DNA of 41,042 nt from a virus: positions 1-41,042 of IMG/VR virus record IMGVR_UViG_3300045988_015542, one strand, 5' to 3'. Shown in pieces: positions 1 through 41,042 of this stretch. Position 1 is the stretch's first letter. Every line of letters begins with the position of its first letter. The position numbers and the translations under genes were made by a program. The notes beneath the pieces are model-generated. The model was not told where the DNA came from. It searched no databases and saw nothing but the letters and a program-made list of their open reading frames with translations.

Positions 1-94
1 CCTCCTGCTCCGCATCACGCATTACGATGTACCGTCCTTCCGCGTCTGCTCGCGCAAATTCGGCACAGCGTTCCGGCGTCAGCCCCGTGTCCTC
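1..94. repeat. Exact 94-bp direct terminal repeat, copy 1 (circular-assembly overlap)
   Basis: Compared base by base: 1-94 is identical to 40949-41042. The repeat lies inside a CDS that stays in frame across the junction. Confidence 0.95.
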
Positions 95-247
95 GTAGGC
101 GGCAAGGCGCTCCTTGAGGCAATTTCGGCAGTACAGCGCGGTGCAGTCAACCATCGGCTTACCATGCTTACCCGTCCAATCCGCTTTGCACTTCTCGCAG
201 TCCATCATTGCCTGTCCATCGGTGTCTCGTTTCGTCAGTCGTTCCAT
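1..247 (-). CDS. Hypothetical early protein, N-terminal part (gene continues at 40948->40662 on the circle; ~177 aa total)
   Basis: ATG at 247 shares one nt with the TGA of the upstream gene. GGAGG lies 7 nt upstream. The frame is open to position 1 and in phase with ORF 40662..40970 through the repeat. Absent from the ORF track because it runs off the edge. Confidence 0.75.
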   Translation of the reverse strand, partial: MERLTKRDTDGQAMMDCEKCKADWTGKHGKPMVDCTALYCRNCLKERLAAYEDTGLTPERCAEFARADAEGRYIVMRDAEQE

Positions 248-579
248 CAATCCACCTCCTGCATCCAGAACTCGCGGCGGCAATCAGAGCACAGCCTTCC
301 AACGCACTCTTTTCGCATCTTTTTGTAAAATTTACAGGGGTTCAAAGTCAGACAGCCATCCGTAAAGCTAATCTCCGCCTCCGGCCACTGCTCCAGAAAC
401 ACGCTCTGCCGCGTCTTGCGCGGGTGCTCCTTCGACCACTGCTCAACGGTTATGATAGCCCTCGTATAATCTTCGTCTGTCGTAAGATTGCAATTAGGTT
501 CCCTGAGCGGGCAGCCGTCGCAACGCGGGTATGATTTGCACATCCTTTTTCTTTCTTTCAAAAATTCTAACGCGTCCAT
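247..579 (-). CDS. Hypothetical Cys-rich early protein
   Basis: ORF 247..621. Internal ATG at 579 is preceded by GGAGGAGGTAAGAAG. Several CxxC motifs. Confidence 0.6.
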   Translation of the reverse strand: MDALEFLKERKRMCKSYPRCDGCPLREPNCNLTTDEDYTRAIITVEQWSKEHPRKTRQSVFLEQWPEAEISFTDGCLTLNPCKFYKKMRKECVGRLCSDCRREFWMQEVD

Positions 580-583
580 CTTC

Positions 584-826
584 TTACCTCCTCCAACGAC
601 ATCCGCTACAGGCCCCCTCATGGGCCAGCGTGTAGTTTCCGCATTTCAGGCACAGTTCGTTCCGCAGTGCGTCAATTTCTTTCGCCTGCGCTTCAATCTG
701 ATCAGCGGCTTTCGCCAGATCGTCGCACAGGGTAATGGGCGTTCCCCACTGGTTCCCCTCCGCCCATTCTGCGTGCTCACGCAGCGCATTTACGAGATCT
801 TGATCTCTCATAGCTCCTCCCTTCAT
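584..826 (-). CDS. Hypothetical protein with C-terminal CxxC..CxxC motifs
   Basis: ORF in track. Alternative start at 811 is preceded by AAGGGAGGAGCT. Confidence 0.6.
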   Translation of the reverse strand: MKGGAMRDQDLVNALREHAEWAEGNQWGTPITLCDDLAKAADQIEAQAKEIDALRNELCLKCGNYTLAHEGACSGCRWRR

Positions 827-827
827 C

Positions 828-1922
828 TCAATACCTCACTCCGATGTAATCCAGAACCCGACCATAGCCAAGCCCCTTTTCGTTTGGCTTCCATAGCCCA
901 TCCGCGGGGTCAAACTCCCCGCCGCCGATGCAAAACTCATAGTGCTTCGGGTGCGTGTGCTTCATGCGCTTAAAACGATTCTCGCCTTTTTCGAGATGAG
1001 CCCCGAACGCGCAGAACATACATCCTGTTCGTTGGCAGCCCGTGCAATGCAGCGGGCAGTCCACCAGCGTTGCGTCGTAGTCGTTCTCGCCGTCGCTTGC
1101 TACAATGTCGCCATATACGCTGGCGATAGGTAGCTCGCGGTCTACGATAAACCGCAGCACGTCCTGATCTGTCCAGAAGCTCATTGGCTTGCTCATGGGG
1201 CGCTTGCCGTCAAAGGCGTTGCATCCCGTGCGCTTCCACTCTTTTTCTCTCTGCTGGCTCTCGCTCGCCATCATCGCGGTAAATGGCACACATCCGCTCG
1301 TAGCTTCGTATCGCTTGGCGGGTGCTTTTTTCATCACGTCGCAGCATTGCTCGCTAATGCGGAACGGCGCATCCTTAAGATAATGCCACTTGTCCGCCAG
1401 TTTCATCGTCGAGCAGTAAACGCCCTTCCGGTTGTATCCGGTCAGATACAGATTGACCGTTGCATCGTTCTGCCCGTGCGCGTTTTGTAAATCGCGGATA
1501 AAGCGCGCCTGTTTTTTGCCGATGACGGGATAACCGTACTTTGTCAACACCTGCCGGATATTCATCTTCGGCCGCAGCCGCACAAGCTGCACGTCGATCC
1601 GCGGGAACTTCTTCCGCAGCCAGTCCGTATATTCGTTTACGAACTTCTGAATTTCTGGATATTCCAGCCCCGTATTGACAAATACGAGGTTCAGCGGCCA
1701 CGGCGGTGTGCGAAAATGTGAGAGCCAGTTTGCGGCAAGGTAAGCCAGCACGGTTGAATCCTTGCCGCCGGAAAAGCTCACATAGACTTTCCCGTCCCAT
1801 GCTGTGAACCACTCCTCGATCTTGCCGTAGGTGATGATCTCCTTGTACTCGGTATCAAGGGACATCAGCTCTTTGGCTTTCTCGGGCAGGATCGGCGTGT
1901 TGGTGTAACCAGAAAGGCTCAT
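828..1922 (-). CDS. PAPS reductase / PP-loop ATPase family protein with C-terminal Cys cluster
   Basis: SFSGGKDST PP-loop motif. C-terminal CPLHCTGCQRTGCMFC. ATG at 1922 overlaps the methyltransferase stop (ATGA). SD GGAAGGGTGG. Confidence 0.8.
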   Translation of the reverse strand: MSLSGYTNTPILPEKAKELMSLDTEYKEIITYGKIEEWFTAWDGKVYVSFSGGKDSTVLAYLAANWLSHFRTPPWPLNLVFVNTGLEYPEIQKFVNEYTDWLRKKFPRIDVQLVRLRPKMNIRQVLTKYGYPVIGKKQARFIRDLQNAHGQNDATVNLYLTGYNRKGVYCSTMKLADKWHYLKDAPFRISEQCCDVMKKAPAKRYEATSGCVPFTAMMASESQQREKEWKRTGCNAFDGKRPMSKPMSFWTDQDVLRFIVDRELPIASVYGDIVASDGENDYDATLVDCPLHCTGCQRTGCMFCAFGAHLEKGENRFKRMKHTHPKHYEFCIGGGEFDPADGLWKPNEKGLGYGRVLDYIGVRY

Positions 1923-3196
1923 AGCGTCCACCCTTCCTCTCTCACCTGAAAGGCATCGCCGAGCTGGATGGTCTCGGGGAAATTGTGCTGTGTGGTCTGG
2001 ATGGCGTACTTGTCGATCTCGGTCGCATAGTAGGCGGTGATCTCCGCGCGCAGCTTGTCCAGCGCGATATGCCCGCAGCTCATGCCGTCGTACATCGACA
2101 GCACTTCCACCGGCTCCTCCGTCAGCCCGGTAAAATGGCTCATAATGTGGGCAATCACGTCCACGGTCCAGCCGTTGCCCAGCATTTTATACGCTTGGGT
2201 GTCGCTGACGGGAAAGGCGTATGTGTCCGGCACGGTCTGAAGGCGTTTACATTCCGTCACGGTCAGCTTGCGAATGATGTAAAATCCGTCTGCCAGTTTA
2301 ATGGGGTATGTCTTTCCTTTGATGGTGATCCGCCCGCCGCGAACCTCGTAAACTGGGATTTCTTTTCCGCCTGCCGCCTTAATTACAAACTGCCCTTTCC
2401 CGTCCGGGATAACGGGGACGGCAATCATATTGTCTTTCTGAACGGTTGTCAGGCAGTTGGTTTTCTGCGGTTCTTCGTTTACCTCGAAATACTGGAAATG
2501 TGGGATCGCTTCGTTGTAATCGTCGCGGTGGCCTTGCTCGTTGATCCTGCGTCCCACGACGCGCCCAGCCACAGGCACGGCATAAAGCCCGGTTTTTGCT
2601 CCCAGCCCTCCGCCGTTGCCGCAGAGGGTCACGCTTTTGGCGTCAGGGCTGTAAACACGGTATTGCTGGCTGTCGAAGTCCTGCCTCTTTGCGTCGTTCT
2701 CAATGGTGCCGATCCTCACCGGCTCCGCCGCCATGAGGCGCGAATAACTATGTTGCTTCTTGGGATTGTAAACGCCTGCCGATTTATAGTAATGCGCGTC
2801 CAGCGTATAGGATTTTTCCCTCCATGCAACGCCCGTCTCCAGAATGTCGCGCAAAAGGATCCCACGGTCCTCCGGCTGTTCCACATGGACTTGGCTGTAT
2901 GTACCGTCCGGCTCACGCTTGCCGACCCAGTAGAGCCGCTGTCGGTTCTGTGCGGAGACCAGAGCGGAGTTGATAAGCACCGGTTCCACGCCCAGCTCCG
3001 CCGTAATCTGCGTCCGAATGGCGGGCGACATGGACTTGTTGTTCTCGTAGAGAAAATAGTCCGGTTTGTATTTGTCGCGGGCAATGCGGTAGTTCAGGAA
3101 CAGTTCCCAGCCTATGCCGCTGGCCTCGGTCTCGCGGTTCTTGGTCTGCGCGATCGACCAATGCGTGCAAGGGCTTCCGCCGATCAAAAGTTTCAT
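1919..3196 (-). CDS. DNA (cytosine-5)-methyltransferase, circularly permuted motif order
   Basis: Motifs seen in order: GGSPC (IV), YENN (VI), QNRQRLYW (VIII), RKLTVTECKRLQTVPD (IX), GNGWTV (X), then LSMYDGMSCG (I) and ATEIDKYAI (II). SD GAGGAGGAAAGC. In-frame TGA 9 codons upstream. Confidence 0.85.
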   Translation of the reverse strand: MKLLIGGSPCTHWSIAQTKNRETEASGIGWELFLNYRIARDKYKPDYFLYENNKSMSPAIRTQITAELGVEPVLINSALVSAQNRQRLYWVGKREPDGTYSQVHVEQPEDRGILLRDILETGVAWREKSYTLDAHYYKSAGVYNPKKQHSYSRLMAAEPVRIGTIENDAKRQDFDSQQYRVYSPDAKSVTLCGNGGGLGAKTGLYAVPVAGRVVGRRINEQGHRDDYNEAIPHFQYFEVNEEPQKTNCLTTVQKDNMIAVPVIPDGKGQFVIKAAGGKEIPVYEVRGGRITIKGKTYPIKLADGFYIIRKLTVTECKRLQTVPDTYAFPVSDTQAYKMLGNGWTVDVIAHIMSHFTGLTEEPVEVLSMYDGMSCGHIALDKLRAEITAYYATEIDKYAIQTTQHNFPETIQLGDAFQVREEGWTL

Positions 3197-3220
3197 GCTT
3201 TCCTCCTCACAGGTATTCTT

Positions 3221-3946
3221 TCATTTCAGCCGGTAGTTTTTGGCCCCGGTAATATTCAGCACGCAGCCTTTCGACCGCTCCGCAATGCGCGAGCCTATCG
3301 CCTCGTCCCAGTCCAGCACGCGCGAGATCGTCCACTCGGAGCTGATGATTGTCACAAGGCTTGGCTTGATATACCGAGCATTGAGCAGATCAAACGCAAT
3401 GTTTCGATCGGCCTCTGTCGCCGTGCCCTTGAGAAAATCGTCGATGTACAGCACCTTGACGTTTTTCAGCGGATCAATGGCATCTTGATATGCCTCGGCA
3501 TCGTTAACCTTTGCTTTGATGGCCGGAATATCCGCACGCCATTGCACATAGCGCACCGGTAATCCGGCATCCATGAGCTTTCCGCACATCGCCGTGCAAA
3601 GATGCGTTTTCCCGCTGCCGGGACTTCCTCCGGCGTAAAACCATCTTCCGCGCCAGTCGGCAAGATAGCGTTCCGCTGCCTCTTTGGCCTGCTTCTGCCA
3701 CGGCTCAGTCGCGCGGTAGTTCTCCATCGTGCATCTCTGCAAAAGCTCTTTAAGCCCGCTTCTTTCGATGCGTTGCAGATTCCTTTTGCGGATGGAGCAT
3801 TCGCATTCCCGGTACTCCGCATTTCCGTCTGCTGATCTCCGCACGGTGTATCCAACGCCGCCGCAAAGTGGGCATTCGTCAGAGATTGACGGTTCCGGGG
3901 ACGTTCCATTTTTTCGTATCTCTTCCAGTATCGTAACCATGTCCAT
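3221..3946 (-). CDS. DnaC/IstB-like helicase loader ATPase with N-terminal zinc-binding motif
   Basis: Walker A GSPGSGKTH, Walker B VLYIDDF, CPLCGG..CEC near the N-terminus. Confidence 0.8.
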   Translation of the reverse strand: MDMVTILEEIRKNGTSPEPSISDECPLCGGVGYTVRRSADGNAEYRECECSIRKRNLQRIERSGLKELLQRCTMENYRATEPWQKQAKEAAERYLADWRGRWFYAGGSPGSGKTHLCTAMCGKLMDAGLPVRYVQWRADIPAIKAKVNDAEAYQDAIDPLKNVKVLYIDDFLKGTATEADRNIAFDLLNARYIKPSLVTIISSEWTISRVLDWDEAIGSRIAERSKGCVLNITGAKNYRLK

Positions 3947-4466
3947 TCATCGCGCCCCCTTTCTTCTCCAGCTCGCGCTTTTCCCATAGCTGGAATTTCT
4001 GTTGCCAGTTGTAAACCGGCTTGCCCTCGGTGTCCCTCCAACCGGCGACGGAATAAAACTCGTAGAATGGCTTGGGGTCAATCAGCCCTCCGCGCAGCTT
4101 GGCATATTCGGCAACCTCGTCAAGCGTGGGAGCCTTTCGTGAGAGAGATATAGAGAGAGAACTATCGTTCTCTTTCTCTCTCTCTTTCTCCCCCTCTTTC
4201 TCCTTGCGAGTTTGTTCCGATTTGTTCCTATTTTGTTCTTCTTTTGTTTTCGTTTTGTTCTGCCGATTCGCTGCTTTGTTGCGACCACTGTCCAACGTTG
4301 GACGAATCAAAGTGAAAACAGCGCAGGGGACGCCAGAAAGACATGGCTCGCTTTCATCAAGCGCATAATCGCAGATTGCCAGCACAACGGCCTTAAAGTC
4401 TTTTGCGTTGAGCGCTCGCAGCGCGTCCCTGTAACTTCGGTAAAAAGTGAATTGATTTCGCTCCAT
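3879..4466 (-). CDS. Putative replisome organizer / replication initiator (DUF6291-like N-terminus, K/E-rich linker)
   Basis: ATG at 4466 (MERNQFTFYRSY). Position upstream of the loader. Conserved-looking N- and C-domains are joined by a low-complexity linker encoded by the iteron DNA. Confidence 0.6.
   Translation of the reverse strand: MERNQFTFYRSYRDALRALNAKDFKAVVLAICDYALDESEPCLSGVPCAVFTLIRPTLDSGRNKAANRQNKTKTKEEQNRNKSEQTRKEKEGEKEREKENDSSLSISLSRKAPTLDEVAEYAKLRGGLIDPKPFYEFYSVAGWRDTEGKPVYNWQQKFQLWEKRELEKKGGAMNGHGYDTGRDTKKWNVPGTVNL
4130..4285. repeat. Candidate replication origin: 5-6 phased TTTGTTC iterons plus a (GA)n/(CT)n imperfect palindrome
   Basis: TTTGTT(C/T/G) at 4211, 4221, 4232, 4243, 4254 and 4275 (spacings 10, 11, 11, 11, 21). 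Hairpin GAGAGAGAAC-TATC-GTTCTCTTTC at 4153-4176. Confidence 0.5.
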
Positions 4467-4470
4467 CGCT

Positions 4471-4617
4471 TTACTCCTTCGGCTTTGCCAGCAAGGAAAC
4501 CGTCGCACCGTATCGCGTCATGACCTCTGCGATATCGGTCGCGTCACTCTCGGACACTTCAGGCAAGACAATGACCGCCTTTTCGTGCGGCGAAACGATA
4601 TGCACCTCGTATCTCAT
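4471..4617 (-). CDS. Small hypothetical protein (48 aa)
   Basis: Hand translation gives MRYEVHIVSPHEK...AKPKE. SD GGAGGTGCGGC before the ATG. It fills the gap between ssb and the replisome organizer. Too short for the ORF track. Confidence 0.55.
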   Translation of the reverse strand: MRYEVHIVSPHEKAVIVLPEVSESDATDIAEVMTRYGATVSLLAKPKE

Positions 4618-4629
4618 GCCGCACCTCCG

Positions 4630-5040
4630 TCAAAACGGAAGGTTGCCGTCATCCTCAACCTCGATCATGCCGCCTGCGGTGCTGTACGAAGCAGGGCTGT
4701 CGTTGCCTTCCTGCCGCTTGCTGTCGCCAAAGTATACGCTGTCGGCAATCACCTCGACCGAGCGGCGCTTATTGCCATCCTTGTCGTCCCATTTGCGAGA
4801 CTGCAAGCGCCCGTCCACGATAGCCATGCGGCCCTTTGCGAAATACTGGTTGACAAACTCAGCGGTCTGCCGCCATGCCACAACATCAATGAAATACGTC
4901 TTGCGCTCGCCGCTCTGCTTGTCCTTGAAATCATCGTCCACGGCAATCGTAAAAGATGTGACAGCCGTTCCGCTCTGCGTGCGGCGCAGCTCAGGGGCAC
5001 GCGTCAGGCGGCCCATAATGCAAACTCGATTCAAGCTCAT
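4630..5040 (-). CDS. ssb: Single-stranded DNA-binding protein
   Basis: OB-fold SSB pattern (NRVCIMGRLTRAPELR...) and acidic C-terminal tip DDGNLPF. Confidence 0.9.
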   Translation of the reverse strand: MSLNRVCIMGRLTRAPELRRTQSGTAVTSFTIAVDDDFKDKQSGERKTYFIDVVAWRQTAEFVNQYFAKGRMAIVDGRLQSRKWDDKDGNKRRSVEVIADSVYFGDSKRQEGNDSPASYSTAGGMIEVEDDGNLPF

Positions 5041-5864
5041 ATTGATTCCTCCCGCTGTTCATTGTCGATCACTTCGCCGGTGCCCTCGTCTACCTCGTAG
5101 CCCTCCGCCTCAATCACGGTCTCGTCCGGCACAGAATACATATCCGCGTCGATCTTCGTCTTGACGGTCTCATCCGCCGCCACCGCGCGGACGAAATCAC
5201 TCTTGAGCGGGGCGTATTTCAGCACGCGCTTCAAAACGGTTTTCTTCGCCATTTCCTCAAAGTTGGTCTGCCACGGACCATTGCTGTAAGCCTTGGAAAA
5301 GCGTTTCGCGTGGGCGCGAATGTCCTCCACGCTCATCACATCGTAGCCCATGCCGCCGTCCTTCGTGCGGAACATGGCGTAGACGAAGCGCGGCTCTCCG
5401 CGCTCGCCGCTCGCGGGACGGTGGGTGAGCTTCGGTTCCAGGCCGAAGGAATATTCGAACTCGTCGTTCTCATAGACCACCTGCGCCTGAATGATGTTAA
5501 CCTCGCCGCTGCGGTACGCCAAATCAATGAGGCCTTTATAGCCGAGCTGGAACTGACACTCCAATGTGCCGTGGTTCTTGTAGGGGATCAGGTACGCCTG
5601 TCCGAGCGGGGTGTTCGGCTCCATGCCGAGCTGCGCGGCGGTCATCATCGCGCCGAGAAAGCTCTGCGGTGTGGTCTGCGCAAGCTGCTTGTTCGCGCTG
5701 AGCGCGGAGAGCGTGATGCGGGTGAAACGCTCCGGCGTAATGACGCTCGGCAGCGCCTTTGCGATCTCGCCCTCCATCTTCTTGATGTAGTCCTGCATGG
5801 TCAGCGGCTTGCCGCTTTTCACGGCCTGCGTGGTCTGCGCGTTCTGGATAAGTCCCTCTTTCAT
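5037..5864 (-). CDS. recT: RecT-family single-strand annealing recombinase
   Basis: RecT-like motifs (AAQLGMEPNTPLGQAYLIPY, QFQLGYKGLIDLA). Adjacent to the YqaJ exonuclease. Confidence 0.85.
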   Translation of the reverse strand: MKEGLIQNAQTTQAVKSGKPLTMQDYIKKMEGEIAKALPSVITPERFTRITLSALSANKQLAQTTPQSFLGAMMTAAQLGMEPNTPLGQAYLIPYKNHGTLECQFQLGYKGLIDLAYRSGEVNIIQAQVVYENDEFEYSFGLEPKLTHRPASGERGEPRFVYAMFRTKDGGMGYDVMSVEDIRAHAKRFSKAYSNGPWQTNFEEMAKKTVLKRVLKYAPLKSDFVRAVAADETVKTKIDADMYSVPDETVIEAEGYEVDEGTGEVIDNEQREESI

Positions 5865-6844
5865 GATGCTTTGTCCTCCTTAATCGAAAATCTTCTGAAT
5901 GTGGTTTGCTTGTAATACTTGCCGAGGTCTGCGTCGGGATGGTCTTTCGCGAATGCCTTTGCGTCAAAGGTGGAGCGGCTCTGCGCCGCCCACGAAACGG
6001 AATAGCGCCCGCACTCGGCGCTTTCCGCGTCGCCCATGTCCTGCATAATGGTCTGCTTGATGGTCTCGATGCGCGTTTCCAGCTCCTTCTTTTCGCCGAT
6101 CAGCTCAAAATACTGCGCGAGCGCAGTCTCTCTTCCAAACAGCTCTACGCAGCCGCCGCCTCCGGAGTAGATCGTTTCCAGCATTTCCGTGGTGCCCTCT
6201 GCGCCGTCCGGAGCGGGCGGCTCTCCGGTCTCAACATGAGCCGTCCAGAAGTCCGCCGCGCAGCGTTTGAGCGCCGCGATCTCGTCCGGCGAGACATAGA
6301 TGCTGCTCTCGCACCACGCGGGGCATTCGTCGTCCGGCACGGTCGTGACCTGATAGATGAAAAAAGCCTTGTTCAGCACCAGCGCCGCAAGATACCAGCG
6401 CTTCCAGCCGGTCACGGCGAGGTAGGTCACGCATTGCGCGTAGTAGCTTTCAGGGAATTCGCCGCCCACATAGTTTTTCATACTCAATGCCGAGGCGGTC
6501 TTGCACTCCAGCCCGGCGCTCTCCTTGAGAATGCGGCGGTCGATGTTCGCATGGAGATGCGGCGCGTCGTCGTTGCGCAGAATGTAATTCACGCGCCGGA
6601 CGGCCTTATCGCTTGCCTCCTCGAAGCGGCACGCGACATACTCCTCCAGATCGCGGCCCTGCCGCATGGCTTCATTGTCGGGCGTCTCGCCGATCAGCCC
6701 TGTTTTCTCCGCCCACACCGCATACGGTGAGCGGTATTTGTTCAGTCCCAGCACAGCGCCCATGTCGCTGCCGCCGAGGCTCTTCCGGCGCTCCGCAAGC
6801 CATTCCTCGCGGCTCATGCCGTCAATCGGTATCTTCGTTACCAT
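5861..6844 (-). CDS. YqaJ-like (lambda Exo-type) viral recombinase exonuclease
   Basis: GGSDMGAVLGLNKYRSPYAVW and LECKTA motifs. ATG at 6844 is preceded by GGAGGAGACCGAAG. Confidence 0.8.
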   Translation of the reverse strand: MVTKIPIDGMSREEWLAERRKSLGGSDMGAVLGLNKYRSPYAVWAEKTGLIGETPDNEAMRQGRDLEEYVACRFEEASDKAVRRVNYILRNDDAPHLHANIDRRILKESAGLECKTASALSMKNYVGGEFPESYYAQCVTYLAVTGWKRWYLAALVLNKAFFIYQVTTVPDDECPAWCESSIYVSPDEIAALKRCAADFWTAHVETGEPPAPDGAEGTTEMLETIYSGGGGCVELFGRETALAQYFELIGEKKELETRIETIKQTIMQDMGDAESAECGRYSVSWAAQSRSTFDAKAFAKDHPDADLGKYYKQTTFRRFSIKEDKAS

Positions 6845-7004
6845 CTTCGGTCTCCTCCATTTCCTCAAAAAATTCTTCGCCGCAGTACGGGCAGACCGCC
6901 CGTTCGGCGTAATACCAGCCGTTTTCCCCATCGAGGTTTTCACGCTCCATGTAGGTGTATGGCTCCGTAAAAATCGCGTGACAGCTCTCACATTGATACA
7001 TCAT
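6822..7004 (-). CDS. Small zinc-ribbon protein
   Basis: CESC...CPYC motifs and an acidic tail. ATGA overlap with the upstream gene. Confidence 0.6.
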   Translation of the reverse strand: MMYQCESCHAIFTEPYTYMERENLDGENGWYYAERAVCPYCGEEFFEEMEETEDGNEDTD

Positions 7005-7312
7005 AGCCGACCCGCCTTCTTCAAAAATTTCCGCTCACCCTTCGTTCGCACCAAGATCGCCATCGCGCGGGAGTATTCGCCGCGATAGTGACGCTCGATC
7101 TCGTCCGCATTGCGGGCGAGGAAGTAGCCCTTGCCCTCGCAGGCGTTGACGATAAAGGGGCCTTCCTCCGTTTCCTCGCGCCGTGCCTCCTCGATGAGCT
7201 TGCGCACGGTCCGGTCCGGCAAACCGAGCAGGGCGCACAGGGCGCCGCGCGTCATAGCATTGTCCTCGCCCTCACCGAGAGCGGACAGCAAACGCAACGC
7301 ATCGTTTGTCAT
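7001..7312 (-). CDS. Putative winged-helix DNA-binding protein
   Basis: ORF in track. The segment TRGALCALLGLPDRTVRKLIEEARR is HTH-like. Confidence 0.55.
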   Translation of the reverse strand: MTNDALRLLSALGEGEDNAMTRGALCALLGLPDRTVRKLIEEARREETEEGPFIVNACEGKGYFLARNADEIERHYRGEYSRAMAILVRTKGERKFLKKAGRL

Positions 7313-7836
7313 GGCGACACCTCCTTGTAAACGTAAGCGGTTTGGACGCCAAACTCCCGTGCGGCCTGATGGTCGGCAAAAAACACGTCGATGCGGTTTT
7401 CCTTGATCGCGCCGCCGCAGTCCTCGGCGGTGTATGTATGGCTCGTGCCGTCGGAAAAATAGATCGTGACGGTGGAGCCGTAAGGGATCGCGCGAGGGTC
7501 AACCGCGATCGTTCGCCCCTCGGTGGCGGTCGTTCCGGTCGATGTGATGCCGTTCGCCCACTTTCCGCAGCAGCTGGAGCATGGGCAATAGGCGGTCAGC
7601 TTAAATTCGCCAAGCGGTTCGCCGATGGTAAGTTCCGCGCTCCCCTCTGCGGGCTTGTCCTCGCCGGGGAGCTTGTCTTCGACAACCGGCGGCTCGCCCT
7701 TGTACGGCTGCCCGGTGGTTTTAACCGTTAGGGTTGCGACGATGATAAGCAGCGCCGCGAGGAACAGGCAGACGGCGGCGATGCGCGCCGAAGCGTCGGC
7801 CTTGCGCTGCTCGCGGGTGCGTCGGTCGCGCCTCAT
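7309..7836 (-). CDS. Membrane-anchored 3D-domain protein (MltA/RlpA-like double-psi beta-barrel)
   Basis: TM segment AAVCLFLAALLIIVATL. 3D-domain pattern FKLTAYCPCSSCCG...GRTIAVDP..IPYGS. ATG at 7836 is preceded by GGAGGGGAAGGC. Confidence 0.75.
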   Translation of the reverse strand: MRRDRRTREQRKADASARIAAVCLFLAALLIIVATLTVKTTGQPYKGEPPVVEDKLPGEDKPAEGSAELTIGEPLGEFKLTAYCPCSSCCGKWANGITSTGTTATEGRTIAVDPRAIPYGSTVTIYFSDGTSHTYTAEDCGGAIKENRIDVFFADHQAAREFGVQTAYVYKEVSP

Positions 7837-7919
7837 GCCTTCCCCTCCAGCTTGTCCAGCGCCCGCATAAACCAATGCGTCACGGTGCCGATGCCGATGA
7901 TAATAAAAGCTGCTGTCAT
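7833..7919 (-). CDS. Small hydrophobic peptide (28 aa)
   Basis: Hand translation gives MTAAFIIIGIGTVTHWFMRALDKLEGKA. SD GAGGTGGAAGC. ATGA overlaps at both ends. Confidence 0.5.
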   Translation of the reverse strand: MTAAFIIIGIGTVTHWFMRALDKLEGKA

Positions 7920-8125
7920 GCTTCCACCTCATAACCCAGCGCACGCAGCGCTAAAACTCTGGGGATATACGTTCTCGTGCCCGCCCGCATCGTCGGAAAT
8001 ATCAGTTCGCTCGGGGCCTGCTCCGCATATACTCGAATAGTTTGCGGAGACATGTTTACGATGGGCGCAAATTCTGTCGGAGACAGGAACACTTTCTTTG
8101 ATACCTTCGCTTCTTCAAGTGTCAT
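7916..8125 (-). CDS. Excisionase/MerR-like HTH_17 DNA-binding protein (possible Xis)
   Basis: The pattern SPTEFAPIVNMSPQTIRVY...TYIPR is typical of excisionase-family HTH proteins. Confidence 0.55.
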   Translation of the reverse strand: MTLEEAKVSKKVFLSPTEFAPIVNMSPQTIRVYAEQAPSELIFPTMRAGTRTYIPRVLALRALGYEVEA

Positions 8126-8334
8126 TTTCTCTTGCCTTTCCCCTGCGAGTATGTTACAATAACCGCAGGAACACTATATCTTGTGGTGAAGATTCGTTCC
8201 GCTGCCCTGTTCGGTGTACAGACCGGACAGGGCTTTTTTATGCCCATTTTGGTGTTGCCGCACACAACGCATCGCACAATCCCTTGCAGGGACATGCCGT
8301 GCAGTTGCACTCTCTTGGCGGCTTGTTCTCGCAC
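8122..8334 (-). CDS. Hypothetical small Cys-containing protein (uncertain; an alternative 49-aa ORF lies at 8238..8387 in another frame)
   Basis: The ORF-track frame is coupled (ATGA) to the downstream gene. The alternative frame is coupled to the Cro-like stop. The two cannot be discriminated by eye. Confidence 0.3.
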   Translation of the reverse strand: MREQAAKRVQLHGMSLQGIVRCVVCGNTKMGIKKPCPVCTPNRAAERIFTTRYSVPAVIVTYSQGKGKRK

Positions 8335-8383
8335 AGTGCGTCAGTCCTTGCCATAAATAGATTTTCCAGATCTCTGTAACTCA

Positions 8384-8608
8384 TCATTCCCCCTTCTTTT
8401 CTGCTCTTGCCGCCCGCACCTCCCGCAACGCCGTGATGATCTCATCGTCGGTGACGTGGTACAGCTTCGCTAACTTCGTGATGTACTTGCTTGCCATGCT
8501 GTTCTGGCCTCGCTCCCACTGAGAGACGGCGTTGGGTGAGACGTACAGCTTCTTTGCAACCAACGTCTGCGTATATCCCGCCGCCTCGCGGAGTGCCTTT
8601 AATGTCAA
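8384..8608 (-). CDS. XRE-family HTH regulator (Cro-like, first gene of the early operon)
   Basis: HTH_3 pattern (GYTQTLVAKKLYVSPNAVSQWERGQN). TTG start with GGAGGGG 6 nt upstream. Divergent from the plus-strand lysogeny promoter. Confidence 0.75.
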   Translation of the reverse strand: MTLKALREAAGYTQTLVAKKLYVSPNAVSQWERGQNSMASKYITKLAKLYHVTDDEIITALREVRAARAEKKGE

Positions 8609-8644
8609 ATAAAACCCCTCCTTTCTGATTTAAAGAACTTCATA

Positions 8645-8673
8645 TTGACAAACAAGAAAAACGCCGCTATTAT
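8645..8673 (+). promoter_or_regulatory. Near-consensus sigma-70-type promoter
   Basis: TTGACA (8645-8650), 17-nt spacer, TATTAT (8668-8673). Confidence 0.6.
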
Positions 8674-8704
8674 GTAAGTGTCAGCCAACAAAATATCGGT
8701 TATG

Positions 8705-8744
8705 AGCCCGCAAAACGGGGAATCCGTTGGGGGCTTGGTTTTTT
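8705..8744 (+). terminator. Intrinsic terminator/attenuator about 30 nt downstream of the promoter
   Basis: Hairpin AGCCC..AACGG-GGAAT-CCGTT..GGGCT (8705-8735), followed by TGG and TTTTTT (8739-8744). Confidence 0.5.
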
Positions 8745-8777
8745 GTTGCCGTATTGAAGTTCTATGGTGCTATTATA

Positions 8778-8823
8778 AACAAGATTTTCTCGGTTGTCAA
8801 TCTAAATACAAGAAAATCTTGTT
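8778..8823. repeat. Perfect 13-bp inverted repeat (operator or stem-loop)
   Basis: AACAAGATTTTCT (8778-8790) and AGAAAATCTTGTT (8811-8823), separated by 20 nt. Confidence 0.8.
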
Positions 8824-8885
8824 GTTATTGTTTATAATATTCGTCCTGATTATTTGGGCAATATATATAATTTAGGAGGAGAATC

Positions 8886-9107
8886 ATGAAAGAGTATAAA
8901 ACCGTAGCAGGCCCGCAAGCAATCCAAGTCCAAAAAGGGAATATCCAGTCTGCGTTTGATATGTTTGCGGATATCATCAACCAAAACGCTAAAGCGGGAT
9001 GGGAATATCATTCGATGGAAGCCATTACTGTATCGGAAAAGCCCGGTTGTTTTCAGCAACCTGTAATTCATAATTACTATATGCTGATTTTTGTTAGAGA
9101 AGTGTGA
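8886..9107 (+). CDS. DUF4177-like small protein
   Basis: SD TAGGAGGAGAATC. The pattern MKEYKTV...AKAGWEYHSMEAI...MLIFVRE resembles DUF4177. Confidence 0.6.
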   Translation: MKEYKTVAGPQAIQVQKGNIQSAFDMFADIINQNAKAGWEYHSMEAITVSEKPGCFQQPVIHNYYMLIFVREV

Positions 9108-9116
9108 TTTTGTTCA

Positions 9117-9530
9117 ATGTATAGCGATTCCGACCCTCGCAGTTGGGCGTATGAACGAAAATATTCTCGCCCAAAATTGCAATTAGGAAAAGTCTTTGCC
9201 TCACTTTTTCTGGTAACGTTTAGTTCTTGTGCTATATATATCATTTTAATTGATAAAATCCATTTAGATAATAAATCCGCCGTCTTTTTGTCAATTTCCT
9301 TTCTTGTGCTGATATTTGCTATTAATGCAAAAACTATCTTGATTTGGTGCGTTAAGGCTTATCAACGATTTGCCCCTATATCGGTTCGCTGTATGTGTCG
9401 GTTTGAACCGAGTTGTTCAGAATACATGATTTTGTCGTTGTCAAAATATGGTGCAGTTAAAGGTGTCGTGCGCGGAATTAGCAGAATATGGCGATGTGCG
9501 CATAAAGACGGCGGATTTGATTTCCCATGA
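9117..9530 (+). CDS. YidD-like (membrane protein insertion efficiency factor family) protein with N-terminal two-TM extension
   Basis: CRFEPSCSEY and RIWRCAHKDGGFDFP match YidD signature motifs. Two hydrophobic segments precede the domain. Confidence 0.7.
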   Translation: MYSDSDPRSWAYERKYSRPKLQLGKVFASLFLVTFSSCAIYIILIDKIHLDNKSAVFLSISFLVLIFAINAKTILIWCVKAYQRFAPISVRCMCRFEPSCSEYMILSLSKYGAVKGVVRGISRIWRCAHKDGGFDFP

Positions 9531-9976
9531 TATTAGGAGCTACCATGAAAAGGAAAACTGTAACCCCAAATCTCACTGTCTTATTGCCAATGATTAGGGA
9601 AAAATGCAGGAGCTATGTTGTATTTACAAAAGAAATAAGAGGAAAAGACAATAGCGGTTGGGTCACTGAATGGGGCCGTGGAAGCAATTATCCTTCTCCG
9701 GAAGAAGCGGCGCATATTTGCATTTTTCTAAATACCACTCCCGATGACATTCTCCTGCACGAGGGGAAAACGCCGGAAGAAACCGAAAAGTGCTTAAAAG
9801 ATATTGAGACGGTGCGGAAGTTGGTCGAGGCCGAGGGCGCAAAAAAAGCCCTCGATCCAAAGATCGAGGGCTTGAGCGCCGATGAATTACGCAACCTTGT
9901 CCAAAAAACGAACGACCGTGATGTGTTGTTAATGGTGCTTGACGAGGTCAACAAAAAGTTGCAAGAGCTGCGGTGA
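9527..9976 (+). CDS. XRE-like HTH protein with coiled-coil C-terminus (candidate prophage repressor)
   Basis: ATGA overlap with the upstream stop. Alternative ATG at 9545 follows TAGGAGCTACC. The segment W..G.NYPSPEEAAHICIFLNTTPDDILL is HTH_3-like. Confidence 0.55.
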   Translation: MILGATMKRKTVTPNLTVLLPMIREKCRSYVVFTKEIRGKDNSGWVTEWGRGSNYPSPEEAAHICIFLNTTPDDILLHEGKTPEETEKCLKDIETVRKLVEAEGAKKALDPKIEGLSADELRNLVQKTNDRDVLLMVLDEVNKKLQELR

Positions 9977-10005
9977 TTCTTGTTGTCACATAAGAAGGCG
10001 GTACC

Positions 10006-10404
10006 ATGAGCTATGTATTTAGGCCATCCGACCCCAGCGACCGGCATTTAACGGAAGTTGAGCGGCAAGACTGGCTGCGTGATCTGGAAGACAAAAAAGA
10101 TGACTTCCCCTATATCGCGCTTACAAGGGAGCAAATGAAGCTCTTAAAGCAATCTGAGAAAGACGCCGTGCTTGTAACGCCAGAAAACGAAAATGATGCC
10201 GATGTTCTTTCCGACCATCGTTTTATTTATGTGCTTGTAAATGATGGGAAGCGCGGCTGTATTGCCCGGCAAAGAGGTGCTAACTATATTGCCTATGTGC
10301 AGAAAGAAAGTAAAACTGCGAGGTCTATCACGGCAAGAGATTGTTTTGTTGCGTTGATAAGTGCTATTTTCGGTTTTTTGCTGAATTGCTTGTTTTCTGG
10401 TTAA
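10006..10404 (+). CDS. Hypothetical protein with C-terminal TM segment
   Basis: SD AAGAAGGCGG. C-terminal hydrophobic segment FVALISAIFGFLLNCLF. Confidence 0.55.
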   Translation: MSYVFRPSDPSDRHLTEVERQDWLRDLEDKKDDFPYIALTREQMKLLKQSEKDAVLVTPENENDADVLSDHRFIYVLVNDGKRGCIARQRGANYIAYVQKESKTARSITARDCFVALISAIFGFLLNCLFSG

Positions 10405-10721
10405 TTATATTGCCACTGAATGTTCAGCGCTTCTCGGATAGCTTCAGCTTTTTCTGGAGTAATGTCCGTCGGCTCGTAGTCTTTGCAGGGATTGTCTTTC
10501 CCGCAGCCGAGGACGTACCATCCGCCCCAAGTAGTATAGCGGACGACAACATGCTTGCACCCAGAGCACGCGATGCTTTTGCATTTTGGGAGCGCGGCTC
10601 TGTCAATGACGGCAGATCGGAGTTTATCTTCTTGCGCCGCCTCCTGCGCTTCTGCGAGCTGCCTTTTGAGGCTAAAATTTTCTTCCCGAAGGGCATTTAG
10701 AGCTTTTCTTGTAGCAAACAT
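10401..10721 (-). CDS. Hypothetical protein (coiled-coil N-terminus, Cys-containing C-terminus)
   Basis: ORF in track, convergent with the plus-strand operon. Confidence 0.5.
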   Translation of the reverse strand: MFATRKALNALREENFSLKRQLAEAQEAAQEDKLRSAVIDRAALPKCKSIACSGCKHVVVRYTTWGGWYVLGCGKDNPCKDYEPTDITPEKAEAIREALNIQWQYN

Positions 10722-10840
10722 TTCATTCTCCTTAAAATGGATTCAACTTGTTCATCTGCCAACTCCGAAATTTTCTGAATAATCTCGTCCTTTAATCCCT
10801 GCAAATCCGATTGCTCATTCGTATGTACCTGTTCGGTCAT
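10697..10840 (-). CDS. Small hypothetical protein (~47 aa)
   Basis: Hand translation gives MTEQVHTNEQSDLQGLKDEIIQKISELADEQVESILRRMKCLLQEKL. GGAGG lies 9 nt upstream. Overlaps the next gene. Confidence 0.4.
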   Translation of the reverse strand: MTEQVHTNEQSDLQGLKDEIIQKISELADEQVESILRRMKCLLQEKL

Positions 10841-10967
10841 CCGTTCCATCCTCCGTTCAAGTTCATGCTATAAAACAGGCGTTCTATCACACGGCTTAAT
10901 ATAGCACTTTCGTTCTATTTTTGCAACTACAAGATATGGGGCGTTCTGGATGCTTACTACATAATTT

Positions 10968-11008
10968 AGGCACTGCCGCCCTCTGCAACAAACGGCAGTG
11001 CCTTTTTG
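10968..11008 (+). terminator. Rho-independent terminator (plus strand only)
   Basis: 11-bp stem AGGCACTGCCG/CGGCAGTGCCT with a 14-nt loop, followed by TTTT. Confidence 0.65.
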
Positions 11009-11171
11009 CAGCCAGCGGAGAGCGGTCGCCGCTGCATGGTTTGACCATACTTCGCTTTGTCTGACTACTTCAATACCAAGACTTTGCAATAAGACAGCGC
11101 TCGACGCGGTTCGACAAGCCCTCATCTTGCGATTTCGCGGCGTGAAAATCGAAGAAATTAAGGTGATATAA

Positions 11172-11585
11172 ATGAATATCCAAGAGGTGTGTAAACTCCG
11201 TAAGGAGGCGTTGAAACTTACCTATCAAGACATTTCCGACACTTCCGGCGTGCCGCTGTCCACCGTGCAGAATTTCTTTTCCAAGTTTTCCAAGTCGCCG
11301 TCCATCTACACCGTCGCGCCGATCTGTAAAGCGCTGGGGATATCGCTCGATGAATTTTTTGGAATTACAGAGCATTTGACGCCTACTGAAGAAACCTTGC
11401 AAGCCAGAAACGACGAGCTGGAACGCCATGTTGATGCAAAGGCTGATACCATCGAGATCATGCGGCGCGGCGTCCGTATCCGCAACGGCGTAATTGCAAT
11501 CATGTTTATCATCATCGTTTTGCTCGTTGCGTGGTGTGTGTATATCGACCTGCACTGCGTCGACTATGGGTTTTGGAGGAGGTAA
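11172..11585 (+). CDS. Membrane-anchored XRE-family HTH protein
   Basis: N-terminal HTH_3 pattern, central coiled coil, C-terminal TM segment VIAIMFIIIVLLVAWCVYI. SD AAGGTGA. Its 3' end carries the integrase SD. Confidence 0.7.
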   Translation: MNIQEVCKLRKEALKLTYQDISDTSGVPLSTVQNFFSKFSKSPSIYTVAPICKALGISLDEFFGITEHLTPTEETLQARNDELERHVDAKADTIEIMRRGVRIRNGVIAIMFIIIVLLVAWCVYIDLHCVDYGFWRR

Positions 11586-11586
11586 C

Positions 11587-12714
11587 ATGGCAAATTGTAT
11601 TAAATGCAAAGCAGCGTTGCCGGAGGGCGCGCTGTTTTGCCCTATGTGCGGTAAAAAGCAGACTTCAACCGATAGGAAGAGCAGCAAACGCAGCAATGGG
11701 ATGGGCACCGTTTATAAGCGCGGCGACACGTGGCAAATTGAGATCACAAAGGGCTATAAGGTCAAAGATGGAAAGACGCGACGCGTCCGCGCTTATAAGG
11801 GCGGATTCCGGACAAAAAAGGAAGCGCTGGAATATATTCCAACGCTGAAAAATCAGAAGAAGAAAAACAAATCTCTTACATGGCGTCAGGTATACGAGCT
11901 GTGGGAACCTACCCACCGCGCCAGCAAATCGACGCTCAACTGTTACCATTCAGCAGAGAACCATTTTTCGCAGATAGATTTCTTGCCGCTAAATGAGATC
12001 GAGATTGATGACATTCAGGCCTGCTTGGATGACTGCCCGAAGGGAAAGCGCACACGTCAAAATATGCGGACGCTTTGCGGCCTGATTTACAAGTACGCCA
12101 TCCCGCGCGGTTATGCGACACTAAATATGGCCCAATATTTAACAGTAACCGGAGAAGATGGGGCCTCACGTGCCAGCTTTACTGACGAGCAGCTTAAACT
12201 CATTAAAAACGAGATTAACGAAGTTCCATATGCAGATTATATCTACTGTATGTGTTATCTCGGCTTTCGGCCTTCTGAGTTCTTGGCGCTCGATGTTAAA
12301 GACTATGACGGCAAAAACAAGGCCATAACAGGCGGCGCAAAGACCGAGGCGGGCAAAAACCGCACCGTCACAATCTCTCCAAAAATTCAGCCCATCATTG
12401 ACAGGCTGACGAAAGACAAGATATCTGGTCCGATCTTTTGCGACGAGAACGGAAATCCATTCCGCTATGATTACTTCCGCGATGAGATATTTTATCCCGC
12501 GCTTGCAAAAATAGGGATAGAGAACCCAATTGAGAATGACCGTCACAAGTATTCACCACACACATGCCGTCACACGTTTGCAACGCTGATGAAGAATATC
12601 CCAGCATCGGACAAGGATAAACTTGAATTAATCGGCCACGCAAGCCCTGAAATGCTGCGTTATTATCAGGATGTGCGCATTGACGACCTTAAAAAGATCA
12701 CTGATGCGATATAA
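11587..12714 (+). CDS. int: Tyrosine integrase with N-terminal zinc-ribbon
   Basis: ATG at 11587 follows GGAGGAGG. CIKC..CPMC ribbon. C-terminal HTCRHTFAT, LIGHAS and YY catalytic-region motifs. attP lies immediately downstream. Confidence 0.9.
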   Translation: MANCIKCKAALPEGALFCPMCGKKQTSTDRKSSKRSNGMGTVYKRGDTWQIEITKGYKVKDGKTRRVRAYKGGFRTKKEALEYIPTLKNQKKKNKSLTWRQVYELWEPTHRASKSTLNCYHSAENHFSQIDFLPLNEIEIDDIQACLDDCPKGKRTRQNMRTLCGLIYKYAIPRGYATLNMAQYLTVTGEDGASRASFTDEQLKLIKNEINEVPYADYIYCMCYLGFRPSEFLALDVKDYDGKNKAITGGAKTEAGKNRTVTISPKIQPIIDRLTKDKISGPIFCDENGNPFRYDYFRDEIFYPALAKIGIENPIENDRHKYSPHTCRHTFATLMKNIPASDKDKLELIGHASPEMLRYYQDVRIDDLKKITDAI

Positions 12715-12720
12715 AATCCT

Positions 12721-12741
12721 GTCGGTAACGCAGTCGGTAAC
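12721..12741 (+). repeat. Two direct GTCGGTAAC repeats (putative integrase arm-type sites, P arm)
   Basis: GTCGGTAAC at 12721-12729 and 12733-12741. Confidence 0.6.
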
Positions 12742-12806
12742 AAAAGAGATTTTCTCCGGTTTTTTTAGTTCCGATAAAAATTATCGTTTCGAAAAAGTTA
12801 GAAAAA

Positions 12807-12840
12807 CACCCCGAAATCATCAGATTTCGAGGTGTTTTTC
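12807..12840 (+). terminator. Rho-independent terminator of the int operon
   Basis: 12-bp stem CACCCCGAAATC/GATTTCGAGGTG (one mismatch), loop ATCA, then TTTTT. Confidence 0.7.
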
Positions 12841-12848
12841 GCGCACTT

Positions 12849-12896
12849 TGGTGGAGATAAGCGGGATCGAACCGCTGACCTCTTGACTGCCAGTCA
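12849..12896 (-). other. attP core: 3' 48 nt of a tRNA-Ala(GGC) gene (anticodon loop to CCA)
   Basis: Reverse complement reads TGACTGGCAGTCAAGAGGTCAGCGGTTCGATCCCGCTTATCTCCACCA. It has an Ala-type T-arm, U70 and A73. No 5' half is present. Confidence 0.8.
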
Positions 12897-12934
12897 TTAA
12901 AAAGTTATGCAATACCAGCGAAAATCGGCATTTT

Positions 12935-12954
12935 GTCGGTAACTTGTCGGTAAC
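12935..12954 (+). repeat. Two direct GTCGGTAAC repeats (putative arm-type sites, P' arm)
   Basis: GTCGGTAAC at 12935-12943 and 12946-12954. Confidence 0.6.
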
Positions 12955-12960
12955 AGAAAT

Positions 12961-13284
12961 TCATTTGCTTCCGAGCTTTCGCATGACGCTGTTATAGACG
13001 CGCTCGTTCACGATTTTTAAGCTGTCCATCAGCTCGTCCATGATCTCCCACGCCTTGTCCGGCGGAACATCTTCCACTGCGCGCAGGAAATCGCTGTCGC
13101 CGTATGTTTCGACGTTGACCGGCGCGGGCGCCGCGGAGTATGCCATTGGCAAAGCCCTCTCTCTGCTGCCGCTTTGCTGGTCACGGATGGCATACAGCAC
13201 GGCAAGGCGCTCATAGTTTGTCCAGCTTGATTCTTCCGTTTCAAGGCGAGCTATCCAGCGATTGACCTCATTCTCGTCGACCAT
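12961..13284 (-). CDS. Hypothetical acidic protein (moron cluster)
   Basis: ORF in track; last gene before attP. Confidence 0.6.
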   Translation of the reverse strand: MVDENEVNRWIARLETEESSWTNYERLAVLYAIRDQQSGSRERALPMAYSAAPAPVNVETYGDSDFLRAVEDVPPDKAWEIMDELMDSLKIVNERVYNSVMRKLGSK

Positions 13285-13299
13285 AGGGGTACACCCCCT

Positions 13300-13707
13300 T
13301 TAGCCCTCGATCGTGTCCATGCAGCGCTGGATGGCTCTGCGGATGCTTTCATCATCGGCGTTGTCCAGCATTTCCTGCAACTGACGTTTCATATTATCGA
13401 TGCCGCTGTCACGGGAATAGTGGCCGCGGACGTAGTGCGTACCTCGTCTCGCGTTGGACATGTCACGGTCATAAGCGCCGCGCATACTCGACTGCCAGTC
13501 TCCGTCGCGAGAATAGCGACGCGAATAGTCTCCGTCGCGAGAATAACCGTCGTCTTCCATCATCTCGATCTTGTCGATGTTCTTGATGGTGTCGGTCAGC
13601 TTGTGCGCGATCTCAAGGTCGCCCGCGCCCAGGTCGCCCTTGCGCGCCAGCTCGTCGAGTTCGTCGCACAGCATATTGCGCAGATCATACATTGCTTTCT
13701 TACTCAT
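13300..13707 (-). CDS. Hypothetical protein with repeated YSRDGD motifs (moron cluster)
   Basis: ATG at 13707 follows GAAAGGAGAATGGAC. An 18-nt DNA repeat GTCTCCGTCGCGAGAATA occurs twice. Confidence 0.6.
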   Translation of the reverse strand: MSKKAMYDLRNMLCDELDELARKGDLGAGDLEIAHKLTDTIKNIDKIEMMEDDGYSRDGDYSRRYSRDGDWQSSMRGAYDRDMSNARRGTHYVRGHYSRDSGIDNMKRQLQEMLDNADDESIRRAIQRCMDTIEG

Positions 13708-13720
13708 GTCCATTCTCCTT

Positions 13721-14143
13721 TCACGCGATTCTCTCAACCGTCAGGTTCGAGTTGGCGAAGTTGACGGCCTGAGTGCTGGTGTTTTCCATTGCGACCGTCA
13801 GGCAGCAGCCTTTCGGGACGCAGACCTGTGCGGAAACATAAATGTTAAAGTAGTTCTCTACCGCCGCAGGCGTGACAGTCGCCGTTGCACTGGTCAGCGG
13901 CTCTCCGTTGATGGCAAGTGCCGCCGTGATGGCCTCGACCGTACCTCCGGTGGGAATAGCGATGTTGCCGCCAAAGGAGACCCGAAACAGAGCGCGGTTT
14001 TGATTGGTGATGCCGCGCAGCGTGACAATGCCGGCGCCCTGGCGATGCACGATACAGGGCTTGCTATTGACCGCCGTTTCGGTCAAGGGAACGTTCTGGC
14101 CTGCGGCTACGCTCACAATATTCGCATTTGTGTACTCTGCCAA
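13721..14143 (-). CDS. Hypothetical beta-rich protein, possibly TNF/C1q-like (BclA C-terminal-domain-like)
   Basis: TTG start with GAAAGGA 9 nt upstream. Alternating beta-strand pattern and length resemble exosporium BclA C-domains. This rests on recollection, not a search. Confidence 0.5.
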   Translation of the reverse strand: MAEYTNANIVSVAAGQNVPLTETAVNSKPCIVHRQGAGIVTLRGITNQNRALFRVSFGGNIAIPTGGTVEAITAALAINGEPLTSATATVTPAAVENYFNIYVSAQVCVPKGCCLTVAMENTSTQAVNFANSNLTVERIA

Positions 14144-14284
14144 AATAATCAGTCCTTTCTAAATGGGTCGATTTCGACCCGGTTAAAATACAGCGGCGGA
14201 GCGATTGCCCCGCCGCGTTGTCGTAGTATCGGCACGGGGCCGACCATTTTCCCCGAGTGGGGAAAAAGCTATGCTATGCAGTTT

Positions 14285-15001
14285 TCAGCAGCCGCAACAG
14301 GCAAACTGGTTGCAGCAATAGGGGTTCTGCACCGTGTAAGCCGGAATGGGAGAGGGACGCAGCTGCGAGACCAGATAGCTGTTTTGCGCCGCCTGAGATG
14401 CCGCCAGTTTCAAGCCCTGATTCTCGCTCTGGAGGTCAGCCAGTTTGCTCTGCGTCAGGAAATCGAGGATCGCGCGGCTATTGCTGTTGGCGTTGTCGAT
14501 GATGTCGCGGGTCGCGTTCTGTACGGTATTGCGCGTGTCGCACGCCTGCGCCGCCATGTCGTAGCGCACCTGGGCGATCGCGGCACGGTTCTCGCAGCAG
14601 CAATTCGCGGCCTGCATCTGCATGGCGTTGAGCTGCTGCATCAGCGCCGCCTGCTGGTTGCTGCGGGAAAGCTCGGCCTGTGCAAAGCCGTTTGCCATCG
14701 CCATGTTGGTGCCGTTGACAAGCTGCGCCTGCTGGTAAAATCCGTCGCAAAGGCCCTGATTTACACTGTCGATCTTGCGCTCGACATTGGCAAAATCAGA
14801 GGTCAGCACGTAGCCGTCGACCACGCCGCCGGAATTGCCAGCGTTGTTGCCCCAGCCGCCATTTCCCCAACCAAGAAATGCAAAAAGGAACAAAATAATA
14901 ATAAACCAGCTGCCTTCTCCGCCCCAGCCGAATCCGCCGTTGCTGGAATTTACGGGCGCAACAGGCATAGTGGCCTGAACGCCGCCGTCAGAAAGAGACA
15001 T
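14285..15001 (-). CDS. Membrane protein with G/W-rich N-terminus, Q/N/A-rich coiled coil and C-terminal Cys cluster
   Basis: SD AAAGGAGTGATACT. TM segment WFIIILFLFAFLGW. CCC in mid-protein. C-terminus NPYCCNQFACCGC. Confidence 0.65.
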   Translation of the reverse strand: MSLSDGGVQATMPVAPVNSSNGGFGWGGEGSWFIIILFLFAFLGWGNGGWGNNAGNSGGVVDGYVLTSDFANVERKIDSVNQGLCDGFYQQAQLVNGTNMAMANGFAQAELSRSNQQAALMQQLNAMQMQAANCCCENRAAIAQVRYDMAAQACDTRNTVQNATRDIIDNANSNSRAILDFLTQSKLADLQSENQGLKLAASQAAQNSYLVSQLRPSPIPAYTVQNPYCCNQFACCGC

Positions 15002-15067
15002 AGTATCACTCCTTTGAAAAATTTTTATTCATCAAATCGTGGCCACGATGTTGATTTATGTTGATGA

Positions 15068-15286
15068 TTACTGCATAAGGCTTTGAAACTGCTTTGCCAT
15101 CTGCTGTAGCTGATTGAGTTGCTGCTGGTTGAGCCTACCGCTCTGCATCAGCTTTTCGACCTCCGCTTTGGGGTCGCCCTTGAAGTTCGCCTTGAACTGC
15201 TGGAACTGCTGCATCATGCGCTGGAACTGGCCTACCGGTCCGGGCATCTGCCCGCCGCCGAGAGCACCGAAAAACGGATTATTCAT
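15068..15286 (-). CDS. Small Q-rich protein
   Basis: ORF in track. Overlaps the upstream gene by 8 nt. Low-complexity Q/M/F-rich sequence. Confidence 0.55.
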   Translation of the reverse strand: MNNPFFGALGGGQMPGPVGQFQRMMQQFQQFKANFKGDPKAEVEKLMQSGRLNQQQLNQLQQMAKQFQSLMQ

Positions 15287-15707
15287 CGTCGTCCTCCTCC
15301 ACTCTGCGCTTCTTTTTGCCCTTTATTTCGCCCACAAGCGCCGCCAGACGGTCGAACTCCTCGCGGGTAACAAATTCCACGCCCTTTTCCTGCGGCGCTG
15401 TGCGGGGCGTTTCTGCGCGTTCTACGAGGTCGTAAATCTTGAGCGTCGGTTTTCCGCTTGCGTCTGCCTGTTTGAGGTAAACGGTTGGGGCGGTGGAATC
15501 CCACAGCGCAACGGCGGAGTTGGGCGCGATCAGGTAGCCTCTCGCCTCCTGCTCGCTGCTAACCCACTGCACGCCGCCGGTCGCAACAGGATTCTGCGGC
15601 ACGGGAGGCGGAGCGGGCTGCATCATCTGCTGTTGCCGCATCTGCATAAGGTTATCCGGCATCGGCTGTGGATAATAAGGGTTTTGATAGTACGGATTAA
15701 AAGCCAT
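15279..15707 (-). CDS. Protein with P/Q/Y-rich N-terminus and K/E/D-rich C-terminus
   Basis: ORF in track. Globular core GVQWVSSEQEARGYLIAPNSAVALWDS... Confidence 0.55.
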   Translation of the reverse strand: MAFNPYYQNPYYPQPMPDNLMQMRQQQMMQPAPPPVPQNPVATGGVQWVSSEQEARGYLIAPNSAVALWDSTAPTVYLKQADASGKPTLKIYDLVERAETPRTAPQEKGVEFVTREEFDRLAALVGEIKGKKKRRVEEDDDE

Positions 15708-15708
15708 G

Positions 15709-16089
15709 TCATTCAGTCTCCTTTACCCAAAAATAGATCACAGTCTCATTGCTGCTGTCCCATGAATCAAAGATCGTCCCGTCCTGCACGCACACCACAT
15801 GACCGGACAGGGCTAAAATGTATGTGCCTGCCGGATGCTCGTTTGCAAACTGCCCGACGGTATAGCACAGCGGGCAGGTGTCCGGCACGATGTAGCGCCG
15901 ATAGCCGAGGGAGTGCAGATACGCGCCCCAAGTCGCGTTGGCCGACGGCATGTCACCGTCTAAATAACCTTGTATAACGAGCGCGAGATAGGTTTCGCCC
16001 CAGTCTTTCCCGGTCGCTTTAGAGATCGCCCGAACGGTGCAGTCCCCCACGTTCTTGCCATAAGGCGACGGATTATAATAGCTATACAT
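15709..16089 (-). CDS. Putative papain-like cysteine peptidase-fold protein
   Basis: Candidate Cys (GDCTVRA), His (SGHVVCV) and Asp (DSWDSS) triad in canonical order. ATG at 16089 (MYSYYNPSPYG). Confidence 0.5.
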   Translation of the reverse strand: MYSYYNPSPYGKNVGDCTVRAISKATGKDWGETYLALVIQGYLDGDMPSANATWGAYLHSLGYRRYIVPDTCPLCYTVGQFANEHPAGTYILALSGHVVCVQDGTIFDSWDSSNETVIYFWVKETE

Positions 16090-16204
16090 GGAGCAGCTCC
16101 GCGAAATAAACATAGGTGCGCAGCTCGTCCGGCTCGGGGAACAGCACCAAAATATCCCTCGCCATCTGCTCGGTGAATCCCAATGCCAAAAGCCGTTCGT
16201 ACAT
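16082..16204 (-). CDS. Small hypothetical protein (40 aa)
   Basis: SD AAAGGAGGCGCGCTGT before ATG at 16204. Sequence MYERLLALGFTEQMARDILVLFPEPDELRTYVYFAELLHV. Confidence 0.5.
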   Translation of the reverse strand: MYERLLALGFTEQMARDILVLFPEPDELRTYVYFAELLHV

Positions 16205-16235
16205 ACAGCGCGCCTCCTTTTCTGCCTCTATGGTA

Positions 16236-16271
16236 CAAGAAAACCCCTTTCTTAAAGTGCCAAGAAAGGGG
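16236..16271 (-). terminator. Hairpin plus T-run (terminator/attenuator) about 30 nt upstream of the moron cluster SD
   Basis: 10-bp stem CCCCTTTCTT/AAGAAAGGGG with an 8-nt loop, followed on the minus strand by TTTTCTTG. Confidence 0.55.
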
Positions 16272-16371
16272 ATGAAAAGTGTACAGCGAAATTCGTCGAA
16301 CGATTGCGCTTGCAAATTCTGACGGAATATGCTATTTCTGTCATGACGTGCTCTATGCGTCATTCATACCC

Positions 16372-16416
16372 ACCAATAAAGGAAAAGAGCCTCACCGTTT
16401 GGTGAAGCTCTTTTCC
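16372..16416 (-). terminator. Rho-independent terminator ending the late operon
   Basis: ~16-bp stem GGAAAAGAGCCTCACC/GGTGAAGCTCTTTTCC, loop GTTT, followed on the minus strand by TTTATT. Confidence 0.65.
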
Positions 16417-16700
16417 TATTCAAAGACTTCCGATGCGATTTTGCGGTACGCCTTTCGGCGATACTTTTTGACCGTATCCGGCGACAGATTCATTTCAAAT
16501 GCCACCTGTACGCAGGAGCGGCCCCGCACGTCGCACTCGACGAGGCACGCCATTTCGTCGGGTGGAAGCTCAAAAGACCGAATGTATGCCACGGCCCGCC
16601 GCGGGGCCATAGAGGATAACTGTGCGCGGATCGCTCGGTGCTGCTTGTCCATGCTGTGCACCGGGGCTTGCAGAGCGCTCACGCGAGGGGAGGCTTGCAA
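16416..16700 (-). CDS. Small sigma-70 region-4/LuxR-like HTH protein
   Basis: The segment LPPDEMACLVECDVRGRSCVQVAFEMNLSPDTVKKYRRKAYRKI resembles sigma region 4. The start is uncertain (TTG at 16700 inside a hairpin; ATG at 16652). Confidence 0.5.
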   Translation of the reverse strand: MQASPRVSALQAPVHSMDKQHRAIRAQLSSMAPRRAVAYIRSFELPPDEMACLVECDVRGRSCVQVAFEMNLSPDTVKKYRRKAYRKIASEVFE

Positions 16701-16724
16701 CGCCTCCCGCCCGTTTTCCTTTCG

Positions 16725-17387
16725 TTATTTTAGAATTTTTTCGAGGTATGCGTAAACATATTCCCCCCATGCCCTTTGTGTTGCGGGGCCGAACGAGTTG
16801 TCCACGTCCAGCGCATAGCCGCAAGCGTTGAGAAGCTCTTGAAGTTTCCCAACCGCCGCGCCCTTGTCCCCGCGCACAAGCACGGCTTTTTTCACAGGGT
16901 ACTGTGGGCAACCAAAGCCGCGAATGTACCGCCCGTTCACGGGGATAATGCGGTAGGCGCACTCGTGGCGGCTTCCCTTGTTGCCCTCGAAAACGGTAAA
17001 GGTTTTCCCGTCGCAGGCGGTCACAATGCCCGTGTGGTTCGGCGCTCCGGTACAGTCCGTCAGAGCGTAATCCTTCTTGTCGTTCCAGTAGTAAAACACC
17101 TGCTCGCCGACCTGCGGAACGTGCGCGTCATCCTCCATCCACAGACCGCGTGACTGATACCAGCGTATTTGCTCGCCGCAGCTGCACTCGATGGGGATTA
17201 CGTCCGTCAGGCCGCAGAGGATCGCCGCCGCACTCACCGTCGCCGCGCAGTAGTCGTCCGTATAAGTGAGCTTGTAACCGCGCGGGTGAGGAAGATAGCT
17301 GTTGTATGCGTCCACGATGCTCTTATGTACCGCGTCGCCGCGCACAGATCCTTCCCAGTCGGTCAGGGTTTCGATAAACTTTTCCAT
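16725..17387 (-). CDS. Endolysin: CHAP/NlpC-P60-like peptidase with C-terminal PG_binding_1 domain
   Basis: ATG at 17387 follows GTAGGAGGGCGT. Motifs DDYCAATVS (Cys), NHTGIV (His) and C-terminal LVRGDKGAAVGKLQELLNACGY..FGPATQRAW. Confidence 0.75.
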   Translation of the reverse strand: MEKFIETLTDWEGSVRGDAVHKSIVDAYNSYLPHPRGYKLTYTDDYCAATVSAAAILCGLTDVIPIECSCGEQIRWYQSRGLWMEDDAHVPQVGEQVFYYWNDKKDYALTDCTGAPNHTGIVTACDGKTFTVFEGNKGSRHECAYRIIPVNGRYIRGFGCPQYPVKKAVLVRGDKGAAVGKLQELLNACGYALDVDNSFGPATQRAWGEYVYAYLEKILK

Positions 17388-17401
17388 ACGCCCTCCTACA
17401 G

Positions 17402-18118
17402 CTACAGGAACCGGACAGCGTAGAGCTGCCGTTGCTTGGTGTTGATCTTGTTGCACGCTGCGTTAATGGCAGCGATGTGCCCGCCGTCGAGCATGATTGC
17501 CATGTCGAGTTTGAGCTTGTCCCGCGCAAAGGCGTTGACCTGCCGCGCCGTCATAGCCTTGCAGTACACGCCGTAGAGCATACCGTCCTTGTAACCGAGC
17601 ATGGTATGATCCGTGCGCCGCAAAACATCCGAGAAACGCCCTGTGAAGCCCTCTGCGGTGGGGCCATAATTGCCAAGCAATCCCATGCCCCCGACCGCCC
17701 AACGCACGTCAGCGAGCGGGAGATCGTCGGAGACATGGCTCACGCGCTTGCAGTACACCTTGCCGTCCTTCGTGCGGTAGATCACCGTCTCCGGTGTGGG
17801 GTAGTGGCAGGCAGACCAACAGATCGCCTTGCCGTCCTGAATCAGTACGGAGCATGGCTGATAGCCGTCCGAAAAGCTGCCGGAGATGGCATTGCTCGGC
17901 AGGGGGCCTTTTGGATTGAGCGGCTCGATATCGCGGGCGATGATAGCGGGCTGTCCGTACAGCTCCACGTTGAGCGGAAAACAGCCCGCCCCCAGCGCCG
18001 CCGCGATCTCGCTCATGGTCTGGTTGCCCACATAGCCGTTGTCCATCGCCCCCACGGAGCGCTGGATGGCTTTTATCATACGTACCTCCTCCGAGGTAGA
18101 GCCGACCACATCTTTCAT
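17402..18118 (-). CDS. Phosphodiester glycosidase (NAGPA/DUF2233)-like putative cell-wall hydrolase
   Basis: C-terminal ..AIMLDGGHIAA.. and overall pattern resemble the NAGPA domain. ATGA overlap with the holin stop. Confidence 0.55.
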   Translation of the reverse strand: MKDVVGSTSEEVRMIKAIQRSVGAMDNGYVGNQTMSEIAAALGAGCFPLNVELYGQPAIIARDIEPLNPKGPLPSNAISGSFSDGYQPCSVLIQDGKAICWSACHYPTPETVIYRTKDGKVYCKRVSHVSDDLPLADVRWAVGGMGLLGNYGPTAEGFTGRFSDVLRRTDHTMLGYKDGMLYGVYCKAMTARQVNAFARDKLKLDMAIMLDGGHIAAINAACNKINTKQRQLYAVRFL

Positions 18119-18606
18119 TCCGCTTGCTCCTCGTCACTCCCGAGCAGCTTGTCCCCTGCGATGTCCACGGCGTTTTTCCCCTCCGCCAGCAGCTTCACCA
18201 GCCACGGCGGTACCTTCGCGCCCATGTTCACGGCGTGCTCGGCAAGGCTCCCCAATTCCCCGATGATGTACCACACAACGACCAGTGGGCCAAAAAGCGT
18301 CGTATACTCAAACGGAAGTTCCACGCCCGGCAGGTTCTCCAGCATCATGCCGATAAGCCAATCGGCGACCAGCGCAATGCAGACAATTACGATCATGCCG
18401 CCCTTGTGCCACGCACCCTCGCGCAGCTTCGCACTGCTCCATTCCCCGCGGTGCGCCGCCGCAGCAGAACCCACCAGCCAATCCGCCAGCATCATCCCGA
18501 CCCACACGATAAGCAGCCAGCCGAACCAGCCCCAAAAGGCCGTCAGCATCGCCACCGCCGCCGTGATCCACGCCTTGATCGCGGTCAAGGTATTGTTCTC
18601 CATCAT
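18115..18606 (-). CDS. Holin (holin_4 / toxin-secretion-phage-lysis family)
   Basis: Three or four TM segments, charged C-terminus, position immediately upstream of the lysins. Confidence 0.75.
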   Translation of the reverse strand: MMENNTLTAIKAWITAAVAMLTAFWGWFGWLLIVWVGMMLADWLVGSAAAAHRGEWSSAKLREGAWHKGGMIVIVCIALVADWLIGMMLENLPGVELPFEYTTLFGPLVVVWYIIGELGSLAEHAVNMGAKVPPWLVKLLAEGKNAVDIAGDKLLGSDEEQAE

Positions 18607-18655
18607 TTTATCCTCTCTTTCTGCACGAGGTCAAGTCGGACATCGTGCGGTGGTA

Positions 18656-18844
18656 TTACTCTGCGTTGTCAGCCGTGCCGCCGAACTCGGCGGGCACCAG
18701 ATCCGGAAGGCCGCACTCGTTGATGAGGATGTCCGCCACCTGCGCCTTGAGCTTGGGAGGGACGTCCGCAAACTCCCACGGTTTTCCGGTCTTGGGGTTT
18801 TTCGCCTCCATACAGATCTTGCTCGCATACAACATAGCCATCAT
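18656..18844 (-). CDS. CD1375-like small phage protein
   Basis: ATG at 18844 follows AAAGGAGATCAAGAA. The pattern MLYASKI...FADVPPKLKAQVADIL is typical of a small family near clostridial phage holins (recollection). Confidence 0.5.
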   Translation of the reverse strand: MMAMLYASKICMEAKNPKTGKPWEFADVPPKLKAQVADILINECGLPDLVPAEFGGTADNAE

Positions 18845-18902
18845 TTCTTGATCTCCTTTCGATAAGTAAAAATATAGGTTCAGGGCCAGTTCGGCCCAAA
18901 AC

Positions 18903-19304
18903 TCACGCATAAACAATATCGCCCATCTCCAGCAGGCAGTTTTTCAAGAACGTAATGTTCTGCGCCTGCATCTCCATCTGGGCTTTGAGCCGCTTGTTCT
19001 CCTCCGCCAGCTCCTCATTAGAGGGCGGGGCTGTGTAGCCGGAATCATCTTCTTCCGGTACTTCAAACGCTGTTGCAGATACAACTTCCGGCTGCGTGTA
19101 TTCCTCTTGCAGAATTTTTCCGTTTTCTTCATCCTTGATTTCCGGATGCGTAACATCTCCCACCACGATGTCCACCCACGGAAAGGATTCCGGCAATGGG
19201 ACAGCATCTGTATCCCAGTACGCCCAGCCTTCCTGCAATGTTCCACCGTGCTGGAATGCGTGGCTTCCATTGGGATTTTTTTCAATCTGGATAAATATTC
19301 CCAT
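18903..19304 (-). CDS. XkdW-like protein, copy 2
   Basis: Follows a fibre gene. C-terminal PSNEELAEENKRLKAQ coiled coil is shared with 21514..21792. Confidence 0.4.
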   Translation of the reverse strand: MGIFIQIEKNPNGSHAFQHGGTLQEGWAYWDTDAVPLPESFPWVDIVVGDVTHPEIKDEENGKILQEEYTQPEVVSATAFEVPEEDDSGYTAPPSNEELAEENKRLKAQMEMQAQNITFLKNCLLEMGDIVYA

Positions 19305-19316
19305 ATCTGCACCCCC

Positions 19317-20213
19317 TTACAAGTTCACAATCAAAATATTGACATCTGTTTCAAATGTTCCTCCATTTTTTGCGATGATTCTTAATTTCCCAGCGTAGGA
19401 GGTCACGCCCAAAACCGTGTCTTGGAATCCGCTGCTTACCGCCGAGCCACGAAACTGCGCGAAACAGACAGACGTTGTTTTAATCGCGGCATTGCTGTAC
19501 TCGAACAAGCCGTTTGAAAATGATACGTGTACGTTGTAGAGCGCAATGATGTTGGCTGTCGAAACAATCCCCTGTCCGTTGTATTTCAGCACACCCTTCG
19601 CAGGCTCATAAATGCGGCTTGTAAAGTCAGCTGCATCACTGTTGAAATGGAAGTCGATGTATCCGCCGTGTCCGGCAGATGTACCCGGAAACAACTCAAT
19701 GGAAGTCGGTTGAATTAACCTTCCTTCGTGGTTATGGCTGGATTTCGCCGCATCGATGTCACTTAAAATTTCAGCCGGTGTGCGAGAATACATCCATCCG
19801 CCATCATCCAGCACAGCAACCCTTGGCGGGGTTTTGCCTAAATCTGATGTTGCGGTCGTCTGCAACCAAGTCCCCGAAATGTATTTGCCCGTAAGATTTC
19901 CCGTAATGGTTCCGCCCGTCAGCGGTAAATAATCCTTTAATTTCCCATCAATCTCGGCCTCGGTATAATAGCGGTTGTCATGCTCATGTACAGATGGAGC
20001 CGCATCGATATTCTCACGCGCCTGCTCTTTCTGCGCATCCGTCAGGTTCTGAACCTCGTCGTATTGCACAACAGCGGCAGCGCCGGAAATCGGATCACCG
20101 GCCGCATTGTGTGCGGACACGCCGGGGAGCAGAGTTTTGGGCGTCACAGTGTCCTCCGTTAGATCCAGCTTCGTTTCCCCGTTGATTTCAACTTTGTTGA
20201 CTGCCATACTCAC
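19317..20213 (-). CDS. Tail fibre / receptor-binding protein 2
   Basis: Fibre motifs HEHDNRYYTEAEID..LPLTGGTITGNLT. N-terminus is paralogous to 20210..20806. AT-rich C-terminal third. Alternative ATG at 20207. Confidence 0.65.
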   Translation of the reverse strand: MSMAVNKVEINGETKLDLTEDTVTPKTLLPGVSAHNAAGDPISGAAAVVQYDEVQNLTDAQKEQARENIDAAPSVHEHDNRYYTEAEIDGKLKDYLPLTGGTITGNLTGKYISGTWLQTTATSDLGKTPPRVAVLDDGGWMYSRTPAEILSDIDAAKSSHNHEGRLIQPTSIELFPGTSAGHGGYIDFHFNSDAADFTSRIYEPAKGVLKYNGQGIVSTANIIALYNVHVSFSNGLFEYSNAAIKTTSVCFAQFRGSAVSSGFQDTVLGVTSYAGKLRIIAKNGGTFETDVNILIVNL

Positions 20214-20806
20214 GCTCCAATCGTCAGCGTCTGACCGCCGGCCGCATTGTCCGTGTAGCTAATGGGGATCGGAGCGACCGTGACCTGTGCCAGATAGTCA
20301 TATTCGGGATCCGGGGTGATCACCTGCTGGTGCATGGCAGGCGTCACATTTTTATTGGTCTGCGCCTTGACAGCTTCACCGCCATAAGTGCCCTCAACGC
20401 CTAAAATTGTAACGCCCTGCTTAATATTCAGAGGGACGAGTTTAGCCTGCTCATCGGTATCAATCTGGGCTTTCCCGGCGCCATCGTGAAAACCCATAGG
20501 GATGGTAGGCGTGTCCGATTTGAGCCGAATAACAAGCGTTTTCTCCCCTTGATTCGGCATGGTACCCGCGATTTTTGCCCCTCTGGCATAGGCGGTTTTT
20601 CCTGCCAGCAGCTCCGCTGCGGCGGCAGTAGCGTCCTGCGTATCAGAATCAAGGGTGCTTGTGCCGACGATCGGCGCGCCGCTCTTATCGTGTGCCGTGA
20701 CATTCTTTCTCAGATCTTCCGGTGTAATAGTGTCACTCGTCAGATCAAATTTGACATCCTTGCCAACAACGAGTTTATTAACGTATTGATTCGCCAAAAT
20801 AATCAT
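20210..20806 (-). CDS. Tail fibre-associated protein (paralogous N-terminus)
   Basis: N-terminal VNKLVVGKDVKFDLTSDTITPEDL parallels VNKVEINGETKLDLTEDTVTPKTL in the next gene. Confidence 0.5.
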   Translation of the reverse strand: MIILANQYVNKLVVGKDVKFDLTSDTITPEDLRKNVTAHDKSGAPIVGTSTLDSDTQDATAAAAELLAGKTAYARGAKIAGTMPNQGEKTLVIRLKSDTPTIPMGFHDGAGKAQIDTDEQAKLVPLNIKQGVTILGVEGTYGGEAVKAQTNKNVTPAMHQQVITPDPEYDYLAQVTVAPIPISYTDNAAGGQTLTIGA

Positions 20807-21065
20807 CCCCCATAATCAGAGTGTTTCCACCCGCATCGTTTGATACTTCATATTGTGGTATTTCCAGAACTTTTACATCGTTTAACATGGTCTTACTTTT
20901 GGTCGGCAGAATTACCGGGGTATAGATTTTAGGCGTGACCTCATAATTCCCGGTATACGCCGCACCGCCAGTGACCGCGGCATGAAATCCAACCTCCAGT
21001 GCTGTTGGCGCTGTCAGGCGAAGTTCTGCGGTTTTCGGGGCGCTCAGCTCAAAATAGATCATCAC
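20778..21065 (-). CDS. Hypothetical tail-module protein
   Basis: ORF in track. Its C-terminal motif IP.YE.SNDAGGNTL is shared with the C-terminus of 20210..20806. Confidence 0.45.
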   Translation of the reverse strand: MMIYFELSAPKTAELRLTAPTALEVGFHAAVTGGAAYTGNYEVTPKIYTPVILPTKSKTMLNDVKVLEIPQYEVSNDAGGNTLIMGDDYFGESIR

Positions 21066-21358
21066 AGCACCACCCTACTCAGAGATGTAGCCACGCAGAT
21101 TTTCTGGAATGGTGAACCAATGACATCCCCGGATTTAAACTTCACTCGCACCTGCATCAGGCAAGAAGAAGGGAGTTGAAAAGTTTCCTCCTGCGTCACC
21201 GGGAAAAGGAATTTCCCATCGCTATAACGGATGTTCTCCGGATAGACCCGCCGAAGTCCGCCCAGCATAACCTCCACTGTATCAACCTGATCCACGTCCA
21301 GCAGTTCCCCCTGATTCGTGATATTCAGCTCAATGTTGTATGCATCTCCCTGAATCAT
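21062..21358 (-). CDS. Hypothetical tail-module protein (Ig-like/BppU-N-like?)
   Basis: SD GGGGAGTGATGCCAT. ATGA overlap with the downstream gene. Confidence 0.45.
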   Translation of the reverse strand: MIQGDAYNIELNITNQGELLDVDQVDTVEVMLGGLRRVYPENIRYSDGKFLFPVTQEETFQLPSSCLMQVRVKFKSGDVIGSPFQKICVATSLSRVVL

Positions 21359-21364
21359 ATGGCA

Positions 21365-21508
21365 TCACTCCCCATCCTTTGCCACCCTCTGGTGGCTGCC
21401 AAGAATCTCCTCTTTCTGCACCTCTGTAATCCAGCCCTTCGCCATAGCACGCTCCACCACGGCAGCGTTACCCGTCTTTGCGTACAGCCTCTTGATCGTC
21501 TCAAACAT
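21365..21508 (-). CDS. XkdX-family small protein (47 aa)
   Basis: Hand translation gives MFETIKRLYAKTGNAAVVERAMAKGWITEVQKEEILG... SD GGGGGTG 8 nt upstream. Too short for the ORF track. Confidence 0.6.
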   Translation of the reverse strand: MFETIKRLYAKTGNAAVVERAMAKGWITEVQKEEILGSHQRVAKDGE

Positions 21509-21513
21509 TGTCG

Positions 21514-21792
21514 TCACACCCCCAGTGCGTCCAAAACCAGCGTGTCCACGGTGTCCTGCAAATTTAACAGCTGATTCTTTTCCGCCAGTTCCTCGTTGCT
21601 GGGCGTCGCGACCGGCTCCGGCTCGCCGTCGTCGATGATCTCATACTCGCCGTTGTAGGCTTCGCGCTTGGCGACTTCCTCGTTGGCCGCTGACCATCCG
21701 AGGGTGACGGCGGAGAGCACCTGTTCGATCTGAGGCTCATCCTCTGTGCCGCGGTTGATCTCAGTGCAGAGTTGATATTTTAGCTTTTTCAT
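21514..21792 (-). CDS. XkdW-like protein, copy 1
   Basis: ATG at 21792 follows GAGGAGGACGCC. C-terminal PSNEELAEKNQLL motif. Confidence 0.45.
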   Translation of the reverse strand: MKKLKYQLCTEINRGTEDEPQIEQVLSAVTLGWSAANEEVAKREAYNGEYEIIDDGEPEPVATPSNEELAEKNQLLNLQDTVDTLVLDALGV

Positions 21793-21802
21793 GGCGTCCT
21801 CC

Positions 21803-22837
21803 TCAATCTGTCGTCTTAATGTATTTAGCCACAATCGTCGCAGTTGCACTCGATCTATCTGATCCGGTTATGACGTAGGCTCTGTTGCCTACACCAGTCA
21901 GTGTTACCTGCGAGCCTGTCGACGTGCCCGATACCCCGGGCAATGTCATCTCGTTTGACGCATAGCCGTGGATCTCGATAATTTTACAGGTACTGTCTGT
22001 TCCCGGCATCGCCACCACCTTATCCGACGCATTTGGTAGTGCGCCGAACGGAAATGCCATAGTATACACCGGCTTGCCCAAATACCTTTCCGTGGTGCGG
22101 TATTCTACGCCCAGTTCCATAGGAGGGTGATCCACCCCCCCCAAAAGCTTACCAGTTTTAGGGTCGTATTTATTACAAATCGCCAATTGTTCTGCTACAG
22201 GAGGTATGTTATTTAGTGTGTATGTACCATCTGCTTGTTTGTAAACAAACGTTTGTCGTGTACCTACTTCCAGTTTCGCACCAACAAAAGTTTCTCCTGG
22301 GTTAATCCACCTCCATTGATTAGAAGTGCCAAAAAATGCAAGAATATCTGTTGTATCTGTCCAGCCAGAAGCCATTTTTGTAGTTGAAACAAAAGACTGC
22401 GAACCATCGGCGAGAATCTTAAGCACACTACATGTCATTTGCAGCCCATTGTATCGAGATGCATCAACTAAAAATTGCGCAACCGTGCAGTTGGCACCCC
22501 CAGCTCCATTAACCATGCCGCAAGGATATGCTGGGGTAAAGTCATTTGATTTGCTTCCATCTGAACTTAAAACACTCCATCCATCGCAAACATAGCGATT
22601 TACTGGAACACCAGACCAACCAGATGGATACAATTGCCAAACTTGGAATAAAGGATTGATGAAAAGGTTTGGCTTTGGAATGACATTCAATTCGTTTGTA
22701 GAGGCGGCGTCAATGTTCCCCCTCGCCTGCGCCTGCTGCTCGGTGGTCAGGGATTGCGCCGCGTCGTAGCGGACAGCGCCCCCTAAAATTGCATCAATTT
22801 CAGGCCCTGTGAAATTGGAATTGTATTGTTCTGCCAT
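21803..22837 (-). CDS. Tail fibre / receptor-binding protein 1
   Basis: N-terminal FTGPEIDAILG...EQQAQARGNIDA is typical of phage fibres. AT-rich central/C-terminal segment (about 22100-22700). Confidence 0.65.
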   Translation of the reverse strand: MAEQYNSNFTGPEIDAILGGAVRYDAAQSLTTEQQAQARGNIDAASTNELNVIPKPNLFINPLFQVWQLYPSGWSGVPVNRYVCDGWSVLSSDGSKSNDFTPAYPCGMVNGAGGANCTVAQFLVDASRYNGLQMTCSVLKILADGSQSFVSTTKMASGWTDTTDILAFFGTSNQWRWINPGETFVGAKLEVGTRQTFVYKQADGTYTLNNIPPVAEQLAICNKYDPKTGKLLGGVDHPPMELGVEYRTTERYLGKPVYTMAFPFGALPNASDKVVAMPGTDSTCKIIEIHGYASNEMTLPGVSGTSTGSQVTLTGVGNRAYVITGSDRSSATATIVAKYIKTTD

Positions 22838-22846
22838 GATATCACC

Positions 22847-25033
22847 TCACATGTAAATAATGATTCCACCGGGAGCACCATCGCCGCCGTCTCCGCCGTC
22901 TCCGCCCTTGCCCGCAGAGCTGCCAAGAGAAGTTGATATGATGATGGAAGAGACGTTGACCCAAAATGCAGCTCCCGTACCACCGCCACCGCCGCCGTGC
23001 CCTGCTCCGCCGCCGTTTCCAATGCTTGTCGGAGTGGTGGGCTTGATAGGCTTTGCACCGTCTCCGCCATTTGCACCGCTATACCCGTGAGGGCTGTCCT
23101 GCTTGTTTTCGTAGTCGGTTTCGTAGGTGTCAACCATCGTTTCGCCCGCTTCGCCGACCGATCCATATGCATTGCCGCCTTGACCGCCTCCGCCGGATTT
23201 CCACGGGGCGCTGTAGCGTTTCGAATGGTCAACGTCTACCCATGTCCCGGTTGCAGGCTTTCCACCGAGTACGCCGCCGCCGTCTGACGTTTCTGTTTGA
23301 CCGCCGATGTTCCCGGGGCTTCCCGATGTACCGCTCTGCCCCATCGCGGCATAGAGGATATTATTGATAATATCAAGATAGCCGCCGTCAATGATGCTTC
23401 CGTTTTCGCTGGAATAACTCCCAAATGTGGAGTGTGCCCCTTCCGTCCCATCTTGCGCTTCCGTTTTAGCTGTCTGCCCAGCGCCTCCGATACCTCCGAT
23501 GCCGGAAGAATATTGAAATACCTGCCCGGGCGTGACTTCAATGGTAACAGAAAACACTTTCCCGGCAGCCCCCGGATTACCGGGGCTTCCCCCTGTTCCA
23601 ACCTCTGTTGAATTGGGAACAAATACTTCTCGTTCGCCGTTTTCCTTTTTGTATCTTTTGAATAGCTCGCCACCATCAGTTCCGCGTAGACCACCATGCC
23701 CGCCATGACCACCTTGAATTACCGATACACGGATTCGGGTAACACCGGCGGGAACCGTCCAAGAACCGGAACCAGTAAGCACGGAGACACTTGTAAAGTT
23801 GTTCCCGTTGCCAGTCGGAAGATAGCCGGTAACAAGCTCACAGGACGCGCGAAGGAAGCTCGATGCTCGAATATCCATAGACGACAGGAACGCGCGTTCT
23901 GCCTCCTCGTATGGATTCGTGAAAGACAATTGGTCTCCCGGCTTTTCGCCTGCGACGATCAAATCGCACGATGTGGTTTTAGCTGACGCATAGTACGATA
24001 GAACACGCGACAAAACATTTTCGCTGTTTGCCACATTGACAAGCGTCGCATCAGTGACGGATACTTCTTTTTCGTCTCCGTTGGAATTGGTGCTCTTTTG
24101 CAGCACTCTTGTCGTGTGGGTATATTTCTTTCCTGTTAGTGTTCCGATGCCGTTTACAATGGCATAATTGACGCCGCTTTCTACAAGCGTCATAGTTCCG
24201 GTCACGGAAAGATTGTGGACGGGCGCGTCTTGGAAAGACACAAATGTGTGATTGGCTGCATCGCTTCCCTGTGTATTGTCAAACAGCGTTACAGTTTCAT
24301 CGCTTTCCAAACTGAGAAAACTGTGCTCGGTTACTTCTGCTCTTGTCGCGGGTGTCAAGTAATCAACATTGCCACCGAGGAACATGCGATTATCCGGCAC
24401 GTTTTTCACGGTATCACTGTCAGGGTAGCAAAAATACATATCCCCGTTGCTATCCTTGCTCATGGAAACACCACAGGCAAATAGAAGCTGGTGCAAATTT
24501 TCTCGGCGCGTTGCAATCGGAAGCCAACCGTAAATTTTGACGGCGGCTGCATCGGATGCGCAGCTAAACGGGAAGCCGTTGCCAATGATCTCCGATGCTA
24601 CCGTCTGGAATGTCTGGCCTGTGTAGATGCCGCCATAGTGTCTCTGCCCGTCTAAAATTCCAGCGGCTGAAACAGCGAGGATGTCAAACCACGTTTTCCC
24701 GCTTCGGGTAATTTGTTTGCTGTAGAATTTCCCCATCAGCACATCGCCAAAATAATACCAAATCGGCGTTGCATAAGGGAGCTTGTCCAAAAAGCCGTCA
24801 CCCGGATAGCAGCAGAACTCTTTTCCGTCTGCCGTAATCAGACCAGCGCTGTTCTTCGGGATAAATCTGACGCGGATGTATGCCGCCGAATACACGGTAG
24901 GCATCAGCTGGTCAATAGCAAGCTCATCGCCGGACAGAGAGGAAGATAGGACAACTTCACATTTTTCGATGTTTGCGTTTTCGAACAGGAAGAGAGGATT
25001 GGAAATGCTTCCGATGTAGATTATCCCTGCCAT
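22847..25033 (-). CDS. Tail tip (Tal-like) protein with ~290-aa Gly-rich C-terminal region
   Basis: 728 aa, positioned after the TMP and Dit-like gene. The C-terminal third is made of GxGGxGG-type repeats ending GGDGGDGGDGAPGGIIIYM. Confidence 0.65.
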   Translation of the reverse strand: MAGIIYIGSISNPLFLFENANIEKCEVVLSSSLSGDELAIDQLMPTVYSAAYIRVRFIPKNSAGLITADGKEFCCYPGDGFLDKLPYATPIWYYFGDVLMGKFYSKQITRSGKTWFDILAVSAAGILDGQRHYGGIYTGQTFQTVASEIIGNGFPFSCASDAAAVKIYGWLPIATRRENLHQLLFACGVSMSKDSNGDMYFCYPDSDTVKNVPDNRMFLGGNVDYLTPATRAEVTEHSFLSLESDETVTLFDNTQGSDAANHTFVSFQDAPVHNLSVTGTMTLVESGVNYAIVNGIGTLTGKKYTHTTRVLQKSTNSNGDEKEVSVTDATLVNVANSENVLSRVLSYYASAKTTSCDLIVAGEKPGDQLSFTNPYEEAERAFLSSMDIRASSFLRASCELVTGYLPTGNGNNFTSVSVLTGSGSWTVPAGVTRIRVSVIQGGHGGHGGLRGTDGGELFKRYKKENGEREVFVPNSTEVGTGGSPGNPGAAGKVFSVTIEVTPGQVFQYSSGIGGIGGAGQTAKTEAQDGTEGAHSTFGSYSSENGSIIDGGYLDIINNILYAAMGQSGTSGSPGNIGGQTETSDGGGVLGGKPATGTWVDVDHSKRYSAPWKSGGGGQGGNAYGSVGEAGETMVDTYETDYENKQDSPHGYSGANGGDGAKPIKPTTPTSIGNGGGAGHGGGGGGTGAAFWVNVSSIIISTSLGSSAGKGGDGGDGGDGAPGGIIIYM

Positions 25034-25036
25034 ATT

Positions 25037-25429
25037 TCACCGCCTGATCTGCGGAGAAATAGGGATAAAATTTACGCTCAATTCATCCCAATAGTTCACT
25101 CCGTCAATTACCGCCTTTATCTTGCGGGAACCAGATGTATAATACGCATCATATTCAATGGTTTTCTGCCCATCAGCTGCCTCAAGACGCACGGAATCGT
25201 CAGCGGCATGTGCTACCAAATAATCCCACAAGTCATCAAAACCGGAATTTGTATCCCCTCTAAAAAATGTGACCTTGTGACCAATGTAAACACCAATAAT
25301 GTCTCGGATCATGTCACCGCGCGCAACTCTCCCGGTGTTTTCACCATCGAGAACATTGAAGTTTTCTTCGTAATCTGAAATGCTGACTTTTGCGTCGAAT
25401 GAAATGCCATTGATTTTTACATACGTCAT
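25037..25429 (-). CDS. Putative distal tail protein (Dit-like)
   Basis: Position directly after the tape measure gene, with an ATGA overlap. Confidence 0.4.
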   Translation of the reverse strand: MTYVKINGISFDAKVSISDYEENFNVLDGENTGRVARGDMIRDIIGVYIGHKVTFFRGDTNSGFDDLWDYLVAHAADDSVRLEAADGQKTIEYDAYYTSGSRKIKAVIDGVNYWDELSVNFIPISPQIRR

Positions 25430-27393
25430 TTTTGCACCACCAAATTCCCGCCCACTCTGGTATTTTCGCTTTTGATATGCGGGTTAAGCACTCTCGCTAA
25501 AGCCGCCAAATTCCCGCTGAATTCAATCGTAATGTTCTGATTGCGGCTCTGTTGCGCCAGTACATTTGCTACCGCCTGTTCAATTGTTGCAAGAGGCGCT
25601 TCAATGTTTGTGCCGCTCTTCTGATCTCCAAGCACTGCAAGGAACTCCTTGTTCGGAGGAATGACGGTTCCGGTCGCCAAACGAGGAAGCTTCTTCTCGG
25701 ATATAGCCGGGATATTTACGCCAAGCGTTTTCCCTCCGATCCCTGGAACCCAGTCCGGAACATCAAAGCTAATCTTATTGATCTGTTTAATCAGCCAGTT
25801 CAGCGCACGAATGACCGTATTAATAAAACTTTCGACAAGAATAATGTCTGCATTGATAAGGCCCTTAAATACTTTTTTCAGGCCCTCAAATGCCGATTTC
25901 ATATCCCCAGTGAACACACCTTTAATGAACTGAATAATTCCACCGAGGATGTTGTCTTTAAGGTTTCGCGCAAATTCTGTCAGGTTGCCGGTCAGTGCAA
26001 GAACAGCAGTCACGACTGTAGCAATGCCCGCAATTACAAGTGGGATGACACTACCGGTCAGAAAGAAGAACCCCAGCCCCGTTGCCACAATGCCAGCAAT
26101 CAGTAGCAGCGTATTTTGGAGATTTGCGCCGTTATCACAAATATCTTTGAACGCTGTGATAATCATTGCCGCGCCTGCGATGACAAGGCCAATGCCAGCG
26201 CCAACCTTGCCAAACGCGAGAGCAAGACCACCGGCAAGTGCAGCTGTGCCAGCAAGAGAACCGAGCAAGTTTTTCCAGTTTACGCCGTTGTTCCATGCGT
26301 CAGACAGGCTTTCCCACAAAATGATTAAACCGCCAACAGCAATGAGGATGCCGCCGAGTTTCTTCAGAATAGTGCCAAGCACACCCGGCAAACTGCTACT
26401 GATTTTCCACAGCGCTAATCCTGCCGCAATGAGCATGACTGCATCAGCGATTTTCTTTAAGCGGTCGCTGATGTCGTCCATGTAGCTAAAATCCGGAGTG
26501 ATTGCGTCAGCGGATGCACCGCCGCCCATATCGTTTGCGGTATCGGTGGAAATCTGGTTGATCTCATCAAACGCCGCAAGCTGTCCAGCAGCTTTTTTTG
26601 CTGCATTTCCGGTCCCCTTTAAAGCATTTGTTTGCTTATTAAGAGCCTTTGCGGAATCTGCTGTTGCTTTGACGCTCTTGCCAGAAACAAGCGCCACAAG
26701 GCGCGTAATCTGCGAGACCACCGCCGTGATAACCTTTACAAGCAGTGTAAATGCGGGGACAATTACACTTACAAGCGGCTGCGCCAGTGTAAGCAGTGCG
26801 CCTTTTAGCTGTGCAATGGATTCTCTCGCATCGGAGTTTACCATCACTACGTTCTTTACCCAGTCGCGCACCTTTGATAGCGCCTGAGTAATGACCGTAA
26901 ACACAAGCGCGCTGCGGACAACAGATTTTAAGCGCTGTCCAAATACTTTCATAGAATCTGCCGTCGCTTCGGTTGCATTGCGCAGCCCTGCGCCTTTAGC
27001 TCTGCCCTCGATCTGCTGTGTTAGCTCAACTGCCTGCGTTTTCGCGTTGGAAATCTTATCGCCGGTTTTGTTGAGCTTTTCGTTGAGCTTGTCAATGCTA
27101 TTTGCAGTTTTGTTGAATTCGCTTTGCAGCATTCGCACGCGCTCGGCCTGCTCGGACACGTCGATTTTCTCATACGTGCCTTTTGGCGCTGTGCGCATAT
27201 CGGCAAGCACCTGTTTTGCCGCATCCAGCTCTGCGCCGATGTTGCGTAACTGATCTTCCATCGGCGTTTTCTGGGCGCCGAGCCGGTTGAATTCCTTTTG
27301 CAGGGATTCGATGTTGCTTTTTACTTTGTTCAACTCCTGATGGAGTTTTTTATCGCTAATAGTCGCTTCAAATACGACTTCGCCGTCAGCCAT
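25426..27393 (-). CDS. Tape measure protein
   Basis: 655 aa. Coiled-coil N-terminus and multiple TM/Gly-rich segments. ATG at 27393 follows AGAAGGTGA (the ORF-track start 27498 is less likely). Confidence 0.85.
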   Translation of the reverse strand: MADGEVVFEATISDKKLHQELNKVKSNIESLQKEFNRLGAQKTPMEDQLRNIGAELDAAKQVLADMRTAPKGTYEKIDVSEQAERVRMLQSEFNKTANSIDKLNEKLNKTGDKISNAKTQAVELTQQIEGRAKGAGLRNATEATADSMKVFGQRLKSVVRSALVFTVITQALSKVRDWVKNVVMVNSDARESIAQLKGALLTLAQPLVSVIVPAFTLLVKVITAVVSQITRLVALVSGKSVKATADSAKALNKQTNALKGTGNAAKKAAGQLAAFDEINQISTDTANDMGGGASADAITPDFSYMDDISDRLKKIADAVMLIAAGLALWKISSSLPGVLGTILKKLGGILIAVGGLIILWESLSDAWNNGVNWKNLLGSLAGTAALAGGLALAFGKVGAGIGLVIAGAAMIITAFKDICDNGANLQNTLLLIAGIVATGLGFFFLTGSVIPLVIAGIATVVTAVLALTGNLTEFARNLKDNILGGIIQFIKGVFTGDMKSAFEGLKKVFKGLINADIILVESFINTVIRALNWLIKQINKISFDVPDWVPGIGGKTLGVNIPAISEKKLPRLATGTVIPPNKEFLAVLGDQKSGTNIEAPLATIEQAVANVLAQQSRNQNITIEFSGNLAALARVLNPHIKSENTRVGGNLVVQK

Positions 27394-27510
27394 AATATCA
27401 CCTTCTTGCTTTTTAGTTTTTTGCGTGACATCATCCAAGCAGCCATAAATAATGGCAAGGAGGAATGAAAAATGGATAATATGACTACTTGCAACCATCT
27501 TCGCCCGATG

Positions 27511-28080
27511 CTATTTTGCGTCGGGCGTTTTTTTGCCTAACCACGCATTGATGGTGTTGTTTTCTTCCTCGGTCAGCGTCCGCTTTAAGTCAATAATGCG
27601 CCGATTTTCGCGGTAAAACTCACAGTCGGCTTTGTCAAGCGTTCTCCCTTTAGCCTTTAGACTGCGGATGCGGACGATGTTCGCAAATAAGCAGTCCCCC
27701 AGCTCGTAGTATGCCGAAATGAAAGACCACCAGTGGAAATAGGGCATTGCCCGTACTTCCTGCCCAACAACACGATTGATGGGGGCAACGATGTATTGAA
27801 AATCCTGCTCCCAGTCCATCAATTTAGGCCGCTTTCGATTATCACCTTCGTCGCCGCAGTCAAGAAACCACGTCATTTGTTTTATGGCTTCCGGAATGTG
27901 CTCATCAGGCATTTTCAGAAAATCGGGATAAAAGATATCCAGAGCCGCAAGCGCTTTCTGCTCGTTGGTCAGATCGACCGCAGCAAATACCGCCAGAACG
28001 TCCAGTGCCGCGCGATAGTCCGAGCGAATTTCATAGTCAACGCCGCAAACGCTCAGCGACGTTGGAAGATCGTACATCAT
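27511..28080 (-). CDS. Phage Gp15-family protein (tail assembly chaperone position)
   Basis: The pattern LPTSLSVCGVDYEIRSDYRAALDVL resembles the Gp15 family. Located between the major tail and TMP genes. Confidence 0.6.
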   Translation of the reverse strand: MMYDLPTSLSVCGVDYEIRSDYRAALDVLAVFAAVDLTNEQKALAALDIFYPDFLKMPDEHIPEAIKQMTWFLDCGDEGDNRKRPKLMDWEQDFQYIVAPINRVVGQEVRAMPYFHWWSFISAYYELGDCLFANIVRIRSLKAKGRTLDKADCEFYRENRRIIDLKRTLTEEENNTINAWLGKKTPDAK

Positions 28081-28514
28081 TTACGGTATTTCTGCGTATA
28101 CTTGCGGATTTTCTCATCGGCAAGCGCCTGTTCGCGCTTTACTGCCTCATCAAACTGCTCAATGATGGCGGTCATAAAGTTCTGCCAAACCGGCGCACCG
28201 TTGGCCGCGGAATAGGCGTTGACGCTACCAAAAAGCGTATCGGCAATGTCCTGCCCGAACAGGTCATTGATGATGCTGCGCATTTCCTTGTCAAGAGAAT
28301 CAACCATGTCGAAAAGCTCATCATCGGGGATATCCTTTTCGAGCGTCTTTGCACGGGTCTCCTGCTTCTTGCGCAGGTCATCAAAGGTTTTGTATGCTTT
28401 CTTTGCGAAGTTGACATCCGCAGGGTTGAAGTACACCGTTACAATGCCGTTCACGCCGCGAATGGTATATTCCTTTACACCAGAATCAAAACTGAGTTCC
28501 ATATATTCCTCCAA
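28077..28514 (-). CDS. Tail assembly chaperone (gpG-like)
   Basis: Position after the major tail protein. Acidic 145-aa protein. Confidence 0.55.
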   Translation of the reverse strand: MEEYMELSFDSGVKEYTIRGVNGIVTVYFNPADVNFAKKAYKTFDDLRKKQETRAKTLEKDIPDDELFDMVDSLDKEMRSIINDLFGQDIADTLFGSVNAYSAANGAPVWQNFMTAIIEQFDEAVKREQALADEKIRKYTQKYRK

Positions 28515-28547
28515 AATGAGGGCTGACAGATGCCAGCCCTCTATGGT

Positions 28548-29072
28548 TTATTCGCCCTCGGTAAAAGTAACCGTATTGCCGGAGATAGCGGCAGTTCCGA
28601 CAGTGCGCGTGCCGCCAAGCGTCACGTCGATAGGCATACCGATAAATCCGCCGCCCTCACCGCCGATGGAAGACGGCTTGACCATGCAGGACGAATAGCG
28701 TTCTGCGAATACTGCGGTCTTTGCCGTGCCTGCATAAGCGTGGACAATCAGCACGTCCTGATTCGCCAGAGCTGCCGCGTTCTGCTCCTTGACTGCGAGA
28801 TTCCAAATCTTGACGATGGCAGCATCACCAGCGTCAAGGTTGGACGGGTCAAAGGTCTGCGTGACAATAGGTTTCTTCATGGTCGTGCGCGTCGTGCCGA
28901 GAATGTCCTTTGCGGAATCCTCCTGCCAATCATATTCCATGCTGGAATCCGTAACGCGCGTACCGAGGGGAGACCACGTGGGGGTTCCGGTTTCGCCCGT
29001 ATTGAGATACGCGATCAGAAGTTCGCGGTCTACGGTCTGCCCCGCCGTGGTGTTAAAGGTCATATCAGCCAT
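28548..29072 (-). CDS. Major tail protein
   Basis: 174 aa. The pattern LIAYLNTGETGTPTWSPLG and position upstream of the chaperones and TMP. No sheath gene is present. Confidence 0.7.
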   Translation of the reverse strand: MADMTFNTTAGQTVDRELLIAYLNTGETGTPTWSPLGTRVTDSSMEYDWQEDSAKDILGTTRTTMKKPIVTQTFDPSNLDAGDAAIVKIWNLAVKEQNAAALANQDVLIVHAYAGTAKTAVFAERYSSCMVKPSSIGGEGGGFIGMPIDVTLGGTRTVGTAAISGNTVTFTEGE

Positions 29073-29463
29073 TTTTAATCACCTCGTAGTTCATTTTCAT
29101 AAGGATTTGGTGATCCTCGTCACCGTTTTCATACACGGCGAAAAGAGAGGATCGCGTTGTAGGCTCAATACGTATAACGCGCCGACCGTCGCCAATGTCA
29201 GGCGGCGTTTCGCTTGCTGCCCAATCGCCCAAGGCGTTAAGCAGCTCGTCAGCTTTGAGCCGTTTGTCGTTGCTATTCCCCGGTTTCATGCGGTAGATGA
29301 CCTTAAATTGGTATTCCGCCTGATATCCACCGAGGATGTATTTCTGTACGATGTACGCCGCCTGAATCGTGGACAGCGCCATCGCTTCTGCGTCAGCGGG
29401 AAGAAATTCAAATCGGATTAGATCAACTGGCTTGTCAGGGAATTTGTTGAGCCAAACAAGCAA
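29065..29463 (-). CDS. Neck/tail terminator-like protein
   Basis: Synteny between head-completion genes and the major tail. TTG start with a weak SD, so the start is uncertain. Confidence 0.45.
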   Translation of the reverse strand: MLVWLNKFPDKPVDLIRFEFLPADAEAMALSTIQAAYIVQKYILGGYQAEYQFKVIYRMKPGNSNDKRLKADELLNALGDWAASETPPDIGDGRRVIRIEPTTRSSLFAVYENGDEDHQILMKMNYEVIKNG

Positions 29464-29506
29464 CTTCCGCGATACCTGGTCTTCTTCCGCTGCCGAGACC
29501 GTCTTT

Positions 29507-29962
29507 TTAATCTGTTCCGTACTTCTTCACCGCCTTTTCTGCTACACGCGCCCACTTACCAAGGTTCTGTGCTTTTGATGCTTCGCACCAATGCGCTTGA
29601 GCTTGTGGGTGCATCGTCTGGTTAAACACAAGATTGCGGTCTGTTGCGTGCAACTTTGAGCCTTTCGGAAACCTGATTTGTTCGTTCCCAAATTTATCAA
29701 CATAGTGTTTTGGGCCGTTCCCATTCTCGTCTACCATGATTTTTCCATAATAGAGGTAACGCGCATACGGTCCGGGATAGATAACCGTGTTGCCAACCAC
29801 TCGTGTGCGCTGTGTAAGCGATCCTGTAAGCGCCGGTACAAATGGCTGGGTATCCTTTTCCATCTGCTCGGCTAAAGCGTGTTCGGCGCGTGTACAAGCC
29901 TTTGCAATGGCAGTCCTTACAGCGTCCATTCCATCGGTATGCACGGAAAACTTGATGCCCAT
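29507..29962 (-). CDS. Head-tail joining protein (HK97 gp10-like / minor capsid family)
   Basis: Synteny, plus the pattern PFVPALTGSLTQRT...YARYLYYGK. Confidence 0.5.
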   Translation of the reverse strand: MGIKFSVHTDGMDAVRTAIAKACTRAEHALAEQMEKDTQPFVPALTGSLTQRTRVVGNTVIYPGPYARYLYYGKIMVDENGNGPKHYVDKFGNEQIRFPKGSKLHATDRNLVFNQTMHPQAQAHWCEASKAQNLGKWARVAEKAVKKYGTD

Positions 29963-30411
29963 TACGCACCTCCGACTTCCCAGTGCTGCATATCGGGGCT
30001 ACCGTAGTCCATAGCATCAACCTTGGTCACGTTGTAACAATCGTCATGGCTCAGTACGACGGTCATGTCGTCCGAAACAAATTCGCCCTTTACAAAACAC
30101 GTCATGCCACCGTTACCCTTGTATGAGAGCGTCCACAGGTCGGATTTGTTCGCCGCTTTGAAAAACGATTGCGGGCCTATGTAAGTTTTCGGCTTCCCTG
30201 TTACCCCGTCCACCGCTTCCACGGCGAACGGAATATACAGATTTACCGCGTCCGCGCTCTCAAGCCCGCTTTCACGCACGTTGACAGCCTTGCTGGCTTG
30301 CAGCATCACGCCACGCAGTATTGTGGTATAAACCTTCTCGACCTCATTAAGCGTTGTCGGGTCGATCTCCTGCACGATGTTGTAAATCGTTACAGTGTGG
30401 GGAGCGTACAT
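29962..30411 (-). CDS. Head completion / neck protein
   Basis: SD GGAGGTGGTTGTAG. Synteny. Confidence 0.45.
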   Translation of the reverse strand: MYAPHTVTIYNIVQEIDPTTLNEVEKVYTTILRGVMLQASKAVNVRESGLESADAVNLYIPFAVEAVDGVTGKPKTYIGPQSFFKAANKSDLWTLSYKGNGGMTCFVKGEFVSDDMTVVLSHDDCYNVTKVDAMDYGSPDMQHWEVGGA

Positions 30412-30827
30412 CTACAACCACCTCCGCGATACAGTAGCCCAGTATGGGCAAGGTATTCCATGCACGTTTCCGCAAGCAGTTTCTTTGCCCCGTCCGTCGC
30501 ACTGAGCGCAGACAAGGCGGATTCACCGCCCGTTGCCAGCGTTCTGGAATAACTGCCTACTGTCTCGCTTTTGACTTCTGCGTCATTTGCTGCAGCGTTT
30601 GCAAGGTTTTTCACGGCAAGCGCCTGCGCCGCCTCGATGACCGCGTACTTATCCACCAGCGCGCAACAGCACATCTTTACCACATCCAGCTCCGCGTTGT
30701 CCTTTGCCCGGTTCTGCGTGTAATAATCGAGGAAGGAGCTGGCCCGAACAGCCAGACGCGGAAAATCTTCATCGCTCACAGCGCCCATATAGGTACCGGC
30801 GTAGTATGTATAATCAGCGTATGTCAT
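30390..30827 (-). CDS. Head-tail connector (gp6-like) protein
   Basis: N-terminal YADYTYYAGTY...FPRLAVRASSFLD is typical of gp6-like connectors. Directly follows the capsid gene. Confidence 0.55.
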   Translation of the reverse strand: MTYADYTYYAGTYMGAVSDEDFPRLAVRASSFLDYYTQNRAKDNAELDVVKMCCCALVDKYAVIEAAQALAVKNLANAAANDAEVKSETVGSYSRTLATGGESALSALSATDGAKKLLAETCMEYLAHTGLLYRGGGCRCTLPTL

Positions 30828-30847
30828 ACGGGTCAGCTCCTTTCATA

Positions 30848-32059
30848 TCAAGAAACGGTAACGGTAGCAGTGCCGGTCTTGGTGCCGTCCTGCTTGGACT
30901 TGGCCGTGACGGTGATACTGGTCTTCGTCTCAGCGGTGTCGATAGTCAGCAAGCCGTCTTCGCTGATCTTGGACTTCGTGCCATTCTGGCTCCACTCGAC
31001 CTCGCCGTTGATAATGCCCTCGCCGGTAACAGCAGCAGTAAACGCCTTGCTGTCGCCCTTTGCCATTGTCGCGGTAGCGGGGGAGACGGTAACAGTGGAG
31101 ATGTCGCCACCCTTTCCGTACACGGAGAACGGGAACGGATCAGCCTTATCCACGTTGTAAGCATTGACGGGATTCGCTATCTCCCAGCCGAGACGCATGA
31201 CCGCGCGCAGCGCCACCATGTCGTTCTGCATCAGGTTGTAGGTGATGGCCTTGGTGGTGGGATCCTGGATAACGCCCTCGGTGAAAATCTTGAACGTCAT
31301 GTCCTGACGGATGGCGTATACGAGCTGGCTCCAGTCACCGACAATCATCTGCGCCTGCGCGGGATCGAACGCGCCGTTCATGGGGAAATACATATCCATG
31401 CCGTCAAGGCCGTAGCGGGTAGATCCCTGCATATCGGACTTAAAGATAGGCTGGCCGGTGGTGTCCTTCAGACCGCGGAGCTTTCCGCGCATCTGGATGG
31501 CGGACATCACGCCGTTGGGGTTAAAGCCGTCCAGCTCGACCTTGGCGATCAGGCCGCTTTCGCCCATGATGTCGCTGAAAATATCGGAGCTGATGGGCAC
31601 ACCGTTGCCGGCAGCGACAGCAGCAGGAACAACGCCAGTACGCCAAGTGCTCGGCTTGTTCGTGCCAAACAGGATAGCCGCATCAATGACCTTGCCGAAA
31701 GCCTCGGTCAGACGGGGCTTGACCTCGCCCCAAATGTCATAATCCGCATCATCGAGAGCAGCCTCGGGAATGGGGACGATAACAGCGATTTCCTCGGCAT
31801 ACAGCTTCTTCTTGTCCCACGCCATCTTGGTGGTCTGCTTGAAGGCGTCGCCAGCGCCGTCGCCGGTCGCTTCGCCGTTGACGAAATACGCGGAGGGAAG
31901 CGCGTCGAGCACGTTGATGGTCTGCGTCTTGCTGGACATATTCGCCAGTCTGCGGCCCATACGAAGAACGGCAGATTCGGCGATAGCGCCCTGCATGATT
32001 TCGCGGGTTACGGGTTCCGGGATAAGGCCGGAAAGTGCGGAACGATCAATACTTGCCAT
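30848..32059 (-). CDS. Major capsid protein (HK97 fold) with C-terminal Ig-like (Big_2-type) domain
   Basis: Phage_capsid-like core. C-terminal ~95 aa VTVSPATATMAKGDSKAFTAAVTGEG...ITVTAKS...ATVTVS. Confidence 0.85.
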   Translation of the reverse strand: MASIDRSALSGLIPEPVTREIMQGAIAESAVLRMGRRLANMSSKTQTINVLDALPSAYFVNGEATGDGAGDAFKQTTKMAWDKKKLYAEEIAVIVPIPEAALDDADYDIWGEVKPRLTEAFGKVIDAAILFGTNKPSTWRTGVVPAAVAAGNGVPISSDIFSDIMGESGLIAKVELDGFNPNGVMSAIQMRGKLRGLKDTTGQPIFKSDMQGSTRYGLDGMDMYFPMNGAFDPAQAQMIVGDWSQLVYAIRQDMTFKIFTEGVIQDPTTKAITYNLMQNDMVALRAVMRLGWEIANPVNAYNVDKADPFPFSVYGKGGDISTVTVSPATATMAKGDSKAFTAAVTGEGIINGEVEWSQNGTKSKISEDGLLTIDTAETKTSITVTAKSKQDGTKTGTATVTVS

Positions 32060-32077
32060 GTTGTAATCTCCTTTTCG

Positions 32078-32575
32078 TTACTTGAGTGCGCCGCGGATCA
32101 GATTGTTCATCGCGGCATTGGTATCTGTTTTCTTTTCGCCGCCGCCAACAGCGGCGGACCAGTCGATTTTTACGCCGTCTTGGAACGCGGACGGATCGGC
32201 GCTGACTTGCGCCTTGTGCCATTCGTCAAACCCATCAAGCGCACCGTCCTTGATTTCAAGGTGCTTTGCTTTCAGGTCTGCCAAATACGCCTTTTCCGCA
32301 GCTTTAGAGCTGAACTTCACGCCCTTTTCAGCAAGCGTCTTGCGGATCACATCTGCGTAGTCATAATCGGCGATCTTGGACTTGTATCCCTCGATCTCCT
32401 TTTTGAGCGCTTCCGTTTCCGCGTTTCCACTTGCCGCAAACTGCTTGTTCTTCTCCACTTCCGCGTCCAGCTTGCTCTGGACAGTCGAAAGTGCCTTTGT
32501 GATTCGCCTGTCAAACTCCGCCTTATAGGTGGGGTCAGCCAGTATTTCATCAAAAGTCATAGTTTCGTCTGCCAT
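32078..32575 (-). CDS. Scaffolding protein (DUF4355-like)
   Basis: Coiled-coil 165-aa protein directly upstream of the capsid gene. N-terminal FDEILADPTYKAEFDRR. Confidence 0.7.
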   Translation of the reverse strand: MADETMTFDEILADPTYKAEFDRRITKALSTVQSKLDAEVEKNKQFAASGNAETEALKKEIEGYKSKIADYDYADVIRKTLAEKGVKFSSKAAEKAYLADLKAKHLEIKDGALDGFDEWHKAQVSADPSAFQDGVKIDWSAAVGGGEKKTDTNAAMNNLIRGALK

Positions 32576-32656
32576 TTTTACTCTCCTTTTATTTCCACAG
32601 CGTCATTCCCCGCTGCGTATTACAAAATTCGGTTGCCTTTCTGGCTTCTTTCCAAT

Positions 32657-33061
32657 TCAATACAGCACCTTCGTTCTCTCCCACTGCTCCGGCAGCCCTG
32701 CCGCCGCGCTGAACGCCTTGTATTTGGCGTTTAACCGCCGTAGCCGTATGTTTACCGCCTGTTCTTCTTCGCGCAATCCTGCGGCCTTGTAAGCGGCTTT
32801 TTCGCGCTTTAGCTTACGCACCTCGCGTTCAACGCGCCGTTGCTCCTGCGTGGCCTCGTATGCCGTATAGGTCTTGCCCTCAAACGTACAGCCCAAACCA
32901 TCGTCAATATGCTTAAGCTGTTCGTCAGTGTATGTGCGCTCTGATACACCCTCTACAAACGGATAAAATGTATGCCGTACATCGACAGTTTGCCCCGCCA
33001 ATGCCAGTAACGAAACCATATCCGCAAGCCTTTTCAAAGTCTGGGTAATCTGCCATAACAT
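32657..33061 (-). CDS. C-terminal fragment of the split MuF/SPP1 gp7-like head morphogenesis protein
   Basis: Contains the family-typical ..RHTFYPFVEGVSERTYTDEQL.. and KTYTAYEATQEQRRVEREVRKLKR. Possible independent start ATG at 33061 after AGAAAGGA. Confidence 0.6.
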   Translation of the reverse strand: MLWQITQTLKRLADMVSLLALAGQTVDVRHTFYPFVEGVSERTYTDEQLKHIDDGLGCTFEGKTYTAYEATQEQRRVEREVRKLKREKAAYKAAGLREEEQAVNIRLRRLNAKYKAFSAAAGLPEQWERTKVLY

Positions 33062-33818
33062 CACATCCTTTCTAACGCAAAGGCGCAAGTGGAATACACT
33101 TATGTTGACTATTCTTCGATTATATGATATAATTACATTAAGAGGTGATTATATGAGTAAATTAAACGATTTGACTGGCAAAAGATTTGGGAAATGGCAA
33201 GTATTACAAAGAGACGGGAATATTTTGCCAGTACGTTGGATATGCCGTTGTGATTGCGGCACAGTTCGTAGTGTTTCAAGCGTTTCTTTGCGCGGTGGTT
33301 CAAAGTCATGCGGGTTGTGTTTACCTTACAAGGCGAAAAACCCGTTATACTTGCGGAAACATTCAAATCGGCTTTATCACGCATGGTCGGAAATGAAGCG
33401 CCGTTGCAATGGGAGATGCACAAATCGCCAATATTATGGTGATAAAGGCATTTCTTATTGTGAGGAATGGGAAGATTTTGACACTTTTGCAAAATGGTCT
33501 ATCGAGAATGGCTATCACCCTGGTTTGGAAATTGACAGAATAAACGGCGATCTTGATTATTCCCCCCCCAATTGCAGATGGACATCTCATAAGAAAAATT
33601 CCAGAAACAGAAAAGCCCGGAAAAATAATACTACTGGTGTTGCTGGTGTTTATCCAAGATTGCGAAAAGATGGCGTTGTTGTTTATCGCGCATCCATTGC
33701 AACAGATAACGGGAAAATCAATTTAGGAACTTTCTACACCATTGCAGATGCCGCTAAAGCCAGGCGAGAGGCAGAGCTAAAATATTGGGGATTTAACATC
33801 GGGGAGTAGTCCTCGGTG
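33062..33818 (+). mobile_element. AT-rich homing-endonuclease insertion splitting the MuF-like gene (boundaries approximate)
   Basis: Sharp GC drop relative to the flanks. Only plus-strand gene within the 21-kb late operon. Flanked by the two halves of one protein family. Confidence 0.65.
33153..33809 (+). CDS. HNH-like / AP2-domain homing endonuclease
   Basis: SD AAGAGGTGATTAT. Motifs LTGKRFGKWQVL, IDRINGDLDYSPPNCRWTS..KNSRN (HNH_3-like) and the AP2 pattern GVAGVY...YRASI...GKINLGTF...AAKARREAE. Confidence 0.75.
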   Translation: MSKLNDLTGKRFGKWQVLQRDGNILPVRWICRCDCGTVRSVSSVSLRGGSKSCGLCLPYKAKNPLYLRKHSNRLYHAWSEMKRRCNGRCTNRQYYGDKGISYCEEWEDFDTFAKWSIENGYHPGLEIDRINGDLDYSPPNCRWTSHKKNSRNRKARKNNTTGVAGVYPRLRKDGVVVYRASIATDNGKINLGTFYTIADAAKARREAELKYWGFNIGE

Positions 33819-34607
33819 TTATTTTTTATTCCACCGAAATACACGCCCCTGCCACTTCGTATGCGCTTCCCACCCATTTGGGCCGTCTTTATCTCGTGCA
33901 CCCGCGTGTGCCGATACTTCTACAAGGTCTGAACCAAGGTATTCCATTGACTGCTCCGCATATTTTTGATTAAGGGCATTTACGCCCGTCATCACGGCCC
34001 GCCTCGCCGCTACATCGATCTGATCTCGATGGCCGCTCTCATAGTCCACTACCTTTAAGCCGCTTTGCGCCAGCTGCCGCACCGCCGATTTAATAGCCTG
34101 ATTGTAGCTGATTGCACCGCTCTGGATTTGCATCGTGGCGTTGTCTAAAGCCCACTGGTACACCTTTGCGGGGGGCAGCATCGTCCGCCCTGCGTCTACC
34201 AAAAAGCCCATCGAAGCAGTGATGTTTTGGAACGCGTCTTGCGTTTGCCGTTTGATGGCGTCAATGGCGGTTGCGTCCACCAGCACGTCAGGCTGTGTTA
34301 CACGGGCAAGGTTTATGACCTCGGTGTAATACTTTTGGTTGCGCTCCACCACATCGTCTATCAGCTCGTTCAGCTTTTTCTCGCTGATGCCGGTAGTCTG
34401 GCGTATGGCTTTCTCAATCTCTTTCAGATCGATGCCGTGTGACCGCAGCGCCTTGATGTCTTGCACCGTGACCTCGTTCAGCTCGTCCCGCAACTTTAGC
34501 CTGGAACATATCTCCATCAGCAGCGTGTCCTCGAGACCTCGGTACAACTCCGCCAGCTCTTCCGGCATGGCATCCAAAACAGGAGGGGAGAATGGGTATT
34601 TCGGCAC
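33819..34607 (-). CDS. N-terminal fragment of the split MuF/SPP1 gp7-like head morphogenesis protein
   Basis: ..VEVSAHAGARDKDGPNGWEAHTKWQGRVF matches the conserved H.GAR...H..WQG region. It ends in AT-rich codons (RWNKK) 9 nt from the endonuclease stop. Confidence 0.7.
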   Translation of the reverse strand: MPKYPFSPPVLDAMPEELAELYRGLEDTLLMEICSRLKLRDELNEVTVQDIKALRSHGIDLKEIEKAIRQTTGISEKKLNELIDDVVERNQKYYTEVINLARVTQPDVLVDATAIDAIKRQTQDAFQNITASMGFLVDAGRTMLPPAKVYQWALDNATMQIQSGAISYNQAIKSAVRQLAQSGLKVVDYESGHRDQIDVAARRAVMTGVNALNQKYAEQSMEYLGSDLVEVSAHAGARDKDGPNGWEAHTKWQGRVFRWNKK

Positions 34608-34618
34608 TGCCCGTCACC

Positions 34619-36049
34619 TCACTCCACTTCGTTCTGCTGCTCCGTGGTCATGTCCTGCATCTTCGGCAGCGCCGCCTTTGCAGTCGCCTCGTCCTCGTTC
34701 ATCCATTTGGCGCGGAACTCCCAATCATTCATGATACCCGCCTGCAAAAGCTGCATATCGCGGGAAAAGTCAGTCTGCTTGTCCTCGATGATGCTATCGT
34801 CGAAATCAATGCGGATTTCCACATCTTCATTCAGCCCCGCGCCCATCGCGGTATTGCCAAGCCGGAGAAGAATGCGGCACAGCTCCACCAGTGCTTGTTC
34901 CAGAACGATCTCCATCTTTTTGATGGTGCGGAACATGGTAGAGTTTTCGCTGATAACTTGCGTTGCTGTCGCGACGCTGCCGCCGTCGAAACGGTAATAG
35001 GTTTCGCCGAAGCCGCACTTACTGGACAAAATGTTGAGTTGATCCTGAATGCCGGTGTTGTGCTCCGCCGTCCGCAATGTCATATCAATCGGCGTAATAA
35101 TCGCACCGTCATTTACGTCCTCCGGAAGAACGTAAAACGCGACGTCGCTTGAATCAAATACCGGCTCTCCGTCAAGGTACTTCGCTGCAGCTGGTTTCAC
35201 CATAATGCGCTTTTTCCCGAGCTTGAACTCATTGACGTAGCTATCATAAGCAATATCCACGCCCTGCATTACGTCGATAGCATTTGCATACACCGAAATG
35301 CCGGTTGGAAGCAAATAGTTGAAGTTATTCGCAATGTTGGGTCGGTCAATGACAAATTGACGCTTATCGCTTCCGGTATGTACAACAGGGGGGATGCGCT
35401 CAAAGCCATTAACATTGGTCAGCGCTTCGTCTGCAAGTTGCTCATTATCGTACCGATAAATGCGGTTCTCAATGATGTATTCGCCGCCATCCTCTTTGCG
35501 ATGGATTTGCAGATAGAGGTAATCGCGCCCGCCCCTTGTAACTACAGAGGAAAACGCGCACTCGCTGATATATCCGTTCTGCCATGCCAGCGGATAGATA
35601 TTTTCGATGGTCACATAGTCCAGCACAATGCCGGAGGCGTTGCCAGGTACGATCTCGCCGCTCTCGTTGACCTCCTGCCCCACCACGCGGGGAATGTATG
35701 CCACAGTGCCCAGCGCGGACTTCATTTCCTGCATCTCATTTGCCTTAACGGAAAAATTGTTCTCCATCAAGATGCGGTCAATAAATTCCTGTTCCTTATT
35801 CCCTTCAAGCGTTATCTGCACTTTCTCGTTCATGAGCAGATTCGCCCAATCCTCGCACAGCTTCTTTCCCATTCCGAGGGAATACCGCTTGCAGTTGACC
35901 ATGCTCTCACCGTTACGGACGCGGTAATTGTGGAAACCCTTTACATTTCCCTGATACCAGCTTTTCCATTCCGCAACCTTGCTATAAAACAATTCGGGGA
36001 TCGTGGTATAGCCAAGCTCGTTCAGTTTTAGGATGACTGCATTGCTCAT
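34619..36049 (-). CDS. Portal protein (SPP1 gp6-like)
   Basis: 476 aa. Positioned between terL and the MuF-like gene. ATGA overlap with terL. Confidence 0.85.
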   Translation of the reverse strand: MSNAVILKLNELGYTTIPELFYSKVAEWKSWYQGNVKGFHNYRVRNGESMVNCKRYSLGMGKKLCEDWANLLMNEKVQITLEGNKEQEFIDRILMENNFSVKANEMQEMKSALGTVAYIPRVVGQEVNESGEIVPGNASGIVLDYVTIENIYPLAWQNGYISECAFSSVVTRGGRDYLYLQIHRKEDGGEYIIENRIYRYDNEQLADEALTNVNGFERIPPVVHTGSDKRQFVIDRPNIANNFNYLLPTGISVYANAIDVMQGVDIAYDSYVNEFKLGKKRIMVKPAAAKYLDGEPVFDSSDVAFYVLPEDVNDGAIITPIDMTLRTAEHNTGIQDQLNILSSKCGFGETYYRFDGGSVATATQVISENSTMFRTIKKMEIVLEQALVELCRILLRLGNTAMGAGLNEDVEIRIDFDDSIIEDKQTDFSRDMQLLQAGIMNDWEFRAKWMNEDEATAKAALPKMQDMTTEQQNEVE

Positions 36050-37287
36050 GCGATAACTCCCATTCTTCGGCTAATCGGCTCAACTGCATATCGCAGCGCA
36101 TCGATCAAATGATTTTTCTCGTCTGGATAGCCGCTGATCCAGTTTCCGTCTTTGTCTTGATCGTATTCATAGTTCACAAGCTCATCGTAAGCATGCGGCG
36201 TGCGCCTGCGGTCAATAACGATCTTCCTCCGCTGTAGCCACTTCATTCCGTACGTCACGCTGTCAGGGCCTTTTACGGCAGCTTTGGCGGGTAGTCCCAT
36301 CGCGCGGAAGTCCGCAACACTTTTAGGCTCCGCGCTGTCGCAGATGATATAAGCGTCAGTGTAGCCTTTTGCCTTAATCATGCCCGCGCTCTGCTCGTTG
36401 GAAAGTTTGTTTTGATAAATCTCATCTATCAGGTAAATTGTCTCCCGCGCCTTGTCGTAGTGTGCGCGGATAAATGCAAACGGGTCAGGGAACCAGCCAT
36501 AGTCCACGCCCTGATAAATCCGGTCAAAATGGTTGATTTCTTCGTCGGTGATCTCCCGCAGCTCCAGCTTGTCAAACACATTGCCGCCCGTGCCTACCGG
36601 AATGCCGAGATACTCATGCTGATATGCCCGTTCGTCTGTTTCTTTTAGGTGTTCCGCTTCTGCAAGAAACTGTTCTCCCAGCCATTCAGGCGGTGCTTGC
36701 AGATACGTTGACTTGTGGCACAGGCGGTCAGCGCGTTCTTCCAAGCTGTCTTTGTTCGCCCAGTTGTCGCGCGAGATCGGCGGGTTGTAGCTCTCAAAGT
36801 TCCAAAACACCGAGCCGCCGCGCATGGTCGACTGCAAAATGTTTCGGATTTCTGCACGTCCGGCAAACTGGTCTTTCTCTTCAAAGTGCGTCACGGCGAT
36901 ATAGCCAAACGGCACCTTGATAGACTTGATCTTCATGGGGTCGTCAGCGCCCCGGAACATGATCTTTTGTCCGGTAGGCTTATAAATCAGCTCCATCGGG
37001 GATACTTTCGCTTCCCAATACGCCGCCATGCCCAGCTCGCCGATTGCCCAGATATACTGAGCATACACGCTATCGCGGATCGTGTTTGCTACCTTGCGCA
37101 GCACAAGCGCATGCGTTCCCGGGTTGTTTATCAGCAGCAGGGGGACGAGCACGGACACCGTGGACGACTTCAGCGAACCTCTCCCACCGCTGAAATCGTA
37201 GTGTGTGTGCCCATGATGGAACACATCGTGAGCCACGTCGTAAAAAGCCGAGCCGATTTTTTCTGACAAGAGAATATCAGACATCAA
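36046..37287 (-). CDS. terL: Terminase large subunit (PBSX/Terminase_3-like)
   Basis: 413 aa. Walker-A-like GGRGSLKSS. C-terminal nuclease region. Synteny terS-terL-portal. Confidence 0.85.
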   Translation of the reverse strand: MMSDILLSEKIGSAFYDVAHDVFHHGHTHYDFSGGRGSLKSSTVSVLVPLLLINNPGTHALVLRKVANTIRDSVYAQYIWAIGELGMAAYWEAKVSPMELIYKPTGQKIMFRGADDPMKIKSIKVPFGYIAVTHFEEKDQFAGRAEIRNILQSTMRGGSVFWNFESYNPPISRDNWANKDSLEERADRLCHKSTYLQAPPEWLGEQFLAEAEHLKETDERAYQHEYLGIPVGTGGNVFDKLELREITDEEINHFDRIYQGVDYGWFPDPFAFIRAHYDKARETIYLIDEIYQNKLSNEQSAGMIKAKGYTDAYIICDSAEPKSVADFRAMGLPAKAAVKGPDSVTYGMKWLQRRKIVIDRRRTPHAYDELVNYEYDQDKDGNWISGYPDEKNHLIDALRYAVEPISRRMGVIA

Positions 37288-37690
37288 TAACTACCTTGAC
37301 GGAATCCGTGCTTATCTTTGTCTCGTTCACTTCACGCCAACCAAAATTGCAGCCAAGCGAGAATTTCGCACCGTTGGCACCGTCCTTATCGTAGAGCCGA
37401 GATTCGGCGTATTCTTCACATCTGGACTTCGCGCGCGTAACCGTGTCCGCGAACTCCGGCCTTGCCTGATAATCCAGCAGTGCTTGTCTTCCTGTGAATC
37501 CAAGCGCCAATGCAAGCCCTGTGATTGTCGGGGGTTTTGCATTGATAATAATCGGCACCCCGTACTTATCTCGCACAGCGCAGCCGTCATCTCCGATAAA
37601 CGGTTCGCCTTCGCACTTTTTGAAGTAAACGTCAATAGCTTCCTGCATTGCCTTTACGCTTTTCCATTTTCTTGGCGCTCCGCCAGCCAT
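37277..37690 (-). CDS. terS: Terminase small subunit
   Basis: The pattern PPTITGLALALGFTGRQALLDY...AKSRCEEYAE is typical of Firmicute phage TerS. SD AAAGGGAGTGAGCGT. Confidence 0.75.
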   Translation of the reverse strand: MAGGAPRKWKSVKAMQEAIDVYFKKCEGEPFIGDDGCAVRDKYGVPIIINAKPPTITGLALALGFTGRQALLDYQARPEFADTVTRAKSRCEEYAESRLYDKDGANGAKFSLGCNFGWREVNETKISTDSVKVVIDV

Positions 37691-37966
37691 ACGCTCACTC
37701 CCTTTCGTTTTGCTACCAGCCCCCGCCCCTTGGCCTTACATAGCAGACTTTACCCGCCCCGAGGGGCATACACATTTGCCGTCTTCCCGCTTAGATTGTC
37801 ACACGCTACCGGCAACTACGCTCCGAAAAGTCGTAGCCCCTATTCCGTCAGGTCAAACCGGTCTTGACGTATCAAGACAAGCGCAGTTTTCAGCAAGCAT
37901 TGTCATTTCCATGTGAGCCATGACGACAACGGTCTCACATTGTCCGGGCGCTACCCGGCCTCTTGT

Positions 37967-38078
37967 GCAGATGGTGAGGATTTGCACCTCACATAGCCTA
38001 ACAGCGTCGGCCTCCACCGCTTTACTGGGCGGCACCCGAACTGTCGTTTGTAGCGTCTACCTATTCCGCCACATCTGC
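37967..38078 (-). ncRNA. tRNA-like module 2 (112 nt, expanded central region)
   Basis: 7-bp acceptor GCAGATG/CATCTGC. Type-II-like D-arm GCGGAATAGGTAGACGC. T-arm TGAGG-TGCAAAT-CCTCA. About 60 nt lie between the D- and T-arms. There is no CCA. Confidence 0.45.
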
Positions 38079-38137
38079 TTTTTGCCATCAACAGCCAGCT
38101 ACGCACCATTCGGTGTTTCACTACCCTACGGCGTTAC

Positions 38138-38205
38138 GCAGACGACAGGACTTGAACCTGCATCCTCCTCCGGAAGCGGTGCTCTGCCGATTGAGCTACG
38201 TCTGC
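38138..38205 (-). ncRNA. tRNA-like module 1 (68 nt, truncated anticodon arm)
   Basis: Acceptor GCAGACG/CGTCTGC. D-arm GCTC-AATCGGCA-GAGC. T-arm GCAGG-TTCAAGT-CCTGT. Only 18 nt lie where about 22 are needed (CCG-CTTC-CGG mini-hairpin). There is no CCA. Confidence 0.5.
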
Positions 38206-38312
38206 TTATGTCCCCGCTGGGCCACATCGTCGAGAGGTGCGCGGGGTCCTGTCATTTTTGCCCTCAACCGCCCGCCCCGAAGGGCGGGCTATCAAGGGAG
38301 GAGGAAACAGAT

Positions 38313-38360
38313 GAAAAAGCAGAGGCGTGAAGAGCCTCGCCCCATCACGCCTCTATTTTT
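38313..38360. terminator. Bidirectional Rho-independent terminator (ends the early operon on the minus strand)
   Basis: 10-bp stem AGAGGCGTGA/TCACGCCTCT with a 14-nt loop. T-runs on both sides (plus ATTTTT; minus GCTTTTTC). Confidence 0.75.
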
Positions 38361-38379
38361 GCATAGGTTTTTTTTATTT

Positions 38380-38413
38380 TTCCCCTTAAAAGGGGAATTT
38401 TCAAAATTTTTTT
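38380..38413 (+). terminator. Second hairpin plus T-run, plus-strand orientation
   Basis: TTCCCC-TTAAAA-GGGGAA followed by TTTTCAAAATTTTTTT. Overlaps the stop codon of the minus-strand HTH gene. Confidence 0.45.
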
Positions 38414-38640
38414 AGATAATCGTCCACGGTCATTGGATTATCCGTCCGTCCAAGCAGATAATCGACCGACACCCCGAACTTGTCGGCAATGCTTTCCAAT
38501 GCTTCCGTTGTGGGCGTAGCCTCTCCCGCCTCGTACCGCCTCACCGCGTCACGGTGCAGACCGCACAGTTCAGATAGAACATATTGCTTTATTCTCTTTC
38601 TCTCCCGTAAGCGCTTCAAGCGCTCGGGAAACGCGTTCAT
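38401..38640 (-). CDS. XRE-family HTH protein (last gene of the early operon)
   Basis: ATG at 38640 (MNAFPERLKRLRERKRIKQYVLSELCG...EAGEATPTTEALESIADKFGVSVDYLLG). ATGA overlap with the upstream gene. Confidence 0.75.
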   Translation of the reverse strand: MNAFPERLKRLRERKRIKQYVLSELCGLHRDAVRRYEAGEATPTTEALESIADKFGVSVDYLLGRTDNPMTVDDYLKKF

Positions 38641-38840
38641 GCCAGCACCTCCTCCGGTCGGAAACTCTCTTTGATCTCCTTGCCGTCTACCATGATCGCC
38701 ACGGTCACATAGCGTCTCTGCGGATGGATGTACGTCACCGCGCCGGTGCGGAGCGGGTACAGCTTTTCGCCGCGCGCCTTGCCCGGAAACTCCTCCGGCA
38801 CCGTCATAAACTGCGCCCGCACCTTGTCGCCTACTCTCAT
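38637..38840 (-). CDS. Small hypothetical protein (67 aa)
   Basis: ORF in track, translationally coupled on both sides. Confidence 0.55.
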   Translation of the reverse strand: MRVGDKVRAQFMTVPEEFPGKARGEKLYPLRTGAVTYIHPQRRYVTVAIMVDGKEIKESFRPEEVLA

Positions 38841-39052
38841 TCCGCACCTCCAAACGCCTGCTCAAAGGTCAACCCGCTCTCCCTCAGCAGCGCCTTGATG
38901 GTCTCGATGGTACGCGCATTATTTCCTGACAGCCACCACCAAACATTGCTGTACGAAATGCCTACCGCCTCGGCTAACGCCATTCTCGTCTGATTTTTCC
39001 GCAGCAAAGCCGATTGCAGCCGCGGATATACGCAATATGCGAATTCTGTCAT
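38837..39052 (-). CDS. HTH DNA-binding protein (71 aa)
   Basis: ATG at 39052 follows GGAGGAACGGAAAGAA. Contains QTRMALAEAVGISYSNVWWWLSG. Confidence 0.65.
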   Translation of the reverse strand: MTEFAYCVYPRLQSALLRKNQTRMALAEAVGISYSNVWWWLSGNNARTIETIKALLRESGLTFEQAFGGAE

Positions 39053-39237
39053 TTCTTTCCGTTCCTCCGTTTGTATCTCTGCTTTGACGCGGTGCGATAC
39101 CCCATGCACACCGCCTTTTCTTTCTGTGCTTCCTTCTCTCCGTGCTTGCGGCGCTCGTCCTCATCCTTCCACGCGGCGTACCGCTCGCATTCTGCGTGAC
39201 AGCCCACATGACGGTCGGGGCAGTTGAAACAGCTCAC
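39049..39237 (-). CDS. Small Cys/His-rich basic protein
   Basis: CFNCPDRHVGCHAEC motif followed by a K/R/E-rich tail. Confidence 0.5.
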   Translation of the reverse strand: MSCFNCPDRHVGCHAECERYAAWKDEDERRKHGEKEAQKEKAVCMGYRTASKQRYKRRNGKK

Positions 39238-39238
39238 G

Positions 39239-39466
39239 CTATCCCTCCTTGTACTCAGGGCAAGACTTGACGATGTAACTTGTCTCGTAGTGCTTTCTCT
39301 TTCGCGTTGTGTTCTGCGAATGCATCATTATTTTCGTTTTCTTCGCCTTCCAGCCTTTGACCGGCTCAAAGCGGAGCGTGTTCGTTTCGCTGTCGCGCCC
39401 CGACCAAGAGCAACCGCCGCAGGCGTTCTTGCAGGTCCAGCAGAGTGTTTCGCTTTGATTCGCCAT
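39239..39466 (-). CDS. Small Cys-rich protein (CWTCKNACGGCSW motif)
   Basis: ORF in track, abutting DUF1064. Confidence 0.55.
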   Translation of the reverse strand: MANQSETLCWTCKNACGGCSWSGRDSETNTLRFEPVKGWKAKKTKIMMHSQNTTRKRKHYETSYIVKSCPEYKEG

Positions 39467-39874
39467 TTACACTTCCTCCACCCAAATGCCGAATCGCTCC
39501 AGCATCAGTTTTTTCTTGATGATATAGTCCTTTGTCTTAAAGCCCTTTGCGTCCTCTACAATCGTTTTCCCGTCGCGGGTATACACGAAGTCGGCTATGT
39601 ATGTAACTGCCCTCACAGCGGCTCCTGTTGGCGTTCTCTGTGCCCCTACGAGCTTGTACGTCTGCTGCAGCTTCAAATCGTGTATTTCCCCCGCTTTCAG
39701 CAGCATCCGCAGCTCATCATAACGGTCTGCCTCGTGCTTGCTGTCAAACGTGATGCCATGCCGCACGGTTTTGCGGTTGTGGTACTTGCCCGTTTTCTGA
39801 GCAAGTACCTTTTCAACCACTTGTTTTTGTGCCGCAGGCCCGAGACGTGCAAGGTCAGATGCCGTCAGGCTCAT
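39467..39874 (-). CDS. DUF1064-family protein (putative endonuclease / Holliday junction resolvase-like)
   Basis: KYHNRKT..GITFDSKHEADRY..L..AGEI.DL..Q......YIADF.Y...G...VEDAKG.KT matches the DUF1064 signature. Confidence 0.8.
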   Translation of the reverse strand: MSLTASDLARLGPAAQKQVVEKVLAQKTGKYHNRKTVRHGITFDSKHEADRYDELRMLLKAGEIHDLKLQQTYKLVGAQRTPTGAAVRAVTYIADFVYTRDGKTIVEDAKGFKTKDYIIKKKLMLERFGIWVEEV

Positions 39875-39999
39875 TTCCCCCTCCCGTCTGTCACCATGAC
39901 CACGCGCACCTTGCCGAACTGCTCAAGCGCCATTGCGACGGCCTCCTTTGTGGCGAGCTTGTCGCCGTGGTCTTCGATGTCGATGATGATGCGGATCAT
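39871..39999 (-). CDS. Small hypothetical protein (42 aa)
   Basis: ATG at 39999 follows GGAGGGAGGACGC. ATGA overlaps on both sides. Confidence 0.45.
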   Translation of the reverse strand: MIRIIIDIEDHGDKLATKEAVAMALEQFGKVRVVMVTDGRGK

Positions 40000-40244
40000 G
40001 CGTCCTCCCTCCGCTCGCCGTAGCTGCAAAAATCGTCTTGCTGCATCAGTTGCCCACTTAAAGTGCAAAGAGCTTCGCCTGATGACGCCGAAAAGCTATT
40101 GGTATATGCATACTTGCAGTCCTTACAGCGCGTCACGACCACGGCATCCACGGTGGGAGCGTTTTCAATATCTGGTACTGTAAAATACGGTGTCGCGTTG
40201 CGGCTCAGGCGTGCGCAAAGTTTATCCGTGTCAATCAGCCTCAT
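39996..40244 (-). CDS. Small Cys-containing early protein
   Basis: ATG at 40244 follows GGAGGTGACGGCG. Contains CKDCKY...FCSYGERRE. Confidence 0.55.
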   Translation of the reverse strand: MRLIDTDKLCARLSRNATPYFTVPDIENAPTVDAVVVTRCKDCKYAYTNSFSASSGEALCTLSGQLMQQDDFCSYGERREDA

Positions 40245-40509
40245 CGCCGTCACCTCCATTTTCAATATCCATCTTCGCCCCGCAGTTGGGGCAGTAATGA
40301 TTTGCGCAGGCCATATGCTCTTTGATTCCGTGGTTGCAGTTGCTGCAAGCCTTGATTCCACGCCCGGCGTCTACCCACCGCCCATGCACCACGGGCGCAA
40401 CGTCGGCGGCGGGGATTTCCGAGAAAATGTCCACAAGGTCTGCCATTGGTACTTTAAAGATTCCCACGACTTTTTCTGCCGCTTCTACGGCACGAATGTA
40501 TTTAGCCAT
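40231..40509 (-). CDS. Small zinc-ribbon early protein
   Basis: ATG at 40509 follows GGAGGGCTGAAA. Contains CSNC...CPNCGAKMD. Confidence 0.55.
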   Translation of the reverse strand: MAKYIRAVEAAEKVVGIFKVPMADLVDIFSEIPAADVAPVVHGRWVDAGRGIKACSNCNHGIKEHMACANHYCPNCGAKMDIENGGDGDEAD

Positions 40510-40661
40510 TTTCAGCCCTCCTGTTCCATGCTTCTTTCGCTTTTGCGTAGGTGTTATAGCAAGGGATTTGTGCGTGACATTTCTCACAAATAACATAGGG
40601 TCTAAAGTATAGATACTGTACAGAAATTCTGTCGCAACCGCAGAACGGGCATGATTTCAAT

Positions 40662-41042
40662 TCAGGCATCCTTCATCCCCTCCAATGCCGCTTCCGCCTC
40701 CTCGCGGGTGAGGAATACGGTCTTGCCAAATGAGACAGGATTGACCCCGTACTGTTCTCTTAATCCATCTACTGTAGAAAATACAATGGTCGTAACATGA
40801 CTTCCAATGTTCGCAAATTCTATGACGCATTTGCGGGTGTGCCGCATCCCGTCAAGATTCGCCCACACCGTATCGCCCACCTTGCACGGCAGCACCACCA
40901 GCCGCCCGTCCTTGTCGGCCTCGGCCAGCTCGCGCAGGCGGGCAACGCCCTCCTGCTCCGCATCACGCATTACGATGTACCGTCCTTCCGCGTCTGCTCG
41001 CGCAAATTCGGCACAGCGTTCCGGCGTCAGCCCCGTGTCCTC
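40662..41042 (-). CDS. Hypothetical early protein, C-terminal part of the junction-spanning gene (see 1..247)
   Basis: ORF 40662..40970 is open to the window edge, and the same reading frame continues through the 94-bp repeat. Confidence 0.7.
   Translation of the reverse strand, partial: EDTGLTPERCAEFARADAEGRYIVMRDAEQEGVARLRELAEADKDGRLVVLPCKVGDTVWANLDGMRHTRKCVIEFANIGSHVTTIVFSTVDGLREQYGVNPVSFGKTVFLTREEAEAALEGMKDA
40949..41042. repeat. Exact 94-bp direct terminal repeat, copy 2
   Basis: Identical to 1-94. Confidence 0.95.

Follow-up and report, generated by a model that had tools for sequence, protein, structure and literature searches.

tRNA mimicry is a known strategy. Among the described RNAs, those nearest to the one reported here are by descent the class-II tRNA-Leu, by design the engineered tRNA scaffold, the tRNA-like domain of tmRNA and YrlA, and by context the species 1 and 2 RNAs of phage T4. 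The elbow and the acceptor/T helix of a tRNA serve as the recognition sites of RNase P, RNase Z and the CCA-adding enzyme (PMC4810234), and in the man-made 'tRNA scaffold' of Ponchon and Dardel the acceptor, T and D arms are kept and a structured insert closed by a helix takes the place of the anticodon arm, an arrangement which is processed and stable in E. coli up to approximately 250 nt (PMC3753655). The bacterial LeuRS requires A73 and the D/T tertiary core, where the G18-U55 contact is critical beside U8-A14 and G19-C56; substitutions of A73 cut leucylation 45- to 143-fold, and deletion of the anticodon stem-loop costs approximately 2.5-fold in affinity (PMC2377443). The tRNA-like domain of tmRNA joins an acceptor/T 'top half' to a large structured insert in the place of the anticodon arm, and the YrlA or bacterial Y RNA module (RF02553) is presented as a non-coding mimic of the tRNA elbow and acceptor found in bacteria and phages (PMC4201824). 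The T4 species 1 and 2 RNAs (rnaC and rnaD) are small stable RNAs of 119–139 nt with unknown function, which are located in the phage tRNA cluster and abut tRNA genes, and the end of rnaC consists of a T arm of the tRNA type (CCGGGUUCGAAUCCCGG) and, after it, a strand which resembles an acceptor. ROOL and GOLLD, also of unknown function, are found in phages and prophages beside tRNA islands, and the variable linker of GOLLD can carry tRNAs (PMC12286853, PMC5737381).

The RNA described here, module 2, is a genuine member of a family of phage tRNA mimics with a wide distribution. It is located in a stretch of 41,042 nt (IMGVR_UViG_3300045988_015542, hereafter called the window), which is evidently a phage genome, within a non-coding region of 710 nt on the minus strand (37691–38400). 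Upstream of module 2 is an XRE-type HTH gene (38401–38865), and downstream are the small terminase gene (GP3_package, 37277–37690) and the large terminase gene (Terminase_3), with no terminator found between module 2 and the small terminase gene. The sole tRNA detected in the window by ARAGORN and Rfam is module 1 (38137–38205, 'tRNA-Gly UCC', 52 bits), which is separated from module 2 by 58–59 nt, in agreement with the 59 nt given in a preliminary description of this DNA. Module 2 itself (112 nt, 37967–38078, minus strand) was not called by ARAGORN, in line with a non-standard tRNA, and had no match to the Rfam tRNA model (RF00005) or to any other Rfam family, either at the gathering thresholds or at E<=10, nor was there any ARAGORN or Rfam match to tmRNA. 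Rfam did not match YrlA to module 2 either; its only regional match (38085–38190, 14.5 bits, E 7.4) was at chance level, as were the other weak Rfam matches near module 2 (JUMPstart, sRNAs), and ROOL and GOLLD were absent from the window in the Rfam search. When antisense targets of the central domain were searched within the window, only 10–11-mers were found, again at chance level.

Read on the minus strand, module 2 has the layout GCAGAUG-UG-GCGG-AAUAGGUAGA-CGC-(58 nt)-AU-GUGAGG-UGCAAAU-CCUCAC-CAUCUGC, followed by A. Every sequence feature which the preliminary description had listed for 37967–38078 was recovered on this strand. The acceptor pairing GCAGATG/CATCTGC consists of seven out of seven Watson-Crick pairs between the 5' strand (GCAGAUG, 38072–38078) and the 3' strand (CAUCUGC, 37967–37973), with A at 37966 in the discriminator position. 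U8, G9 and the D arm (38053–38071; GCGG-AATAGGTAGA-CGC when read as DNA), earlier described as class-II-like, are of the tRNA-Leu type with G18 and G19. The conserved AU and T arm occupy 37974–37994; the T-arm sequence and the G at position 55 of the loop UGCAAAU stand as first described, but the stem is better given as 6 bp (GUGAGG/CCUCAC) than as 5 bp (TGAGG/CCTCA). The interval between the D and T arms was put at about 60 nt and measures 58–60 nt, and contains the central variable domain (37995–38052), which is in place of the anticodon arm and is hypervariable across the family. Within this domain are hairpin H2 (UGCCG...CGGUG, 38015–38034), first described as TGCCGC/GCGGTG with an 8-nt loop (CCAGTAAA), and hairpin H3 (GGCC...GGCU, 37995–38012), which adjoins the conserved AU and T stem and had been seen as variable-arm-like. 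In addition, the loop of H3 (CUGUU, 38000–38004) can pair with GACAG (38041–38045) to form a helix H1, which crosses H3.

Module 2 shares with canonical tRNAs the 7-bp acceptor stem, the G18G19 D arm and the T-loop residues U54, C56 and A58, and it also has U8, A14 and, at the discriminator position, A73, with position 55 being G and not U. A canonical anticodon arm (5-bp stem, 7-nt loop, U33 and single-nucleotide join) was not found in module 2, where the loop is 8 nt long and has A at position 33. No CCA is encoded by module 2 (ACAAG follows the acceptor stem), and its relatives L021, L043 and L056 read CAUCUGC-ACCA at the 3' end. The minimum-free-energy fold is cloverleaf-like (z = −2.7 versus dinucleotide shuffles).

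Exact scans of IMG/VR placed the 19-nt T arm in at least 119 contigs and the 20-nt D-arm word in at least 120 contigs, the latter being mostly other contigs than those with the T arm. Nearly all of the matches listed have a recurrent architecture, with seven variable nucleotides followed by UGGCGGAAUAGGUAGACGC, a wholly variable stretch, and a 3' half in which (C)AU precedes a 6-bp stem closed by the loop UGCAAAU, and in which the last seven nucleotides are the complement of the first seven. In all, 187 unique copies were catalogued, which are 60–265 nt long. The T arm of the window (AU-GUGAGG-UGCAAAU-CCUCAC) follows the family pattern of AU, a G-NNN-GG/CC-NNN-C stem and UGCAAAU, and membership was assessed with a covariance model (R1), which was made from 50 diverse members of 60–120 nt and from which the window and its four close relatives were left out. 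R1 matched 37967–38078 on the minus strand end to end (model positions 1–108 of 108) with 80.1 bits (E 1.9e-20), far beyond chance, the other members scoring 57–78 bits, and found nothing above 11 bits elsewhere in the 41-kb window (module 1: 6.8 bits). As with module 2, the family members in 60 loci were never called by ARAGORN or Rfam.

Of 185,579 species genomes, 41 contain the exact T-arm 19-mer, and a complete tRNA-like element is present at no fewer than 27 of these 41 loci. The species genomes with the T arm include Oscillospiraceae, Lachnospiraceae, Lactobacillaceae, Psychrobacillus and Alicyclobacillus, and also MAGs labelled Saccharibacteria, Bacteroidales, Muribaculaceae and Alphaproteobacteria; the family signature is common to Bacillota phages and MAGs of other phyla. 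Unannotated copies were also found in cultured phages, namely the Leuconostoc phages Ln-9, LN34, phiLNTR2/3, CHA, CHB and P974, Weissella phage WC29P3, the Latilactobacillus TMW phages, Lactiplantibacillus phage Gut-P1, Bacillus phage phi3T and the Enterococcus EFDG1 (Schiekvirus) group, while phiJL-1 and VEsP-1 gave partial blastn matches only (D-arm or T-arm). There is no family for these RNAs in Rfam 15, and no description was found in the searchable literature, including searches with literal sequence strings, the coverage of which is incomplete and leaves an earlier description possible.

The scaffold structure is under selection. For the covariation analysis, 103 distinct scaffolds were aligned with the central part swapped for a spacer, and only the alignable ends were compared. 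Changes on both sides were seen in 14 out of the 16 scaffold pairs, and the covariation score of 0.64 compares with 0.16 for column shuffles (none of 500 reached 0.64) and 0.06–0.13 for slid partners. Copies were accepted only with paired stems, which inflates the proportion of paired positions (98.7%) but does not affect the variety of pair types or the G-U pairs, which are confined to one strand. All seven acceptor pairs change on both sides, with four to six pair types at each of positions 1–6, and the D stem covaries at 11-25 (C-G to U-A) and at 10-26 (G-C to A-U or U-A), as do five of the six T-stem pairs. The acceptor helix ends at 7–8 bp in 66 of 79 copies. The G in place of U55, first noted in module 2, is a conserved peculiarity of the whole family: among copies located by the D-arm word alone, T-loop position 2 is G in 53/56 and the complete loop is UGCAAAU in 48/56.

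The ends of the scaffold are more variable in their details. The discriminator in the 187 copies is A (94), U (55), C (22) or G (16), and CCA is encoded in 3/187 copies, compared with approximately 37% of the tRNAs called by ARAGORN at these loci. At nucleotide +1, 53% of the copies have U and 51% of the neighbouring real tRNAs have G, and U1-A72 is the commonest first pair in the family. The acceptor/T stack has 13 bp (7+6) and not 12, and together with the U at +1 this means that the choice of RNase P site could differ from the one assumed. Some members contain a second insertion inside the D loop.

The region which replaces the anticodon arm ranges from 8 to approximately 200 nt across the family. 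The smallest member (L221) is 60 nt in total, with an 8-nt linker and without any central arm, and the members of 60–75 nt have only a linker of 8–23 nt. The usual geometry is a D arm, a linker of approximately 10 nt, a closing helix, and then the AU and T stem, with 2 nt between helix and T arm; the closing helix adjoins the AU in 89/147 copies. The position of the closing helix is that of the class-II variable arm, and not that of the anticodon arm. Hairpins resembling an anticodon stem-loop are not enriched in the central domains (8 elements versus 5.7 in shuffled sequence). An additional T-arm hairpin of canonical form is present in a few central domains (6 versus 0.35 in shuffled sequence), and in L247 a complete tRNA-Lys is nested within the central domain.

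The subtype of the window consists of four distinct sequences (the window, L043, L242 and L183, the latter identical to L226), which share the acceptor GCAGAUG and the type of central domain, and all 30 proposed pairs hold in all four. The five pairs of H2, two of them with one-sided changes, are kept in all four sequences, while the loop varies (CCAGUAAA in the window, CCAGCAAA in L043 and ACCUCUCAAAU in L183). H3 pair 68-85 is G-C, U-A or A-U, compensatory changes which support the hairpin GGCC..GGCT of the preliminary description, and the outer pair of H1 (34-81) is G-U, A-U or U-A. As H1 crosses H3, the central domain is predicted to be either pseudoknotted or bistable, although with only four sequences the support for the helices H1–H3 of this subtype is suggestive and falls short of proof. 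The helix UCGG/CCGA present in the minimum-free-energy fold of the central domain is not kept in L183, and was rejected in favour of H3 and the crossing H1, both of which show compensatory changes.

The central domain turns over between phages like a cassette. Pairs of phages with 150-nt flanks which are 98–100% identical on both sides carry unrelated central domains (L006/L020, L093/L098, L028/L088 and L040/L092), with 38–43% identity (the random level) and different lengths. This is also apparent in the lineage of the window, where L021 and L056 share the upstream hairpin and the acceptor stem but have another central domain, a type which is also found under other acceptor stems (L028, L093) and which itself shows covariation (GGCAU/AUGCC versus GCCCU/AGGGC).

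The sequence comparisons point to descent of the family from phage tRNA-Leu. The D arm of module 2 has a 20-nt identity with genuine phage tRNA-Leu(UAA/UAG) genes, several of which (81–84 nt) contain the identical D-arm word with a normal 5-bp T stem and UUCGAnU loop, and R1 gave 18–35 bits with genuine class-II tRNAs (tRNA-Leu in L141, EFDG1 and T4, and T4 tRNA-Ser; 19–35 bits for the tRNA-Leu genes). It is the shared D-arm word and the intermediate R1 scores which suggest this ancestry. The likeness to class-II tRNA-Leu further extends to the 7-bp acceptor, U8, a 3-bp D stem followed by G13, the D loop AAUAGGUAGA with G18G19, and a helix at the position of the variable arm beside the T stem. 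In contrast to tRNA-Leu, the family lacks an anticodon arm, has a T stem of 6 bp rather than 5 bp, has UGCAAAU with G55 rather than U/Psi55, has no fixed discriminator, rarely encodes CCA and is not detected by ARAGORN or Rfam. As a leucine-tRNA framework of acceptor, D and T arms, in which a rapidly changing insert has taken over the site of the anticodon arm, the RNA would mimic a tRNA or serve as a natural 'tRNA scaffold', and would not decode.

The engineered scaffold resembles the family in its retained acceptor, T and D arms and its helix-closed structured insert, and the size ranges match (up to approximately 250 nt versus 60–265 nt), whereas the family is natural and has a junction linker of approximately 10 nt and an altered T arm. 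The tmRNA differs from module 2 by its degenerate D region, alanine identity, tag frame, pseudoknots and detection by ARAGORN and Rfam, none of which apply to module 2, although a tmRNA does share a phage RNA island with a family member in L141. The T4 rnaC and rnaD RNAs have a canonical T loop and no tRNA-Leu D arm, and with R1 rnaC gave 6.8 bits (E 6.8), while rnaD gave no match on the same strand and 8.2 bits (E 2.9) on the opposite strand, which is chance level; their resemblance to the family is one of context and general design only, with no detectable homology. ROOL and GOLLD are far larger and structurally unrelated.

Many family members are found in phage tRNA arrays, and others, like module 2, directly upstream of terminase genes. 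A same-strand tRNA is present within 300 nt for 54 of 186 unique copies, and the smallest gaps between the predicted ends and these tRNAs (0, 1, 1, 2, 2, 6, 6, 6, 6, 7, 8, 9, 10 and 10 nt) resemble the packing of tRNAs in arrays. Tandem copies are present in L060, and the island of L141 contains ROOL, approximately 20 tRNAs, a tmRNA and one family member, this being the only examined locus with ROOL beside a family member. In small siphoviruses the element is located where the regulatory genes give way to the packaging genes or the cos end, directly ahead of the terminase genes or by the genome end/cos, as in the window, in Leuconostoc phages Ln-9 and LN34, and in the partial matches of phiJL-1 and VEsP-1. 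The neighbours were surveyed by clustering the ORFs located up to 3 kb from 224 loci, and this survey gave no dedicated partner protein family, no aminoacyl-tRNA-dependent transferase and no Ro60/Rsr. The only recurrent neighbours with a Pfam annotation were XRE-type HTH proteins, terminases, Bro-N and MazG, and several recurrent clusters were without Pfam match, including a family of 153-aa proteins; the XRE-type HTH and 153-aa proteins recur upstream, and the terminases downstream.

With moderate confidence, we consider module 2 to be a functional, non-decoding tRNA-like RNA derived from a phage tRNA-Leu gene, which would be matured by the host into a scaffold showing a variable domain. It would be transcribed together with its neighbours, either in tRNA arrays or, as in the window, in the leader of the terminase/late operon, and its shape and placement suggest that it may be excised at the ends of the acceptor stem by the host tRNA-maturation machinery and may accumulate as a stable L-shaped scaffold. 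The parts of a tRNA which the family retains make up the acceptor/T-arm helix and the D-loop/T-loop elbow, exactly those by which RNase P, RNase Z and the CCA-adding enzyme recognise their substrates. This match in conserved parts, together with the size range and the tRNA-like placement, is the reason why module 2 is thought to be excised by host enzymes and to be a stable mimic. A lineage-specific structured domain would then be displayed where the anticodon arm was, as a natural version of the engineered scaffold, and the RNA could act in trans against a conserved host factor, whether by mimicking a tRNA or as a decoy or carrier, with the variable domain subject to diversifying or cassette-exchange selection. 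Action on a conserved host component is suggested by the fast exchange of domains, the lack of a recurring protein neighbour or dedicated phage partner, and the wide host range across several phyla, and the family possibly acts within phage-host conflict. As the members of 60–75 nt are nearly without payload, the scaffold itself may be the active part. A wider and more tentative proposal, which we regard as possible rather than probable, is that of a modular phage RNA system present in many phyla, in which a tRNA-Leu-derived scaffold would use the host maturation and stability pathways, and diverse structured payloads would be swapped in by recombination. The resulting RNAs would inhibit host factors or act on them as decoys, candidate factors being defence nucleases directed at tRNA and other proteins which bind tRNA, and this would amount to an RNA-based system of counter-defence cassettes.

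Other explanations would give the RNA less of a role of its own, or a different one. The recurrence of the element just upstream of terminase genes or by the genome end/cos in small siphoviruses, with HTH proteins and the 153-aa family upstream and terminases downstream, as well as the lack of a terminator between module 2 and the small terminase gene, would fit a cis-acting processing or stability signal, where the sole task of the shape is to have a polycistronic transcript cut at this site by RNase P or RNase Z, and the excised RNA is functionless. We think this unlikely, as it explains neither the near-invariant G55 T loop, nor the structured central domains with their own covariation and cassette exchange, nor the tandem copies (L060) and the copies between ordinary tRNAs, which are already processing sites. 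As LeuRS depends on A73 and the D/T core and not on the anticodon arm, leucylation is conceivable, and in this case charging by LeuRS would give a Leu-RNA which sequesters LeuRS or feeds a non-ribosomal reaction. The D arm identical to that of phage tRNA-Leu, the presence of U8, A14, G18G19, C56 and A58, the discriminator A of the window and the ACCA encoded by close relatives all agree with such a leucine-accepting mimic; however, U55 is replaced by the G55 signature (53/56), only 50% of the copies have A as discriminator, CCA is almost never encoded (3/187), the T stem is one base pair longer, and no aminoacyl-tRNA-dependent transferase was found among the surveyed neighbours, and leucine acceptance seems to us quite improbable.

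The conserved non-coding blocks which flank module 2 in the window and L043 (a 5' hairpin, the GUGACAAUCUAAG motif and a GC-rich block), together with the fold of the whole intergenic region (z = −2.6), could indicate that module 2 is a tRNA-shaped domain of one structured RNA spanning this region of 0.6 kb, as had been proposed earlier. This is not the best description, and we hold it to be very unlikely: family members occur in many unrelated flanks and on their own inside tRNA arrays at 0–10 nt from the neighbouring tRNAs, L021 and L056 keep the outer blocks with another central cassette and without the middle motif, and the downstream GUGACAAUCUAAG motif occurs without the module in 91/95 independently found loci, this motif and module 2 being independent of each other. 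The conserved scaffold arms of 26 nt and 28 nt could provide recombination homology for the swaps, which would agree with a decaying tRNA-Leu pseudogene or a DNA-level site (attP remnant or recombination hotspot) without RNA function, but compensatory changes and G-U changes confined to one strand keep the helices intact, the exact T arm is rare in the species genomes (41/185,579) and mostly within a complete element (at least 27), and the signature spans Bacillota phages and MAGs of other phyla. An attP or the 3' half of a host tRNA was judged improbable from the rarity and placement of the T arm in these species genomes, and a lack of RNA function is in our view highly improbable. Least credible is a decoding tRNA, whether with an intron or insertion or with an expanded 8-nt anticodon loop carrying a Tyr-like GUA. 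The cloverleaf-like shape, the GUA in loop CCAGUAAA and the tRNA-Lys inside L247 agree with it, but the GUA becomes GCA in the closest relative and is replaced by an unrelated 11-nt loop elsewhere; no conserved anticodon half-stems or exon-like halves were found to flank the insert, the removal of which restores no conserved anticodon stem-loop; and the loops are not conserved. The lack of enrichment of anticodon-like hairpins, the existence of members of 60–75 nt without a central arm (down to 60 nt), the silence of ARAGORN and Rfam tRNA, and a junction with approximately 10 nt from D arm to central helix and 2 nt from helix to T arm also go against decoding, and with them the Tyr anticodon, the intron and the expanded loop considered in the preliminary description were set aside.

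The non-decoding scaffold which we favour belongs to a family which is abundant in gut viromes and absent from Rfam 15, and which has tractable carriers in B. subtilis phi3T, the E. faecalis EFDG1 group (used in phage-therapy research) and the dairy Leuconostoc and Lactobacillaceae phages. At minimum, annotation pipelines should recognise it. Its combination of a near-frozen tRNA top half and an exchanged central domain is a pattern typical of conflict between host and virus. Provided that the RNAs are processed and stable, they would explain part of the gaps left without annotation in phage tRNA arrays, such as that of 898 nt in EFDG1, would allow the cargo tolerance of the tRNA-processing machinery to be studied in a natural system, and might reveal a new class of RNA effectors, and if the counter-defence reading is true, then the family would be the natural prototype of the laboratory tRNA scaffold.

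The tRNA-like gene upstream of the 112-nt element (window 38137-38205, minus strand) is called as a tRNA-Gly(UCC) by both ARAGORN and Rfam (52 bits), with an anticodon arm which is short by 4 nt: its loop, CUUCCGG, is closed by only C27-G39 and C28-G38, plus one G.A. Its relative in locus L001 (MT835513) is 82 nt long, and has a 5-bp stem with the loop UUCCCGG, a variable loop of 9 nt and an encoded CCA. The gene in the window may be a further non-standard or non-decoding tRNA-like RNA. It falls outside the family of the 112-nt element (6.8 bits with covariance model R1 of that family). Immediately 5' of this gene there is a conserved CCCCGC...GCGGGG hairpin followed by ACAUA (38206-38252, minus strand), which is present in the window, in L001 and in the close relatives L021, L043 and L056, and is kept regardless of the type of tRNA-like RNA downstream.

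Within the family of the 112-nt element, a subclass including loci L009, L024, L088, L019 and L094 carries a second insertion, located in the D loop, with the layout AAUAGA[...UGGUAAAGC...]AGUAGACGC, and this insert brings a new conserved motif containing GG. Several copies have unusual arrangements: a 201-nt element (L247, reverse-complement coordinates 3832-4032) holds a whole tRNA-Lys(UUU), called by ARAGORN, in its central domain, two elements separated by 6 nt lie in tandem in L060 (reverse complement 2843-3181), and in Clostridiaceae bacterium strain 9 a single RNA island (L141, 3160-7760) combines ROOL (345 bits) and a tmRNA with approximately 20 tRNAs, and a family element (6111-6248) is squeezed in between two tRNAs. 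The copy in Bacillus phage phi3T (L271, KY030782, 50198-50321) is located immediately downstream of two genes, yonN, for an HU-like protein, and yonO, for an RNA polymerase. A hypothetical CDS in the annotation, phi3T_57 (50068-50220), overlaps with the 3' end of this copy and is possibly spurious. In Gemmiger formicilis (L127, 1066-1163), an HDV-F-prausnitzii self-cleaving ribozyme (79.6 bits) is preceded on its own strand, at a distance of 6 nt, by the reverse complement of the 19-nt family T arm, whose loop, AUUUGCA, is complementary to UGCAAAU and which has no tRNA-like scaffold around it.

Directly 5' of the first late gene is a conserved GC-rich block, GCCCCUCGGGGCGGGUAAAGUCUGCUAUGUAAGGCCAAGGGGCGGGGGCUGGUAGC (window 37708-37769, minus strand). 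The block, also found in L001, L021 and L056, is a candidate cos/pac site or leader structure. Between this block and the 112-nt element lies a second widespread RNA motif (window ~37786-37945, minus strand) without a match in Rfam. In this motif an internal loop (UGAAAACU / GUGACAAUCUAA) separates one helix (CYYGC/GCGGG) from another, which covaries (GCGC/GCGU, GCCC/GGGU, GCAC/GUGA) and bears a variable insert of 10-80 nt. In the window, this insert includes an ops/JUMPstart-like sequence, GCCGGTAGCGTG (37802-37823, minus strand; Rfam JUMPstart 16.2 bits, E 1.6), which is probably a chance match. The 19-mer GTGACAATCTAAGCGGGAA of the motif was found in at least 119 IMG/VR contigs, and its 5' partner is present in 64/73 unique copies. 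The motif is independent of the tRNA-like family (co-occurrence 4/95). Some copies stop 15-25 nt upstream of a ribosome binding site and ATG, a placement that would suit a leader or regulatory element.

Follow-up and report, generated by a model that had tools for sequence, protein, structure and literature searches.

A conserved family of phage tRNA-like RNAs whose anticodon arm is replaced by a stub: probable non-decoding tRNA mimics

The 41,042-nt stretch of viral DNA analyzed here (IMG/VR record IMGVR_UViG_3300045988_015542, hereafter the window) carries on its minus strand, at 38137..38205, a tRNA-like RNA gene, designated element A, that was recognized by its sequence, Rfam tRNA score, cloverleaf fold and family membership. 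Element A very likely specifies a conserved non-decoding tRNA-like RNA, and it is probably a working tRNA mimic and not a broken tRNA, because the short-arm form is conserved in well over a hundred related phages. As judged from the aligned sequences, members of this family (family A) are built like a tRNA in the upper body and elbow but have the anticodon arm swapped for a 13–14-nt stub. That the conserved non-decoding RNA also acts in trans as a mimic is our best explanation of the whole, held tentatively and with slightly less than even confidence.

Element A comprises 68 nt plus a discriminator G at 38137; all features described below likewise lie on the minus strand. Read from 38205 to 38137, it begins with GCAGACG-TA-GCTC-AATCGGCA-GAGC-A-CCGCTTCCGGAGGAGGAT and ends with GCAGG-TTCAAGT-CCTGT-CGTCTGC-G. 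The 5′ strand of the acceptor stem, GCAGACG (positions 1–7, 38199..38205), pairs with the 3′ strand CGTCTGC (38138..38144) in seven of seven Watson–Crick pairs; the D arm GCTC-AATCGGCA-GAGC (38181..38196) has a perfect 4-bp stem and contains A14, A15, G18, G19 and A21; and the T arm GCAGG-TTCAAGT-CCTGT (38145..38161) has a 5-bp stem with a G.U as the first pair. With U8, A9, the 4-bp D stem, A26, a variable loop and the Levitt pair, the core is complete, in agreement with a preliminary description that had reported intact acceptor, D and T arms. The same description considered the centre too short for an anticodon arm, and this held: exactly 18 nt (CCGCTTCCGGAGG plus AGGAT, 38162..38179) lie between A26 and the T stem, a spacing for which a tRNA needs 21–22 nt, and they make up a 13-nt stub in place of the 17-nt anticodon arm, then a 5-nt variable loop. 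The CCG/CGG stem with a CTTC loop, previously put forward as the only pairing of this segment, is possible but is one of several; ViennaRNA chooses CUUCC-GGA-GGAGG, and neither pairing is kept across the family, in which the sequence is what is conserved. No CCA is encoded, also as noted before, and the tail, in which TAA follows the discriminator G, is atypical among relatives.

The Rfam tRNA model (RF00005) scored element A at 52 bits against a gathering score of 29 (E = 1.9e-8), aligning it with a compressed anticodon arm of 9 nt versus the model's 13 (4 nt deleted), and its minimum-free-energy fold is a cloverleaf. ARAGORN labelled it tRNA-Gly(tcc), with the anticodon at position 32. This parse is forced: it removes C25 and A26 from the perfect D stem, builds an "anticodon stem" of five layers from three Watson–Crick pairs together with A.A and G.A, and allows a variable loop of only 3 nt. 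Because it breaks the D stem and contains two mismatched layers, a standard 5-bp anticodon stem was not obtained, and the irregular-arm parse of the preliminary description survived this check. Element A lacks the 5-bp stem and 7-nt loop (U33, purine 37) with a conserved anticodon that mark a decoding tRNA. The bacterial tRNA-Gly identity set comprises U73, G1:C72, C2:G71, G3:C70, C35 and C36. Element A departs from it at G73 and A3:U70, whereas the genuine phage tRNA-Gly genes of the same arrays carry U73 on a different body. That element A is an unusual working tRNA-Gly(UCC), as the ARAGORN label and the CUUCCGG of this sublineage (readable as a 7-nt anticodon loop with U33 and G37) would allow, is thus very improbable: in addition to the wrong discriminator and to the broken D stem, two stem mismatches and 3-nt variable loop that it requires, most of the family, including most of its majority type, has G or A at "33", "36" is variable, and ARAGORN called zero genes in the family consensus. 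Among other RNA classes, mascRNA-menRNA (RF01684) did not match element A at the gathering score or at E ≤ 10, YrlA (RF02553) reached 14.5 bits (E = 9.6), below its gathering score of 69, and no tmRNA was found in it by ARAGORN or Rfam, the third acceptor pair being A3:U70 and not G3:U70.

Relatives were collected with the pattern GCAGACGTAGCTCARTCGGYAGAGCA, which matched 84 viral contigs, and with a second, acceptor-free pattern, for which the listed matches were used; pooled, these gave at least 83 distinct sequences, whose sources among the matches listed are gut-phage contigs, well over 100 in number, and two Oscillospiraceae-type MAGs. Family A was defined by the body (G)CAGACG...GTAGCTCARTCGGYAGAGCA, a centre CCGC-N-Y-C-N-R-GAGG of 17–20 nt, a T arm and a matching 3′ acceptor strand. 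Element A is matched by both search patterns and aligns without rearrangement. The consensus of the centre, 17–20 nt long, is CCGC[G/A/T][C/T]C[N][G/A]GAGG, and a second stub type, CCCC-CGAAAU-GGGG, occurs on the same body; typical members score 49–52 bits with the Rfam tRNA model. The truncated arm is conserved among these homologues, with 17–20-nt centres throughout the at least 83 distinct sequences listed. Recent decay from a normal tRNA, which the preliminary description had kept as an alternative, finds no support for the family, as the long-arm form is rare (about 10 copies with a 5-bp/7-nt arm, including L001 at the same position) and irregular, with two extra nucleotides after position 26, a 9-nt variable loop and A73. 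Short-arm copies outnumber long-arm ones roughly ten to one. The phages carrying family A have Oscillospiraceae-type gut Clostridia as hosts, and no member was found among 50,697 records of annotated or cultured phages.

In an alignment of 46 distinct relatives (alignment A1), 99.1% of the stem cells are paired overall and 100% in the acceptor stem, and G18, G19, C56 and A58 are invariant. Across the family, two T-stem pairs change in a compensatory manner (CG 33 / UA 12 and UA 28 / AU 13), other acceptor stems are equally intact (GGTTTCG/CGAAACC, GCAAGCG/CGCTTGC and GCAGATG/CATCTGC), and the Levitt pair, between position 15 and the last base of the variable loop, is G15:C48 in 68, A15:U48 in 10 and other in 5 of the 83 sequences listed. 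This pattern suggests that selection acts on the RNA structure of family A. Some of the "compensated" acceptor stems are identical to that of a neighbouring phage tRNA-Asn and may reflect recombination, not stepwise covariation, and A15:U48 is confined largely to one or two sublineages, so that it represents few independent events. The stub itself is also preserved: the T1 stub sequence (CCGCRCCNGGAGG) is strongly conserved, which is unaccounted for by a role needing the upper body alone.

It was also considered that element A might be a DNA-level site, for attachment or packaging, that merely resembles a tRNA, given that tRNA genes are frequent integrase targets and that element A adjoins terS, near which pac or cos sites frequently lie. 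This is extremely improbable. The integrase lies about 26 kb off, the 3′ half of element A has no second copy in the genome, the entire cloverleaf is present and not just a 3′ fragment, family A is found in other genomic contexts, and the compensatory stem changes together with strand-specific G.U pairs indicate selection at the RNA level.

The earlier conclusion that element A cannot decode was reinforced by the family, in which the short centre is conserved and the base N of the stub loop can be any of the four, depending on the member; a loop base varying so freely leaves no conserved anticodon. Known signals for anticodon-independent charging include G3:U70, G-1 and a long variable arm, and none of them is visible in the sequence of element A (A3:U70, no G-1, no long variable arm). 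Their absence, together with the failure to find a linked transferase or synthetase-like gene and a variable discriminator (A 68, G 14 and T 1 in the 83 sequences listed), makes it improbable that element A is an aminoacyl donor, that is, an RNA charged by an anticodon-ignoring synthetase for use by a transferase and excluded from translation by its short arm. Such a role would suit the 3′ ends of the family, since NCCA or a near (one-base) variant is encoded by 82 of the 83 distinct sequences among the matches listed and the acceptor stem and A73 are strongly conserved, and it has precedents in tRNA-Other of Bacillus cereus and in irregular tRNAs that are charged but unused in translation (PMC5389517).

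Upstream of element A lies a conserved 42-nt leader hairpin, GAC-CCCGCG-[23-nt loop]-CGGGG-AC-ATA (38207..38248, minus strand), which ends 1 nt before +1 of element A. It was found in 52 copies in the loci examined, ahead of various NCCA-ending RNAs. Its stem is paired in 96.3% of cells versus 36–59% in slid controls, four of its seven outer pairs have changed on both sides, and its U.G wobbles occur on the minus-strand reading. Further upstream, a terminator-like hairpin with a T run (38322..38338, minus strand) follows an XRE-type regulator gene. Between this terminator and terS, the small terminase gene (37277..37690, minus strand; PHROG 606, E = 2e-22), no further terminator-like site was found, and no sigma-70-like promoter was found between it and element A. 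terS is followed by terL and portal and opens the packaging/late operon, which lies downstream of the array of ncRNA cassettes.

The same array contains a second tRNA-like module, element B (37966..38078, minus strand), with a tRNA-Leu-type D arm, a 59-nt centre, the acceptor stem GCAGATG/CATCTGC, the T loop TGCAAAT and the tail A-CAA. It was called neither by ARAGORN nor, even at E ≤ 10, by Rfam. Its relatives L042 and L081 share this body but have about 105 nt in its centre, and the tail of L081 is ACCA as compared with ACAA in element B. A 92-nt cloverleaf-shaped NCCA RNA is present in the same locus as elements A and B.

Element A is the sole sequence without an NCCA-like tail among the 83 distinct sequences listed. 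It is also a singleton variant, with no second copy in the viral and metagenome collections searched; the metagenome search for the exact variant returned its cousin L350 and one chance match within a coding sequence, nothing else. From its nearest cousins, L210 and L350, it differs at four or five positions, clustered mostly in the 3′ half. With its singleton status, its G-TAA tail and its T-stem G.U, this copy could be drifting, and the ACAA tail of element B in the same phage is a similar change. However, that element A is a decaying remnant, its CCA lost, of a family that may otherwise function is unlikely. Nothing is lost from the seven acceptor pairs, the D stem, the T loop or G18/G19, the G.U that has replaced G:C in the T stem still pairs, the Rfam score of 52 bits equals the 49–52 of typical members, and the tail change falls at a recombination junction with a different downstream module. 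Moreover, CCA-less tRNA genes are normal in Firmicutes, where RNase Z and the CCA-adding enzyme mature their transcripts.

The genomic contexts of family A are diverse. A member occurs within multi-tRNA arrays in the order Thr-A-Gly-Met, and another copy lies upstream of a DNA-polymerase-like gene. The flanks of the copies diverge right up to +1 and directly past NCCA, which marks family A as a self-contained gene, and in many loci other conserved modules start directly after NCCA. Among the phages with this terS, 9 of 80 carry the element, and some phages with a 100% identical TerS have no element A or another cassette instead. By this distribution, element A is an accessory, fast-turnover cassette, a pattern typical of host-interaction or counter-defence cargo. 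Clustering of ORFs around family A at 118 distinct loci, in which spurious high-GC ORFs that overlap the RNA accounted for many clusters, yielded as recurrent genes only the XRE regulator, the terminase and HU-like genes, and thus no protein partner. The window was found to encode neither a tRNA enzyme nor Ro60 nor any defence gene in the PADLOC list, PADLOC gave zero hits to defence or toxin genes in the lysogeny region, and the scanned ORFs, among them the single ORF of 497 aa, contained no TROVE domain.

The arrangement at this locus could alternatively represent a cis-acting processing signal, similar to mascRNA or t-elements, whose tRNA body recruits RNase P and RNase Z/3′ trimming on the late (terS) leader. 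It would leave a hairpin-protected 3′ end upstream and defined 5′ ends downstream, with the stub-tRNA as a by-product. In line with this, element A sits in the untranslated gap from the XRE terminator to terS without an intervening terminator, the conserved covarying hairpin stops 1 nt short of the predicted RNase P site, much as a structured MALAT1 3′ end lies just upstream of mascRNA (PMC11693755, PMC8457004), conserved modules begin directly past NCCA in many loci, and plant mitochondrial t-elements provide a precedent (PMC1920247). It would also account for the repeated loss of the anticodon arm in several unrelated stub-arm families, because that arm would be superfluous in a signal that depends on RNase P and RNase Z alone. 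Nevertheless, such a signal would be redundant inside the arrays of ordinary tRNAs in which family A also occurs, and close relatives do without element A. An ordinary tRNA would serve equally well, yet the stub form prevails over the long-arm form and its sequence is conserved. We therefore consider a purely cis-acting signal possible but rather unlikely.

In the mechanism that we favour, in which transcription, each processing step, the uncharged state and the role as a decoy in trans are all inferred from sequence, element A would be transcribed from the minus strand downstream of the XRE-gene terminator, and RNase P would cleave at 38205, just past the conserved leader hairpin. Because no CCA is encoded, RNase Z would then cleave after the G at 38137 and the CCA-adding enzyme would complete the end, whereas in most relatives, in which CCA is encoded, the 3′ end would be trimmed instead. 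Recognition of the elbow is enough for RNase P and RNase Z, and other systems provide examples of tRNA-like RNAs that lack an anticodon loop yet undergo processing and CCA addition (PMC11693755, PMC4201824). The product would be a stable RNA of about 70 nt, unable to reach the decoding centre; with neither access to decoding nor known charging signals, an uncharged tRNA look-alike is proposed to accumulate. Acting in trans, the mature RNA would occupy a factor that reads the acceptor, T arm and elbow of tRNAs, the favoured candidates being a host enzyme that targets tRNAs in defence or as a toxin, or a factor of tRNA processing. The intact elbow, the 12-bp acceptor/T stack and the hairpin 5′ of +1 would fit a processing handle, an enzyme mimic and a nuclease bait alike; a role in trans is preferred over mere punctuation because the arrayed neighbours of family A are already RNase P substrates. 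Points against the mimic role include that no partner protein co-occurs and that element A is the least typical member of its family. To our knowledge, the known phage counter-defence tRNAs act by decoding and none as decoys. Phage tRNAs as such are an established counter to tRNA-cleaving defences (PMC10264068, PMC11464382, PMC11555353).

Several known RNAs resemble element A in part. mascRNA and menRNA, cut from vertebrate MALAT1 and NEAT1, are tRNA mimics with an intact T arm, a D/T elbow and a compact loop for the anticodon loop, cloverleaf or L-shaped and not aminoacylated (PMC11693755, PMC8457004), and the layout of element A, with a structured hairpin 1 nt upstream of +1, would be compatible with a similar release by RNase P and RNase Z followed by CCA addition, its own processing being predicted. 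However, in mascRNA the D arm is reduced and the single-stranded linker residues of tRNA are missing, whereas the core of element A is full; no sequence relationship exists, and element A is phage-borne and bacterial, with most of its relatives encoding CCA. [quoted passage not shown] They thus share the mimicry of a tRNA body, but they carry a Ro60-binding stem and adjoin a Ro60/Rsr gene, while the acceptor ends of element A are free and it has neither a Ro-binding module nor a neighbouring Ro60 gene. Plant mitochondrial t-elements are tRNA-like structures that direct RNase P/Z cuts and set the ends of neighbouring RNAs (PMC1920247); unlike element A they are degenerate and lineage-specific, and they are not known as conserved mobile cassettes or from tRNA arrays. 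Among irregular metagenomic tRNAs (allo-tRNAs, 8/4 and 9/3), which lie in polycistrons, some occur in phages and some were proposed to be regulatory ncRNAs and not decoders (PMC5389517), but these have an altered acceptor/T branch and keep the anticodon arm, whereas element A has a canonical 7/5 branch and a truncated anticodon arm. Canonical phage tRNAs occur likewise in tRNA arrays and at operon junctions, with the same body and the same predicted maturation; they differ in having a 7-nt anticodon loop and in functioning by decoding, and element A can be no substitute for a cleaved tRNA because it lacks the anticodon arm. T4 species 1 and 2, the C4 RNA of P1/P7 and the MHV68 tRNA-like RNAs are small stable viral RNAs that are matured by the tRNA-processing machinery and do not decode. 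They are unrelated to element A in sequence and architecture, and we know of no description of any of them as a full tRNA body with an anticodon-arm stub. In the literature searched, most subscription journals lying outside its scope, no earlier description of anticodon-less, pseudo- or tRNA-like genes in phages was found.

Other ideas about the stub and the body were tried and rejected. In many T1 copies the stub contains CAGGAGG and CCTCCTG lies at -30, and in the window GGAGGAGG of the stub could pair with CCTCCTCC about 95 nt upstream. Such pairing is not general: among 102 distinct contexts, only one context lineage (26 copies) has the complement, and it was rejected because the complement there is the reverse complement of the ribosome-binding site of a divergent gene. 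A small reading frame starting at the AUG of GGAGG(N)AUG is not conserved, its frame shifting (TATGC versus TATGTC), and this AUG stems from canonical variable-loop positions. A single conserved stub helix received no support from covariation, since the three possible Watson–Crick pairs are invariant, and the predicted pairings vary between variants. Finally, a cellular tRNA as the model for the mimicry was not found: the 5′ half is shared by no tRNA in 185,579 species representatives, the two matches both lying in phage-like regions of MAGs.

More broadly, element A may belong to a widespread class of phage "anticodon-less tRNAs" borne on mobile ncRNA cassettes and serving as decoys for, or inhibitors of, the host factors by which tRNA bodies are recognized, a generalization that we regard as doubtful at present. 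Its members may have a full tRNA body with the anticodon arm replaced by a stub or a different hairpin, a conserved leader hairpin often lying in front, and their targets may include, for example, tRNA-directed immune nucleases or nucleotidyltransferases. The idea is backed by at least six further stub-arm families with unrelated acceptor stems that recur on tens of viral contigs, and by the occurrence of element B and the 92-nt NCCA RNA at the same locus.

Family A is abundant in human-gut phages of Oscillospiraceae-type hosts. Being about 70 nt long, its RNAs are easily synthesized, and the natural variants (stub, GAAA-loop stub and long arm, with or without CCA) lend themselves to direct tests. 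For annotation, ARAGORN misses family A genes or gives them a spurious anticodon and Rfam reports a plain tRNA, so that counts of phage "tRNAs" and arguments from codon usage may include non-decoding mimics. tRNAs are a current focus of phage–host conflict, in which hosts cut or modify them to abort infection and phages supply replacements. An RNA of the element A type would be no such replacement, because it retains the body of a tRNA but not the anticodon arm. It would point to a different use of tRNA mimicry, either the sequestering of a tRNA-binding factor or the recruitment of maturation enzymes that shape phage transcripts.

Element A, the tRNA-like RNA gene at 38137–38205 on the minus strand, reads from 38205 to 38137 as GCAGACG-TA-GCTC-AATCGGCA-GAGC-A-CCGCTTCCGGAGGAGGAT-GCAGG-TTCAAGT-CCTGT-CGTCTGC-G, followed by TAA. 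As the preliminary description had it, the acceptor, D and T arms are intact: the acceptor stem is Watson-Crick paired at 7/7 positions, the D stem has 4 bp with A14, G18, G19 and A21, and the T arm has 5 bp, including one G.U, and the loop TTCAAGT. The shortened anticodon space was likewise borne out: A26 and the T stem are separated by only 18 nt, whereas a tRNA requires 21–22 there. The Rfam tRNA model scored element A at 52 bits (gathering score 29, E = 1.9e-8), placing 9 nt against the model's 13 in the anticodon arm, and ViennaRNA folded it as a cloverleaf whose centre is a small hairpin. ARAGORN labelled it 'tRNA-Gly(tcc), anticodon at position 32', its sole tRNA call in the genome; in the drawing, C25 and A26 are taken out of a perfect D stem, the five-layer stem holds only 3 Watson-Crick pairs plus A.A and G.A, and the variable loop is left at 3 nt. 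This parse is no standard tRNA fold, and the standard ARAGORN fold that the preliminary description had named as evidence against itself did not arise.

The window is a complete genome in circular assembly, with an exact 94-nt direct repeat (bases 1–94 = 40949–41042), of a temperate gut phage of ~40.95 kb that encodes a tyrosine integrase (11494–12714), RecT, a YqaJ-type exonuclease, an endolysin and a holin. Element A is sited in an untranslated gap that runs from an XRE-type regulator gene (38401–38865, minus strand) and its terminator (38322–38338) on the upstream side to the small terminase gene terS (37277–37690), which is followed by terL and the portal gene. No tRNA enzyme, Ro60 or PADLOC-listed defence gene was found encoded in the window. 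A 497-aa ORF adjoining the integrase (13571–15064, plus strand), without match in Pfam, PHROGs or PADLOC, may be accessory cargo expressed in lysogeny. Elsewhere, a PAPS-reductase-like (PP-loop) protein lies beside a DNA methyltransferase (828–1931 and 1919–3196, both minus strand), a pairing often seen in phages, of uncertain role, for which no connection with the tRNA-like RNA was found.

The 26 nt at the 5′ end of element A, degenerate at two positions, were searched for exactly and matched 84 viral contigs; a second search, yielding lower-bound counts, took as its anchor the 3′ strand of the D arm and the centre (the nucleotides from A26 to the T stem) and placed no constraint on the acceptor. 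After parsing, family A, the relatives sharing this body, comprised at least 83 distinct sequences, nearly all with a short centre. Members were also present in two bacterial MAGs (Dysosmobacter; uncultured Clostridia), in phage-like regions beside ordinary tRNAs; no cellular tRNA with the family's 5′ half was found in 185,579 species representatives, and no member in annotated phage records. The great majority carried the T1 centre, CCGC[G/A/T][C/T]C[N][G/A]GAGG plus a 4–6-nt variable loop (17–20 nt in total). The same body also bore the T2 centre (CCCC-CGAAAU-GGGG plus ATCGAT), two more centre kinds and, in ~10 copies including that of locus L001 at the homologous position, a long-arm form with a 5-bp stem, loop TTCCCGG, 2 extra nt past position 26, a 9-nt variable loop and A73. 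The preliminary description had allowed for a normal tRNA in the homologues and recent decay here; the relatives lend this no support, the short stub being the common, conserved state of the family.

Tails among the 83 listed sequences were ACCA (61), GCCA (13), ACAA (5), ACGA (2), TCCA (1) and GTAA (1). The absence of CCA that had been noted in the window copy, whose tail is G-TAA, is real, yet atypical among the listed sequences, this copy being the only one without NCCA or a one-base variant of it. Its stub variant (TTCC) had no second instance in viral or metagenome collections, and its nearest cousins, loci L210 and L350, read CCGCTCCCGGAGGAGAT with tail GCCA. Since every stem is intact, the Rfam score matches the value for typical members, and CCA-less tRNA genes are normally matured in Firmicutes by RNase Z and the CCA-adding enzyme, the window copy is probably functional; that it is decaying or drifting is unlikely.

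Alignment of 46 distinct copies showed 99.1% of stem cells paired, compensatory change in two T-stem pairs (CG 33 / UA 12 / UG 1; UA 28 / AU 13), and invariant G18, G19, TPsiC-loop C and loop A58. The Levitt pair covaried among the 83 listed sequences (G15:C48 in 68, A15:U48 in 10, other in 5), the A15:U48 state lying mostly within one or two sublineages and so representing few independent events. The free-acceptor search also recovered the centre on the intact stems GGTTTCG/CGAAACC, GCAAGCG/CGCTTGC and GCAGATG/CATCTGC, and one chimera with a mismatched acceptor was seen among the family sequences. Because GGTTTCG/CGAAACC is common to family A copies and a neighbouring phage tRNA-Asn, some of the acceptor-stem variation may reflect recombination rather than stepwise covariation. 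Beside such pairing, the alternative that element A is an att or pac site acting at the DNA level was regarded as extremely improbable. In the T1 stub, the three possible Watson-Crick pairs never vary and are uninformative on a helix either way, and the predicted pairings differ variant by variant. The hairpin proposed earlier (CCG/CGG with CTTC) stands as one possible pairing, but several others are possible and it is not kept in relatives; what is conserved in the stub is its sequence.

The claim that the element cannot decode gained support from the family. The loop base N varies among A, G, C and T from member to member, the would-be U33 position is G or A in the majority type, and the same body accepts the different stub T2. 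ARAGORN called no gene in the family consensus, nor in most copies. Genuine tRNA-Gly(TCC) and tRNA-Gly(CCC) genes from these phage arrays carry U73 on another body, unlike family A with its A73 (G73 in the window copy) and A3:U70. Family A thus reads as non-decoding, and an odd decoding tRNA-Gly, the reading that ARAGORN's label would imply, is very unlikely. Some synthetases can charge without anticodon reading where G3:U70, G-1 or a long variable arm is present. Since each of these is absent from the sequence of element A, its aminoacylation is unlikely, and a role as a charged non-ribosomal donor was considered quite improbable.

A spacing-restricted scan gave at least six other stub-arm families with unrelated acceptor stems in tens of viral contigs. 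Those within the viral loci L230–L349, whose acceptor stems are intact, included GCGATTG..ACCA (33 copies, centre GCAGGCTGAATGC+GCGTC), GGCTATG.. (31 copies, centre GGGCGCACCCCGTCTATTGC), GCTGATG.. (11 copies, GCAC-CGGAA-GTGC) and TGGAAAG.. (9 copies, GGAA-ACAA-TTCC). Truncation of the anticodon arm recurs among phage tRNA-like genes. A further tRNA-like module, element B, lies ~60 nt downstream of element A (37966–38078, minus strand); it has the acceptor GCAGATG/CATCTGC, a tRNA-Leu-type D arm (GTGGCGGAATAGGTAGACGC), a 59-nt centre, a possible 6-bp T stem with T loop TGCAAAT and the tail ACAA, and was called by neither ARAGORN nor Rfam. Its body recurs in loci L042 and L081 with a ~105-nt centre (tail ACCA in L081), and, as in family A, the central arm appears to have been swapped on a constant tRNA body. 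Other irregular 'tRNAs' stand beside family A in the arrays of L083, L088, L117, L138, L156, L165 and L002: a 72-nt tRNA-?(ga) whose loop is not of 7 nt, tRNA-Phe(gaa) at 83 nt, tRNA-Thr(cgt) at 93 nt (L002), and tRNA-Trp/Gly genes in which the D arm is odd.

Directly past the element B tail starts an ~80-nt conserved block (GAGGCCGGGTAGCGCCCGGACAATGTGAGACC...; 37883–37962, minus strand), which at other loci starts directly past the NCCA of family A copies and also occurs in GenBank MT836871 (89% identity). Further on, GCCGGTAGCGTG (37801–37812, minus strand) equals at 11/12 positions the RfaH ops element, GGCGGTAGCGTG; related motifs lie at ~37948–37958 and ~37700–37712, Rfam gave a weak JUMPstart match (16.2 bits, E = 2.1), and GGTAGC is repeated in three conserved modules upstream of terS. 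The ops-like and GGTAGC motifs may relate to late-operon antitermination.

Upstream of terS the gap is a mosaic, 296–1281 nt long from the XRE gene, in which non-coding modules are shuffled independently. A family A element occupied it in 9/80 phages with closely related TerS, and some phages with 100% identical TerS were without the element or carried another cassette. As flanks of family A copies diverge up to +1 and directly past NCCA, the mobile unit is the mature RNA. The family also occurs within multi-tRNA arrays of larger phages (e.g. Thr - A - Gly - Met) and upstream of a DNA-polymerase-like gene, and no co-travelling protein partner was found around its loci. The most frequent gap occupant (48/80 loci) is a 92-nt RNA, ACGGCAU...AUGCCGU-ACCA, seen in L004 (~2826–2920) and 47 other terS-related loci and also in L002 (~1306–1400); it is not in the window and has no Rfam family. 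Its fold is a four-way junction (z = -4.0) closed by a 7-bp stem; one arm is capped by GUAA, the central arm is long, a further arm is of the 4-bp/7-nt kind, and the RNA ends in an NCCA tail. Compensation between variants is seen in the closing and inner stems.

Directly 5′ of element A lies a 42-nt leader hairpin (38207–38248, minus strand), 52 copies of which, in loci L001–L166, end 1–2 nt ahead of +1 of the downstream RNA. Its stem covaries (both-side change in 4/7 outer pairs; 96.3% of cells paired vs. 36–59% with slid partners), its U.G wobbles lie on the minus-strand reading, and its 23-nt loop, GCACCUCUCAACGAUGUGGCCCA, is nearly invariant; it has no Rfam family. In related phages it stands before many different NCCA-ending RNAs. 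Those following it across the copies include family A, ordinary tRNA-Ile and tRNA-Trp, the 92-nt cloverleaf RNA, a GCGGCG...TCCA RNA and a B-type element. A skipping-rope RNA (RF02924; L134 1430–1524, 45.3 bits, above the gathering score) shares an ncRNA cassette array with a family A copy, and the sequence downstream of the L134 leader hairpin may correspond to this match. Most family A copies are without this leader and instead have another GC-rich hairpin, then ATAT or CAAT, just ahead of +1.

The main rival, conceivable if rather unlikely, is a cis-acting processing signal of the mascRNA or plant mitochondrial t-element kind (PMC1920247); it is favoured by the structured hairpin that lies just upstream of the predicted RNase P site and by the modules starting directly past NCCA. 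A trans-acting RNA is argued for by the persistence of family A in ordinary tRNA arrays, where punctuation would be redundant, by its behaviour as fast-turnover accessory cargo, and by the strong preference for the anticodon-less over the long-arm form. For RNase P and RNase Z, recognition rests on the acceptor/T stack and the D/T elbow, and the anticodon arm is dispensable. Since such recognition suffices and precedents exist elsewhere, the element A transcript would be cut by RNase P/RNase Z at 38205 and past 38137, gain CCA and build up as an uncharged tRNA look-alike. In other systems, tRNA-like RNAs that have no anticodon loop do undergo processing and CCA tailing (PMC11693755, PMC4201824, PMC4919913). 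The RNA would then act in trans, as a mimic occupying a factor that reads the tRNA body; the whole chain, from processing to this role, is proposed tentatively, with a little less than even confidence.

Like mascRNA/menRNA, YrlA-type Y RNAs and t-elements, element A is a non-decoding tRNA mimic. It lies outside these groups: no Rfam match to the mascRNA family was found, the YrlA model gave 14.5 bits against 69, with no Ro60 neighbour, and element A, unlike any of them, retains the whole canonical tRNA core and has lost the anticodon arm alone. The irregular 8/4 and 9/3 tRNAs are its mirror image, with the acceptor branch altered and the anticodon arm kept (PMC5389517). Anticodon-arm-truncated tRNA-like phage genes had no description in the literature searched, most subscription journals lying outside it. 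In sum, element A is a tRNA-like gene that is conserved, is under structural constraint, does not decode, and travels as an accessory cassette.
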